A DNA stretch of 63,740 bases, counting the filler, from Octopus bimaculoides (Eukaryota): NCBI RefSeq assembly GCF_001194135.2. It is 6 parts of 6 records of this genome, joined end to end, with 100 filler letters (N's around TTAATTAATTAA, not from the genome) between each part and the next. Parts side by side here need not be neighbours in the genome. Positions count along the whole stretch, not along the records: positions 1 to 10,880 come from NW_026437400.1; 5 more parts are not named here. One strand, written 5' to 3'. Both the position numbers and the translations under genes were made by a program. Position 1 is the first letter of the stretch, and each line of letters starts with the position of its first letter. Shown here in pieces: positions 1 to 63,740 of the stretch. The notes beneath the pieces were generated by a model. The model searched no databases. It was not told the DNA's origin and worked only from the letters and a program-made list of their open reading frames with translations.

Positions 1-640
1 TATGCATGTATGTATGTGCATATATAGGTAGTATGCATATAGGTCGGTACGTACGAATAGAATTATGTATGCATGCATATACTTGTGTGTATGTGGAGTA
101 CGTCTGTGTGTATAAATATGCGCGTTTCTATGTATGTGTGTGTGTTTGTATGTATGTATGTGTGTTTGTATGTATGTTGTGAATGTATATATGTGTATGC
201 GTGTATTCATTCGCACACAGTCTACCCTGTTGCTATTACTATTGCTACGCCAAGGCGGCGAGCTGGCCGAAACGTTAGCACGCCGGGCGAAATGCTTAGC
301 GGTATTTTGTCTGTCTTTACGCGCTGAGTTCAAATTCCGCCAACGGACATACAGACAGATAGATTGATAGATGGAGAGAGAGAGAGGCATACATATAGAT
401 AGATAGATAGATAGATAGATGAAAACTGAGTTTTGGAGAAAGGTATAGAAAGGGTATTTTGATTGGACGGTAAGTTAAATCGTGTACAGAGAACAAATTG
501 ATAGAGAAAGCAGGTAAATAGATTCTAGAAAGATAGGCTGGTCGGTAGATAAGGTAGGTAGGTACGTAGGATGGTGGTATATAGATAAGTAGGTTGGTAG
601 ATAAGTTAAGTAGGTATGTAGGTTGGTGGTAAGCAAGTAT
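1..640. repeat. Mixed microsatellite/low-complexity tract (TATG, TG, GATA, GGTA)
   Basis: Direct tandem runs, e.g. (GATA)n at about 397-420 and GGTA/GTAG runs at about 540-640. Confidence 0.9.
254..341 (+). mobile_element. SINE family B, tRNA-like 5' head fragment
   Basis: GGCGGCGAGCTGGCCGAAACGTTAGC...GAGTTCAAATTCCGCC has A/B-box-like motifs. Related sequence recurs at 3440, 33775, 45076, 46880 and 54570. Confidence 0.75.
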
Positions 641-1057
641 GTAGGTTCGTAGTGAAGGGCCGGGGAGGGCGCTGGATTGTAGATATGAACCGAACATAAC
701 ATACATGCAGAAAATGAGCTGTCATATCAGAAAACTAAGTTTTGACAAGGTTACAAGTCCACGATTTGATGCGTGGAACAATGTGACTTTTGTTTTAAAA
801 ACAATGTCCACTTGAAAGTCTTTGATCTTAACAAGGTAAGCAACACCTGCTGGAATTGACAATTTACAAGATTGGATGAAGCTTTGAAGTGATACAAAAT
901 ATTCGGACACAGTCACAGCGTTTACATACACATGTACAATTTGTTTTCACTGAAAATGTCGACAGAATTAAACTACAAGTCCAAAGCGGTACATACATAC
1001 GTTCATCCATACATAAATTTATATACATATATGTATGTGTGTGCATATATATTATAC

Positions 1058-1090
<33 letters not shown>

Positions 1091-1198
1091 CATGTTTGTA
1101 TGTATATATGTATTTACATATAACTCTTACTAGTTTCAGTTCGAAAGCTGCGATCAGGATGGGGCACCGCTGTTTGCTATCTGTTTGTGTACCTGTGC

Positions 1199-1247
<49 letters not shown>

Positions 1248-1716
1248 CATTTGTCTATCTATCTACCAATCTATATATATATATATNNNNNNNNNNNNNN
1301 NNNNNNNNNNNNNNNNNNNNNNNNNNNNNNNNNNNNNNNNNNNNNNNNNNNNNNNNNNNNNNNNNNNNNNNNNNNNNNNNNNNNNNNNNNNNNNNNNNNN
1401 NNNNNNNNNNNNNNNNNNNNNNNNNNNNNNNNNNNNNNNNNNNNNNNNNNNNNNNNNNNNNNNNNNNNNNNNNNNNNNNNNNNNNNNNNNNNNNNNNNNN
1501 NNNNNNNNNNNNNNNNNNNNNNNNNNNNNNNNNNNNNNNNNNNNNNNNNNNNNNNNNNNNNNNNNNNNNNNNNNNNNNNNNNNNNNNNNNNNNNNNNNNN
1601 NNNNNNNNNNNNNNNNNNNNNNNNNNNNNNNNNNNNNNNNNNNNNNNNNNNNNNNNNNNNNNNNNNNNNNNNNNNTGCACATGCATACACACACACACAT
1701 ATATATATATATGTAA

Positions 1717-1987
1717 TTGCCAACCATGTGTGGCGTGCTATACAGGACAGTGCTACTGGGGTCATCTCTAGACTTACGTGATACACACGAACTCGAGTTT
1801 CTGGGTCGTTACCCAGAAACTTAGCTCCGTGTGCATTACGTAAGGCCAGTGATAGGAGCGATGACCTCTCCTCGCAAATACTAACCGGACACAAAATGTG
1901 TGTCGTTAGCCAGCTGGAAGAGATGTTTCCTGGGGCTATAAATGTCAGTAGCACTGTCCTGTATAGGACGCCACACACCGTTGGCAA
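1717..1987. mobile_element. MITE-like element with 42-bp terminal inverted repeats
   Basis: 1717-1758 and 1946-1987 are reverse complements at 39/42. Both sides are flanked by (TA)n. Confidence 0.75.
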
Positions 1988-1991
1988 AAAC

Positions 1992-2036
<45 letters not shown>

Positions 2037-2198
2037 TATACAAGTATATGTCTTCACGTCTGTTCTCAACGCGTCGCTGCGACCAAATGGAGCAACCTGC
2101 AGATACGAAACTGTTTGCACATGTTCATGCAGATTTTGCTCACGCATTATTACTTTGTGCAAAAAATCAAGGTCGGCTACATTTTAACTACACCTTCT

Positions 2199-2330
2199 TA
2201 TACGACGGCCTTCTTTCAGTTTCCATCAACCAAATCCACTTACGAGGACTTGCTGGGTCCGAGAAGACACTCGCCCGAGGTGACATGCAGTGAGACTAAA
2301 TCTGGAATGAGGTAGCTGGGGAGTGAGCTT
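2199..2330 (-). mobile_element. SINE family A head, degenerate
   Basis: Reverse complement resembles the head of the full-length copy at 54775-55180. Confidence 0.65.
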
Positions 2331-2344
2331 ATATATATGTCTCC

Positions 2345-2840
2345 GCCACCACCACTTGACAACCGGTTTTGGTTTGTTTACGTCCCTGGAAACTGGAGGT
2401 TCGTTAAAAAGAGATTGATAGGATACCTAACAGGCCTTATGAGGGCGATTTGTTCGATAAAAGACCTTGAAGGCAGTTGTCCGAGCATGGCTGCAGTCCA
2501 ATGATTGAAAAAGTGTTACACTGCTATAATCTTTTAGGTGTAGTAACGTTGGGCCACTTCAAGCTCCGCTATTAATTTGGCTGATTGCAGTGGTCAGGTG
2601 CCTGAGAACAGAGGTGATCCACAAAGATTTTTTGGTCCCTTGTACGTTTCTCTTTGTTTGTATTTGTCCCACACCACCACATGACAACCGGTTTTGGTTT
2701 GTTTACATCTCCATAACTTAGAGATTCGGCAAAAAGAAATACGATAGAATAAGTAACCGGCTTTGTTCGACTTAAATCCTTCACGGCAATGTTCCCAGCA
2801 TGGCTGCAGTCCAATGACTGACACAAGTAAAAGATATTCA
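2345..2840 (+). mobile_element. Two partial SINE family A 3' segments (about 2345-2510 and 2670-2840)
   Basis: Both contain TGACAACCGGTTTTGGTTTGTTTAC and CAGCATGGCTGCAGTCCAATGA, matching the 3' half of 54775-55180. Confidence 0.7.
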
Positions 2841-3439
2841 ATTGATGGCAATATAAATCAGTAAGAAATTACAACATAAACACGAACAACTTGGCTAAAT
2901 GTTTATTAAAATGAAATGTTTGCTTCCTTTTTTTTTTATCTTCCTCTTGTTTTTAGTTTATCATTTGTAATGTATGTATCAGTTATTTGCCTCCTAAAAT
3001 TAAAGAAAGAATAGAAAAATATATCGTTGCAAAAGGGTTTAAAAAAATATAAGTTGACAAGAATGACAGTAACAGCAATAAGTTCTGAAGTTTAATACAG
3101 ACATATGTGCAGGTTGTTTAGCATGAAATTGCAGAATTCTCATCTGTCGCCTACGGCAGCTGAGACAATGATATATCCATACACACACATGTTTGTGTGT
3201 GTGTGTGCGTGTATTGTATTTGTATATATATACATATACGTGTGTTGTCTGGGGGGGGGGCGTGCGTGTGCGAGTATCTACGAAAAATATACAAAATCTG
3301 GGGCAACTTTTCTCCTTTTGAAACCCAGTCCACATTAATCGAGTGTCTATAACTGAAACCCCTTGTTGACTGAAACCCCTTGTTGCAATATATCTGAGGG
3401 CTGACAAGCGTGTGCTTCTAATAATCCAACAATGTTTCC

Positions 3440-3670
3440 ATGATTAGGAACGATGTGCTAGCAAAATCGTTAGACCGCCGCACACAATAAGCGGCATTTC
3501 TTGAGGCTTTAGCTTCTACGTTCAACTTCCAGCGGGATCGAATTTGCCTTGTACCCTTTCGAGGTCAATAAGATTGGTTGAACACTGGTTGAGCACTGGT
3601 GTAGATGTAATCGACTAGACACCCCCCCACCCTTAATATTTCAAGCATTTTGCCTATAGTAGAAAGAATT
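3440..3670 (+). mobile_element. SINE family B copy
   Basis: Shares head and body (GTCAATAAGATT...CACTGGTGTAGATGTAATCGACT) with 33775-33985 and 46880-47080. Confidence 0.65.
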
Positions 3671-3820
3671 TTTTTCTTTTCAGCCCACATTTACATTGTA
3701 TGTTACTGTCATTGCAGGATTTTGTCATTTTCAGAATACTTTGTTATCTCTTGATATGTTCATATAGGCAGTATAGCCTGTGAGGGTGTTGCTCTTGTTA
3801 TTAACCGAATCCAAGTATAA

Positions 3821-4030
3821 AAATGTCACAGGTAAAAAAAGTCACAGTAGAAATGTGACGGTAATAAAGTCACAGGAGTTTGTCCTGATCCCTCAAATTA
3901 ATTGTGACTTTTTTACTTGTGACATTTTTCTAGCCAAAATTGTGACTTTTTTACCTGTGACATTTTTCCTAGCCAAAATTGTGACTTTATTACTATGACT
4001 CTTTTCCTGTGACTTTATTACCAGTCACCC
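3821..4030. mobile_element. Fold-back/subterminal-repeat DNA transposon end (GTCACA/TGTGAC motif array)
   Basis: 3821-3845 and 3941-3965 are reverse complements apart from one A-run length difference. There is a tandem duplication of about 39 bp at 3901-3977. Confidence 0.6.
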
Positions 4031-4880
4031 ATTAATCAACGAGAAAATGTCCAAAATATTTGAGCGGGCTACTCCATTCAGAATTAATGATTCTTTTGAA
4101 AATGCACCGTTGCATGTCACAATATTTTACGTATATCACATCTCGTTCGATTGGCTGACTTGCTGCTTCATCACTCAAGAAAAATGCTACGAAGCTATCC
4201 GTGACAGCTTCTACCTCTACCATTACTTAACCTGTGCAGAGTGTCACTTAATGAGATGTTTCATATAACAAGGTTGGGCAGTTACCCTGTGAGGATTAGC
4301 TTCTGCAGACGTTGAGTATTTGCGATTTCAGACAGGAGGGCAATGTGCGGCATCTGCTCTAGCTTCTCTTTAATGGGAGCTTAACATTTGTGAGGGATCC
4401 TTTGATTAGAAAACTCCAAGTGCCGATGCAGTTGACACAGTCAATACTGCACAGAAATCTCACTGTCTACAACTTATTTCCAATGAAGAGAAGCTTTCCT
4501 CAACGTAATTCAGAGCAATCGTGTGTCAACGAAAAGAACGCGTTAATATTTGTCTGGCATATGACAAATAGCAGCGGAAATTCTTCAAACAATATATTCA
4601 CCTTCCATATACGGACAGAATACAACGAAGTTCCACGTAACAATAGTCAGATGGCCTTGTCATGGGTGGAATACCTTCGTTCATTTGACGACTGGGTCGC
4701 CTGGATCTCTACAACAAAGACAGCATTCAACAAGAATGACGTGTCCATGTGGAAAACGCTACAGAGTTGCATTGCATGCAAGGAATAGAAACTAAATAGT
4801 TCTACATGATATCGGTTTCTTTTCTCAAGTACAATATTATGGCGTATTATTTTAGGTTAGAATATTAGAATATGCATATA

Positions 4881-4911
<31 letters not shown>

Positions 4912-5014
4912 CCTTTAACCAAATAAATCGACACTAGTACGTACTTATGTTAAGCCTGATACTAATTCGATTGGTTTTTATTTACCGAAGACTAGGTTGC
5001 TGACACACACACAT

Positions 5015-5064
<50 letters not shown>

Positions 5065-5067
<3 letters not shown>

Positions 5068-5222
5068 CGATGAGTTTCATTCAGTTTTCGTGTACCAAAT
5101 CAACTCACAAGGTCCGAGGTTATAATAGAAGACACTCGCTCAAGGTGGCACGCAGTGGGACTGAACCTGCAATCATATGGCTAGAAAGCAAGCTTCTTAC
5201 CACACTTGCCACGTATGCGCCA
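5065..5222 (-). mobile_element. SINE family A head
   Basis: Reverse complement matches GTGGTAAG..GCTT...GGTTCAGTCCCACTGCGTGCCACCTTG. Confidence 0.75.
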
Positions 5223-5260
5223 ATACACATGCACACACACACTCACACACGTGTGCGCGC

Positions 5261-5342
5261 GCGTACGTGAGCGACCTTTTCTTCATTCCGGAGTTCGCGC
5301 GCGTCGTGTCCTTCGTTCGGGTGTACGCGTGTGGCCTAACCT
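5261..5342 (-). pseudogene. Degenerate copy of the TPE-repeat block of the 811-aa ORF
   Basis: Ungapped alignment of 5261-5340 to 8461-8540 gives 63/80 identity. It translates RLGHTRTPERRTRRARTPE*RKGRSRT, with an in-frame TGA at 5285-5283. Confidence 0.8.
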
Positions 5343-5980
5343 TTCTATTATAGTCACAATAGGTAAAATGTTTTTGGGTGGTGACCTAGTTGATTAAATC
5401 GACTCCGGTGCTCAATTTATACCTCTTCTATCGTTCCCCCACCCCACGAAAGGACGAATTTCAGGATCACGAAAGGACAAACTGCAGGATATATTGAACT
5501 TCTAAAGGCAAATTCACTGCTGCTTTAGCAGAGAAATTCTCTCTCATGTTAATAGATCAAAAAACACCATAACTGCCCAGTTTTGCCCACTACGGGTTTC
5601 CTACACGCAGTGTTACTGGCTCTTTAGCCTTCCTGAATGGGAAATACCAAGGAAAGGTAACTCTGTGAAGATTTAAAACCGTAGCTCTAAATGAAAAGAA
5701 AACAGTCAACAACATTCACTGCATTTTGCTGTCCGCAAAACAAGGTTGAGGCATAAGCGAACTTCAATTTATTTAAAATATGTTTGTCATATATTATAAT
5801 TTCTAAATTCAAACGTATTCTGAGTAAACCGTCGTTTGCTTATGCCTAAGCAATGCTTGTTGTAGTTACTGCTCAATTTATGTATGTATATATGTATGTA
5901 TATTTATGTATAATATGAAACGGTACATATATATGTGTGTGTGTGTGTGTGTGTATGTGTTTGTATGTATATATACATGC

Positions 5981-6069
<89 letters not shown>

Positions 6070-6086
6070 TATATATATATGGATGT

Positions 6087-6196
6087 ATAAGAAATAGTGG
6101 TAAAACAAGGCATCAGTGTTTGCTAGAAATAACAGTCGACAACTGTAGGACGATTTTCAGCAAAGTTTGATGCCTTGTTGTACCACTATTTCTTAT
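6087..6196. repeat. 110-nt inverted repeat (hairpin)
   Basis: AGAAATAGTGGTAAAACAAGGCATCA pairs with TGATGCCTTGTTGTACCACTATTTCT at 25/26, with further inner pairing. Confidence 0.85.
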
Positions 6197-6260
6197 TTAT
6201 AATTCTACCTTCACGGTGCTTTATTTGGGTAGAAAATGATACTATTGTACTACAATGATA

Positions 6261-6305
<45 letters not shown>

Positions 6306-6392
6306 GTGTGTGTGTGTGTATGATACTATTGTATTACAATATTTAAAATATATATATATACATATGTGTGTGTGTGTGTGTGTGCGTATATA

Positions 6393-6437
<45 letters not shown>

Positions 6438-6483
6438 ATACATACATACATATATGTGTTTGTGTGTGTGTGTTTGTGTTTGT

Positions 6484-6700
6484 GTGTCTGTGTTTGTCCG
6501 CCCATCATCGCTTGGCAACCGATGCTGGTGTGTTTACGTCCCCGTAACTTAGCGGTTCGGCAAAGAGAGACCGATAGAATAAGTACTAGGCTTACAAAGA
6601 ATAAGTCCTGGGGGGGGGGGTAGATTCGATTCGACTAAAGGTGGTGCTCCAGCATGGCCGCAGTCAAATGACTGAAACAAGTATAAAAGAGTAAAAAAGA
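6484..6700 (+). mobile_element. SINE family A 3' half
   Basis: Closely matches about 54985-55180 (AACCGATGCTGGTG...GGTGCTCCAGCATGGCCGCAG..AAATGACTGAAACAAGT). Confidence 0.85.
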
Positions 6701-6712
6701 GAGATAACATAT

Positions 6713-9148
6713 TTAACGGTGGCACTTACCTCGTTTTGATCCACAGCATAGCATTTTTTTTAAGGGAGATTTTTTGGGTTTTGCATTGTCTATCAATTCT
6801 TTGGCTTTCCTTTCTTCCTCCTCAATATCAACCTGTAGAGATTTCTCGTCAGTTGGAATTTCTACTATGATTGGCTCTTCTTCTTCATCCTCCATGTAGT
6901 CAGGTGACGTTGAAGTATCTACCAATCGTGTGTCCTTTGTCTCGGTTGTGGCATCTTCTGTTTCTCTTATTATCACGCTGTCTTCTTCGGCATTTGATTG
7001 CGGTTCGTCGGCATTTGATTGGGGATAGCTATATAAATGTCTGTACGGTTCCAATTTTTCGTCACGATCCTTGAAATTGGCCGTGTCCGTACTTTCGCTA
7101 TACACACATGTTTCACAAACAGAATCGTCATCAAATACTTGGTCAATTTTGGCGAAAGGAAGTGGTGGAACATCAACGTTTAAATCAAAATCAAGAGGGA
7201 AAGGTGTACCTTGGGCTATGCTACCTCCAAATAATTCTTTATTCTGCTTCCCTTTATGTTTGCAAGTAGGATCCCAACAGAGTGCTAGGTCAACACAAAC
7301 ATTTCCTACAACAGTCGGTGCGTTTTTCTTGTCTCCTCCTAATGGGGTTTCAAAAGTATAAGTTTTCCTTCCAACCGAATCAGTAATTTTAGCGAAATCT
7401 TGCGCAGCTGACAGATTTGTATCGGCTTGATTTGTACCTCGACAGTGTTCGCAGACGACTGGTTTTTTGCATCCGCATGGCTTGATAACTTCATGATGGT
7501 GGTGGTGGTGGTCATGATGGTGGGGATCATGAAGATCATGATGGTGGTGATGCTCATGATCATCATGATGATGGTGATGATCATGATGGTGATGATCATC
7601 ATGATGGTGATGATCATGATCATGATGGTGATGATCATGATCATGATGGTGGTGGTGCTCAGGTGGTGGAGGCTCTTGCTGAGGATCATGATGATGATGA
7701 TGGACAACGGGGTGATAATGCGGCACATGGTGGCAGTGTACAGGTGGTGGAGGTTTCCCACAGCATTCATCGCACAATGTCGGCATTTCCAATTCACATC
7801 TCATTTTGTTGGTCGGTCTAAAAGAGAATATATTACTGCACCTTTTGCATCGTCTGAATACAGTTTCGGCAAAATGAATCTCTTCATAGAGAAGCGAAGT
7901 GAAGGGGTCGAATTTTGAAGATTGTTCTTTCCTCTCTTTCATTGCTTTGTACTTACATTTTGTTGCACTGCATAATGGCTGTGCTGCCTCTATCTCTTCT
8001 TGATTTGGCCATCTAGTCGGATCAGAATGGCATTTAACTGTGTAAGCACAGTGATGGCAGGGGTGTTCAATAATCTTTTCAGGTTGTGGTGGAGGAGGAG
8101 GACTATAAATGCAATGCACATGGTGTTTAGGGTGGTGGCAGGGATGTTCTTCAAACTTATCAGGTGCAGGAGGAACTTCCGGCTCATCTTCTATTTCCAC
8201 TTCATCAATGCGACGGTGGCATCGAAGGGCCTCTTCACACGCTTGACACAAGAAGTCCGATTCCTCGACCTGCGATTCCACATCTTTAGTAATTTCTTTA
8301 GTAGTAATCGGTACGTGTTCATATATTACTTTTCCACAACAACATTTCCTCTTGACCAACTTCGTTTCTGGTGTATGTGGACGTCTTATCTCTGCGTCTG
8401 GCGTACGCTTGCGCTCTGATCTTCCTTCTGGGGTACGCGCACGGCTCGATCTTGATTCTGGCGTATGAGTGCGGCCTTTTCTTGATTCTGGAGTACGCGC
8501 GCGTCCTGTCCTTCGTTCTGGGGTGCGCCCACGGCCTGATCTAGATTCTGGCGTTTGAGAACGGCTTGACTTTGACTCTGGCGTACGTGAACGGCTCGTC
8601 TTTCCACTGTCTATTACTATATGGCCATGTCTAAGACAATGTTCACAAATGAAGTCGGTTACTACAGCTTTAGCATCAGTCTGTTCCGAAAATGGACACG
8701 TATCTGCTTTAGGTCTTCCGCACTTTTGGCACAAATTGGCCTTCTTCGTGTTCAGCTGTAACTTAGTGGTGGTACCGTGTATGTGGTGACAACAAGGGTC
8801 TATGATAAGCTTCGTCGTTTCTACTTTACGGGGCTTTTCCTTCTCCTCCGCAATGGAAATGTTTATCTCACCTTGAGCTCCTCTGGCACCCTCCGGGCTA
8901 ATCGAGCATCTGGTTGCACCGTCGGGCTCCTCGTAAACTGACAATGTCATATTCTCGGGAGTTCTGACGCAAACCCGTGAATCCTCGTAAACATGTTCTC
9001 CTCTTCCGGATATCTGAATCGGAGAGATGGGAGGGGTATAACCCTTTTTGGTTGGATATTTTAATATAACTTTCTGCTTGTCCTCATCTACAGCAACCTG
9101 AGGTTGGCCCGTATAATGTAGGGCCACTTTTGCGCTGTCCTGGGGCAT
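6713..9148 (-). CDS. Uncharacterised 811-aa Cys/His/Pro-rich protein with TP[E/D] decapeptide repeats and a poly-His/Asp tract; single ORF/exon
   Basis: 2436-bp stop-free frame, visibly more GC-rich than its flanks and free of dinucleotide microsatellites and SINEs. The peptide is complex and non-random. The nearest in-frame upstream stop is 9 codons before the ATG. No family recognised. Confidence 0.9.
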   Translation of the reverse strand: MPQDSAKVALHYTGQPQVAVDEDKQKVILKYPTKKGYTPPISPIQISGRGEHVYEDSRVCVRTPENMTLSVYEEPDGATRCSISPEGARGAQGEINISIAEEKEKPRKVETTKLIIDPCCHHIHGTTTKLQLNTKKANLCQKCGRPKADTCPFSEQTDAKAVVTDFICEHCLRHGHIVIDSGKTSRSRTPESKSSRSQTPESRSGRGRTPERRTGRARTPESRKGRTHTPESRSSRARTPEGRSERKRTPDAEIRRPHTPETKLVKRKCCCGKVIYEHVPITTKEITKDVESQVEESDFLCQACEEALRCHRRIDEVEIEDEPEVPPAPDKFEEHPCHHPKHHVHCIYSPPPPPQPEKIIEHPCHHCAYTVKCHSDPTRWPNQEEIEAAQPLCSATKCKYKAMKERKEQSSKFDPFTSLLYEEIHFAETVFRRCKRCSNIFSFRPTNKMRCELEMPTLCDECCGKPPPPVHCHHVPHYHPVVHHHHHDPQQEPPPPEHHHHHDHDHHHHDHDHHHHDDHHHHDHHHHHDDHEHHHHHDLHDPHHHDHHHHHHEVIKPCGCKKPVVCEHCRGTNQADTNLSAAQDFAKITDSVGRKTYTFETPLGGDKKNAPTVVGNVCVDLALCWDPTCKHKGKQNKELFGGSIAQGTPFPLDFDLNVDVPPLPFAKIDQVFDDDSVCETCVYSESTDTANFKDRDEKLEPYRHLYSYPQSNADEPQSNAEEDSVIIRETEDATTETKDTRLVDTSTSPDYMEDEEEEPIIVEIPTDEKSLQVDIEEEERKAKELIDNAKPKKSPLKKMLCCGSKRGKCHR

Positions 9149-9182
9149 CTTGACAAGATGATATTGACAGATTTATATAAAT
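9149..9182 (-). promoter_or_regulatory. Ambiguous 5' boundary: TATA-like palindrome (ATTTATATAAAT, 9171-9182) or splice acceptor TCATCTTGTCAAG|ATG
   Basis: Both motifs are directly visible and cannot be distinguished without transcript data. Confidence 0.3.
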
Positions 9183-10880
9183 GCGCGTGTATATATGTAT
9201 ATATATGTATATATACAATATATTTATAGAGATAGATCGATATAGGTATATAGGAAATGTCTAGAATATATCAGTAATTGCTTGTGTATATATTTAATTA
9301 TTCTTTTCAAAGAAATGTCAGTTCATCTGTGCTTGAAAAAGTAGTTTCAATAACACTTTGTAATATGTCGAGCAATTTTCGTACGCTTTTCTATGTCGAT
9401 ATGTACATAAAAATATAGATATGCATGTATGTGTGCGTCTTTTAGTATATAAATATATTTATATGTGCATATATGCTATGGAGAAAGACAAAGGGAGAAG
9501 GGGAGAGAAAGAGAGAAACCTTCCAAAAAACAGCGACAGGAGAGATAAAGATAAAGGTTTAAACAGTAGGAGAGAGTGATAAATATTACTTGTCTAGTCA
9601 CCCTCACCCTCTTTCTCTCCCTCTATTTATGTATGTGTATATAAGCTATATATATATGTGTGTATATATATGTGTGTATATACATATATATATATATATA
9701 GCTTATATACAAGCTATATATATATATATAAATACATATATATATATATATATATATAATATTTTGTATAACACCTTCAGTCTGAAGATTGATTCGTATA
9801 AGAGAAGTTGGTAAACTGTTTTGTGTTAAAGATTTTTCACGGATAAAGCTTGATGAGGTTGCTTAAAGGTAAATTTAAACGAGAAGAACAAAAGCACGCG
9901 TGCAAATGTACACGTATATATAAGTGTGTATATCTGCGAGTATGTGTGTTTGTAAGTAGGAGGAAGCGGAAACTGTTTCGTATTGCAAATTAAAGACGAT
10001 GAAGTAGGAACGGAAAAAGGAAGAAAAATTAAGAATATAATTGAGGATTTCTTCGATCACATGCTGTCATTTTTTCTTCCTCTTTGCGTATAATCCAGGC
10101 TATTTGGCGGAACTTTTTTTTTTCCTTTTGGTACTTCTTTTCCTTATTCCTTTCTCTCAAAATTTTAGGATTCTATGCGAAAACAACAACGCAAAACAGA
10201 TCATATAAACGAACAATTCAAAACTAAAACGATTTTCTTTGTTATCTACTGATACTTTTTTACCACAGTCTTTAGTGGATATAATTCAGTTAAACACTCA
10301 TATTACTTCGTAACTCTTTTGTTCCTTATAACTACACATACATTTATGAAATTATATATATATATATACATATATTATGTACCAAAATATTCTCTATTTT
10401 CAACTGCTAAATATATATATATATATTCTATTAATTTCTACACTTGATAATGAAAGTTACTGCAAAAATCAAAATGGAATATTACGTCATAAATATGCAA
10501 TGATGAGAACAGATCATGTGACTGAGGATAAAATGTTTACAGAATAAAATTGTTATATATATATATAAATGAAGGTACGTAAATGTATAAACCAACACGC
10601 GCACACACCGAACACATCGTATGCACACAGACAACCTCAAACATACAGCTAAACACATACACACATAGATTATAAACGGAGAAGTGAGAGAAGAGAAAAT
10701 AAAATAAAATGAGTGTGTAAACTACACACACACACACACACACATGATATATATATATATTTGAAGAAAAGCAAATTTTATTCACCAAATCTCTTGATTT
10801 TGTTTTTGTTTATTTTTTTACCCTACCAGATTCTGGTGCCTCAAACATTTTAAGTACATTTTAATCTTTTGACTAAATCT

Positions 10881-10980
10881 NNNNNNNNNNNNNNNNNNNN
10901 NNNNNNNNNNNNNNNNNNNNNNNNTTAATTAATTAANNNNNNNNNNNNNNNNNNNNNNNNNNNNNNNNNNNNNNNNNNNN
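10881..10980. other. Assembly spacer N44-TTAATTAATTAA-N44
   Basis: An exact 100-bp structure repeated five times. The 12-mer puts stops in all six frames. Confidence 0.97.
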
Positions 10981-11280
10981 CAGTACCGCCTGACTGGCTC
11001 CTGTAGGATTTTCGAGCGAGATCGTTGCCAGTGCCCCTGGACTGGCTTGTGCGGGTGGCACATAAAAGACACCATTTCGAGCGTGGCCGTTTTCGTGCGG
11101 GTGACACGTAAAAGCACCCACTACACTCTCTGAGTGGTTGGCGTTAGGAAGGGCATCCAGCTGTAGAAACTCTGCCAAATCAGACTGGAGCCTGGTGTTG
11201 CCATCCGGTTTCACCAGTCCTCAGTCAAATCGTCCAACCCATGCTAGCATGGAAAGCAGACGTTAAACGATGATGATGAT
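10981..11280 (+). mobile_element. SINE-like family D with RTE-type 3' tail ending in (GAT)n
   Basis: Ends CCATGCTAGCATGGAAAGCAGACGTTAAAC(GAT)n. Near-identical reverse copy at 17700-18017. Confidence 0.85.
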
Positions 11281-12542
11281 ATATGTATGTATATGTGCGT
11301 GTATGGATACATATATGCATATTCACATATGCATACACATCTTTCACCACTACTACTTGATAGCCAGTTTATTTGTTTATTTACATTCCTGCAACTTAGT
11401 AGTTTGCCAAAAGAGAGTGACAGAGTAAGTAAAAGACTTAAAATAAGGCCTGGGGCTGATTCATCTGATTAACCCTTCAAGGCAGTGCTGCATCATGGCT
11501 ACAGTCGAATGAGAGTGAAACAAGTAAAATTGTAAGCGAATGAATATTTTAGTAGTCTGAATAGTATTTCATAAGAGGTTACACTTGATCAGATACACAT
11601 TCTTATCTGAATATTTTATCATTGAATTTGAAGCTCAAAGGAAGTAAAAAAAAAAACACCAAAAGTCAAAAAAAAAAAAAAAAAAAAAAAAAAAAGAAGA
11701 TAATTAGGGACTGAAAGGGACACAAGTGGGGAGGTTAATATGATAAACGTTCAGATTGTTAAGGGCAAAACTTAAGCAAATAAGGATCTTCTCAATGCAC
11801 ATTTTTACGGCAATGTATAGTAATGACATAGTTTGATGGACAACCTGAAGTTCTTCTTTGCCAGACTGAAATAATTCTTGAAGCTTCATAAATTCCTAAT
11901 CTTGATGAAAGATTTTCAATCAGTTCACTGTCACTAGTTCTCTAATAAATAGAAAATGGGGGGAAAGAGTGTGGAGAATGATAGGGTAACAAAGATGAAA
12001 ATCTTAATGATTCTTAATGAATAACAAGAACTGTTCTGAGATATTGATTGCTTCTTGTAGATTTCTTCTGATAAAATAATCTTGTTATCGTCAAGCAACT
12101 TAATTAGATTTACAGCTGTGCTCACACATACACATACACACATACACAAAGGTACACTCTTATCCAACAAATATACCTCACTGAAAGACAGCTTACATAT
12201 ACACAACAGTACATATGGGGGAAAAAATACACATACAAACACACACACACACACTCACATAGGTACATACATAGGTGCTCAGACACATTCATAAATCAAT
12301 GCTAATGCATACTCATAATAAAAGAACCCCCCCCCCAAAAAAAAACATACATATCTATAGAATATATGAACAGAATTATAGAGACACATAGAAGAATTAT
12401 AAAGTGTATACACATAGGTATACACACAAGCAAATATGCAAACATGTAAACAAATTAACATATGTACACACACACATATATATATATATATAATATACAC
12501 ATACACACTCACACACACATGTATAAATATATCTCTATCCAT

Positions 12543-12585
<43 letters not shown>

Positions 12586-12597
12586 CCTATCTATCTA

Positions 12598-12654
<57 letters not shown>

Positions 12655-12675
12655 ACATGTGTGTGTGTATGAGGG

Positions 12676-12715
<40 letters not shown>

Positions 12716-13176
12716 GATCCAAATAAGTAAATAGATACATGTGGGTGTATTTGAGTGTATATATAAATATCTGCTTACATCTCTGTGTGTAGATTTATAT
12801 AACTAGACATATGCATACACATATACAAATACATAAATTACTCACACGCATACATACAAATATATAAATGCACATGCATATACATATATACATATATATA
12901 CATCCACAAACATATATATGCACATATCTACATTATAACACATGCATGCTAACATACACACACATGCACACACACACACACACACACATACATACATACA
13001 CGTACACACTCAATGCAAAAACGAACGACTAAATAAACAAAACCATACACAGACACGGACATACTCATCAAACCAACTCACAGACAAACGAACCTACCAA
13101 TACACTTAACTGGTACAAGAAGTAAATTGGCCTTTATTTGAAGATACTCTTTATCTTATAACAAATAAGTGAACAG

Positions 13177-13211
<35 letters not shown>

Positions 13212-13539
13212 AACAGCAACAATTGTCACAATGTTAGCAACAACAAATTTCTAACTACAGCTCACTAAGTTAATCAAAAGTAATCACATACACAGCGTTA
13301 TGTCCTTCGGCAAGATACACTAAGCAATGTTGTTGTGACAATTGTAAAAGTTCAAAGGAATGTCAGAAGAAAATACACACAGGAGTAGTTTTATTGGAAG
13401 AGGATGGCTTTCAATGGTTGCTGATGACGTGAGTGGCTTTGGGTTGAGTCAATGGGCTGTATGGATGTAACTAGCGGGCAATGGGCTTATTTTCTATTCA
13501 GCTTTCATGTCTTGTTGCTTTGTTGGGTATATTTTAGAG

Positions 13540-13857
13540 CAGTGATTTCCAAACTGGGCGGTACTGCCATGCTGAGGGTAGTACAAAGATCCAGTGGGTA
13601 TGGGGCATTGAAGAAAAGTGGGGCAATAATGAAGTGGCCAACAATAAGGAGTTCAATGGATGAAAATGAAAACAAAATAATGGGTTAATTAGGTTAAGTT
13701 TTATTTGTGAAATACAATTGTTTTGAATTTGCTGCAGAGAGTGGACTATGTTTGTAGCGGTGGTGAGTGTGTGTGTGTGGGGGGGGGCGTGAGGTGCACT
13801 AGGAATGAGACCTGGGTGCCAAGGGGGCGGCAGCCCCAAAATATTTGGGGACCACTG
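13540..13857. mobile_element. hAT (Charlie/Buster-like) MITE
   Basis: Termini CAGTGATTTCCAAA...TTTGGGGACCACTG. Flanks TTTTAGAG / TTTAGAG are consistent with an 8-bp TSD that has lost one base. Confidence 0.75.
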
Positions 13858-13874
13858 TTTAGAGGAAAATGTGT

Positions 13875-14035
13875 GTGTGTGGCTGTATGGCTAGATGTTT
13901 GCTTCCCAACCATAATGTTCTGGGTTCAATCTCCCATTGTGTGGTGCCTTGGGCAAGTTTGACAAATGTCTCCTACTATAGCCTTTGGCCGATAAATGTC
14001 TTGTGAGTGGATTTGAGAGATGGAAACAGAAAGAC
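13875..14035 (+). mobile_element. SINE family A head
   Basis: TGGCTGTATGG...GGGTTCAATCTCCC...CCTTGGGCAAG...GAGTGGATTTG. Confidence 0.7.
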
Positions 14036-14092
14036 ACTCATCATATATACATACACGCTTGTGCATGCATACAAGCATATATACATATATAA

Positions 14093-14126
<34 letters not shown>

Positions 14127-14574
14127 TTATATATATATATATNNNNNNNNNNNNNNNNNNNNNNNNNNNNNNNNNNNNNNNNNNNNNNNNNNNNNNNNNN
14201 NNNNNNNNNNNNNNNNNNNNNNNNNNNNNNNNNNNNNNNNNNNNNNNNNNNNNNNNNNNNNNNNNNNNNNNNNNNNNNNNNNNNNNNNTATATATATATA
14301 TATATATATTATGGTTGGGTAGGCTGGTTTATGGGGTTACCCTGGGTTTCTTGCTCATAAGGGGTTTAGCCTTGTGGCGTATCTTCAGATCCCAAACACT
14401 GCTGGCCTGAGACCTCTTTAAAATGTGGAGGGGGAAAAACCTCATTTTTAAGGGTAAAACCCTATCTGATTATCTCCCTTTGCCATTGTCCATCAATCTT
14501 CGACTGTGCTGCCATTTTGTGGTCACCAAAGCACCACAATGGTAAACAATTGTCTCCCTTCGGCCTTGGCTATT

Positions 14575-14810
14575 GGTTTTCAGCTGGTACTGGTGTCACA
14601 TAAAAAGTGCTGGTGAGGGTGCCACATTAAAAATACATGGGATACTTTGTAAAGTGGTTGGCATTATAAAGGGCATCCAGCAGTAGAAACCAAGCCAAAA
14701 CAGACTATGGGACCTTGTACAGTCCCTGGCCTTGCCAGCTCTTGTCAAGCCATCCAACCCATGTCAGCATGGAAAGTAGACATTAAATGATGATGAGGAT
14801 GATGAAGATA
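14575..14810 (+). mobile_element. SINE-like family D, degenerate
   Basis: AAGGGCATCCAGCAGTAGAAAC...CCAACCCATGTCAGCATGGAAAG...TTAAATGATGATG. Confidence 0.7.
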
Positions 14811-14821
14811 TATATAACTAC

Positions 14822-15152
14822 ATAAATGACAGAAAATGGAATGAATGACATTCTTTATTTTAAAAAATCTCTACAATTGTTTCAGCATGTTTTTATACTT
14901 GTAGTACACTGGTGAGATGTTGTGTAATCATTATCATCAATCCAAAAGGTAAAGTGCACCTCCTCAAGTGACAGTAGAATCTAACAAAGGACTTATTGAA
15001 ATAATCACCTGAGGAGGTGCATTTGACACTTTGAACAGATGATAATTATTACATAACATCTCACCAACGTTCTACAAGTATAAAAACATGTTGAAACAAT
15101 TGTAGTAATTTTTAAATAAAGAATGTCATTCATTCCATTTGCTATCATTTAT
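14822..15152. repeat. Long imperfect fold-back (arms of about 150 bp)
   Basis: 14822-14970 is the reverse complement of about 15005-15152 with scattered mismatches. The loop is about 34 nt. Confidence 0.9.
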
Positions 15153-15599
15153 CTCTTTATGAAAACTCATCGGATACTATGGAATTCCTGATGTATATCC
15201 AGTAGCAAGAACATCTCCAGTATATGATGACATCAGGTAACCAATACCTGTGGACAAGCTTTGCATAGTATTCTACAAGGTTTTTACCTGTGTATGCTTC
15301 AATGCTTATCTACCAGCACTGCTTGACAACTGATGTTAGTTTGTTTACATACCCATAACTTAACAGTTCAACAAAAATTGACTGATAGAATAGATATCAG
15401 ACTTAAAAATAAAAATAAGCTGAGTGGACTGGAGCAATGTGAAATAAAGTGTTTTGCTCAAGGGCACAATGCACCACCAGGAATCGATCTCACAACCTTG
15501 TCATTATGAGCAGAATACCGCTAACTGCTAAACTATGTGCCATCTCTCTCTCTCTCTCCCTCTCTTTCTTTCTCTCTCTCCCTCTCTTTCTTTCTCTCT

Positions 15600-15668
<69 letters not shown>

Positions 15669-15671
15669 GCG

Positions 15672-15841
15672 TATATATTAAATAACAGTTTGATTCACCC
15701 CACACTTAAATGTTCATTTGTGTATAGGACACAGCCATCTCATCAAACATTCTTCCAATATCTGATGAGGCAGGTGTATCCTATACACACATGAAACTTT
15801 AAGTGATATATGGAGCTGAGCAAACTGTTATGAAATATATA
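15672..15841. repeat. Imperfect fold-back (arms of about 75-80 bp)
   Basis: ATAACAGTTTG/CAAACTGTTAT, TGTGTATAGGA/TCCTATACACA and CTCATCA/TGATGAG pair colinearly. Confidence 0.75.
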
Positions 15842-16599
15842 GAGTTTCTACCTATGCCTTTTCTACACATCGAGCAGGGCCATCTNNNNNNNNNNNNNNN
15901 NNNNNNNNNNNNNNNNNNNNNNNNNNNNNNNNNNNNNNNNNNNNNNNNNNNNNNNNNNNNNNNNNNNNNNNNNNNNNNNNNNNNNNNNNNNNNNNNNNNN
16001 NNNNNNNNNNNNNNNNNNNNNNNNNNNNNNNNNNNNNNNNNNNNNNNNNNNNNNNNNNNNNNNNNNNNNNNNNNNNNNNNNNNNNNNNNNNNNNNNNNNN
16101 NNNNNNNNNNNNNNNNNNNNNNNNNNNNNNNNNNNNNNNNNNNNNNNNNNNNNNNNNNNNNNNNNNNNNNNNNNNNNNNNNNNNNNNNNNNNNNNNNNNN
16201 NNNNNNNNNNNNNNNNNNNNNNNNNNNNNNNNNNNNNNNNNNNNNNNNNNNNNNNNNNNNNNNNNNNNNNNNNNNNNNNNNNNNNNNNNNNNNNNNNNNN
16301 NNNNNNNNNNNNNNNNNNNNNNNNNNNNNNNNNNNNNNNNNNNNNNNNNNNNNNNNNNNNNNNNNNNNNNNNNNNNNNNNNNNNNNNNNNNNNNNNNNNN
16401 NNNNNNNNNNNNNNNNNNNNNNNNNNNNNNNNNNNNNNNNNNNNNNNNNNNNNNNNNNNNNNNNNNNNNNNNNNNNNNNNNNNNNNNNNNNNNNNNNNNN
16501 NNNNNNNNNNNNNNNNNNNNNNNNNNNNNNNNNNNNNNNNNNNNNNNNNNNNNNNNNNNNNNNNNNNNNNNNNNNNNNNNNNNNNNNNNNNTATATATA

Positions 16600-16834
16600 C
16601 AGAGGTTTGGCCAAAAGTCACCCGACACTAAATCAAAATTCCATAAATACTATCTGTAATACTGTATTGACTTGACTGGGAAAATGTGTCGCTCAAGAAG
16701 AACTTCAGTTTGAACAATTTTCATGATGTTTCGTATTTAGATGCTTTTATTAAATTCATTCAGTTGCTAAACATAAATAAATCTCGGAATTAAATGGTTT
16801 TGCTTTACTGTCAGGTGACTTTTGGCCAACCCTG
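16600..16834. mobile_element. Tc1/mariner-type MITE
   Basis: TA|CAGAGGTTTGGCCAAAAGTCACCCGACA...TGTCAGGTGACTTTTGGCCAACCCTG|TA. Confidence 0.8.
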
Positions 16835-17242
16835 TATATATAAATAAATATATATATATATAAATACCCAGAAGTTAAATTGAGCTCCTAATAGTTTCAT
16901 GTGAAAGAGTTACAATAATTTGACAGATTTATATAACATTCCATATGTCTCCAAGCAATCCTTCAGGCTCAGTGCATACCATTAGACCTGTTTGGAAACC
17001 TGGATGCTGGCCTATGAGAAAACATGAGAAAAAAACAAGAAGAAAAAGAAGGTTGATGTAAAAAGTGAAATGGAAAGATTGCTTAGAGACACATATGTTA
17101 TATTAATCTCCCAATTTATTGTATTTGAACAACATGAAGATATTAGTAAAAGAATTCTGCATATATTAAATATTTTCCCCTCTACGCATGCGCACGGCGT
17201 TACTACACTACCTATAATATAAAAGTATACTATATGAAATAC

Positions 17243-17572
17243 TGGTATGGCTCAGTGGTTAGAGCATTGGGCTCACAATCATGAAGTAGTGAGTTCAATT
17301 CCCAGATCAGGCTGTGTGTTGTGTTCTTCAACAAGACACTTCATTTCATGTCGCTCCAGTTCACTCAGCTGTAGAAATGAGTTGTGGCATCACTGGTGCC
17401 AAGCTGTATTGGCCTTTGCCTTTCCCTTGGATAACATCGGTGGCATGTAGAGGGGAGACTGATATGCATCGGTGCCTGCTGGTCTTTCATAAACACCCTT
17501 GCCCAGACTTGTGCCTCGGAGGGGAACTTTCTGGATGCAATCTTATGGTTCCTTCATGACCGAAGTGGGTCT
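17243..17572 (+). mobile_element. tRNA-derived SINE family C2
   Basis: A box TGGCTCAGTGG and B box GAGTTCAATTCC. The body is shared with 18718-19005, 38805-39132 and 24715-24870 (minus). Confidence 0.8.
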
Positions 17573-17699
17573 TCTCATTCGCATAATCACCAAACCTGGA
17601 GCTTAACTATAGTCTGTCCATAGCATTTACTCAGCATTACCTGACACCTTTGGGTCTTATTGACACCATTACCTCTCAAAACCTATATATATATATATA

Positions 17700-18017
17700 C
17701 ATCATCATCATCCTCATCATCGTTTAACGTCCGCTTTCCATGCTAGCATGGGTTGGACGATTTGACTGAGGACTGGTGAAACCGGATGGCAACACCAGGC
17801 TCCAGTCTAACTTGGCAGAGTTTCTACAGCTGGATGCCCTTCCTAACGCCAACCACTCAGAGAGTGTAGTGGGTGCTTTTACGTGTCACCCGCACGAAAA
17901 CGGCCACGCTCGAAATGGTGTCTTTTATGTGCCATCCGCACAAGCCAGTCCAGGGGCACTGGCAACGATCTCGCTCGAAAATCCTACGGGAGCCAGTCAG
18001 GTGGTACTGGCAACGGC
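17700..18017 (-). mobile_element. SINE-like family D
   Basis: Reverse-complement near-identity to 10981-11280. A further partial copy lies at 18301-18465. Confidence 0.85.
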
Positions 18018-18018
18018 A

Positions 18019-18061
<43 letters not shown>

Positions 18062-18266
18062 TACTAAACGTTTCGACTACATGTACTTATCATGCTACTA
18101 ATAGTTTCCCATACATACATACATATGTTTATTAGGGCGCAGGATTGACGCCTAATGAATGTACGCATGTATAGGAAACTATTAGTCATGCGATAAGTAC
18201 ATGTAGTTGAACTCTCATTGGATGGAGTACTCTTCATATTGACTTTTATGCCATTAATTTCTTATA

Positions 18267-18301
<35 letters not shown>

Positions 18302-18717
18302 CATCATCATCATCATCAACATCGTTTAACGTCCGCTTTCCATGCTAGCATGGGTTGGACGATTTGACTGAGGACTGGTGAAACCGGATGGCAACACCAG
18401 GCTCCAATCTAATTTGGCAGAGTTTCTACAGCTGGATGCCCTTCCTAACGCCAACCACTCAGAGAAAATTCAAATTATGATAAACGTAAACAAACAAACG
18501 AAGTATGCTTTTAGAAGCATTGAGATGTCTTAGAAAGTTAAAGAAGTGATTTTAAATTCTCAATTGCATGATAATGCTAATAATATAGCCTGAACAGGAT
18601 AAACTACCCCTATTTTGCAGAAAAAAGTGTGGGCGGCCAGCCATGAGACTCGAACTCACACCTCCGTGATTACTCGTCGTGGTGATATATATATATATAT
18701 ATATGTGAATATATCAT

Positions 18718-19005
18718 ATGGCTCAGTGGTTAGGGCGTTGGGGTCATAATCATGAGGCAGTGAGTTCGATTTCCAGACCAGGCTGTGTGTTGTGTTCTTG
18801 AGTAAGACACTTCATTTCACATTACTCCAGTTCACTCAGCTGTAGAAATGAATTGTGACATCACTGATGCCAAGCTGTATTGGCCTTTGCCTTTCCCTTG
18901 GATTACATCAGTGGCATGGAAAGGGGAGGCTGGTATGCATAAATAACTTTGCCCAGACTTGTGCCTCAGTGGGGAACTTTCTGGGTGCAATCCCATGGTT
19001 CTTTA
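18718..19005 (+). mobile_element. SINE family C2
   Basis: Colinear with 17243-17572. Confidence 0.8.
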
Positions 19006-19489
19006 ACCCTTTCATTACCATATTTCTTTTGAGGTGCTCTGTGTTTCTTTCAATTAATTCTAAATATAACAAAGAATTTAGTTAGATAACTTAGTTATCA
19101 TTAAGCTAGTGTTAGGAACATAAATTGTGAGTAAGGTTTGGTGGAAGATTTTAGTTCATAACTTTTGCAAACAAGACATTTGTATTACAGAGCCAGAGGC
19201 AGTTTCAGGCTGGTTTGTTTTAAAAGGTTAATGACCAAAGGGGGCATTAACCTTTAGGTGGGCAAGACAGATATAAAGCTAAAATAGACAATTACACAAA
19301 ACAAGTCAATATATTCTGAGTTGAAATCCTGCCAAAGTCATCTTTGCCTCTCGTCCTTCTAGAATCAATACAATTAAAGTACTTTATTTCATTGTTAGAT
19401 TATTAGAGAACATGCTTTGTGTTATTTGTTCCAGCTTTTTCCATTCTGAGTATTAAGTAGGTGTGAAGAACTTCTCTCTATCTAGATAC

Positions 19490-19583
19490 CTTGTGAAAAA
19501 TACCCAAAGGAAGTTTAATGAGAAATCACTTTGGTATCCAACCATGAAAATTCCATGACCCAGAGGTAGGTCATTTATCAAAC
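19490..19583 (-). CDS. Candidate internal exon of an unidentified gene
   Basis: Acceptor TTTCTTTTTTGACTCTGCTCTCAG, donor AAG|GTATCT, and a 94-nt open frame (G)LINDLPLGHGIFMVGYQSDFSLNFLWVFFT(R/S). No homolog recognised. Confidence 0.35.
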
Positions 19584-20629
19584 CTGAGAGCAGAGTCAAA
19601 AAAGAAATTGAGAACTTCATCTCTTTACATTTGTCTGTAACTTCAGCCTATGTTCTCTTTCTTGTTTCATGGTTTTATAGAAAACAGAAAAGTGTTTCTT
19701 CATGATTGAACATGACTTTTTGTGTTACCTACATTTTCTTTCAATTGGTTAATCTCCAATACCTTCTAGTGCACCTACTTATCTCTCTCTCTCTCTCTTT
19801 TCCTTTTTGTCCCCCTCTCTCTCTCTCCGATATTCTCACTTTTTTCAATGTTTTCTTTTCCATTTCACTCCCTTTTCCATTTTCACACACACACGTACAC
19901 AATCACACATACACTCACGTACACACACACACACACACACGTACACAATCACACACACACACGTACACACACGTACACACACACACAGACGTACGCCAAC
20001 ACACACACATGCGCATGCAAACAAACACACACACACACACACACACACATTCTTGCTATAATCCTCTTTTTTCCTTTCTTCCTTTGTTTATTTTTCTACT
20101 TAGTTTCCTGTTTCTTTTCCTCTTTCTTTCAAACATGCACCGTATTTGAACTTCTTCTACTGCATCTAATGCAATAGCTTAGTGAATAACAGCATTGAAA
20201 TCTTCTAGAAATGTTTTACTTATTCCACTTAAGCTCCAGATAAAATCATAAATTATTGTCTTTAACACGTTTCCTAAGAATATTATGAAATAGTTCTTTG
20301 TGCACACCAAATACTCATTGGTTACCTACACTGTGTTTCAAACAGTTTACCACTGTTGCCTGAATACATAGCATTATTTGTAATAGTATGTAAGTGTAAT
20401 AAAGTCATTTAACCCCTTCCTCTTTCTCTCTCTCTCCCTTCCACTCTCTTTCTCTCTCTATCTAGCTATCTCTGTCTCTCTGGCTGGGTAACTGTGTACC
20501 TCTTCTATAGCAAGGCACCTGTTTCTATCGCTTTTCACTCTCTAACCTTTCACCATCTGACACAAGATCTTCTCCTCCAATGGCCCCCTCCCCTCTCAAA
20601 GATTCCTTGTCTTTCAAGTTATTTGGTGA

Positions 20630-20920
20630 CCCTTCTGATGCCACATAAAAAGCTTCCAGTCCACACTGAAGTGGTTGTCATTTGGAAGGGCATCCAGCTG
20701 TAAGAACCATACTTGTGCTGGTGCCACATAAAAAGCACTCACTTGTGCTGGTTCCACATAAAAAGCATTCAATCCACCGTGTGGGGTGGTTAGTTTTAGG
20801 AAGGGCATCCAGCCATGCCAAAACAGACCAAGAAGCCTGGTATAGTCTTCTGCCTAGCTGGCTCTTGTCAAACCGTCCAACCCATGCTAACATGGAAGAT
20901 GGACGTGAAATGACGATGAT
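20630..20920 (+). mobile_element. SINE-like family D, degenerate, with internal duplication
   Basis: GAAGGGCATCCAGC occurs twice. Ends CCAACCCATGCTAACATGGAAGATGGACGTGAAATGACGATG. Confidence 0.7.
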
Positions 20921-20947
20921 GATATATATGTGTACACACAAATACAC

Positions 20948-21000
<53 letters not shown>

Positions 21001-21419
21001 CACACACCCACACACATATATATATACACGCACACACACACTCACACACATTATAACTGAAAAGCTCCAATTTCCAGTACTGAGTGTTGTTTGTTTCTGA
21101 TCATCAGTTGGTAAACCAAGTAGATGATCTTTTGAGTATCTACCACCTGAATATTTTGTGAAATATGAAATGAAAGTTTGAAGGAAATGCTTATCCTTAT
21201 GTTCCTTCATTTAAAAATCTTTGTGAATGACACATGCAAAAAATTACTAATTCCTGCATTTGCTTTTGATTTCATTTTTGGTTCTCGTAGGAATATTATT
21301 GTCATAAACTTCATACAATCGAAGTCATGAAACTGTGTTGCTGTTTAAACAAATCAGAATATTTCAGTTATAATGTTTTAAAGAATATTCTACATTTGCA
21401 TTGAGTCTGGTAATTTATA

Positions 21420-21545
21420 CAGGGTGTCCACAAAGTCTGGGTACATGGGGATTAACACATACTTTAAGAAATTATTATTTCTTATATTTAATTGTTTATG
21501 TTATGATTTTATGTACTCCATGTACCAGTCTTTGTGGACACCCTG
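21420..21545. mobile_element. Tc1/mariner-type MITE (126 bp)
   Basis: TA|CAGGGTGTCCACAAAGTCTGGGTACATGG...CCATGTACCAGTCTTTGTGGACACCCTG|TA. Confidence 0.85.
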
Positions 21546-22637
21546 TAGTTTTTGTGAACCATCAAAAACTTATATATATGTGAGTGTAGATAAGTGGATG
21601 TTAATCATCATCATCATCAACATCATCATCATCAACATCATCATCATCATCATTTAACGTCTGCTGGCATGGGTTGGACGGTTTGATCAGGATTGGTAAA
21701 CTGAGGGGCTGCATCAGGCTCCATGTCTGACTTGGCATAGTCTCTATTTATGGCTGGATGCCCTTTCTAATGCCAACCACTCTGTGAGTGTAATGGGTGC
21801 TATAATATGTATGTATGTCTATGTTTGTGTATATACAATTGATTTTATACAGTGACCATCTGCCAAATTTACTCAGAAGACATTGGTTAGTTTAACAAGA
21901 AAGTTGAAGACATTTACCTGAGATTCTATGTCATGGGACTGAACCCAAAACCACATGCATCTGAAGAGAACATCTTACCCACACACTGACATGTGTGCAC
22001 TGCCTATATATATCAGCTGTAGAAAATCTGCCAGATCAGATTGGAGCCTGGTGCAGCCTTCTGGTGCAGCCTTCTGGCTTGCCAGTCCTCAGTCAAATCC
22101 TCCAACCCATGCTAGCATGGAAAGTGGATGTTAAACGATGATGATATATATATATATATATATATATATANNNNNNNNNNNNNNNNNNNNNNNNNNNNNN
22201 NNNNNNNNNNNNNNNNNNNNNNNNNNNNNNNNNNNNNNNNNNNNNNNNNNNNNNNNNNNNNNNNNNNNNNNNNNNNNNNNNNNNNNNNNNNNNNNNNNNN
22301 NNNNNNNNNNNNNNNNNNNNNNNNNNNNNNNNNNNNNNNNNNNNNNNNNNNNNNNNNNNNNNNNNNNNNNNNNNNNNNNNNNNNNNNNNNNNNNNNNNNN
22401 NNNNNNNNNNNNNNNNNNNNNNNNNNNNNNNNNNNNNNNNNNNNNNNNNNNNNNNNNNNNNNNNNNNNNNNNNNNNNNNNNNNNNNNNNNNNNNNNNNNN
22501 NNNNNNNNNNNNNNNNNNNNNNNNNNNNNNNNNNNNNNNNNNNNNNNNNNNNNNNNNNNNNNNNNNNNNNNNNNNNNNNNNNNNNNNNNNNNNNNNNNNN
22601 NNNNNNNNNNNNNNNNNNNNNNNNNNNNNNNNNNNNN

Positions 22638-22674
<37 letters not shown>

Positions 22675-23229
22675 TATGTGATCACCTGACTGACCAGGCT
22701 ATCAGATGTTGTTACACATTGCTGGTCACAATGCACTTTTGCATTGTTTTAGCCTTCGAATGATGCTACCTCACTAGCTAGGAGAGCAGGCTGACATTCT
22801 CTCCGCTGATTGAAAGGGAGGACAGGAGCAAATGTGAAATTGAGTGTTTTGCTCAAGAATACAATGTGCCGCCCACTTAGAGAATCAAACCCATGATCTA
22901 GCAATTGCAAGTGCAACAGCCTAACCACTTGGCCACACACCTTCGCACACACCTTCACACACAGAGAATAGAATAAGGATTCAGATAGAATCAGGTACTT
23001 GAAAAGATATGCACCAGTTAGGGTTGGATACACTTGTGGTTCCAACCTATGGTTGATAAGTATCAAATAAGATATTCTGCTTGTGTACACAGAGAAAACC
23101 ACTCCTATGAGTATTTAGCCCCTAGGGGCTGGTCCAAAGCATGCGTTACATTGAATTGTATGTTGTTGGTATACTCTAGGGAGTCTGACGAGTTGTAAAT
23201 CTCCTGGGTGTATTATAATCAAATGAGTT

Positions 23230-23584
23230 TTAGGATTTTCGAGCGAGATCGTTGCTGGTTCCCCTGGACTGGCTCATGTGCAGTCGACGCATGAAATTTT
23301 TCGAGTGAGATGGTTGCCAGTGCCCCTGGACTGGCTCTTGTGCGGGGCCGATGTAGGATTTTCGAGCGAGATCATTGCTGGTTCCCCTGGACTGGCTCAC
23401 GTGCGGGTGACACATGAAATCTTTCGAGCGAGATCATTGCCGGTGCCCCTGGACTGGCTCTTGTGCGGGTGACACAGGCAATTTTTCGAGCGAGACCGTT
23501 GCCAGTGCCCCTGGACTGGCTCTTGTGTGGGTGACACAAGAAATTTTTCGAGCGAGACCATTGCCAGTGCCCCTGGACTGGCTC
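23230..23584 (+). repeat. 62-bp tandem array (6 units visible) derived from the SINE-like family D body
   Basis: The TCGAG anchor occurs at 23239, 23301, 23362, 23424, 23486 and 23548. The array runs into an N gap. Confidence 0.92.
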
Positions 23585-24258
23585 NNNNNNNNNNNNNNNN
23601 NNNNNNNNNNNNNNNNNNNNNNNNNNNNNNNNNNNNNNNNNNNNNNNNNNNNNNNNNNNNNNNNNNNNNNNNNNNNNNNNNNNNNNNNNNNNNNNNNNNN
23701 NNNNNNNNNNNNNNNNNNNNNNNNNNNNNNNNNNNNNNNNNNNNNNNNNNNNNNNNNNNNNNNNNNNNNNNNNNNNNNNNNNNNNNNNNNNNNNNNNNNN
23801 NNNNNNNNNNNNNNNNNNNNNNNNNNNNNNNNNNNNNNNNNNNNNNNNNNNNNNNNNNNNNNNNNNNNNNNNNNNNNNNNNNNNNNNNNNNNNNNNNNNN
23901 NNNNNNNNNNNNNNNNNNNNNNNNNNNNNNNNNNNNNNNNNNNNNNNNNNNNNNNNNNNNNNNNNNNNNNNNNNNNNNNNNNNNNNNNNNNNNNNNNNNN
24001 NNNNNNNNNNNNNNNNNNNNNNNNNNNNNNNNNNNNNNNNNNNNNNNNNNNNNNNNNNNNNNNNNNNNNNNNNNNNNNNNNNNNNNNNNNNNNNNNNNNN
24101 NNNNNNNNNNNNNNNNNNNNNNNNNNNNNNNNNNNNNNNNNNNNNNNNNNNNNNNNNNNNNNNNNNNNNNNNNNNNNNNNNNNNNNNNNNNNNNNNNNNN
24201 NNNNNNNNNNNNNNNNNNNNNNNNNNNNNNNNNNNNNNNNNNNNNNNNNNNNNNNNNN

Positions 24259-24547
24259 CGGGCGACACACGAAATCTTTTTTTTTTTATTTGTGTGCGGG
24301 TGGCACATGAAATGCACCATTTTGAGCGTGGCCATTGCCAGTACCGCCTGACTGGCCTTCATGCGGGTGACACGTAAAAACACTCACTACACTCTCTGAG
24401 TGGTTGGCGTTAGGAAGGGCATCCAGCTGTAGAAACTCTGCCAAATCAGATTGGAGCCTGGTGTAGCCATCTGGTTTCACCATTCCTCAGTCAAATCGTC
24501 CAACCCATGCTAGCATGGAAAGCGGACGTTAAACGACGACGACGACG
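24259..24547 (+). mobile_element. SINE-like family D 3' part with (GAC)n tail
   Basis: Matches 10981-11280 and probably terminates the array that begins at 23230. Confidence 0.85.
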
Positions 24548-25223
24548 AATAATAATAGATGATGGATAATTGCCTGCTCATTGCAGCTGTTTCTTATACA
24601 TGTATTTAATAGAAGAATGAGAACGTTACTCCATTACAAAAAACCATAATCATCAGATGAAACGTAATTTTACAAGCAAAAGAATATCCCAAGAATACAG
24701 CATGGATGTTTCATCTGACAGACTTCAGCCACGTCCCTACAACTGAGTGAACTGGAGCAACATGAAATAAAGTGTCTTGCTCAAGAACACAAGACACAGC
24801 TCGATCTGGGAATCAAACTCACAACCTCATGTTGGTAAGTCCAACATTCAAACCATTGAGCCATGGATGGTAGTAAAGAGAATCACAGAAGGAGCAGCTT
24901 TGCGGGGGCAGTAATAGAGGGAACAGAGGAGAAGGGAAGGAAACAGTAATGTCAAGGATTAGCATGAAAACAGAGAACAAAACAGTAATGTTGATGTGGT
25001 GAATTGAGTAAGTGAACCCAGTGATGGAGTGGATCAGTCTGTTTGCCAGGTTCATCACTGAGAGAGGGTGATAGAGGAGAGGCTAACAAAGACATTGCTC
25101 AGGAAGGGTTAATAGGAAGGAAATGGGAAAAGTAATATTAGGATTTTAGTGGGAGAGAGTTGTAGAGTGATAAGGTAACAGGTAGGGTTGAGTTGGAGGA
25201 GATGCAGATCTATCCCACATTAT

Positions 25224-25610
25224 GTTGTTGTTGGCACTCTGTCGCTTACGACGTCAAAGGTTCCAGTTGATACGATCAACGGAACAGCCTGCTCGTGAAA
25301 TTAACGTGCAAGTGGCTGAGCACTCCACTGACATGTGTATCCATAACGTAGTTCTCGGGGATATTCAGCGTGACACAGTGTAACAAGGCTGACCCTTTGA
25401 ATTACAGGCACAACAGAAACAGGAAGTAAGAGTGAGAGAAAGTTGTGGTGGAAGAGTACAGCAGGGTTCGCCACCATCCCCTGCCAGAGCCTCGTGGAGC
25501 TTTAGGTGTTTTCGCTCAATAAACACTCACAACGCCCGGTCTGGGAATTGAAACCGTGATCCTATGACCACGAGTTCGCTGCCCTAATCACTGGGTCATT
25601 GTGCCTCCAC
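25224..25610 (-). mobile_element. tRNA-derived SINE family C, near full length
   Basis: Reverse complement of 45879-46260, with a (CAA)n tail. Confidence 0.9.
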
Positions 25611-26806
25611 TCATCCTACATTATACATGGCTGGGTAAAGTGGTGCATGAAGGAAAGATAAGCTAAAAGTTAGTAATAGAAGGGAAAGGGCAAGTTGTCA
25701 TCATCATTTATCATTGCTGATGTTTGCTCTCCATGCTGGCATGAGTTTGACAGGGAGCTGGCTAGCAGGAAGCTGTCTGGACTTGAACTGTCTGTTGTGG
25801 CATGGTCTCTATGGCTGGATGCCCTTCCTAATGCCAACCGCTTAACAGCGTGCTGGGTGCTTTTTATGTGTCACTGTCATGAGTGCATTTACACGGCACC
25901 GACATGAGTGCATTAATGGGTGCTTTTTAAGTGGCACTGGTATAGAAGATTAGTGGGAGGTAATCAGAAAATAAGAGTTGTGGGGTGCATTGAGAAGGAG
26001 GAGATTTAGTATTCCTCTACATTATATATAAATGGGTAGAGTGATGCTTGAATGGAGATATAGAATGATGACGAGTCAGATTGTATCCTCAGGATAACAT
26101 ATCTAAGAAGGTATTGTGACAAAACAATCAAGAGGTATGTGCAAAGGTTATCAGAGCACAATCACTCCCCCACTGAATCATTATAATTCAAGAGGATAGA
26201 GAAAGGAGGGGCTTGCAGGATATAGATAGTGGAGATTAGGATATATCAAATATCACGAATGGATAATTTTTAATGTGCATTAGAAGAAAACTTTGTGTTT
26301 CTTACCTGAGCTATGAAACTTTGATAAGTTGTAGATAAATGCTAACGGATGTATTTGATTACACTTGGGGACACGTCACCAAATGCATTTGTTAGCATTT
26401 GTCTACAGTTTTTCAGCATCATACAAACATGCACACACACATGCACACACACGCAAGCAAGTATACATGGACACCCAGATATGCACCAAGCTAGAGTTGT
26501 CCCTCTTGCCGATTATGCCTAAAGCAACCTCTCCACTACTGCCAGTCTTTCACCATGCAGTGACAGTTGGATACTCATGCTTTTGTATTTCTTAAAATTT
26601 TCCTTCCTCATTCTTTTCTTTCTGTTTCTATCCTATCTTTCATAAGAAGAGTTATATTACACAAAATCTTTAAAATATTTCCTATTTTGCTCCCACTTCC
26701 TGAATGTCAAACTAATACCAACAATATGCTTTTTTTTTTTTACCTCATCTTTGAATTGTATTCATCCCCTTTGTGCGTGCTTGGGCATGCACACACACAC
26801 ACTCAC

Positions 26807-26867
<61 letters not shown>

Positions 26868-27855
26868 ACACACACACACACACATTCACACATGCACAAG
26901 CATATATATTTACGTAATTTTTCCAGTTCTGTTAGAGATATCCTGTTATCCATTGGCATTGCTGCTATGTCTATCAATAGGCATTGTTTTGTTCAATGGC
27001 CTTTGATAATAATATCGGGATGGTTTTTCTTTTATTTTCCTGTCAATGAGAGCTTGTATATACTAGGATATTGATATGTGGACACTTTCTGAAACTTCTA
27101 CGGGTTTGTATTTATATAACCTGTATTTTGTAAGGGTTTTACGATACCGATAGGATTTTCAATATATTTCATCTTTCATTTTGGTCTTACATGTGCACAG
27201 ACACACACATACACACACATGCACACACACACACACACATACCCACACACACACACATACCCACACACACACACATTCTCTCTCTCTCTTACACACACAC
27301 ATAAATGCATGTGCGTGCACACACATATGCATGCGCACAGATACACATACACATATGTATGCGCACACACCACTTGTTCAAAACTACATATTTAACACCA
27401 AACCCTCCACAACTACTTTTCAATTCTGTCGTATGAGTCCAAATGTATTCCTGCTTTGGGTGGAGGTTCTCCCTCTGCAGTTTAGAACTCTGAGATTCTG
27501 AGACAAAGTTGAATTCCTTCCTAATGCACAACATTTAGGTTTTGTAAGGCACTAGTAATGTGAGAAACATTTCTTGCCATTAATTTAGTACATTATTGGA
27601 ATTTTTATTTCAGTTTTGTTTCCAAACGCATTACCTTGTTGTCTTCTTGTAGCTTCTTCTCTTCATTAATGTCTGTAACCTCAGCTGATGTTTTATTCCT
27701 TTTGGCTTCCTTGAAGACGGAAAAAGAGCTTCTTTTGTTTGTGTTTGTCAAATATTTCTATTAGCTTGCCTTTATTTCCAATTATGTATTTTTTTTTAAT
27801 CCTAGACTTTTATGATATTCAACAGCATCGATGGTAATATTGTTGTCATAGCTAT

Positions 27856-27889
<34 letters not shown>

Positions 27890-29332
27890 GATTTCTTTTT
27901 TTAATATTCTATCACTGTTATTATTATCATTAGCAATATTATTTTCATTATCATTTCAAGAGGACACAAGTGCAATATTTTAAATGAAATAATTTTGATT
28001 TTTATTTATTCATTTTCAACGAGTATTCTGTAGAAGTTTGTGAAGAAGTAATTGATTTATTTCTAGTGAATTCTTGTATGTTTTGTGTTTATTTCTGAGG
28101 TATTTCCAAGTTAATGGTTTGTCTGTGATTTCTGAATGCTTTCAAGTTCTTTTGAAACATTGGTTTCTATTCAGTTTTGGAAAGGATTAAACTTTTGCTG
28201 ATAATTATACATATTTCCTTGGGTTCTTCCTGTTTGCTTGTTATGTAATAGAAGCCGTGAAAGATTTTTAATGTAACATATGCTTGATTAGCTATAATTT
28301 AAGGGTTTATGCTTAGAAGTAAGTACTTGTACATGCACATATTTGTATGTATATATAAATATATTATTTTTATTGTTTACTCATTTCGTTTGTACGAGAT
28401 TAAGAGCTGTTTGCTTATAAAGTAATGAGGCTCTTTTATTGGAATTTCTGCACTGTTAAGCATCTGTGTTCATGCTTATATGCATGTTCACTTAATTATA
28501 TGTATTACCTGTAGGTTTAAATGGATAAATTTTCAAATACCCTACAGTAATTCTTTCTATTGATTGAACTTTTACTTTCATTTTCTTATTTCCATTTGCA
28601 TATTACAACATTACAGCCAGTGATTATAACAAAGTAGTAAATATTTTCATTATGTTCATGTCCAAATTGCAGATTAACTCTGAAGCCTCAAGAAACCCAG
28701 ATGCTGGAAACAGCCCTGGATCTGCAATGGTATTAGAAGATTCAAAAGTTTTAAGCATACTGACGTACATCAATTAATAGCTGTCCAATTCATCCTGACC
28801 CCAAACACTGTTGTTTCTTCTTCTTATTATATCGTGTCTTTATCAAATCTTTCTACCTTATATATGCAATCTCATGTAATCTTGCTGTTATTTCACAAAT
28901 CATTTAATCAATCATAGGAATCTGGTAATGAGCAAAAATAATATTTCAACAGAAATATTAATTTGCTCAACATGTGACTCATCATTTGGACCGTTTCATA
29001 AGCACAGAAATATGATTGCACATTGTCAGTGCTTTGCTGTGGTGTCTCTGATTTGATCAAATCTTACCTGTTACCTGTCAGAAATTTTCTCTGGATTATA
29101 CAGGTATGGTTATTCATTTGAGATGTTTGCTTCCTATGTGTCTGTGTTTGTGTTTCCTCATCTTGGCATCACACAACAGACATGCATGAGCACCACTGTC
29201 ATGCAAGTGGTGTCCCTAGGATGATGATGGTTTTCATCTCAGTGATACAAAATAAAATACAGAAATTTATATAGCAAAGAACTAAAGGTCTTGTGTGTCA
29301 GCATTGCAGTGCATGTATGGTTTCTGAGAGAG

Positions 29333-29499
29333 GTGCAGGCATGGCTTTGTGGTTAAGAAGTTTGCTTCCCAACCATATGATTTGGGGTTCAGTCCCACTG
29401 CATGACACCTTGGGCAAGTGTCTTCTACAATAGACACAGGTTGAGCAAAGCCTTGTCACTAGTAGTGATAGATGGAAGCTGAAAAATGCTCACTTTATA

Positions 29500-29579
<80 letters not shown>

Positions 29580-29760
29580 GATACATATATAAGGCGCAGG
29601 AGTGGCTGTGTGGTAAGTAGCTTGCTTACCAACAACATGGTTCTGGGTTCAGTCCCACTGCATGGCACCTTGGGCAAGTGTCTTCTTCTATAGCCTCGGG
29701 CTGACCAAAGCCTTGTGAGTGGATTTGGTAGACGGAAACTGAAAGAAGCCTGTCGTATAT
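29333..29760 (+). mobile_element. Two tandem SINE family A heads (about 29333-29485 and 29594-29760)
   Basis: GGCGCAGGAGTGGCTGTGTGGTAAG...GGGTTCAGTCCCACTGCATGGCACCTTGGGCAAG. Confidence 0.85.
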
Positions 29761-30118
29761 ATGTGTATATATATNNNNNNNNNNNNNNNNNNNNNNNNNN
29801 NNNNNNNNNNNNNNNNNNNNNNNNNNNNNNNNNNNNNNNNNNNNNNNNNNNNNNNNNNNNNNNNNNNNNNNNNNNNNNNNNNNNNNNNNNNNNNNNNNNN
29901 NNNNNNNNNNNNNNNNNNNNNNNNNNNNNNNNNNNNNNNNNNNNNNNNNNNNNNNNNNNNNNNNNNNNNNNNNNNNNNNNNNNNNNNNNNNNNNNNNNNN
30001 NNNNNNNNNNNNNNNNNNNNNNNNNNNNNNNNNNNNNNNNNNNNNNNNNNNNNNNNNNNNNNNNNNNNNNNNNNNNNNNNNNNNNNNNNNNNNNNNNNNN
30101 NNNNNNNNNNNNNNNNNN

Positions 30119-30171
<53 letters not shown>

Positions 30172-30249
30172 GATATATATATATATATGTACACACCCAT
30201 ATGCATAAATATTTGTATGTGTGTATGCATATATCAAAGGACAAAATAT

Positions 30250-31025
30250 AAGCACAACAACAGTTCTTTTTTTAACTGGTGTAAACATGTACTTACACAC
30301 ACACACATTCAAGCACACAAGCACAAATGCACATATACTCACATACACATATTTGCATGCACAAGCACACACACATACACAGAAACACATTCAGATATAC
30401 ACACATGTATATGCACAGACACAGGTATGCTAACATATCCACCCAGACACATGAAAAGAGACACACATGTACATACACACATGCAAGCATACATACATAC
30501 AAGCACACACACACACACACACATGCAGGCATACACAAATATGCACACATACAAAAGCACATATAAGCATGCACACTCACAATCACACACACACAAACAC
30601 ACAGAGGTACGCAGAACACACACCAGCATTCACACACAAGCATGCACACGCACACACACGCACACACACACAGAGGCATGCAGAACGCACACCAGCACAT
30701 ACAAGCATGCACACACACAAGTACATACACACAAGCATGCACACACGCACTCACATATACACACAGAGGCATGCAGAGCACACACCAGCATTCACACAGA
30801 TACACGTGCATGCACACACACAAGCACATACACACAAGCATGCACACACCCAAGCCCGTACACACAATCTTGCATACACAAGTACATACACACAAGCATG
30901 CATACACAAGTACATACACACAAGCATGCATACGCACACACACAGTGGCATGTAGAACACACACTGGCATTCACACACATACATCTGCATGCATACACAC
31001 AAGCATGCACACACACACACACACA
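30250..31025. repeat. AC-rich cryptic minisatellite
   Basis: ACACAG(A/T)GGCATG(C/T)AGAACACACACCAGCATTCACAC-like motif at about 30598, 30666, 30760 and 30938, plus many CAAGCATGCAC motifs. Confidence 0.75.
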
Positions 31026-31714
31026 AACAAATCCACTGGGCTTCTGCTTAGCATCTGTTTACCAAAATTCGCTCACAAGTTACTAATGAACCCAAGGCTA
31101 CAAGTACAGAACATGTTCCTAAAGTACTGCACAGTGGGACCAAATTTAGAACCATGCAGTTTCAATGTGAACTTCTTTACCTCACAGCTTGCCATTACCT
31201 ATCCCCCACTCCCACTTTTTAGCACTCCATGCATTAAATCTCTGTCAACACTTATGTATATACTGTTTATCATGCTGATAACATCTCTAAATTATGTAAT
31301 CTCCGAACAGTTCTATTTTCATCTTCTAATAAATATTGATCTTGTATATTTACTTTGTTATTTATTCATGACGACTATGATGAGCATAGCCAATCCTATG
31401 TGTCACTGAATATGTCAAAATAATCTTAAAACATGTCTTAGCTTGTCTCCCTTGTTTGCCAGAAAAATAACATTAAAATTATATTGGTTATTTTGATTAC
31501 CATTTGACTTCCTTGCTCATCTTCCCCTATGGTCATCACTGAAAAAGTATGATGTCAAATACCAGTGGCCAAGTGGTCGAAATGGTGTTCCTCCAAAGGT
31601 TTTCTGGAGTAATGTAACATTACATAACAGGGGACATAGGCAAGAGATTAAGAAGTCTCTCCAGGTCAAGATGCTACTTCTCTGCATTGAGAAGTTGTGG
31701 CTTTAATACTACGG

Positions 31715-31920
31715 ACATCATCATCATCATCATCATCATCATTTAACATCCGCTTTCCATGCTGGCATAGGCAGTTTGACTTGGATTGGCCAACTGGGAG
31801 CCGTCCATGACACCAACTGTCTGTTGTGGCATGGTTTCTACCGCTGGATACCCTTCCTAATGCCAACCACTTAACAGAGTGTGCTGGGTGCTTTTTACAT
31901 GCCACCTGCATGGGTGCATT
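31715..31920 (-). mobile_element. SINE-like family D, degenerate
   Basis: (CAT)n-TTTAACATCCGCTTTCCATGCTGGCAT...GGATACCCTTCCTAATGCCAACCAC. Confidence 0.7.
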
Positions 31921-33441
31921 TAAATACATTTTAAAAGATTGTTTTCATGGTCAATACAAGATAGAACAAAGAAATTCATGTAGTAAAGAACTTAGAGCCT
32001 TGTGTGCTAGCGTTACAATGTGAGAATGGTTTCTGAGAAAGGTGCAGGCATGGCTGTGAGGTTAAGAAGTTTATCTCTAAACCAAATGATTTCAGGTTCA
32101 GTACCACTGCATGACCCTCTTGGGCAAGTGTCTTCTACTGTAGCTCTGAGTCAGTCAAAGCTTTGTGAGAAGATTTGTGGGACAAACTGAAAAGAGCACA
32201 TCGTGTATCTGTGTGTGTGTATGCATGGTGACATTGAGTAATAACTGTAAACAAGGATCACCATCATACAAGCAGTGATGTTCAGTTCCAAACTTCTGTG
32301 AAAACATGTCTGGCTACGGTGAAATATTACCTTGTTTGGAAAGAAGTTAGGGTTGGTGATGGAAGAGGCATCTGAGAGTAGAAAATCTACCTCAGTGAAT
32401 TCCATCTGATCCATGCAAGCATAAAGAAGCAGATGTTAAACTGATGATGATTATGATGAGGATGATGATAATGTTGTTGTCTTTTGCTATATTAGCCCTG
32501 ATCAAAGACTTTCTGGAAATGATCATTCTGTATTTTTACCTTATCTAACACGTCTTTTCATTTTTGACACAGTAAGATGTTATTTTAAAGAAGCTCTGAT
32601 TTCTATTTCTAGTTGGTCCACAAATGACCACAAAGTAGCTATGTTACTCCTTCAGAAGAGCTATACGTCTATTCGATCTGCTAGTGTATATTCATTCCTG
32701 TACGTTCTTTATTCTTCCCAATTTAATGACACTCCTGAGAGACTGACACTCCAGAACTGTTTATTGCAAACCCCTAAGCTGTTCTCACATACTGCCCCAA
32801 TTCTTTTATCACTGCATCAACACTCCATTCTTGAAACTTCTTGGTTTGTTTTACTTTATGCAGATGATGTCTATTATAACACAACATACAGCAGTTTCTT
32901 TTGAATTGTACGGCAATTCAGCTTTTCTTTCTTTGATGTTCTTTCATAACGATTTTCATTTCACTCAAAAACTTTAAACTTTTCTTTTAAGAGCTGTTTG
33001 GGAAATGCAGCAGTTTTAATACATATCAGTTTTTATTCCATGCCAACACTCTGCACCATAAAAAGTACTGATGTATTATTGATAGCAAAATATGAATTAT
33101 ATTTTGATATATATTGATTTTGATTTCCATCTGTTGCTTAGTTGTCTAAAGACATTTCTTGCTTTTGAAAATCTGGTTGTTATGTCAACATTCATTATTA
33201 TATCTATGCTCATCACACCACCCAGGTAAATAAATAATTCTGTCCTGTTTATATTACATTTTCAATTTGTAGCTCTCACAGGAGTAATTAGAATTTTTCT
33301 TGTTATCGTATTTGTCATTTCTTCCAATCCACTAATAGTTTTGAAGCCAATCTGACTTGAATATTTTACCAACTTGTCTTTTATGGAACTCTTATTGTTG
33401 TTTTGATAACAGAAAACCTAGATTGTCTGAAAAAAAAAAAA

Positions 33442-33481
<40 letters not shown>

Positions 33482-33580
33482 TTGTTTTCTTTTATGATTA
33501 CATTACTCTGCAATAAGAAGAAGATAAAGTCCTGTTAGATACAAGCTGTTATTTTAAATCAAGCTACAATTTTGCCACAG

Positions 33581-33748
33581 TATCACAGTCTGTAAAAGTA
33601 CTTGTAGTAAAATATCATTATATTTAATGCTGTGGAAGTCACTTACTAGAGTGACTTTAAGACCGAAACTTTTAGAATACAATAACCAACTGATAAGAAT
33701 ATCTGGAGCATTTTTGCAACTCACTAACTTTGATAACACTAATGCTTG
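33581..33748 (+). CDS. Candidate symmetric (phase 2-2) exon
   Basis: Acceptor TTTTGCCACAG, donor TG|GTAATA, and 168 nt open: ITVCKSTCSKISLYLMLWKSLTRVTLRPKLLEYNNQLIRISGAFLQLTNFDNTNA. No homolog recognised. Confidence 0.3.
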
Positions 33749-33774
33749 GTAATATGTGACTGTAAGGTGGCAAG

Positions 33775-33985
33775 CTGGAAGAATTGTTAGCATCCTGGAC
33801 AAAAGGCTTAGCAGCATTTCATTTATCTTTATGCTCTAAGTTCAAATGCTGCTGAAGTCATCTTTGCTTTACATCCTTTCAGGAGTCGATAAAATAAGTA
33901 CCAGTTGAGCACAGGGGTTGATGTAATTGACTAGACACCCCCCTCCTTCACACTTGCTGGCTTTGTGCCAAAATTTGAAACCAGT
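33775..33985 (+). mobile_element. SINE family B
   Basis: AAGTTCAAAT B box and CATCCTTTCAGGAGTCGATAAAATAAGTACCAGTT body. Confidence 0.7.
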
Positions 33986-35029
33986 ATCATCTGTGACTGT
34001 AAGGGCTGGTTTCTGCTGTAATTTAATTGGGAAATTTATAAGCCATCAGAATATTGATGACTTCTTGGTTATCTGTGTTCATTAAGATGACTTTTCATTG
34101 GATTTTACTGGAATAAAATCCCTCTATGTCAATATTACAATAATCAGTCGACTTACTATTGTATGCTCTGTGAAGAAGTTACTACTCACACATATTCTCA
34201 GAGTAAATCTTAAACTATACCCTTATGTGAAATTAATTCATATGTGCTGTAGTGTTACATGTATGTATGTGTTTGTATGTATGACATAACTGGACAATGA
34301 AGACATTTACAGAAAAAAATGAAAAAGCAGCACAAACAGATGTGTACAAGTCTGATCCCAGCATCAGTTGTCAATCGGAAATCATCACAATTTCAGCACT
34401 TAAGAAGATAATGTTGTTAATTCCAATAAGGCCTGCGATTCATTAGAAGTGCAATGATATAGACGAGTGTGAAAAAATGAAAAACAATGGAGACTAGGAA
34501 AAATGAGATAATGGGGTTGGTAATTGAAAAAAACATGAAATAAAATGAACATTGAATACAAAAAGTCTTTTGATCAGAACAATAATTATAAGAAAAGTTA
34601 TGAGGACAAGAAAGGTACTAAACAAATTGGATGGAGGAATATAAACATATATAGTCTTATGTCTTAATGACAAAGTACAGAAAAGTTACAAAACGAAATT
34701 AACGAGGAAATAACGTATATGGTCTTTTGATGTAGACGATAATTAAAGGATGGTTATTCAAGTAACAGAAGAAAGTAAAGCCTTGCAGCATTAAAATGTA
34801 AACCAACAGAGATGTAGGCATTTAAACTGAAAGAACTGCCTTCTGGGGGTTGATTCATTTGACTAAAACCCTTCAAGGAGGTACCCCCAACATGGAACAA
34901 TCTAATGATTGAAACAAGATTAAGAATTCATTAGTGCAGTACATTAAAAATACTCAAATTATACATATGTCTTTTATTGTTACCTTTTAGTTAACTTTTA
35001 GTTAAATGAATCAAACTTCCTTTTATAAA

Positions 35030-35290
35030 CCTGGTGCTTATTCTATCGGTCCATTTGCTGAACTGCTAAGTTATGGGCTTGTAAACAGACAAGCACCAGT
35101 TGTCAAGTAGTGTCGGAGGGAAAAACACAGATACAAAGACACACACACACAACAGGCTTCTTTCAGTTTCTGTTTACCAAACCCACTCACAAGGCTTTGG
35201 TCAGTCAAAAGCTATAGTAGAACACACTTACCCAGGGTGCCATCAGCAGGACTTATCTCAGAACCATGTAGTTGGGAAAAAACTTGCCAC
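35030..35290 (-). mobile_element. SINE family A, degenerate
   Basis: Reverse complement matches both the head and the 3' segment of 54775-55180. Confidence 0.7.
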
Positions 35291-35300
35291 ACACCCACAC

Positions 35301-35340
<40 letters not shown>

Positions 35341-36005
35341 NNNNNNNNNNNNNNNNNNNNNNNNNNNNNNNNNNNNNNNNNNNNNNNNNNNNNNNNNNNN
35401 NNNNNNNNNNNNNNNNNNNNNNNNNNNNNNNNNNNNNNNNNNNNNNNNNNNNNNNNNNNNNNNNNNNNNNNNNNNNNNNNNNNNNNNNNNNNNNNNNNNN
35501 NNNNNNNNNNNNNNNNNNNNNNNNNNNNNNNNNNNNNNNNNNNNNNNNNNNNNNNNNNNNNNNNNNNNNNNNNNNNNNNNNNNNNNNNNNNNNNNNNNNN
35601 NNNNNNNNNNNNNNNNNNNNNNNNNNNNNNNNNNNNNNNNNNNNNNNNNNNNNNNNNNNNNNNNNNNNNNNNNNNNNNNNNNNNNNNNNNNNNNNNNNNN
35701 NNNNNNNNNNNNNNNNNNNNNNNNNNNNNNNNNNNNNNNNNNNNNNNNNNNNNNNNNNNNNNNNNNNNNNNNNNNNNNNNNNNNNNNNNNNNNNNNNNNN
35801 NNNNNNNNNNNNNNNNNNNNNNNNNNNNNNNNNNNNNNNNNNNNNNNNNNNNNNNNNNNNNNNNNNNNNNNNNNNNNNNNNNNNNNNNNNNNNNNNNNNN
35901 NNNNNNNNNNNNNNNNNNNNNNNNNNNNNNNNNNNNNNNNNNNNNNNNNNNNNNNNNNNNNNNNNNNNNNNNNNNNNNNNNNNNNNNNNNNNNNNNNNNN
36001 NNNNN

Positions 36006-36310
36006 GTTGCCAGTTCCGCTGGACTGGCTCCCATGCAGGTGGCACGTAAAAAACACCATTTTGAGCATGGCCGTTGCCAGTACCATGTGACTGGCCCTCA
36101 TGCCGGTGGCATGTAAAAGCACCCACTACACTCTTGGAGTGGTTGGCTTTAGGAAGGGCATCCAGCTGTAGAAACTCTGCCAGATCAGATTGGAGCCTGG
36201 TGCTGCCTTCTGGCTTGCCAGTCCTCAGTCAAATCGTCCAACCTATGCTAGCATGAAAAGTGGACGTTAAACGATGATGATAATGATGATGATGATAATG
36301 ATGATGATAT
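36006..36310 (+). mobile_element. SINE-like family D
   Basis: Colinear with 10981-11280, with a (GAT)n tail. Confidence 0.85.
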
Positions 36311-36784
36311 ATATATATATATATATATAAATCAGAGCAACAATTTCTGACTTGCTTCAAAAGCTTGTGGTACATTTGCAAAAACCATATGTATGTCACA
36401 CGTGTGCCATAATTCAGAGACAGAAAATGTCTTACATCTTGATTCTACCATACAAATGATTTAGTGATATATATCTCTTGCATTATATTCTATTTATATT
36501 TTGCTAAATTATGTCTGTGTGTCATTATTAATTGTTGAGGTTTTAACTATAGCCATTAATTGATTATTGATAATGAGAGCAGCAAGTAGAATTAACAAGA
36601 AACAGATGTAATTATAGATACAAACAATATTATTCTTCTAATCTCTTTTGGTATGTTTGACAAAATATAGCTACAGATGATGCATTACCCATAGCTTTTA
36701 ATTTAATTAATAACAAGACAATGACAAATCTAACTCCTGATAAAAGTAACTAAATTATATCTATCTGTCTGTCTGTCTGTCTGC

Positions 36785-36864
<80 letters not shown>

Positions 36865-37141
36865 NNNNNNNNNNNNNNNNNNNNNNNNNNNNNNNNNNNN
36901 NNNNNNNNNNNNNNNNNNNNNNNNNNNNNNNNNNNNNNNNNNNNNNNNNNNNNNNNNNNNNNNNNNNNNNNNNNNNNNNNNNNNNNNNNNNNNNNNNNNN
37001 NNNNNNNNNNNNNNNNNNNNNNNNNNNNNNNNNNNNNNNNNNNNNNNNNNNNNNNNNNNNNNNNNNNNNNNNNNNNNNNNNNNNNNNNNNNNNNNNNNNN
37101 NNNNNNNNNNNNNNNNNNNNNNNNNNNNNNNNNNNNNNNNN

Positions 37142-37191
<50 letters not shown>

Positions 37192-37249
37192 TATGTGTGT
37201 GTGTTTATATGTATTTATATTTATGCATATATGTAACTAGTACTTCATC

Positions 37250-37560
37250 AGTTATGACAATAAATGTTGCATTCCAGTTGATTCGATCAATGGAACAGCC
37301 TGCTTGTGAAATTAACATGCCAGTGGCTGAGCACTCTACAGACACACATAACCTTAATGTAGTTCTCAATGAGATTCAGTGTGACACAGAATATGACAAG
37401 GCTAACCCCTTTGAAATACAGGTATGACTTATTTTTGCCAGCTGAGTGGACTGGAGCAATGTGAAATAAAGTATTTAGCTCAAGGGCACAATGCACTGCT
37501 GGGAATTGAACTTTCAACCTTGTGATTGTGAGCCAAATTGCTAACCACTAAGCCATATGC
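37250..37560 (-). mobile_element. SINE family C variant
   Basis: The 3' body matches 25224-25610 and the head matches C2 (GCTGAGTGGACTGGAGCAATGTGAAATAAAG). Confidence 0.7.
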
Positions 37561-38019
37561 CTTCACTGTGTATATATGTATGTTTACAATGTATATATTA
37601 CCCCTTTGATATTTCACAACCTTCAGTCCCATCTATGAAACAAAATGATGGTAATAATGGTTTGTTGTTTACATGTTTTTTGGTAGGTTGCAAAGGATTC
37701 TGGGAATATTTATTGTTTTATCTGATAAAGTCATTAAATTAATAAAATTATTCAACAGTTAAATCCTTCTGCACTACATTATTAATTTACATGATGTTTA
37801 CTTGTGTTGATTTTAGGTTTGTATTTGTTATTAGTAAAAACTTTCAGAGTTAATCTCATTTTCTTTGGAATTCTATATAAAATGGTTGTACTGTCATATC
37901 TGTCAACAAATGTTTTTCTGCGGTCATTATCATGATGATGATCATCATCATTATCTTCATTTAGTGTCCACTCTCCGATGCTTGATTGCATCAGACAGAA
38001 TTTATTGAAGCAGACTTTT

Positions 38020-38520
38020 TATAGTCACAGGTGTGGCTGTATGTGCAGGCATGACTGTGTTGTAGGAAGTTTGCTCCCAAACCCCATGGTTCAAGATTCA
38101 GTCCCTCTGCATGACACATTGGGCAGGTGTCTTCTACTATAGCCTCAGGTCGAACAAAGTCTTGTGAGTGGATTCAGTGATTGAAACCAGAAGTTTGTTG
38201 TATAAATCTCTATATATAGCTATTTGCATGTGTTTTTATATCTCTGTTTGTCCCCTCCCACCACTGTGTTTGTCCCCTCCCACCACTGTGTTTGTCCTCT
38301 CCCACCACTGTGTTTGTCCCCTCCTACCACTGTGTTTGTCTCTCACCAATCGTTGCTGGTGTGTTTACATTCCCATAACGTAGTAGCTCAACAAAAGCGA
38401 CTGATAGGAAAAGTACCAGCTTTAAAAAAGTAAGTACTGGTGTCAGTACATTCCACTAAAAATCCTTCAAAGTGGTGCTCCAGCATGGCTGTAGTCTAAT
38501 GACTGAAACAAAAGATAAAA
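38020..38520 (+). mobile_element. SINE family A with an internal 22-bp tandem expansion (38245-38340)
   Basis: Head and tail match family A. TGTTTGTCCCCTCCCACCACTG occurs 4.4 times. Confidence 0.8.
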
Positions 38521-38804
38521 GGTAGTTGGATGCTCTTCTTGTCACCAATGTTCACTTGTTTACAAGAAAAGTAATATTTTCCTATGGCTAGACGTGTTTT
38601 TCATGGAAGACTGGAAACAGAGAAACAAAATGGATAATGTCACTTATATGACGACCACTATATGATGTCTAGACACACAAACACATCTACTTTTATTTTG
38701 TGTTCTGAATTATAATGAATTCCAATGGCTCCTCATTACAAACACATGCGTAATTCTTTAGCTTTCAGATTTCTCTGCCAAATGTAATGCTTATTTGTTC
38801 ACAG

Positions 38805-39132
38805 GCTCTGTGGTTAGAGCATCAGGTTCACAATCATGAGGAAGTGAATTTGATTCATGGACGATGGGGCTGTGTTGTGTTCTTGAGCAAGGCACTTTAT
38901 TTCACATTGCTCCAGTTTACTCAGCTGTAGAAATGAGTTGTGACATCACTAGTACCAAGCTTTGTCAGTATTTCCTTTTCTCTTGGATAAAATCAGTGTC
39001 ATAAAGAGGGGAGACTAGTATGCATGGGTGACTGCTGGTCTTCCATAAATTACTTTGCCCAGACTTGTGCCTTGAAGGGGAACTTTCTAGGTGCAACCCC
39101 ATGGTCATTCATGACTGAAGGGGGTCTTTACC
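38805..39132 (+). mobile_element. SINE family C2
   Basis: Colinear with 17243-17572. Confidence 0.75.
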
Positions 39133-40539
39133 TTTTGAATGAATCATGCATTACCTTGTAGCTTTGCGATTTTGATGATGTGATTGTGTTTATTTTTAGA
39201 ATAATATTATGTGAGAGGCCAGATGTGACCAATCTGAAAATAAAATAGATAGAATATTTTGGTCAGATATGGCCAGTATAAATGCTAAATTGTTAACCAA
39301 CAAGAAAGTGTTCAAACTGTATATCAAGTGTAACAGTTTGAGTCATGATGTGTGCAACTTTTACGTTTACATTGGAATCTGTGTATTACATTGGTTGTCT
39401 GAAATATGTTTTATATTTTACTTGTTTATGGTTTCATGTTATGATGATGGTGGTGTCATTTTAGTCTTATTGTAGTTATAATCTAGGAGTCTGTAATTAA
39501 GTGTGCTTCAGGTTATATTCTGTTTCATGAGTTTTTTGTCTTTTATGATGCATATGTCTATTTCATTCTTGTAGGACAGGATTTGTGTGTGAGTGTGTGT
39601 GTGTGTGTGTATTTAAAAATATATCTGTGTGTTTATATAAAAGTGTGTGTGTGTGTCTACAAAAAAATTTGTGCGTGTGTGTCTATATAAAAATGTGTGT
39701 GTATGTGTGTGTTTGTTAGTCTTGGGCTATAAGTAGGGATTGGTGTGAGAATGTGGTAAAGGAGAAAGAAAAGGGAGAAATAGCCAGAGTTAGAAGGAGC
39801 AATGGAAAACAGTGATTGTAGGATGTAATGAAGGAGACATTAATGGCCAGAGTAATAGGAGGGTGCAAGTGATGGACAGTCATAAAAACTGTTGATGGTA
39901 AGTATGTGATGGATGTCAGTAATGAATAACTTGAGAAGGAAAGGGAGGGAGGGAGGGAGGAAGCAGAGGCTAGCAATATAAAAGATGTTAGCTGGTAAGT
40001 GATGAATAGGCAGGATGGATATATGAGGAAGGAGAATTAAAGGTTGGGGTTTAATGGATCTGATGCAATTCCACTGAGGTGGGATTGGTGAGGGGAGATC
40101 ATGAATGTGTGCATGGGCGTGTGATGGTTGTCAATGAAGGCAGCATAGGAGGTTAATGTTAGCTGGTAATAAAGTGATGGATCTCAATAGAAGAGTGACC
40201 CAGGGGAGTGGGTGTGCTGGTTAGCAGTGCAGCCTTAGAAGAAAGGATGTATCAGTCATCCCTCATTACTCAAGCAATGTGGTGGAAGGGAAAAATGAGC
40301 AGAGAAATTTAGATGTTGGTGCAAGTGGGTGTTAATGTGGAGTTCTTTATGGTGAATAACAGAAAGGTGATTAAGAGATGAGAGGACATCAAACAGGCAA
40401 GAAAGATTACAGGTGAAGGCTTAACTCACCAGGTACAAAATGAGTAAATTAACTGAATATAGCCATATTATATATTCTAGCCTCCATCAATTCCCTCTTC
40501 TTTAACATATTTTCACCCTGTTTGCTCAGATAGTTAGGG

Positions 40540-42100
40540 TTTCTCAAGTCCCATATATTGCCAATCAACACAGTTCTTTGTCATCTACACGAGATGCAAC
40601 ATACTGAGATAAGTCTTCACTGCTTTGTTCCAAATTTTCCTGAGTCTCCCTCTTGCATAGGTTCCATTTATTATGAGTACCTGGGATTTCTTTATGCACT
40701 TGTCATCATCAATACACATCATATGTCCATATCAGCACAGTTCATCTAATTCCTCTTATACACAATTTTACTCTCAGCTTATTGTACTCTGTTATACATG
40801 CACATTAACATTACAGGTCGAGTGAAGCATACTTGCTTCTTCCTCATCTTTGCAAGTCTTCTGTATTCATGACTCACATCTTGTTGCCATGCAGCATTAG
40901 ATTTTGTATAAAAGCATCATACAATCTGTTCTTCATTTCTGAGGGACAAACCAGTTATTGTCAACAAAGGTGATTCCCACTTTCACTCAGGCTACTATGC
41001 TTTCAGAACACCCCATCCTAGAAACTAGAACAGAAACTGTCAACTCCTATTAGAATGCCATCCAGTCATCTGTGAGTGTGTACTTCACATGCATTCTTAG
41101 ATTATTTCTCCTGTGTTTCTACCACATCTGAAAGTTGCCTTCTTCATTAGTCTTCTTTTGAGCTCACTACACACTTTATGTGTCCATTGTTTACATAGGG
41201 CATACCATATGAATTTTCTACCTACTTTGTTTCTACACATTGAACATGGCTATTTCCCCTGATGATTTCAGGGTCCTTTTTTTCCTATCCTACTTACAAT
41301 TACTATATTTTTTGCTAAGTTTTCCATAACATCTTAGAGTTCTAGGTTTTGCTTCCATGTCTGGAATTACTTCTTCAAATCATTTGCAGATTCTGTAACA
41401 CATGAGTTTTTCTGAGCCTTTGGTCTTAAACTCCTCTATTATAGCTTAGAGGTCTAAAATAAGCAGGTGGAGAATGAGAGCTGAACCATGTTGAACCCCA
41501 CCTGTATATTAAATTCATTGCTGAACTTGTTGCAATCCGTCTACCTTGCAAACTGCACCTCTGGGTATGACTTGTACAGCCCCCAGAAGCTGTTCATCAA
41601 GCCCTAACCTCTTCAGTGTCCACCAGATCACAGAGTGAGATATCCCATGAAAACCATCTCCGAGTCGAGAAATGCTTAATTTATCAGCTTACTAAGTTTT
41701 CTGCAGTTTTCTCACTGGAACTGATATTAGTTGAACTTCTTCCTAGTGCAAAGTTGTATTGCATCTTGTCTAAACTAATCCTGTTTCTAATCAGTTTTGC
41801 ACATTACTCTAACCTCTCCCCAGTGCAAAACTACATTTCATATCATTTAGGCTAATCCTGTTCTTAATCAGTTTTGCAATAACATGTTCTCTAACTTCCA
41901 TAATGTCATCTAACAATTTGATGTTTCTGTAGTTTTCTTACTCTAGTGCAATTCCTTTGCTCTTATAGCAGTTTACAAAGATACTACTACACTAGTCATT
42001 GGGTATGACACCTACTTGTACTTCCTGTGTATGTGACTAGTCCAGTTGAAACTCTGGTAGAAATTTTAAGCATCTTACTGGTATATTCTGATTGATCAAT
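40540..42100 (-). mobile_element. Degenerate RTE-clade LINE, reverse transcriptase and 3' region
   Basis: Minus-strand peptides with many stops and frameshifts resemble RTE RT motifs: ...YKSKGIAL..ENYRNIKLLDDIMEV.EHVI (41850-42000), a GVHQGSVLSPLLF-like segment (about 41460-41505), and C-terminal GCSESIVA and GRPRKTW-like segments. Confidence 0.85.
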
Positions 42101-42145
42101 ATGTATGTCTATGTATATACGCATACATATGCATATATATAATAT

Positions 42146-42175
42146 ACTAGCAGTATAGCCCGGCTTTGCCCGGGA
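42146..42175 (-). mobile_element. Helitron-like 3' terminus
   Basis: On the minus strand, the hairpin CCCGG-GCAAAG-CCGGG is followed 8 nt later by CTAG|T. Confidence 0.65.
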
Positions 42176-42524
42176 TTAAGTTGGGATTATTAAGCTAATG
42201 AAGTTCTTTATTTCAAACCAAACTAAGTAACATGACGTCAAATTTGGGCAGAATCAGTGTTGCAACTGGAGCGCATGGGTTGAGAGTTTGATCGGCAGAG
42301 GTGATCAGGTTACACATGCCATCCCTTTGAAAACACCACCGCCATCATCTAACCCCTCTTTGCTCATGGGTTAGGAACCCGGAGAACATTATTTTTCTTT
42401 GTGGTTGGGTCGTTGATGACCTCTTTCTAGCATATTGGATGTCCACCTAGTGGTCATCCCTTATACACGTGTAATACAAATTTTTCTGAATTTTCAGATT
42501 TGTTATATGCTAGGCCACTTGGTT

Positions 42525-42624
42525 NNNNNNNNNNNNNNNNNNNNNNNNNNNNNNNNNNNNNNNNNNNNTTAATTAATTAANNNNNNNNNNNNNNNNNNNN
42601 NNNNNNNNNNNNNNNNNNNNNNNN
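42525..42624. other. Assembly spacer N44-TTAATTAATTAA-N44
   Basis: Same 100-bp structure. Confidence 0.97.
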
Positions 42625-42815
42625 ATTGACCAGTTAACGATATTGAAACTGTAAGTCACGACTGGTATGGCTAGAGCATTGATCGCTTCGATCCTGTTTC
42701 TCGCGTTCAGCTCTGTCTTCAGTATTGCTCTCACCCTGCGATAACATTCTCTTCTGATCCTTTCCCTCATCACTGAGTGCTTGATATTGTCCCCTTCAAT
42801 TACCCCTAGGTATTT
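42625..42815 (-). mobile_element. Dong/R4-clade LINE RT fragment, 5'-truncated
   Basis: Stop-free KYLGVIEGDNIKHSVMRERIRRECYRRVRAILKTELNARNRIEAINALAIPVVTYSFNIVNWS resembles the YKYLG...AINxxAxPVxxYSF region of R4/Dong RTs. It abuts (AAT)n. Confidence 0.8.
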
Positions 42816-42828
42816 ATTATTATTATTA

Positions 42829-42898
<70 letters not shown>

Positions 42899-42914
42899 CA
42901 TTATTATTATTATT
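42813..42914. repeat. (AAT)n microsatellite
   Basis: About 33 units with two interruptions. Confidence 0.97.
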
Positions 42915-43149
42915 CAGGTCACTGCCTGGAATCAAACTCAGAATCTTGGAGTTAGTAGCCCGAGCTCTTAATCACTACGCTATATGCCCGAGGGCAGATG
43001 AAGGCTGGAGGGGATATCAGCCAAAACGTTGTGTTAAGAACAAACAAGATGAGGACAAATGTCCATCAAATGTAAATAATATAAAAATCTAATATATAAA
43101 TGTAAAACTACATCTGTGGGAAATGAATACTTTTACATTAGTGTGAATG

Positions 43150-43380
43150 CATTAATTTCTAAAGTGAGATTAGCTGATCACTTAAATTCATTTAGAGATA
43201 AAAATAAAATATTCCAAACAAGTCTAAGTAAATTAATCTGGTCTATTAAAGACAGAAACAAAGATAGTACGATCAATTGGGAATTCATACAACAAAAACA
43301 TACAGACCAGGAACTAATAAATGTGACATGTCTATAGAAGAATTTTATCAAATTTTTACACGGCTAATATACTAAATTCT
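43150..43380 (+). mobile_element. Penelope-like element GIY-YIG endonuclease fragment, frameshifted
   Basis: RLADHLNSFRDKNKIFQTSLSKLIWSIKDRNKDSTINWEFI followed, in another frame, by TYRPGTNKCDMSIEEFYQIF. This follows the PLE pattern HxxSF...TxLSKxIW.LK...I.W.I...Y..G..KC.LC..E. Confidence 0.75.
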
Positions 43381-43630
43381 AGGCAGGAACAAGGTTTAAG
43401 ATACTTTGAATATGAGAAAATTTACCTTTGATCAATATAAATGAGTTATAAACATTTAAACAAAGAAATGTTTTGAAATAACTGGCGATGAGGAATGGAA
43501 GTCTGATAATCCCCTCAATACTTGAATTAATTATAGGCTGCGTCTAAATTGATATACAACACCACATCATAGGATGCAAAGAAAATCAGCAAAAAACTTT
43601 AAACCGTTAAATCAAAGGATACTGAAGTGA

Positions 43631-43716
43631 AGACCCTGAAGAAACTGCACCAGTATTATAGTTGGGTTGCCATTGCAATGGTTACTAATCGATGCAGTTG
43701 AAACATGTGTAGGTTT
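43631..43716 (+). ncRNA. Minimal type I hammerhead ribozyme (Penelope-type)
   Basis: AGACC-CUGAAGA-AACUGCA...UGCAGUU-GAA-AC-AUGU-GU-A-GGUUU. The core, a 7-bp stem II, a 5-bp stem I, a palindromic stem III and a GUA cleavage triplet are all intact. Confidence 0.75.
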
Positions 43717-43734
43717 CTATTGTATTGATTAATA

Positions 43735-43771
<37 letters not shown>

Positions 43772-43922
43772 AATTAACTACCAACAAAAATAATTGGTAA
43801 GCTAACTCAAAAAACATCACCAAAATAGCAGAAAAAAACGACAGTGAAGATATGTAGGCTCTTCAAGAATCGATCCTTTTGGTTATATTAATAATAATAA
43901 AGGAGTTACGACGCAAAAACGT

Positions 43923-44223
43923 ATATATTCAAATGAACATATTTATCTTCTTCAATATATATTTCAGTATAAAGAATTCATTAAGTGACTTAATAAATCA
44001 AAATTTCTTTACACATCTTCAGGTATAAATATAACACCAGAAAAACTACATTGTGAAATTTTTTCGCCATGAACGGTTTGTATTTTTAAACCGAATGTAG
44101 TTTTTCTGGTGTTATATTTATTCCTGAAGATGTGTAAAGAAATTTTGATTTATTAAGTCGCTTAATGAATTCTTTATACTGAAATATATATTGAAGAAGA
44201 TAAATATGTTCATTTGAATATAT
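43923..44223. repeat. Near-perfect long inverted repeat (130-bp arms, 41-nt loop), truncated by an N gap
   Basis: 43923-44052 versus the reverse complement of 44094-44223 is 128/130 identical. Confidence 0.95.
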
Positions 44224-45075
44224 NNNNNNNNNNNNNNNNNNNNNNNNNNNNNNNNNNNNNNNNNNNNNNNNNNNNNNNNNNNNNNNNNNNNNNNNNNNNN
44301 NNNNNNNNNNNNNNNNNNNNNNNNNNNNNNNNNNNNNNNNNNNNNNNNNNNNNNNNNNNNNNNNNNNNNNNNNNNNNNNNNNNNNNNNNNNNNNNNNNNN
44401 NNNNNNNNNNNNNNNNNNNNNNNNNNNNNNNNNNNNNNNNNNNNNNNNNNNNNNNNNNNNNNNNNNNNNNNNNNNNNNNNNNNNNNNNNNNNNNNNNNNN
44501 NNNNNNNNNNNNNNNNNNNNNNNNNNNNNNNNNNNNNNNNNNNNNNNNNNNNNNNNNNNNNNNNNNNNNNNNNNNNNNNNNNNNNNNNNNNNNNNNNNNN
44601 NNNNNNNNNNNNNNNNNNNNNNNNNNNNNNNNNNNNNNNNNNNNNNNNNNNNNNNNNNNNNNNNNNNNNNNNNNNNNNNNNNNNNNNNNNNNNNNNNNNN
44701 NNNNNNNNNNNNNNNNNNNNNNNNNNNNNNNNNNNNNNNNNNNNNNNNNNNNNNNNNNNNNNNNNNNNNNNNNNNNNNNNNNNNNNNNNNNNNNNNNNNN
44801 NNNNNNNNNNNNNNNNNNNNNNNNNNNNNNNNNNNNNNNNNNNNNNNNNNNNNNNNNNNNNNNNNNNNNNNNNNNNNNNNNNNNNNNNNNNNNNNNNNNN
44901 NNNNNNNNNNNNNNNNNNNNNNNNNNNNNNNNNNNNNNNNNNNNNNNNNNNNNNNNNNNNNNNNNNNNNNNNNNNNNNNNNNNNNNNNNNNNNNNNNNNN
45001 NNNNNNNNNNNNNNNNNNNNNNNNNNNNNNNNNNNNNNNNNNNNNNNNNNNNNNNNNNNNNNNNNNNNNNNNNNN

Positions 45076-45418
45076 TATTGACCCCAAAAGGATGAAAGGC
45101 AAAGTCGACCTCGGCAGAATTTGAACTCAGAACACAAAGACAGACAAAATACCGCTAATCATTTCACCCGGTGTGCTAACGTTTCTTATTTTTTTATTGC
45201 CCACAAGGGACTAAACATAGAGGGGACAAAGAAGGACAGACAAAGAGACTAAGTCAATTACATTGACCCCAGTGCATAACTGGTACTTATTTAATCGACC
45301 CTGAAAGGATGAAAGGCAAAGTCGACCTTGGCAGAATTTGAACTCAGAACATAACGGCAGACGAAATACTGATAAACATTTCGCATGGCACGCTAACGTT
45401 TCTGCCAGCTCGCCACCC
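45076..45418 (-). mobile_element. SINE family B, two partial tandem copies
   Basis: AAAGGATGAAAGGCAAAGTCGACCT(C/T)GGCAGAATTTGAACTCAGAAC occurs twice. Confidence 0.8.
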
Positions 45419-45878
45419 TTGTGTGTGTAAATATTGTAAAACTAAAACCACAGTTCATTTTATTTGTTTACTTTAGTGTTTCACAAACCAACGAAAGGGC
45501 CCCTCTCTGCATAAGCACTCGACATGCTAGAAATAGCATCCAATTTTCTTCAAATCACTCCTAACCGTCTTGGAAAAGGACATGTGGAGAACATGGTTTT
45601 GGGCTCCCTGTTCAGAGGTAAAACACGGGGTGACAATCTTGGGATGCATTTAGTTAGTTATAGGTCTAGTTTAGTTAGTACTAGGCGAAGTAGACTTGTT
45701 GTGGCTGTTAAGATAACATGCTTTGATAATCCAACAGGTGTCAATACAAGATAAGTGATGCTTGTTTGAACTCGTATTAACAAAAGAATGCCTAAAATTG
45801 TACGGTACATTGATTAATTTAATTATAGAATAATTAAATATTAATTGCTTATAGACCATTGTTTACTGTATTATTAGT

Positions 45879-46260
45879 GGAGGCGCAATGGCCCAGTGGT
45901 TAGGGCAGCGGACTCGCGGTCATAGGATCGCGGTTTCAATTCCCAGACCAGGCGTTGTGAGTGTTTATTGAGCGAAAACACTTAAAGCTCCATGAGGCTC
46001 CGGCAGGGGATGGTGGCGAACCCTGCTGTACTCTTTCACCACAACTTTCTCTCACTCTTACTTCCTGTTTCTGTTGTGCCTGTATTTCAAAGGGTCAGCC
46101 TTGTCACACTCTGTGTCACGCTGAATATCCCCCGAGAACTACGTTAAGGGTACACGTGTCTGTGGAGTGCTCAGCCACTTGCACGTTAATTTCACAAGCA
46201 GGCTGTTCCGTTGATCGGATCAACTGGAACCCTCGACGTCGTAAGTGACGGAGTGCCAAC
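45879..46260 (+). mobile_element. Full-length tRNA-derived SINE family C with target-site duplication
   Basis: A box TGGCCCAGTGG and B-box-like GGTTTCAATTCC. TSD TACTGTATTATTA(G/C)T at 45864-45878 and 46262-46276 (14/15). Confidence 0.92.
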
Positions 46261-46879
46261 ATACTGTATTATTACTAACTGTATATAGATTAATATAGAA
46301 TGATTAAACAGGTTGAATTCGTAGAAATAATTCACAGCTAATTCGTTTCAAGACTGTCAAATTTTTAGCATTGATGACAAAGTACGTGAAGATTTGAAAA
46401 GTAAAAACAACTTGAGAAGACAAATGTCATAAAAAGAAGTTATTTCAAAAAATGGATCAGAAGCACTCGGATAGCGAGATAAAAATACAGTAATAGCTAA
46501 AGTGAAATTATTGCATTAATTGTCATACTTACAAAATATTTAGGTTCAGGACACTTGGCAAAATTGTGAATAAACAACAGTGTCAGGATAAATGCCATTA
46601 AGAATTGTTCCATAGTGACTTTTGGTAATAAATTTAGTCGAGATTGAAATATCGATACTGCAGATAAGAATAACTTCAGTCAGATGATGATTGAGATAAT
46701 AACAACATCAGCAACAGTATCATTAAAAGATTATAATTTCCAAATTTTTCTCTGTGCAAACATACCGGATACACAGGGAGTGACAATACATTACATTTGA
46801 GAGAATAATTAGTAATTAGTGTTAAATAATTAAAGTTGATAAGAAACAATTAATGTTAGTAGGCGTCATGCTGATGGGA

Positions 46880-47080
46880 TTGTTAGCCTGTCATACTTCA
46901 GGAGGCATATATTCCAACTCATTCTGCGTTCAAATCCCGCCCAGATCAATTTTACCTTTCATCGTTTTGTGGTTGATAAAAAAAAATAAATAAACTCCAG
47001 CCATGAACTGGAGTCAGTGTAGTTGACTAACTCCTTCCCTTTGAAATTACTGGTCTTCAGTCAAAAGTGGAAGCAATTAT
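46880..47080 (+). mobile_element. SINE family B, degenerate
   Basis: GCGTTCAAATCCCGCC...CCTTTCATCG...GATAAA...CTGGAGTCAGTGTAGTTGACT. Confidence 0.6.
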
Positions 47081-48346
47081 TTTGGTATGTATAGGAAACA
47101 GTTTGGGTCATGTTTCGGCTTAATTCTGACCTTAGCATCAAAACAGATCTCGTATTTGCTGAAGTAGTGTGGGTGTCAAAAATTAGAACACATTAGAAAG
47201 TAAATAACACATGAAAAGCAACAATCAAATTGGTGTTAACTTATTTGATGTAGGGACCATTAAAATAAAACTAGAAATAATTATAATATTTCAATTATAA
47301 TTTATAAATGCAGGAGACAACAAGTTTCTTTCCTGGTAAAAATATACACTTGTATGTATACGTCTGTTATTTCTGTTTATGAATGACGATGATAAGTTAA
47401 ATATGATCCTATACTGCCAGCCCCTACCACTAAACTTGGATGAATAAAATCCCATGTTAGTTTTTTTATTTTTTTGTAAATGTGAGCTAAAACAACAATT
47501 CATACTTTTTTATAATTGTGAAATAAGATTACAATTATTTGAATATATACTTACAAATCTCCTCACTTTTATTATTGTCCCTGTCCATGCTACTTCCACC
47601 AATCACGATCCCACCTTTCTGTGCCTTTTGTAATCTCCACCCCATATCTGAGCTAAACCTTAAGTCTTTCATATCTCATCTTTAACACCTCTCCTATCTG
47701 CTATAATCTTCAACACCTCATCTCTGCTATTGATGATCCTTCCACCTTTGTTACCCTCACTTACTTTAGCCACCCTTGTGTACCTCTGACCTCCATCTCA
47801 GCCACAGTTTATTACCCTTTTTCTCTATTCTCACATCCTGCACACCCTCTCCCTAATTTTTTTATCTATCCACAGATATATGCTACTGTTGCCCTCCACC
47901 CTTTATGTGCTGATAATTGTCACCTCCTCCTCCCTCAAACACTTCTATCTCTTCCACCTCCTCCCTTCCATTCTGATATTTACCATCAACTACACCTCCA
48001 CCCTTCTTCATCACTCAATACATCCACCTCTACCCTCATCTTTAAACATTTGTTACTTTCCTCCCACACCCTTATGAAATTACCCACTCCACTGTCCATA
48101 TTCTTTCTTATACTCACTTTCATGTACCTTGAGAGTTTGCTCTGACACCTTGTCAACACAATCTCTATCTTCCTTCCAGCTACCTGCACAAAATGTGGGG
48201 TAGTCATGTATCTCTTCTATAGCAAGACACCTGTGCTTCATCCTCTATCCTACTTTAGACTCTCTGCATGTAGTAGAAACCTACCCCCCTCTCTACTATG
48301 ATTCCTTTAAGTCAAGAGTATTTTCTTTGTTACATTGTAACCTCAC

Positions 48347-48693
48347 TTGATCCGATCAACGGAACAGCCTGCTTGTGAAATTAACAGGCAAGTGGCTGAA
48401 TACTCCACAGACACGTGTTCCCTTAACGTAGTTCTCGGGGGATATTCAGCGTGACACAGAGTGTGGCAAGGCTGACCCTTTGAATTACAGGTACAACAGA
48501 AACAGGAAGTAAGAGTGAGAGAAAGTTGTGGTGAAAGAGTACAGCAGGGTTCGCTACCATCCCCTGCCAGAGCCTCGTGGAGCTTTTAGGTGTTTTCGCT
48601 CAATAAACACTCACAACGCCCAGTCTGGGAATCGAAACCGCGATCCTATGACCGCGAGTCCGCTGCCCTAACTACTGGGCCATTGTGCTTCCA
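48347..48693 (-). mobile_element. SINE family C
   Basis: Reverse complement of 45879-46260. Confidence 0.9.
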
Positions 48694-49649
48694 CTAGTAA
48701 CTTCACTAGTTGTCATGAAAAAAGCAGCCGGGACACATTGCAAAGGGGTTGGCATTATGAAAGGCAGCCAGATGTAAAAACCATGCCAAGGGTAAGATTG
48801 GGTGTGATGCAGCTCTACAGCTTGTTGGCCCCTGTCAAACCAGCTAGCCATTGCCAGCATTGGAAAACAGACATTAAATGATGACGGTGACGACGACGGC
48901 GACCATGACCACGACCACGACGGAATAAAGATAAAATGGCCCAAAGAAGAATTTCCATTACATGTTTAACAAACAAGAATCATTGTCGACATTGTTGTTG
49001 TCGTTTCATGTTCATTTTGCATGCTGACATGAGTTGGACAGTTTCACAGGAGCTGAAAAGCCTGATGATTGCACCAAGCCCCACTTGATACATTGATATG
49101 ATTTCTACAGCTGGATGCCCTTCCTAATGCCGGTCACTTTACAGAATGTAGTGGGTGCCTCTTACATTACATCAACACTAGTGAGGTTACCAAAGATTAA
49201 AGAATAAAGTTCTGAGAAAATGGTAACATCAGTGTTTTGGACGGCAGTGGTTGATACCTGGGTTGTTAGTTGAAAGAAACAGTGACTAATGTATTGGCGA
49301 GCTAATGCTTGTAGCATATTAGAAGATGGACGCTTGTGGCTGTAGATCAGAACTATTAGATCTTTGCAAGATGTTCCCAAGGTCTTAATTCATAGAAATT
49401 CTCTCGCAAGCAGTGTCTAGGTTATGTGTGCTTCTCATTGTCTTTTCAAATCCAATAACCATTCTGCATTATGCTGTTGACACATTATTAGGAGCCATCA
49501 CAGCTTGACAGATCTTTCATTTATAAGACATAAATTAGTTATTAGCTATCGTGAATGCATTCATCAATCAGATCTCTAAATTAACAATGTGTTAAGTGTC
49601 TCCATTTTATCAACAGAAGTAATAAAATAATAGATTGTTATTTCAGATA

Positions 49650-50029
49650 TTGCGAAGACTTATTGGGGCAAGCGAAAGCGAAATCGGGATGGCACCTGTG
49701 CCCAGCGTCGCCTTTCTGGCACCTGTGCCCGTGACATGTGTAAGGACTTTCGAGCGAGATCGTTGCCAGTGCCCCTGGACTGGCTCTTGTGTGGGTGGCA
49801 CATAAAATATACCATTTTGAGCGTGGCCGTTGCCAGTACCGCCTGACTGGCCTTCGTGCCGGTGGCACGTAAAAGCACCCACTACACTCTCGGAGTGGTT
49901 GGCATTAGGAAGGGCATCCAGCTGTAGAAACTCTGCCAAATCAGATTGGAGCCTGGTGTAGCCATCGGGTTTCACCAGTTCTCAGTCAAATCGTCCAACC
50001 CATGCTAACATGGAAAGCGGACGTTAAAC

Positions 50030-50078
<49 letters not shown>
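49650..50078 (+). mobile_element. SINE-like family D, long variant with (GAT)n tail
   Basis: Colinear with 10981-11280. It has an extra 5' segment shared with 52045-52427. Confidence 0.88.
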
Positions 50079-50084
50079 TAAATA

Positions 50085-50499
50085 AATAATCTTCATGTAC
50101 TTTATAAATGAAATAACTAGTACATTCATTGACACCAAACTCGTTGCCCACAGTTGGCAAACTTTCACTGTCTTGCATTTTTTCGATCATCTCTACCTTT
50201 TCCCGTAGAGTGTACATTCATCTGCATCATTTGTTAGGATCAGGAAGGTGCTTTCGTATTTTTCCTGTTTGCTGATCCTATGTTGATGTCCTATGAAAAT
50301 GTAAATCCGTAGAAAAATATACATCCTCATAGTACAGTCATCTAAGCACAAGTGATAGTCAGTACATTCTGGGTAACTGAGAACTGTGTGTGATTGCTGG
50401 GGTGCATTTTTATGGTCCAAACTGAATCTTTGACTAACCACCAACCTGTGTTATCACAAATTAATCAATAATAAACATTATACGGTTCACAATGAACTG
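50085..50499 (-). mobile_element. Tigger/pogo transposon 5' fossil (CENP-B-type HTH)
   Basis: TLREKVEMIEKMQDSESLPTVGNEFGVNECTSYFIYK follows the Tigger N-terminal pattern TLxEKxE.I...G...V...F.VNES. A TA|CAG terminus is seen at 50501-50497. Confidence 0.65.
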
Positions 50500-50847
50500 T
50501 ACCATATTATTCTAGATCAGTGATAAATGAATCAGGGGTAAACAAGGATAAATGTTCTAAACTCAATGTGCTGGAATAACAGAATGTTGGCAGTAGTAAA
50601 GGACCCAGCAATGTAGACCCTTGTTCTAGCAAATAAGAAATGCCCCTCTTACAAATATGGAGAAGAAAATGTATGCAAGGCATTAAATAAATAAACAAAA
50701 AAAAAGATTACCCTGTTGTTACAAAATGGACGTTTATTAATTATAAAAGGACAATAATATTTAGACAGGGTGTATAAAGTTGACAGCTAATGACTGTGAT
50801 GATGATCTCACCAAAATGTAACAACAATGATTTAAATGAAAATGAAG

Positions 50848-51685
50848 GGATCTTTCTGATTTGACGGACACCACTTGTTTTCTTAACGAAACACTTTCAA
50901 ACTTGGGATACTGGTAGAATGTGTCATATAAAACATCTTTTTCTCTTAGCCTTCTTAACAAAAATTTCTTCTTAATAAGTTATTTCATGTTAAAGTTGTA
51001 GTATTTCTGTAATTTCAACCAATCACTGACGTCTATTCAGCTGAATACAGTTACTGCTGTTTTTATAAACAATAATTTTTGCCGGTGTCAAGAGTGTTAT
51101 TCCCTGTTTAATTATATCATTATTCCCTAGTAAGGGTTTAGGGTTTTAGGGTTAGGGTTCAGGTTTTAGAGTTTTGGTTAGGGTTTTAGGGTTACGGTTG
51201 GGGTTATGAGTTATAGGGTTTTAGGGTTAGGGTTAGGGTTATGAGTGAGGTTATGGCAAAAATAATCATAACCCTAACCGTAACCCTAAAATTAACCCTA
51301 ACTCTAAAACCCAAACCATAACCCTAAAACCCTAAGGCTAAAACCAGTACAAATGCACGAACGATGTCATAAATAACAGTACCACGGATAGTTGCTGTTG
51401 ACAAACAACGGCACTAATTTTATTCAAGGGAAAAGATCCCATGACACCATTAGAATATGTTGTTTACAATCCACGGCAGTAACTGTTTTCACCTCAATAG
51501 ACGTCAGTGATTGGTTGAAATTACCGAAATACGACAATTTTTTACATGAAATAATTTTGAATATAAACATTTTTCTGTTCTTTTAGACAAAATATACAAG
51601 TATACGAAGTTTGAAAGTGTTTCGGTACCAAAAACACTACATAAAACATAAATGAAAAGTGTTGCCCGTCAAATCAGAAAGATCC
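50848..51685. mobile_element. Palindromic MITE copy 1 (Merlin-like) with telomere-like core
   Basis: 20-bp perfect TIR GGATCTTTCTGATTTGACGG. 8-bp flanks AAATGAAG/AAATGATG (7/8). Long inner inverted arms. Confidence 0.85.
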
Positions 51686-52044
51686 AAATGATGTACCTGA
51701 GAAATGATTAAAGAACAAAACAATATTAATTATGAAGATGGCCATTTATCAAACAGATTGCAATATTGGTTGTTATAATATAAAAATTAACGATGTCATC
51801 GCATCGCTGTATGTACGCATTTTTACAGTAAAATATACTCCATGGATCTGTGGTCCATTTTGACTGATAGTCTGTTACTACTACAGAAAGGCAGAATAAA
51901 AGGAATATAGGAAGATTCAGATGATAAGAAGCCTATGTTCACTTGCATTGTAAGGAGGTTCATTCCTTAACCAGGATGCAGCCAGCCAAAAGGAGAGAGA
52001 TGGCTAAATTGATTGTGTTTTGGGGTTTACTAATTAAGATATTT

Positions 52045-52427
52045 CATCATCATCATCATCATCGTTTAACGTCTGCTTTCCATGCTGGCATGGGTTGGAC
52101 GATTTGACTGAGGACTGGTGAAACCCGATGGCTACACCAGGCTCCAGTCTGATTTGGCAGAGTTTCTACGGCTGGATGCCCTTCCTAACACCAACCACAC
52201 TGAGAGTGTAGTGGGTGCTTTTACGTGCCACCGGCATGAGGGCCAGTCAGGCGATACTGGCAACAGCCACGCTCAAATGGTGTATTCTATGTACCACCTG
52301 CACAAGAGCCAGTCCAGGGGCACTGGCAACAACCTCGCTCAAAAGTCCTTACACATGCCACAGGCACAAGTGCCAGAAAGGCGATGCTGGGCACAGGTGC
52401 CATCCCAATTTCTTCAACTGAGAACAA
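52045..52427 (-). mobile_element. SINE-like family D, long variant
   Basis: Reverse complement of 49650-50078. Confidence 0.85.
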
Positions 52428-52437
52428 NNNNNNNNNN

Positions 52438-52814
52438 GGCACTCCGTCGCTTACAACGTCGAGGGTTCCAGTTGATCTGATCAACGGAACAGCCTGCTCG
52501 TGAAATTAACGTGCAAGTCGCTGAGCACTCCACAGACACGTGTACCCTTAACGTAGTTCTCGGGGATATTCAGCGTGACACAGTGTGACAAGGCTGACCC
52601 TTTGAATTACAGGCACAACAGAAACAGGAAGTAAGAGTGAGAGAAAGTTGTGGTGGAAGAGTACAGCAGAGTTCGCCACCATCCCCTGCCGGAGCCTCGT
52701 GGAGCTTTAGGTGTTTTCGCTCAATTAACACTCACAACGCCCAGTCTGGGAATCGAAACCGCGATCCTACGACCGCGAGTTTGCTGCCCTAACCCCTGGG
52801 CCATTGCGCCTCCA
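52438..52814 (-). mobile_element. SINE family C
   Basis: Reverse complement of 45879-46260. Confidence 0.9.
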
Positions 52815-53260
52815 CAGGCTATACTGTAGCTAGTTGCTAAATCATTCTCCTCCCACATAATTTGTTAAAGACAAAGGATCAATAGTGGGAAGAATTGCAG
52901 GAATGTGCACTATGCGAAAATTAAAGAATATTCGGAATTATGAGGTTACAGATTGATGTGATGCCAGGTTGAGAAATGACCCAGATATATAAAAGAATAT
53001 TTAAAAAACTGTGAATATGTCAAAAATATTGTTATATATATAATATAACAAACACGAAAAACTAATAGAGTTTTTCCAAATTATTCCTGTATAAACATAC
53101 CGGATAGACAAGGAGTGGGAATTAACGCATTACGTGTAAGAGAGTAATTAATAATTAAAGTTAAATAATTAAGGTTCGTATAAGTTAGTAGTAATCAAGC
53201 AGGAAGGATGATAAACATGTGCAATACGAAGAATTTATTCCGGCTCATTCTGCACTCAAA

Positions 53261-54440
53261 GCCAAGCAAGCAATAAGCAAGATTCCGCTCTCAAATAATA
53301 CAATCCATAGGAGAATTATGGATTTATCGGATCTTTTTGGTTTGACGGGCAACATTTTTCATTTATGTTTTATGTAGTGTTTTTGGTACCGTAACACTTT
53401 CAAACTTCGTATACTTGTGTATTTTGTGTTATAGAACAGATAAAATTTTTGTATTCGAAGTTATTTCATGTAAAAAATTGTCGTATTTCGGTAATTTCAA
53501 CCAATCACTGACGTTTATTGAGGTGAAAACAATTACTGCCGTAGAATGTAAACAACATATTCTAACGGTGTTATGGGATCTTTTCCCTTGAATAAAATTA
53601 GTGTTGATGTTTGTCAACAACAACTATCGGCAGTACTGTTATTTATAGACAACGTTCGTGCGTTTGTACTGGTTTTAGCTTTAGGGTTTTAGGGTTAGGG
53701 TTCCGGTTTTAGAGTTAAAGTTAGTTTTAGGGTTTCGGTTAGGGTTATGATTATTTTTGCCATAACCTCACTCATAACCCTAACCCTAAAACCCTATAAC
53801 TCATAACCATAACCCTAACCCTAACCCCAACTCTAACCCTAAAACCCTAACCCTAACTCTAAAACCCGAACCCTAACCCAAACGCACGAACGACGTTATA
53901 AATAACTACCGCCGAGAGTTGTTGTTGACAAACAACGGCACTAATTTTATTCAAGGGAAAAGATCCCATTACACCGCTAGAACCTGTTGTTTACATTCCA
54001 CAGCAGTAATTGTTTTCACCTCAATAGACGTCAGTGATTGGTTGAAATTACAGAAATACGACGACTTTAACATGAAATAACTTATTAAGAACTAATTTTT
54101 GTTAAGAAGGCTAAGAGAAAAAGATGTTTTATATGACACATTCTACCAGTATCCCAAGTTTGAAAGTGTTTTGTTAAGAAAACAAATGTTGCCCGTCAAA
54201 CCAAAAAGATCCGATTTATCAGTTGATATAGAGGAAAATGTACAGAACAAACTTTAGAACACAGAATTTGCTTCACAGGCTGGCGAATCAACTGACATTA
54301 GCAACAAAGTACAACTACTTACATTTATTCGCTTTATTGATGGTAACCAAATCATAAATCAGTTCTTTTGTTGTGAAGAAATACTACTCATAACAAACGG
54401 TCAAGGTATTTTCGACATTTTATCTGCCCACTTTGAAAGT
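53261..54440 (+). pseudogene. hAT (Buster/ZBED8-like) transposase fossil interrupted by MITE copy 2
   Basis: Removing 53329-54220 gives one frame: AKQAISKIPLSNNTIHRRIMDLSVDIEENVQNKL*NTEFASQAGESTDISNKVQLLTFIRFIDGNQIINQFFCCEEILLITNGQGIFDILSAHFES. This matches the IPLSNNT..RRI / FxLQLDESTD..N.AQLL.F.RF pattern. Confidence 0.88.
53329..54212. mobile_element. Palindromic MITE copy 2 (Merlin-like), inverted relative to copy 1
   Basis: 29-bp perfect TIR GGATCTTTTTGGTTTGACGGGCAACATTT. Perfect 8-bp TSD GATTTATC at 53321-53328 and 54213-54220. Confidence 0.92.
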
Positions 54441-54569
54441 CTCTTTCTATATAAGCAAAGTACGGTCCAGATGGAGTATATTTAATCTGAACCTATCCCC
54501 CCACCCTTTTTTTTTTTACGGAATCCCACGTTTTAGGCTATGGAGATTTTGATTCACGATTTCTCGTGA

Positions 54570-54760
54570 ATGCTTAGTGGTATTTCGTCTGCTGTTATGT
54601 TCTGAGTTCAAATTCCGCCCAGGTCGACTTTCCCTTCATCCTTTCAGGTTCGATTAAATAAGTACCAGTTACGAACTGAGTTTGATATAATCCGCTTAAT
54701 CCCTGTATATGTACTTGTTTGTCCCCTCTTTGTTTAACCCCCTGTGGGAAATAAAAAAAG
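54570..54760 (+). mobile_element. SINE family B
   Basis: GAGTTCAAATTCCGCCCAGGTCGACTTTCCCTTCATCCTTTCAGG...AAATAAGTACCAGTT. Confidence 0.75.
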
Positions 54761-54774
54761 AAATGAATATGATA

Positions 54775-55180
54775 GGCGCAGGAGTGGCTGTGTGGTAAGT
54801 AGCTTGCTTACCAACCACATGGTTCCGGGTTCAGTCCCACTGCGTGGCACCTTGGGCAAGTGTTTTCTGTTATAGCCTCGGGCCGACCAAAGCCTTGTGA
54901 GTGGATTTGGTAAACGGAAACTGAAAGAAGCCAGTCATATATATGTATATACATATGTATGTGTGTGTGTGTGTGTATTTGTGTGTCTGTGTTTGTCCCC
55001 CCAACATTGGTTGACAACCGATGCTGGTGTTTACATCCCCGTAACTTAGCAGTTCGGCAAAAGACACCGATAGAATAAGTACTAGGCTTACAACGAATAA
55101 GTCCTGGGGTCGATTTGCTCGACTAAAGGCGGTGCTCCAGCATGGCCGCAGCCAAATGACTGAAACAAGTAAAAGAGTAA
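54775..55180 (+). mobile_element. Full-length tRNA-derived SINE family A
   Basis: A box TGGCTGTGTGG, B box GGTTCAGTCCC, a central (TA/TG) microsatellite and a 3' body ending AAAAGAGTAA. Confidence 0.9.
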
Positions 55181-55379
55181 TGTTACAAAGAATAAAAAGT
55201 TTAGAATGGTACAACAATGCACTATAATACCAAAAAATGGACTATATACCTGTTGTAATTTAGTTATCCATAGTCCGTTGATATTTCGGGATACAATTCC
55301 TTCTTCAGATATTTTTAGATGGAGTCACTGCTATAATCTGTTTTCCAGTGGCTTTTCTTTTTCTCTTTTTTTTTTCTTT

Positions 55380-55479
55380 NNNNNNNNNNNNNNNNNNNNN
55401 NNNNNNNNNNNNNNNNNNNNNNNTTAATTAATTAANNNNNNNNNNNNNNNNNNNNNNNNNNNNNNNNNNNNNNNNNNNN
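55380..55479. other. Assembly spacer N44-TTAATTAATTAA-N44
   Basis: Same 100-bp structure. Confidence 0.97.
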
Positions 55480-55484
55480 TATAT

Positions 55485-55518
<34 letters not shown>

Positions 55519-56896
55519 TCATATCCTTGTGTATGTGTGTGTGCGTGTGTGTATATCTGTGCACATATATGATACATATGTATAGATTTATACAAATGTA
55601 TATACCTATATAAACACTCATAAATTCATGTATATATATACATATGGATATGTGTGCATGTGTGCGTGTTTGTGAGTGTGCGTGCGTGTATATGTGCATA
55701 TGTATGTGTGTGTATATACGCATAGCTATGTACGTATACATGTGTTTCTCCTACGATATGAGAATATGTGTGTATATGCATATACATGTATGTCTGTGTA
55801 CGTATCTTTGTGTTTGTGTCTGAGCGTGTAATCTTGTATTATTTTCACATGACGTGTCTTGAGGCGGCGATGTGTGTATGTGGGAATGTAAAATAACATA
55901 AGAAAATAAACACTTATAAAACAATAAAAAAAATATATGATTAGATAGGGCAATAGGGTGGTGCTTAGGTAGATGTTGGTGGGTTGAGTGACTAAGTGAT
56001 GGGAAACCAAGATAGAGAAAAGAATGTTATTGAATGGATGATAAAAAAAAATGATAAACAAGAATCAGTGTGTGTACACATATACGTATATATATATATA
56101 TATATTCATAAACATATATATAAATATATAAACATATTTATACATACACGTACACACATGCCTGCATATATATTCATATATATATATTCATATATATATA
56201 TATANNNNNNNNNNNNNNNNNNNNNNNNNNNNNNNNNNNNNNNNNNNNNNNNNNNNNNNNNNNNNNNNNNNNNNNNNNNNNNNNNNNNNNNNNNNNNNNN
56301 NNNNNNNNNNNNNNNNNNNNNNNNNNNNNNNNNNNNNNNNNNNNNNNNNNNNNNNNNNNNNNNNNNNNNNNNNNNNNNNNNNNNNNNNNNNNNNNNNNNN
56401 NNNNNNNNNNNNNNNNNNNNNNNNNNNNNNNNNNNNNNNNNNNNNNNNNNNNNNNNNNNNNNNNNNNNNNNNNNNNNNNNNNNNNNNNNNNNNNNNNNNN
56501 NNNNNNNNNNNNNNNNNNNNNNNNNNNNNNNNNNNNNNNNNNNNNNNNNNNNNNNNNNNNNNNNNNNNNNNNNNNNNNNNNNNNNNNNNNNNNNNNNNNN
56601 NNNNNNNNNNNNNNNNNNNNNNNNNNNNNNNNNNNNNNNNNNNNNNNNNNNNNNNNNNNNNNNNNNNNNNNNNNNNNNNNNNNNNNNNNNNNNNNNNNNN
56701 NNNNNNNNNNNNNNNNNNNNNNNNNNNNNNNNNNNNNNNNNNNNNNNNNNNNNNNNNNNNNNNNNNNNNNNNNNNTATATATACCTACATATCGATTCAC
56801 ATCTAAATATAGGTAAATGGACAGACTGACAGACAGGTAGAGAGATAGACAGACAAATAGATAGACGAATAGTTAGATATATAGATAGGTAGATAA

Positions 56897-56929
<33 letters not shown>

Positions 56930-56942
56930 TTGGCAGATTGGC

Positions 56943-57008
<66 letters not shown>

Positions 57009-57356
57009 TCATTTATAGACATATGTGGCATGCTTATTTATGTAGCCTGAAAGATACACAAGTATTCTAACATAGTGCATACATGCATTCATACATTGAT
57101 GCACTATATACCTACGATGGAGAACTAGAAAGTAAGAAATATTGATAGATATGTGTTTATGGTGATAGATACATCCATACATTCATAAATACATACATAC
57201 ATACAGAGATAGCTCCTATCTGTGTGAGACAGACAGAGAGGCAGACAGAGAGGCAGACAGGTAGACAGACGTACACTCAGACACACAGACCGATTCCTAG
57301 GAAGCAATAGAGAGATTGCTACATATCCATCCCACTATTCCTTCATCCATTCATTC

Positions 57357-57435
<79 letters not shown>

Positions 57436-57641
57436 NNNNNNNNNNNNNNNNNNNNNNNNNNNNNNNNNNNNNNNNNNNNNNNNNNNNNNNNNNNNNNNNN
57501 NNNNNNNNNNNNNNNNNNNNNNNNNNNNNNNNNNNNNNNNNNNNNNNNNNNNNNNNNNNNNNNNNNNNNNNNNNNNNNNNNNNNNNNNNNNNNNNNNNNN
57601 NNNNNNNNNNNNNNNNNNNNNNNNNNNNNNNNNNNNNNNNN

Positions 57642-57697
<56 letters not shown>

Positions 57698-58033
57698 AAA
57701 TATATGCATTTAGAGACAGACAGACAGATAGATAGATACATAGGGAATGAAACTGGAACGATGTTTAGATATAAAACTATGTGTGCTTTCATGCTTATAG
57801 CCTTATACAAACTCTGTGCATACGTGTGTGGGTGTGGGTGTGTGCGTATGAATGTATGCATATAAGTGTATGTATATATTTTCTTCTATGTAAGATGTAT
57901 GAATGAATATACTTTGAACGAGTGCCTGCGTGTCATCAGGTCAGATGCAATTTGCGCTCTTGTTTCTGTATGTAAGCGCGTATACAAAGTTTGCGTGTCT
58001 GTATTAACGCATTGTGTGCGTGTGTTTGTGTAC

Positions 58034-58084
<51 letters not shown>

Positions 58085-58311
58085 TGAGTCTGTGTGCCTG
58101 TGTATTGTACTTGTGGCATGTGACCTACATACATATACACGTACATGCTTATACAAATGCGCACTTATACAAACACATATATGCGTTGTATGGTTATACA
58201 CGTTTTATAGTGTATGTGTTTGCGCGCCTGTATGTGTGCTTCTCGTGCAGCTATTTCTATAAGTGTTTGTATGCATGTGTCTGTGTACACCTATGCGTGC
58301 AGGTGCACCTG

Positions 58312-58348
<37 letters not shown>

Positions 58349-58400
58349 CTCTCTCTCGTTTTATAAATATGTGTGTAATGTAATTGCTTTTGTGCATCAA
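55480..58400. repeat. Microsatellite-dominated tract (TA, TG, GA, GATA, GACA) with N gaps
   Basis: Direct tandem runs. Confidence 0.9.
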
Positions 58401-59055
58401 TCTGTTTATGCGTTTCTCTGTGTGTGCTAGTTGTGCGAAAGTAAAAGTATGCGTGTGTATATTTAATAATATTAATAACAAAATGGAAGACAAGCAGACG
58501 ACAGACAATGCAGATGTTAGAAAATGAAGGAAAATGGAAGCAAAACAAAAAAAAAAAAACCAAAAGAACAAAAAAAAAAAGAAGAAAAACGAAGGAAGAT
58601 GACGACGGAACGACCGACCCATAAATAAATAAATAAAGGAATAAAACAATATAACAAAATTGAAGCAAGCTGTATCAACAACAACTACAACAATAATAAT
58701 AACAGTAGCGGAAATAATAAAAGAAGTAGAAAATCAACCCAAAAAGAGAAATGAAAAGAACGAAACGAAAGAAATTGAAAAGCCAAAAACAATAAATATA
58801 TATAAAAAGTAAAAAAAAAAAAATGCCACAAAAACGGAAAGCGAAAAGCAAATGCGAGGCGAGGCGAAGAGAGATTTTTCTTCACTTAGCACTCCCATCT
58901 CATCGCATCTTATCCACCTTCACTTCCCGACCTCATCACAATCTCCATTACACTAACGCACAACATCTCACAGCACTACGCCACATCACTTCACAGCAGA
59001 GCACAGCATCTCCCCCGCCTCATCCTTACACTTACTTTTGTCTTATTTTTGTCTT

Positions 59056-59102
<47 letters not shown>

Positions 59103-59459
59103 CATATATATTGTTTTTCGTTATATGTTTGCTGTTGTTGCTGTTGCTGTTACAGTTCTTGTTGTTGTTGTTGTTATTCGTTCCAAAGAGATGAATGAAG
59201 GCGTGGCTTTCTTCCTTTCTTCTCAACGACTCCCAAGAAAAAAATGGCTCGCCTTACGAGTAAACTACGACGCTTGTCCAATAGAAGAAGATGATCAGAG
59301 CGACTGCAATACTGTAGAAAGCTACTGTGTTTAACTCTGGTTGGTTTCTTGCTTATTGCCTTGCCTTCTTCTCTTAAGCCTTAACTCCTCATCTTTCTCC
59401 TTCGCTATTTTCCTTTGACTTGACTGCTTTCACGACTCTCCTCTCTTACTACAAGCCTT

Positions 59460-59704
59460 ACGATGATGTTGCTGCCGCCGTCGTCGGCGTCGCTTCTAGC
59501 TACGTGTGGTGAGGCTGGAGCTATGCTTTTAGTTGTTGATACAGTTACTGTTGCCGTTGTTGTTGGTGTTGTTGTTGTTCATGCTAATGTAGTAGAAATT
59601 ATGGCTGATACTCTCATTTACTGTTGCTGTGATGGTTCTGGCTGCGTATGCGATGGCGCGGTTATGGAGGTGGTTGCAATTGATGTTGTAGTTCTCGTTG
59701 TTGC

Positions 59705-59737
<33 letters not shown>

Positions 59738-59965
59738 CGTTACTACTGTTGTTGTTGTTGTTGTTGTTACTGCTGCTGCAGTCGCTCCTGTGATCTTGCT
59801 TTTTTTTTTTCTGTAGTTGTTATTGATGTTGTAGCTGATGTCGATGTTAATGCTGTTCTTTCTAATGATGGTGGTGGTGCTGGTGGTGGTGGTGGTGGTG
59901 AAAGTGATGATGATGATTATGATGGTGATCATGATGAGGATGATGTTGATGATGATGATGATGAT
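59460..59965. repeat. Trinucleotide low-complexity tract (GTT, GGT, GAT)
   Basis: Direct tandem runs. Confidence 0.85.
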
Positions 59966-60046
59966 GGTATACGTACCACATAAGATAAGACAATAAAAGA
60001 AATAAAGAAAGAAAAAAAGAAAGAAAGAGCGAAAGAATGAGAGAAA

Positions 60047-60146
60047 NNNNNNNNNNNNNNNNNNNNNNNNNNNNNNNNNNNNNNNNNNNNTTAATTAATT
60101 AANNNNNNNNNNNNNNNNNNNNNNNNNNNNNNNNNNNNNNNNNNNN
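60047..60146. other. Assembly spacer N44-TTAATTAATTAA-N44
   Basis: Same 100-bp structure. Confidence 0.97.
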
Positions 60147-62548
60147 ACGTACGTACGAACGACAGAACGAATGAACGAACGAACGAACGAACGTACGTAC
60201 GTACATTCATTCGTTCGGTTCGTACGAGTGAACGAATTAACCAACGAACGAACGAAAGAACGAACGTACGTACGTACGAACGAATGAACGAACGACCGAA
60301 CGGACGTACGAAGGAACGAAAGAAGAAACGACCGAACGTACGTAGGTACGTACGTATATACCTACCTACGAACGAACGAACGAACAAAATGGAGGGAGGA
60401 ACAAAATAACGTACGAACGAACGAATGAACGACCAAACGAAAGAACGAACGAACGGAAGAACGAACGAAAGAACGAACAAACGAACGAACGGACGGTCGA
60501 ATGAACGACAGAACGAACGAACAAGCGAACGAACGAACAAATGAACAAACGAACGAACGAAGGTACGTACGTACGTACGAAAGAACAAACGAACAAACGA
60601 ACGAACGAACGGAGAACGAACGAACGAACGAACGANNNNNNNNNNGACGGTCGAATGAACGACAGAACGAACGAACAAGCGAACGAACGAACAAATGAAC
60701 AAACGAACGAACGAAGGTACGTACGTGCGTAAGTACGAAAGAACAAACGAACGAAATAAAGATTCAACGAAGGTACGTACATACTTACGTACGAACGACA
60801 GAACGAACGAACGAACGAACGAACGAACAAACGAATGAATGAAATAACAAAAGCATGAACGTACGTACGTCCGAACAATCGAATGAATGTATGTACGTTC
60901 GAAGGAAAGAACGAACGAACGAACGAACAAACGATCAGAGGTAACTACGTCCGAACAAACGAATGAACGTTCGAAGGAAAGAACGAACAAATGAACGAAA
61001 GTACGAACGAAAGTACGTAAATGCGTACGTGAGTACGTACGATCGAACGAACGAACGAACGAACGAACGTACGTACGTACGTCAGAACGAACGACGAACG
61101 ATCGAAACGAACGAACGATCGAAACGAACGAACGAAACTGCGTACCAACGTACGAGGGAACGAAGGAACATACGTCCGAACGTAGGTACGTACGACCGAA
61201 CGACTGAACGTACGTATGTACGTACGTAGGTAAGTACGTACGTACCTACGAACGAACGAATGAACGAACGAACGTAAGTGCGTACGAATGTACGAATGAA
61301 GGAACGAACGAACGAACGACCGAACGTACGTACGTACATACGTACCTACGAACGAACGAACGAAAGAAATGAAGGAAGGAACAAAATTACGTACGAACAA
61401 ACGTATGTAGGTACGTAGGTACGTGCATACGTACGAATGAACGACCAAACGAAAGAACGAACATATGTACGTACGAAAGAACAAACGAACGATCGAACGA
61501 ACGAACGAACGGAAGTATGAACGAACGAACGAACGGTCGAATGATCAACAGAACGAACGAAAGATCGAACGAACGAGCGAACGAATGAACAAATGAGTAC
61601 GAACGAACGAAATAAAGATTCAACGAACGTACGTACATACGTAGGTACGAAGGAAGGAACGAAGGAAGGAACGAACGAAAGTACGTACGTACATTCATTC
61701 GTTAGGTTCGTACGAGTGAACGAATTAACCAACGAACGAACGAAAGAACGAACGTACGTACGTAAGAACGAATGAACGAACGAACGAACGTAGGAATGAA
61801 GGAACGAACGAACGTATGAAGGAACGAACGAACAATCGAACGAACGACCGAACGTCCGTACGAAGGAACGAAAGAAGAAACGAACGAACGACAGAACCTA
61901 CGTATGTACTACGTCTTTACGTACGTACATACGTACCTACGAACGAACGAACAAACAAAATGGAGGAAGGAACAAAATAACGTACGAACGAACGTACGTA
62001 GGTACGTACTTACGTACGTACGTACGAATGAACGACAGAACGAACGAACGAACGAGCGAACGAACGAACAAATGAACAAACGAACGAACGAAGGTACGTA
62101 CGTACGTAAGTACGAAAGAACAAACGAACGAAATAAAGATTCAACGAACGTACGTACATACGTACGTACGAACGACAGAACGAACGAACGAACGAACGAA
62201 CGAACGTACGTACATTCGTTCGGTCGGTTCGTACGAGTGAACGAATTAACCAACCAACGATCGATAGAACGAATGGACGAACGTACGTACGTACGAATGA
62301 GCGATGGAACCGACGTACAAACGAACGATAGAACGAATGTACGTACATACGTATGTACGTACACACGAAATATCGAAAGAACGTACGTACGTACGAACAA
62401 ATGAAGGAACGAGTGAACGAAAGAACGATCAGAATAACCAACGAACGAATGAACGAATGATCAAACGTAAGTACGTACGTACAAACGAATGACCGATAGA
62501 ACGAACGAACGAACAACCGAATGAATGAACTAACATACGAATGAACGT
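60147..62548. repeat. Complex (GAAC)n/(GTAC)n satellite with higher-order blocks
   Basis: 2.4 kb of interleaved GAAC and GTAC tetramers with recurring marker segments. Confidence 0.92.
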
Positions 62549-62648
62549 NNNNNNNNNNNNNNNNNNNNNNNNNNNNNNNNNNNNNNNNNNNNTTAATTAA
62601 TTAANNNNNNNNNNNNNNNNNNNNNNNNNNNNNNNNNNNNNNNNNNNN
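62549..62648. other. Assembly spacer N44-TTAATTAATTAA-N44
   Basis: Same 100-bp structure. Confidence 0.97.
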
Positions 62649-63504
62649 GGGAGTGAGAGAGAGGGAGTGAGAGAGAGGGAGTGAGAGAGAGGGTATATTG
62701 TGTGGGTGTGTGCGTGCGTTTATATGTTGTGTGTGTGTATTTGTGTATGTTAGCTTAGAGGCGAGTGTGTTAGTGTCTGTGTGTGTGTGGGGGGGGGCGT
62801 TGTGGCTGTGTGTGTGTGTGTGTGTGTGGAAACAAGTGTGATAGCGTGTATTAGTGTGTATTGTGTGTGTAGTGTGTGTATAATGTGTATGTATTGTGTA
62901 TGCCTATTGAGTATGTATTGTGTATGCGTATTGTGTGTGTATTGTGTGTGTTTATGTGTGTATGTATTGTGTATGTGTATTGTGTGTGCCAATTGTGTGT
63001 GCGTATTCTGTGTGTGTATATATATATGTGTGTAATTGGAGTGTAGAGGCAAGTCTATAACTGTATACGTGTGTGCGTTTGTGTGTGTGTGTGTATGTGT
63101 GACTGGAGGACAATTGTGTTTGTGTGTATGTGTGCATGTGTAGTGTGTGTGTTTATGGAGACATTTATGTGAGCGATTTGTATGTGTGTGTGTGTGCGTG
63201 TGTGTGTGTGCGTGTGTGTGTGTGTGTTTGAAAGAACGCTTCTGTTAGTGTGTGTGAGGAAGTGTGTGTGTGAGTAAGTGTGTGTGTGAGGAAGTGTGTG
63301 TGTGAGTGTGTGGAGGCGTATGTCAGAATACGCATGCGTGTATGTGTATGTATGTGTATGTGTGTCTATGCGTGTGTATACGTGTATGTATACATATTTA
63401 TGTTTGAACATGTGTACATACATTCATACATACATACATATTTCTATGTATGTATATATACACATATACAAATATATACAATATACATATATGTGTGTGT
63501 GGGG

Positions 63505-63547
<43 letters not shown>

Positions 63548-63620
63548 AATATATGAGTATATGCATATATATGTACATGTATGTACATACCTTCATCTAC
63601 ATGTACATATAGATGCATAT
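62649..63620. repeat. TG/TA-rich low-complexity tract
   Basis: Direct tandem runs. Confidence 0.9.
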
Positions 63621-63740
63621 CTGGGTACATGACATTGCAAAAGAACATGGACAAAATGATAAACAAGGTACAACAAACAAGCAGGCCACATAGAGAACAT
63701 ATCCTTCATCAGCTGCCACCATTAAAACACCGTTCCACAC

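What the first reader, a model, noticed from the sequence alone, without database searches (positions are those of the whole stretch)
6713..9148. Orphan 811-aa single-exon protein with modular metal-binding/phospho-switch architecture
Seen, in order: a non-repetitive N-terminus; Cys/His clusters (CCHH, CQKCG, CEHCLRHGH); eight TP[E/D] decamers; KRKCCCGK; HPCHH motifs twice; CxxC pairs (CKRC, CDEC, CEHC, CETC); a 40-His tract; an acidic segment; and a basic di-Cys end (KKMLCCGSKRGKCHR). I recognise no family, and it lacks the Gly-His-Gly-rich repeats of squid beak His-rich proteins and the Met/Tyr motifs of reflectins. Inference: a lineage-specific metal-chelating or structural protein. Cys/Pro-rich intronless genes of this style are often sperm-tail or cuticular structural proteins. 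The C-terminal basic CC could be palmitoylated.
Basis: partly seen in the sequence, partly recalled or inferred. Interest (0 to 1): 0.72.

Follow-up and report, generated by a model that had tools for sequence, protein, structure and literature searches.

The report
Octopus-only Cys/His-rich orphan gene
The long reading frame is a real, expressed gene found only in octopuses. It has two exons, not one, and encodes a water-soluble, probably disordered protein full of conserved cysteine pairs and histidines that most likely binds zinc or similar metals, but its function is untested.

Summary
The 811-codon ORF (6713..9148, minus strand) and nearly all listed motifs are real. It is a genuine gene. 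The frame is intact in three taxa, dN/dS is 0.24-0.27, and a spliced, polyadenylated mRNA exists in an octopus RNA dataset.

It is not single-exon. A conserved donor (AG|GTAAGT, exon ends at 6730) splices over a 3,736-nt intron to a tiny terminal exon starting at 2993 (GA GGC AAA TAA). The product is 809 aa ending ...MLCCGSKRGGK.

'Orphan' holds. An exhaustive HMMER search of 1.84 billion representatives found only octopus orthologues. One is Octopus sinensis LOC118768644, annotated 'uncharacterized' and truncated to 222 aa. Pfam, PDB sequences and two AlphaFold runs gave nothing.

The protein has no signal peptide or membrane helix, so a secreted beak, sucker or cuticle role is unlikely. All 16 CxxC cysteines are invariant. 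The 103-130-aa tract stays His-rich in four taxa while its sequence turns over.

Best reading (inferred): an intracellular, largely disordered, multivalent Zn/transition-metal-binding protein with a proline-directed phospho-repeat and a possibly acylated basic di-Cys tail. A nuclear-speckle scaffold and a sperm structural protein remain open. Interest is moderate.

The parts
6730..9148 (-). Coding exon 1: ATG at 9148-9146 (Kozak-like A at -3), 2,419 nt, residues 1-806 plus the first base of codon 807
   Evidence: ORF. Intact and collinear in O. sinensis contig L003 and in contigs L001/L002. dN/dS 0.24-0.27. No AG acceptor before the ATG in L001.
8801..9148 (-). Residues 1-116: non-repetitive, best-conserved N-terminal region with alternating beta-strand-like patterns
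   Evidence: 92% identity to the distant orthologue with omega 0.11; omega 0.21 versus O. sinensis. No Pfam hit. AF2 shows weak strands only, pLDDT about 35-45.
8609..8800 (-). Residues 117-180: Cys/His cluster DPCCHH ... CQKC-x24-CEHC-x2-H-x-H, a candidate zinc-ribbon-like site
   Evidence: Motifs. C119, C120, C140, C143, C168, C171, H174 and H176 are invariant. Only sub-threshold Pfam hits: Paired_CXXCH E=0.006, zinc knuckle, double zinc ribbon.
8363..8608 (-). Residues 181-262: eight tandem decamers, consensus [GS]R-x-R-T-P-E-S-R-x, net basic (24 K+R), with one TP site per unit
   Evidence: 30-nt DNA period and exact 10-residue TP[ED] spacing. Seven units in P0001. Omega is 0.5-0.9 with low dS. 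Weak Spt5-CTD resemblance, E=0.24, below cutoff.
7739..8362 (-). Residues 263-470: KCCCGK, CQAC, two EHPCHH units, poly-Pro, CKRC-x13-C-x7-CDECCGK
   Evidence: All CxxC cysteines are invariant. Omega 0.14-0.25.
7484..7738 (-). Residues 471-555: His/Asp-rich tract (50 His in 85 aa) encoded by slippage-prone CAY/GAY repeats
   Evidence: TRF arrays at 7491-7661. The tract is 103-130 aa with 30-55 His in four taxa, but its partner residues change from D/E to P to PHCHH repeats.
7049..7483 (-). Residues 556-700: CGC-x5-CEHC, LCWDPTCKH, CETC; conserved non-repetitive region
   Evidence: Conserved in the most distant orthologue, P0013.
6782..7048 (-). Residues 701-789: acidic segment ending in a predicted helix (EEEERKAKELIDNA)
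   Evidence: 28 D+E versus 8 K+R. Helix 775-787 is the only stretch with pLDDT above 50 in that part of the AF2 model.
6730..6781 (-). Residues 790-806: basic tail KPKKSPLKKMLCCGSKR with a conserved di-Cys
   Evidence: LCCGSK is identical in all four taxa (M/I varies just before it).
6724..6731 (-). 5' splice donor AG|GTAAGT (exon ends at 6730, phase 1)
   Evidence: It is the only AGGTAAGT in the window on either strand. It is conserved in L001, L002 and L003, while the in-frame stops are not homologous and similarity ends right after it in L001/L002.
6713..6729 (-). Read-through tail of the ORF ((G)KCHR*): intronic, not part of the spliced product
2994..6729 (-). Intron, 3,736 nt, rich in microsatellites and interspersed repeats
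   Evidence: GT...AG boundaries. The orthologous intron in O. sinensis is about 6.7 kb. SINE-like copy at about 6485-6695.
2890..2993 (-). Terminal exon: GA GGC AAA TAA (stop at 2985-2983), about 90-nt 3'UTR, AATAAA at 2907-2902; the 3' end is approximate
   Evidence: The acceptor TTTCTTTAATTTTAG| and the coding tail are identical in O. sinensis, whose annotated CDS ends exactly at this TAA. The region is 94% identical versus about 86% background. mRNA contig L004 joins exon 1 to this exon and ends about 12 nt after the AATAAA.
9149..9287 (-). Conserved upstream blocks (9149-9194, including TATATAAAT at 9179-9171, and 9247-9287): 5'UTR and/or promoter, role unresolved
   Evidence: Alignment with L001/L002.
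5261..5328 (-). Dead 68-nt copy of the RTPE-repeat coding DNA inside the intron (..RTPERRTRRARTPE*RKG..)
   Evidence: 84% identical to ORF nt 621-688, E=2e-15. The orthologous copy in O. sinensis carries the same stop.

Best explanation
Shown:
- This is a real, transcribed, two-exon protein-coding gene restricted, as far as the data reach, to octopuses.
- It is the orthologue of Octopus sinensis LOC118768644.
- Exon 1 (9148..6730) carries all but the last 8 coding bases (the rest of codon 807 and two more codons).
- A phase-1 intron (6729..2994) joins it to a short terminal exon (2993..~2890).
- The product is 809 aa and ends ...KKMLCCGSKRGGK.
- The protein is very hydrophilic, has no signal peptide or membrane helix, and gets no confident fold prediction. 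It is therefore taken to be intracellular and largely disordered.

Inferred mechanism:
- The eight invariant CxxC pairs, with flanking Cys/His (CCHH, HPCHH, CCG[KS]), form several small zinc-knuckle or zinc-ribbon-type sites strung along a disordered chain.
- The 100-130-residue His-rich tract adds many low-affinity sites for Zn2+ or other transition metals. Selection acts on its His content, not its sequence.
- The protein would then act as a multivalent metal buffer, or as a scaffold whose compaction or assembly depends on metal.
- The eight basic [GS]RxRTPE decamers are likely substrates of proline-directed kinases. Full phosphorylation would add up to sixteen negative charges (about two per phosphate) and cancel much of the segment's positive charge, which could act as a switch.
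- The conserved basic MLCCGSK tail may be S-acylated for membrane tethering, or may be one more metal site.
For: Gene reality:
- ORF.
- Full-length orthologues with frame-preserving indels.
- dN/dS 0.24-0.27 in all three pairs, and 0.11 in the N-terminus versus the distant species.

Splicing and transcription:
- A unique, conserved donor.
- Identical acceptor and coding tail in O. sinensis, with the RefSeq CDS ending on that TAA.
- The exon-2 region is 94% identical versus about 86% background.
- A spliced, polyadenylated mRNA contig from the octopus meta-transcriptome SRR3401912.

Orphan status:
- Only octopus sequences plus unrelated TPE-type repeat proteins among 1.84e9 representatives.
- No Pfam or PDB hit.

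Intracellular and disordered:
- Max KD 0.91 and GRAVY -1.07.
- pLDDT 34-35 in both AF2 runs.

Metal binding:
- CxxC count of 8 versus 2 expected.
- 16 of 16 CxxC cysteines invariant, and 33 of 39 Cys invariant.
- The tract keeps 30-55 His in four taxa despite sequence turnover.

Phospho-repeat:
- Exact 10-residue TP[ED] period, with 7-8 units in all full-length orthologues.
Against: - No metal binding, phosphorylation, acylation, localisation or tissue expression has been measured. All functional steps are inference from composition and conservation.
- Cys conservation overall (85%) is not significantly above background (73%; Fisher p=0.13).
- Low pLDDT may reflect the 2-3-sequence alignments rather than disorder.
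- The best-conserved part, residues 1-116, has almost no Cys or His and is unexplained by the metal hypothesis.
- An RS-like repeat plus His repeats also fits a nuclear-speckle protein (PMC2644819).
- Transcript evidence covers only the region from about residue 450 to the 3' end. The RefSeq model in O. sinensis annotates only the last 222 aa.
Confidence: 0.55

Rival explanations
1. Nuclear-speckle or RNA-processing scaffold. The His repeats and the RS-like RTPE repeat would target the protein to nuclear speckles. The CxxC knuckles would bind RNA or partner proteins, and phosphorylation of the repeat would control partitioning, as for SR and SRRM proteins.
For: - Runs of 5 or more His occur repeatedly.
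- In human cells, a repeat of six His suffices for speckle targeting, and most poly-His proteins are nuclear (PMC2644819).
- The SR/RSRTP-type basic repeat has a weak Spt5-CTD resemblance.
- There are basic clusters (KRK, KPKK).
- Zinc-knuckle-like sub-threshold hits.
Against: - No RRM, KOW, PWI or other RNA-processing domain.
- In the two more distant taxa, the His runs are largely replaced by poly-Pro or PHCHH units.
- The conserved basic di-Cys tail points to membrane or metal rather than the nucleus.
- No NLS was tested.
Confidence: 0.2
2. One reading: a germline structural protein, for example in the sperm tail or head. It would be a fast-evolving, Cys/Pro/His-rich protein cross-linked by zinc or disulfides in spermatids.
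For: - Cys, Pro and His richness.
- Rapid turnover of the repeat regions, and omega about 0.25, higher than for typical housekeeping genes.
- Almost all of the coding sequence lies in one exon.
- Taxonomic restriction.
Against: - There are no tissue data at all.
- The gene is not intronless.
- The strongly acidic segments and the conserved non-repetitive N-terminus are unlike protamine- or ODF-type proteins.
- The only transcript seen comes from a library whose tissue I could not establish.
Confidence: 0.12
3. Membrane-tethered signalling or cytoskeletal adaptor. The basic MLCCGSK tail would be dually palmitoylated, resembling the MLCC motif of GAP-43 (from my own knowledge). The rest would be a disordered, phospho-regulated docking platform, with metals incidental.
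For: - LCCGSK next to 9 K/R in 22 residues is identical in four taxa.
- Hydrophilic, disordered body.
- TP phospho-repeat.
Against: - The motif is near the C-terminus, not the N-terminus.
- CCG[KS] also occurs internally at 270 and 462, which suggests a generic Cys motif.
- This reading does not explain the invariant CxxC pairs or the His tract.
Confidence: 0.08
4. Secreted structural biomaterial (beak, sucker or cuticle) of the His-rich kind.
For: His richness, and cephalopod-specific structural His-rich proteins do exist (PMC9068888).
Against: - No signal peptide or hydrophobic segment.
- Gly is only 3.8%, with no GHG-type repeats.
- His-rich beak proteins were found only in decapodiforms, not in O. 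bimaculoides (PMC9068888).
- No sequence similarity to anything outside the family.
Confidence: 0.02
5. Chance or decaying ORF, or an unspliced single-exon gene that ends at 6713.
For: - The read-through frame is open to a stop in every genomic copy. An intron-retaining isoform ending GK(CHR) cannot be excluded.
- RefSeq annotates only 222 aa in O. sinensis.
Against: - An ORF of more than 800 codons kept open in three taxa at dS 0.3-0.6, with omega about 0.25.
- The stops are not homologous, while the donor is conserved.
- Spliced mRNA has been observed.
Confidence: 0.03

Closest known systems
Octopus sinensis LOC118768644 (XP_036371384.1, UniRef100_A0A7E6FUY2), 'uncharacterized protein'
   Same: It is the orthologue. 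It is syntenic across the whole window at about 86% nucleotide identity. The protein is 86% identical, with the same donor, acceptor and GGK* ending.
   Different: The database model covers only the last 222 aa, starting at an internal Met that the window species lacks. The O. sinensis contig actually holds an intact 833-codon frame. No function is attached.
[quoted passage not shown]
   Same: It is a highly charged protein that combines His-rich and acidic repeats with a cluster of Cys-X-X-Cys motifs thought to bind metal (PMC6171002). It is a functional analogue for ion buffering by a disordered His/acidic/Cys protein.
   Different: - HRC has a 27-residue signal sequence and is luminal; this protein has none.
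- There is no sequence similarity.
- The repeat units differ (HRHRGH plus acidic versus H/D runs).
- HRC has no TPE decamers.
Poly-His / RS-domain nuclear-speckle proteins (e.g. SRRM-type; Spt5 C-terminal repeat)
   Same: His runs of at least 5-6 residues, and a basic Ser/Arg/Thr-Pro tandem repeat likely to be phosphorylated by proline-directed kinases (PMC2644819).
   Different: No RNA-binding or other defining domain. The Pfam Spt5-CTD match is far below cutoff (12.4 versus 25.4 bits). The His runs are not conserved as runs in the distant orthologues.
Metallothioneins and other small Cys-rich metal buffers
   Same: CC, CxC and CxxC motifs flanked by Lys, Gly and Ser (CCCGK, CGCKK, CCGSK).
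   Different: This protein is 809 aa with 5% Cys, versus roughly 60 aa with about 30% Cys (metallothionein figures are from my own knowledge). It is rich in His and aromatic residues, and it has no Pfam metallothionein hit.
Squid histidine-rich beak proteins and reflectins
   Same: They are cephalopod-restricted, compositionally biased proteins.
   Different: Both of those families were tested and this protein is not a member. There is no signal peptide, no Gly/His/Ala repeats and no Met/Tyr reflectin motifs. HBPs are absent from octopus (PMC9068888).

Membership tests
Orthologue group of O. sinensis LOC118768644 | High full-length similarity in a syntenic position | tested here: met
   86% aa identity. 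The whole window is collinear with contig VCDQ01005149.1.
Orthologue group of O. sinensis LOC118768644 | Same exon-intron structure (phase-1 intron 8 nt before the stop) | tested here: met
   Donor, acceptor and GAGGCAAATAA are identical. The same junction is spliced in mRNA contig L004.
Squid histidine-rich beak proteins | N-terminal signal peptide (secreted) | tested here: not met
   Residues 1-30 have mean hydropathy -0.57, and the maximum 19-residue KD is 0.91.
Squid histidine-rich beak proteins | Gly/His/Ala-rich repeats and sequence similarity to HBPs | tested here: not met
   Gly is 3.8%. No hit outside the octopus family in the exhaustive search. HBPs were not found in O. bimaculoides (PMC9068888).
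Reflectins | Met/Tyr-rich reflectin repeat motifs | tested here: not met
   Met 0.9% and Tyr 2.1%. No Pfam hit.
Metallothionein | Small size, about 30% Cys, few His or aromatic residues, family profile match | tested here: not met
   809 aa, 5% Cys, 9.5% His. No Pfam match.
[quoted passage not shown] | Signal sequence, HRHRGH-plus-acidic 29-residue repeats, and sequence similarity | tested here: not met
   No signal peptide and no such repeats. No HRC-like hit in the exhaustive search. HRC features are from PMC6171002.
Spt5 C-terminal repeat / SR-type proteins | Profile match above the curated cutoff, together with NGN/KOW or RRM domains | tested here: not met
   PF12815 scores 12.4 bits versus a cutoff of 25.4. 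No other domain.
Zinc ribbon / zinc knuckle domains | Profile match to a curated zinc-finger family | tested here: inconclusive
   Only sub-threshold hits on residues 117-180: Paired_CXXCH 16.6/20.6 bits, zf-CCHC_3 and DZR. The CxxC pairs are invariant.
Zinc ribbon / zinc knuckle domains | Tetrahedral Zn coordination by four Cys/His | not testable with these tools
   The AF2 models are too poor (pLDDT about 35). Metal analysis or a solved structure is needed.
S-palmitoylated polybasic di-Cys proteins (GAP-43-like motif) | Conserved CC next to a basic cluster | tested here: met
   LCCGSK is identical in four taxa and flanked by K/R.
S-palmitoylated polybasic di-Cys proteins (GAP-43-like motif) | Actual S-acylation and membrane association | not testable with these tools
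   An acyl-exchange assay is required.

The most novel reading that the evidence does not exclude
An octopus-specific gene family that arose or diverged beyond recognition within octopods. It would encode a new type of intracellular, phospho-switchable, high-capacity zinc/transition-metal sink or metal-driven condensate scaffold, possibly tethered to membranes by its acylated tail. Its conserved 116-residue N-terminal region would be a previously undescribed small beta domain.
Probability: 0.2. Interest if true: 0.6.

Novelty: new variant of a known kind. Interest (0 to 1): 0.36.

Why it matters
Cephalopod genomes hold many lineage-restricted genes of unknown role, and few have even a correct gene model. 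Three things follow from this one:

- The structure is now corrected and transcript-supported: two exons and 809 aa.
- The public O. sinensis model is shown to be truncated by about 610 residues.
- There is a testable hypothesis: multivalent Cys/His metal binding with a phospho-repeat.

If the protein proved to be a major zinc or copper buffer, or a metal-dependent scaffold in a particular octopus tissue, it would be an example of a new gene supplying a physiological function. Copper would be of interest because octopus blood uses haemocyanin. Without expression or biochemical data it remains one interesting orphan among many.

Tried and rejected
- **Pfam, whole protein and five segments.** Only sub-threshold hits.
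- **PDB sequence searches, phmmer and a 4-sequence profile.** Only His-tag and low-complexity noise.
- **AlphaFold2, full length and residues 1-180.** Mean pLDDT was 34 and 35, so no fold search was run, because it would be meaningless.
- **Rfam and ARAGORN on the window.** No tRNA. All 'miRNA' matches are below gathering score and lie mostly on TA/CA microsatellites (a few fall on the coding His-tract repeats at about 7520-7650).
- **Search for a long continuation exon downstream.** The long open segments are microsatellite translations.
- **A tempting 58-nt mini-intron.** GTAAGT...TTGTTTCAG|TC ATT TGA would give '..KR-VI*'. I rejected it because its acceptor belongs to a SINE-like insertion that O. 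sinensis lacks at this site.
- **Identifying the runs.** SRR11869385 and SRR11869394 were not found in the literature. SRR3401912 was identified as an octopus meta-transcriptome.
- **Word-indexed protein searches were erratic.** The whole-protein query missed P0004 and P0013. The N-terminal query found nothing, not even P0001. Negatives from that tool were therefore discounted in favour of the exhaustive search.
- **Exact look-ups.** Neither the 811-aa nor the 809-aa product is in the collection, so the window's own species and annotation were not identified.
- **TATATAAAT at 31 nt upstream of the ATG.** It is conserved but too close to the ATG to be an ordinary TATA box with a normal 5'UTR. 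I left it unresolved.
Full report
**Observation.**
The window holds an ATG-to-stop ORF of 811 codons at 6713..9148 on the minus strand. It sits in AT-rich, microsatellite-laden eukaryotic DNA with an assembly gap at 1287-1675.
- Eight TP[E/D] at an exact 10-residue period (T189 to T259), encoded by a 30-nt DNA repeat.
- HPCHH at 335 and 362.
- CCHH, CQKCG, CEHCLRHGH and KRKCCCGK.
- Eight CxxC, where composition-preserving shuffles give 2.0 +/- 1.3 (3 of 5000 shuffles reach 8).
- A His tract of 50 His in 85 residues.
- An acidic stretch (28 D+E versus 8 K+R in 701-789) and a basic di-Cys tail.

**It is a real gene.**
- A word-indexed search found one full-length relative, P0001/P0003, from Logan assemblies of SRR11869385 and SRR11869394. 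It is 78% identical and collinear from the first Met to the last Lys.
- The exhaustive HMMER search led to P0004 on a 21.5-kb NCBI contig of Octopus sinensis, L003. L003 is syntenic with the whole window at about 86% nucleotide identity, non-coding DNA included. It carries an intact 833-codon frame.
- Nei-Gojobori dN/dS is 0.27 (window vs O. sinensis, dS 0.30), 0.24 (window vs P0001 species, dS 0.51) and 0.26 (the third pair). It falls to 0.11-0.21 in residues 1-120.
- All indels keep the frame.

**It is not single-exon.**
- The ORF ends ...AAA CGA G|GTAAGTGCC ACC GTT AA. AGGTAAGT occurs only once in the window on either strand, and it lies exactly here.
- The donor is conserved in all genomic orthologues, and in P0001's species it is a perfect AAG|GTAAGT.
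- The in-frame stops are not homologous: TGA in that species lies where the window has TGC. Similarity ends immediately after GTAAGTG.
- The O. sinensis RefSeq model XP_036371384.1 splices from this donor to an exon 6.7 kb downstream that reads GA GGC AAA TAA. The annotated CDS ends on that TAA.
- The window has the identical acceptor (CTTTCTTTAATTTTAG|) and the identical 11 nt at 2993-2983. An AATAAA follows at 2907-2902.
- This region is 94% identical between the two species, against about 86% for the surroundings.
- A C-terminal-only search found P0013 on contig L004 from SRR3401912. A virome paper describes that run as the octopus meta-transcriptome of Shi et al. (PMC11662614).
- L004 aligns to window 7531-6728 and then jumps to 2966-2891. 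Its junction is ...AAGCAAG|GTTCCAAATAA, and it ends about 12 nt past the conserved AATAAA. It is therefore a spliced, polyadenylated mRNA.
- The window's gene model is: CDS exon 1 at 9148..6730, a phase-1 intron at 6729..2994 (3,736 nt), and a terminal exon at 2993..~2890. The product is 809 aa and ends ...KKMLCCGSKRGGK.
- The ATG appears genuine. An in-frame stop lies nine codons upstream (read), A is at -3 in all three taxa, and no AG acceptor precedes the ATG in the distant species.
- The 5'UTR and promoter are unresolved. Conserved blocks at 9149-9194 and 9247-9287 include a TATATAAAT only 31 nt from the ATG.

**It is an orphan.**
- hmmsearch of the two-species profile against 1.84 billion representatives gave nine hits. 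One is P0004. The other eight match only the TPE-repeat columns; the four I read (P0005-P0008) are unrelated tandem-repeat proteins.
- Pfam (whole protein and five segments), PDB sequences (single and profile) and two AlphaFold2 runs (pLDDT 34 and 35) gave nothing usable.
- No paper mentions the O. sinensis locus.
- Known members therefore come from four octopus-type sources only. The library does contain cephalopod RNA-derived proteins, such as P0013, so the absence of squid hits is meaningful but not conclusive.

**What the sequence says about function.**
- The protein is very hydrophilic (GRAVY -1.07) and has no hydrophobic segment (max 19-residue Kyte-Doolittle 0.91). This excludes a signal peptide or membrane helix and makes a secreted beak, sucker or cuticle role unlikely.
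- Squid His-rich beak proteins are in any case confined to decapodiforms (PMC9068888).
- All 16 cysteines of the eight CxxC motifs are invariant across three taxa. Those in the C-terminal third are also kept in P0013.
- Their spacing suggests several small Cys4 or Cys/His zinc sites on a flexible chain: CQKC-x24-CEHC-x2-H-x-H; CKRC-x13-C-x7-CDEC; CGC-x5-CEHC; C-x4-C-x-H ... CETC. Only sub-threshold zinc-finger profile hits support this.
- The tract between CDEC and CEHCR is 103-130 residues with 30-55 His in all four taxa. Its partner residues change from Asp/Glu (window, O. sinensis) to Pro (P0001) to PHCHH repeats plus poly-Pro (L004). The encoding DNA is slippage-prone. This points to selection for His content rather than sequence, as expected for a metal- or pH-responsive tract.
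- The basic [GS]RxRTPE decamers are kept at 7-8 copies with one TP site each. They show low dS and omega 0.5-0.9. They look like a multisite target of proline-directed kinases.
- LCCGSK is identical in all four taxa. However, CCG[KS] also occurs at residues 270 and 462, so it may be a metal motif rather than, or as well as, an acylation site.

**Best explanation and rivals.**
- I commit to an intracellular, largely disordered, multivalent Zn/transition-metal-binding protein with a phospho-switch repeat. It would act as a buffer or a metal-dependent scaffold.
- The gene model and orphan status are shown. Every functional step is inferred.
- The main rival is a nuclear-speckle or RNA-processing scaffold. 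His repeats act as a speckle-targeting signal in human cells (a repeat of six suffices), and the repeat is RS-like (PMC2644819).
- A testis or sperm structural role and a palmitoyl-anchored adaptor remain possible.
- HRC of vertebrate sarcoplasmic reticulum is the nearest functional analogue: His/acidic repeats plus a CxxC cluster (PMC6171002). HRC is luminal with a signal peptide and unrelated in sequence.
- The most conserved part, residues 1-116, is explained by none of these readings.

**Novelty and score.**
The existence of the gene is already recorded, as an N-terminally truncated 'uncharacterized' model in O. sinensis. Nothing is known about it, and it belongs to no described family. 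Its features resemble known kinds of compositionally biased Cys/His metal-binding proteins. I therefore rate it a new variant of a known kind, of moderate interest (0.36), with a 0.2 chance of the more novel reading.

Noticed in passing
window 6485-6695, 2570-2850, 2240-2540 (all minus orientation); partial copy at 5100-5230: There are three copies, plus a fragment, of a roughly 200-270-nt interspersed SINE-like repeat. Two copies begin TCAGTCATTGGACTGCAGCCATGCTGG...; the third differs at three of those bases. One copy sits 35 nt after the splice donor and is absent at that site in O. sinensis. The copy just after the poly(A) site is shared with O. sinensis. ARAGORN finds no tRNA-like part.
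   Followed up: partly
window 5261-5328 (minus strand), inside the intron: A 68-nt dead copy of the RTPE-repeat coding DNA, 84% identical to ORF nt 621-688. It reads ..RTPERRTRRARTPE*RKG.. with an in-frame stop. An orthologous copy with the same stop exists in the O. sinensis intron (L003 10019-10147), so it predates the split of the two species.
   Followed up: yes
L003 5075-7573 (O. sinensis contig VCDQ01005149.1): The RefSeq model XP_036371384.1 (222 aa) starts at an internal Met. An intact in-frame ORF of 833 codons, orthologous to the whole window protein, lies directly upstream. The public model appears truncated by about 610 residues.
   Followed up: yes
window 1287-1675: An assembly gap of 389 N, flanked by (TA)n and (TG)n microsatellites.
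   Followed up: no
window 5920-6070, 6265-6500, 9620-9760, 990-1290 and others: Dense TA/CA/TATG microsatellites give dozens of sub-threshold Rfam 'miRNA' matches (mir-297, mir-466, mir-5014 and others). They also produce long spurious ORFs on both strands, and all of these are artefacts.
   Followed up: yes
window 3900-4008: A 38-nt tandem repeat (2.8 copies, 90% matches) inside the intron, with related 14-15-nt arrays at 3818-3876 and 3980-4021. Its nature is unknown.
   Followed up: no
window 8363-8608 versus orthologues: The RTPE-repeat DNA has an unusually low synonymous divergence (dS 0.14-0.15, versus 0.3-0.8 in neighbouring regions) together with omega of 0.5-0.9. This could reflect concerted evolution among units or a constraint at the nucleotide or RNA level.
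   Followed up: no
window 9149-9194 and 9247-9287: Upstream blocks are conserved with the distant orthologue contigs, and the second block is 93% identical. The first includes TATATAAAT only 31 nt from the ATG, too close for a standard TATA-to-start-site-to-5'UTR arrangement.
   Followed up: partly
tool behaviour: The word-indexed protein search missed clear relatives. P0004 and P0013 were missed with the full query, and P0001 was missed with the N-terminal and C-terminal queries. Its negative results should not be relied on for low-complexity-rich queries.
   Followed up: yes
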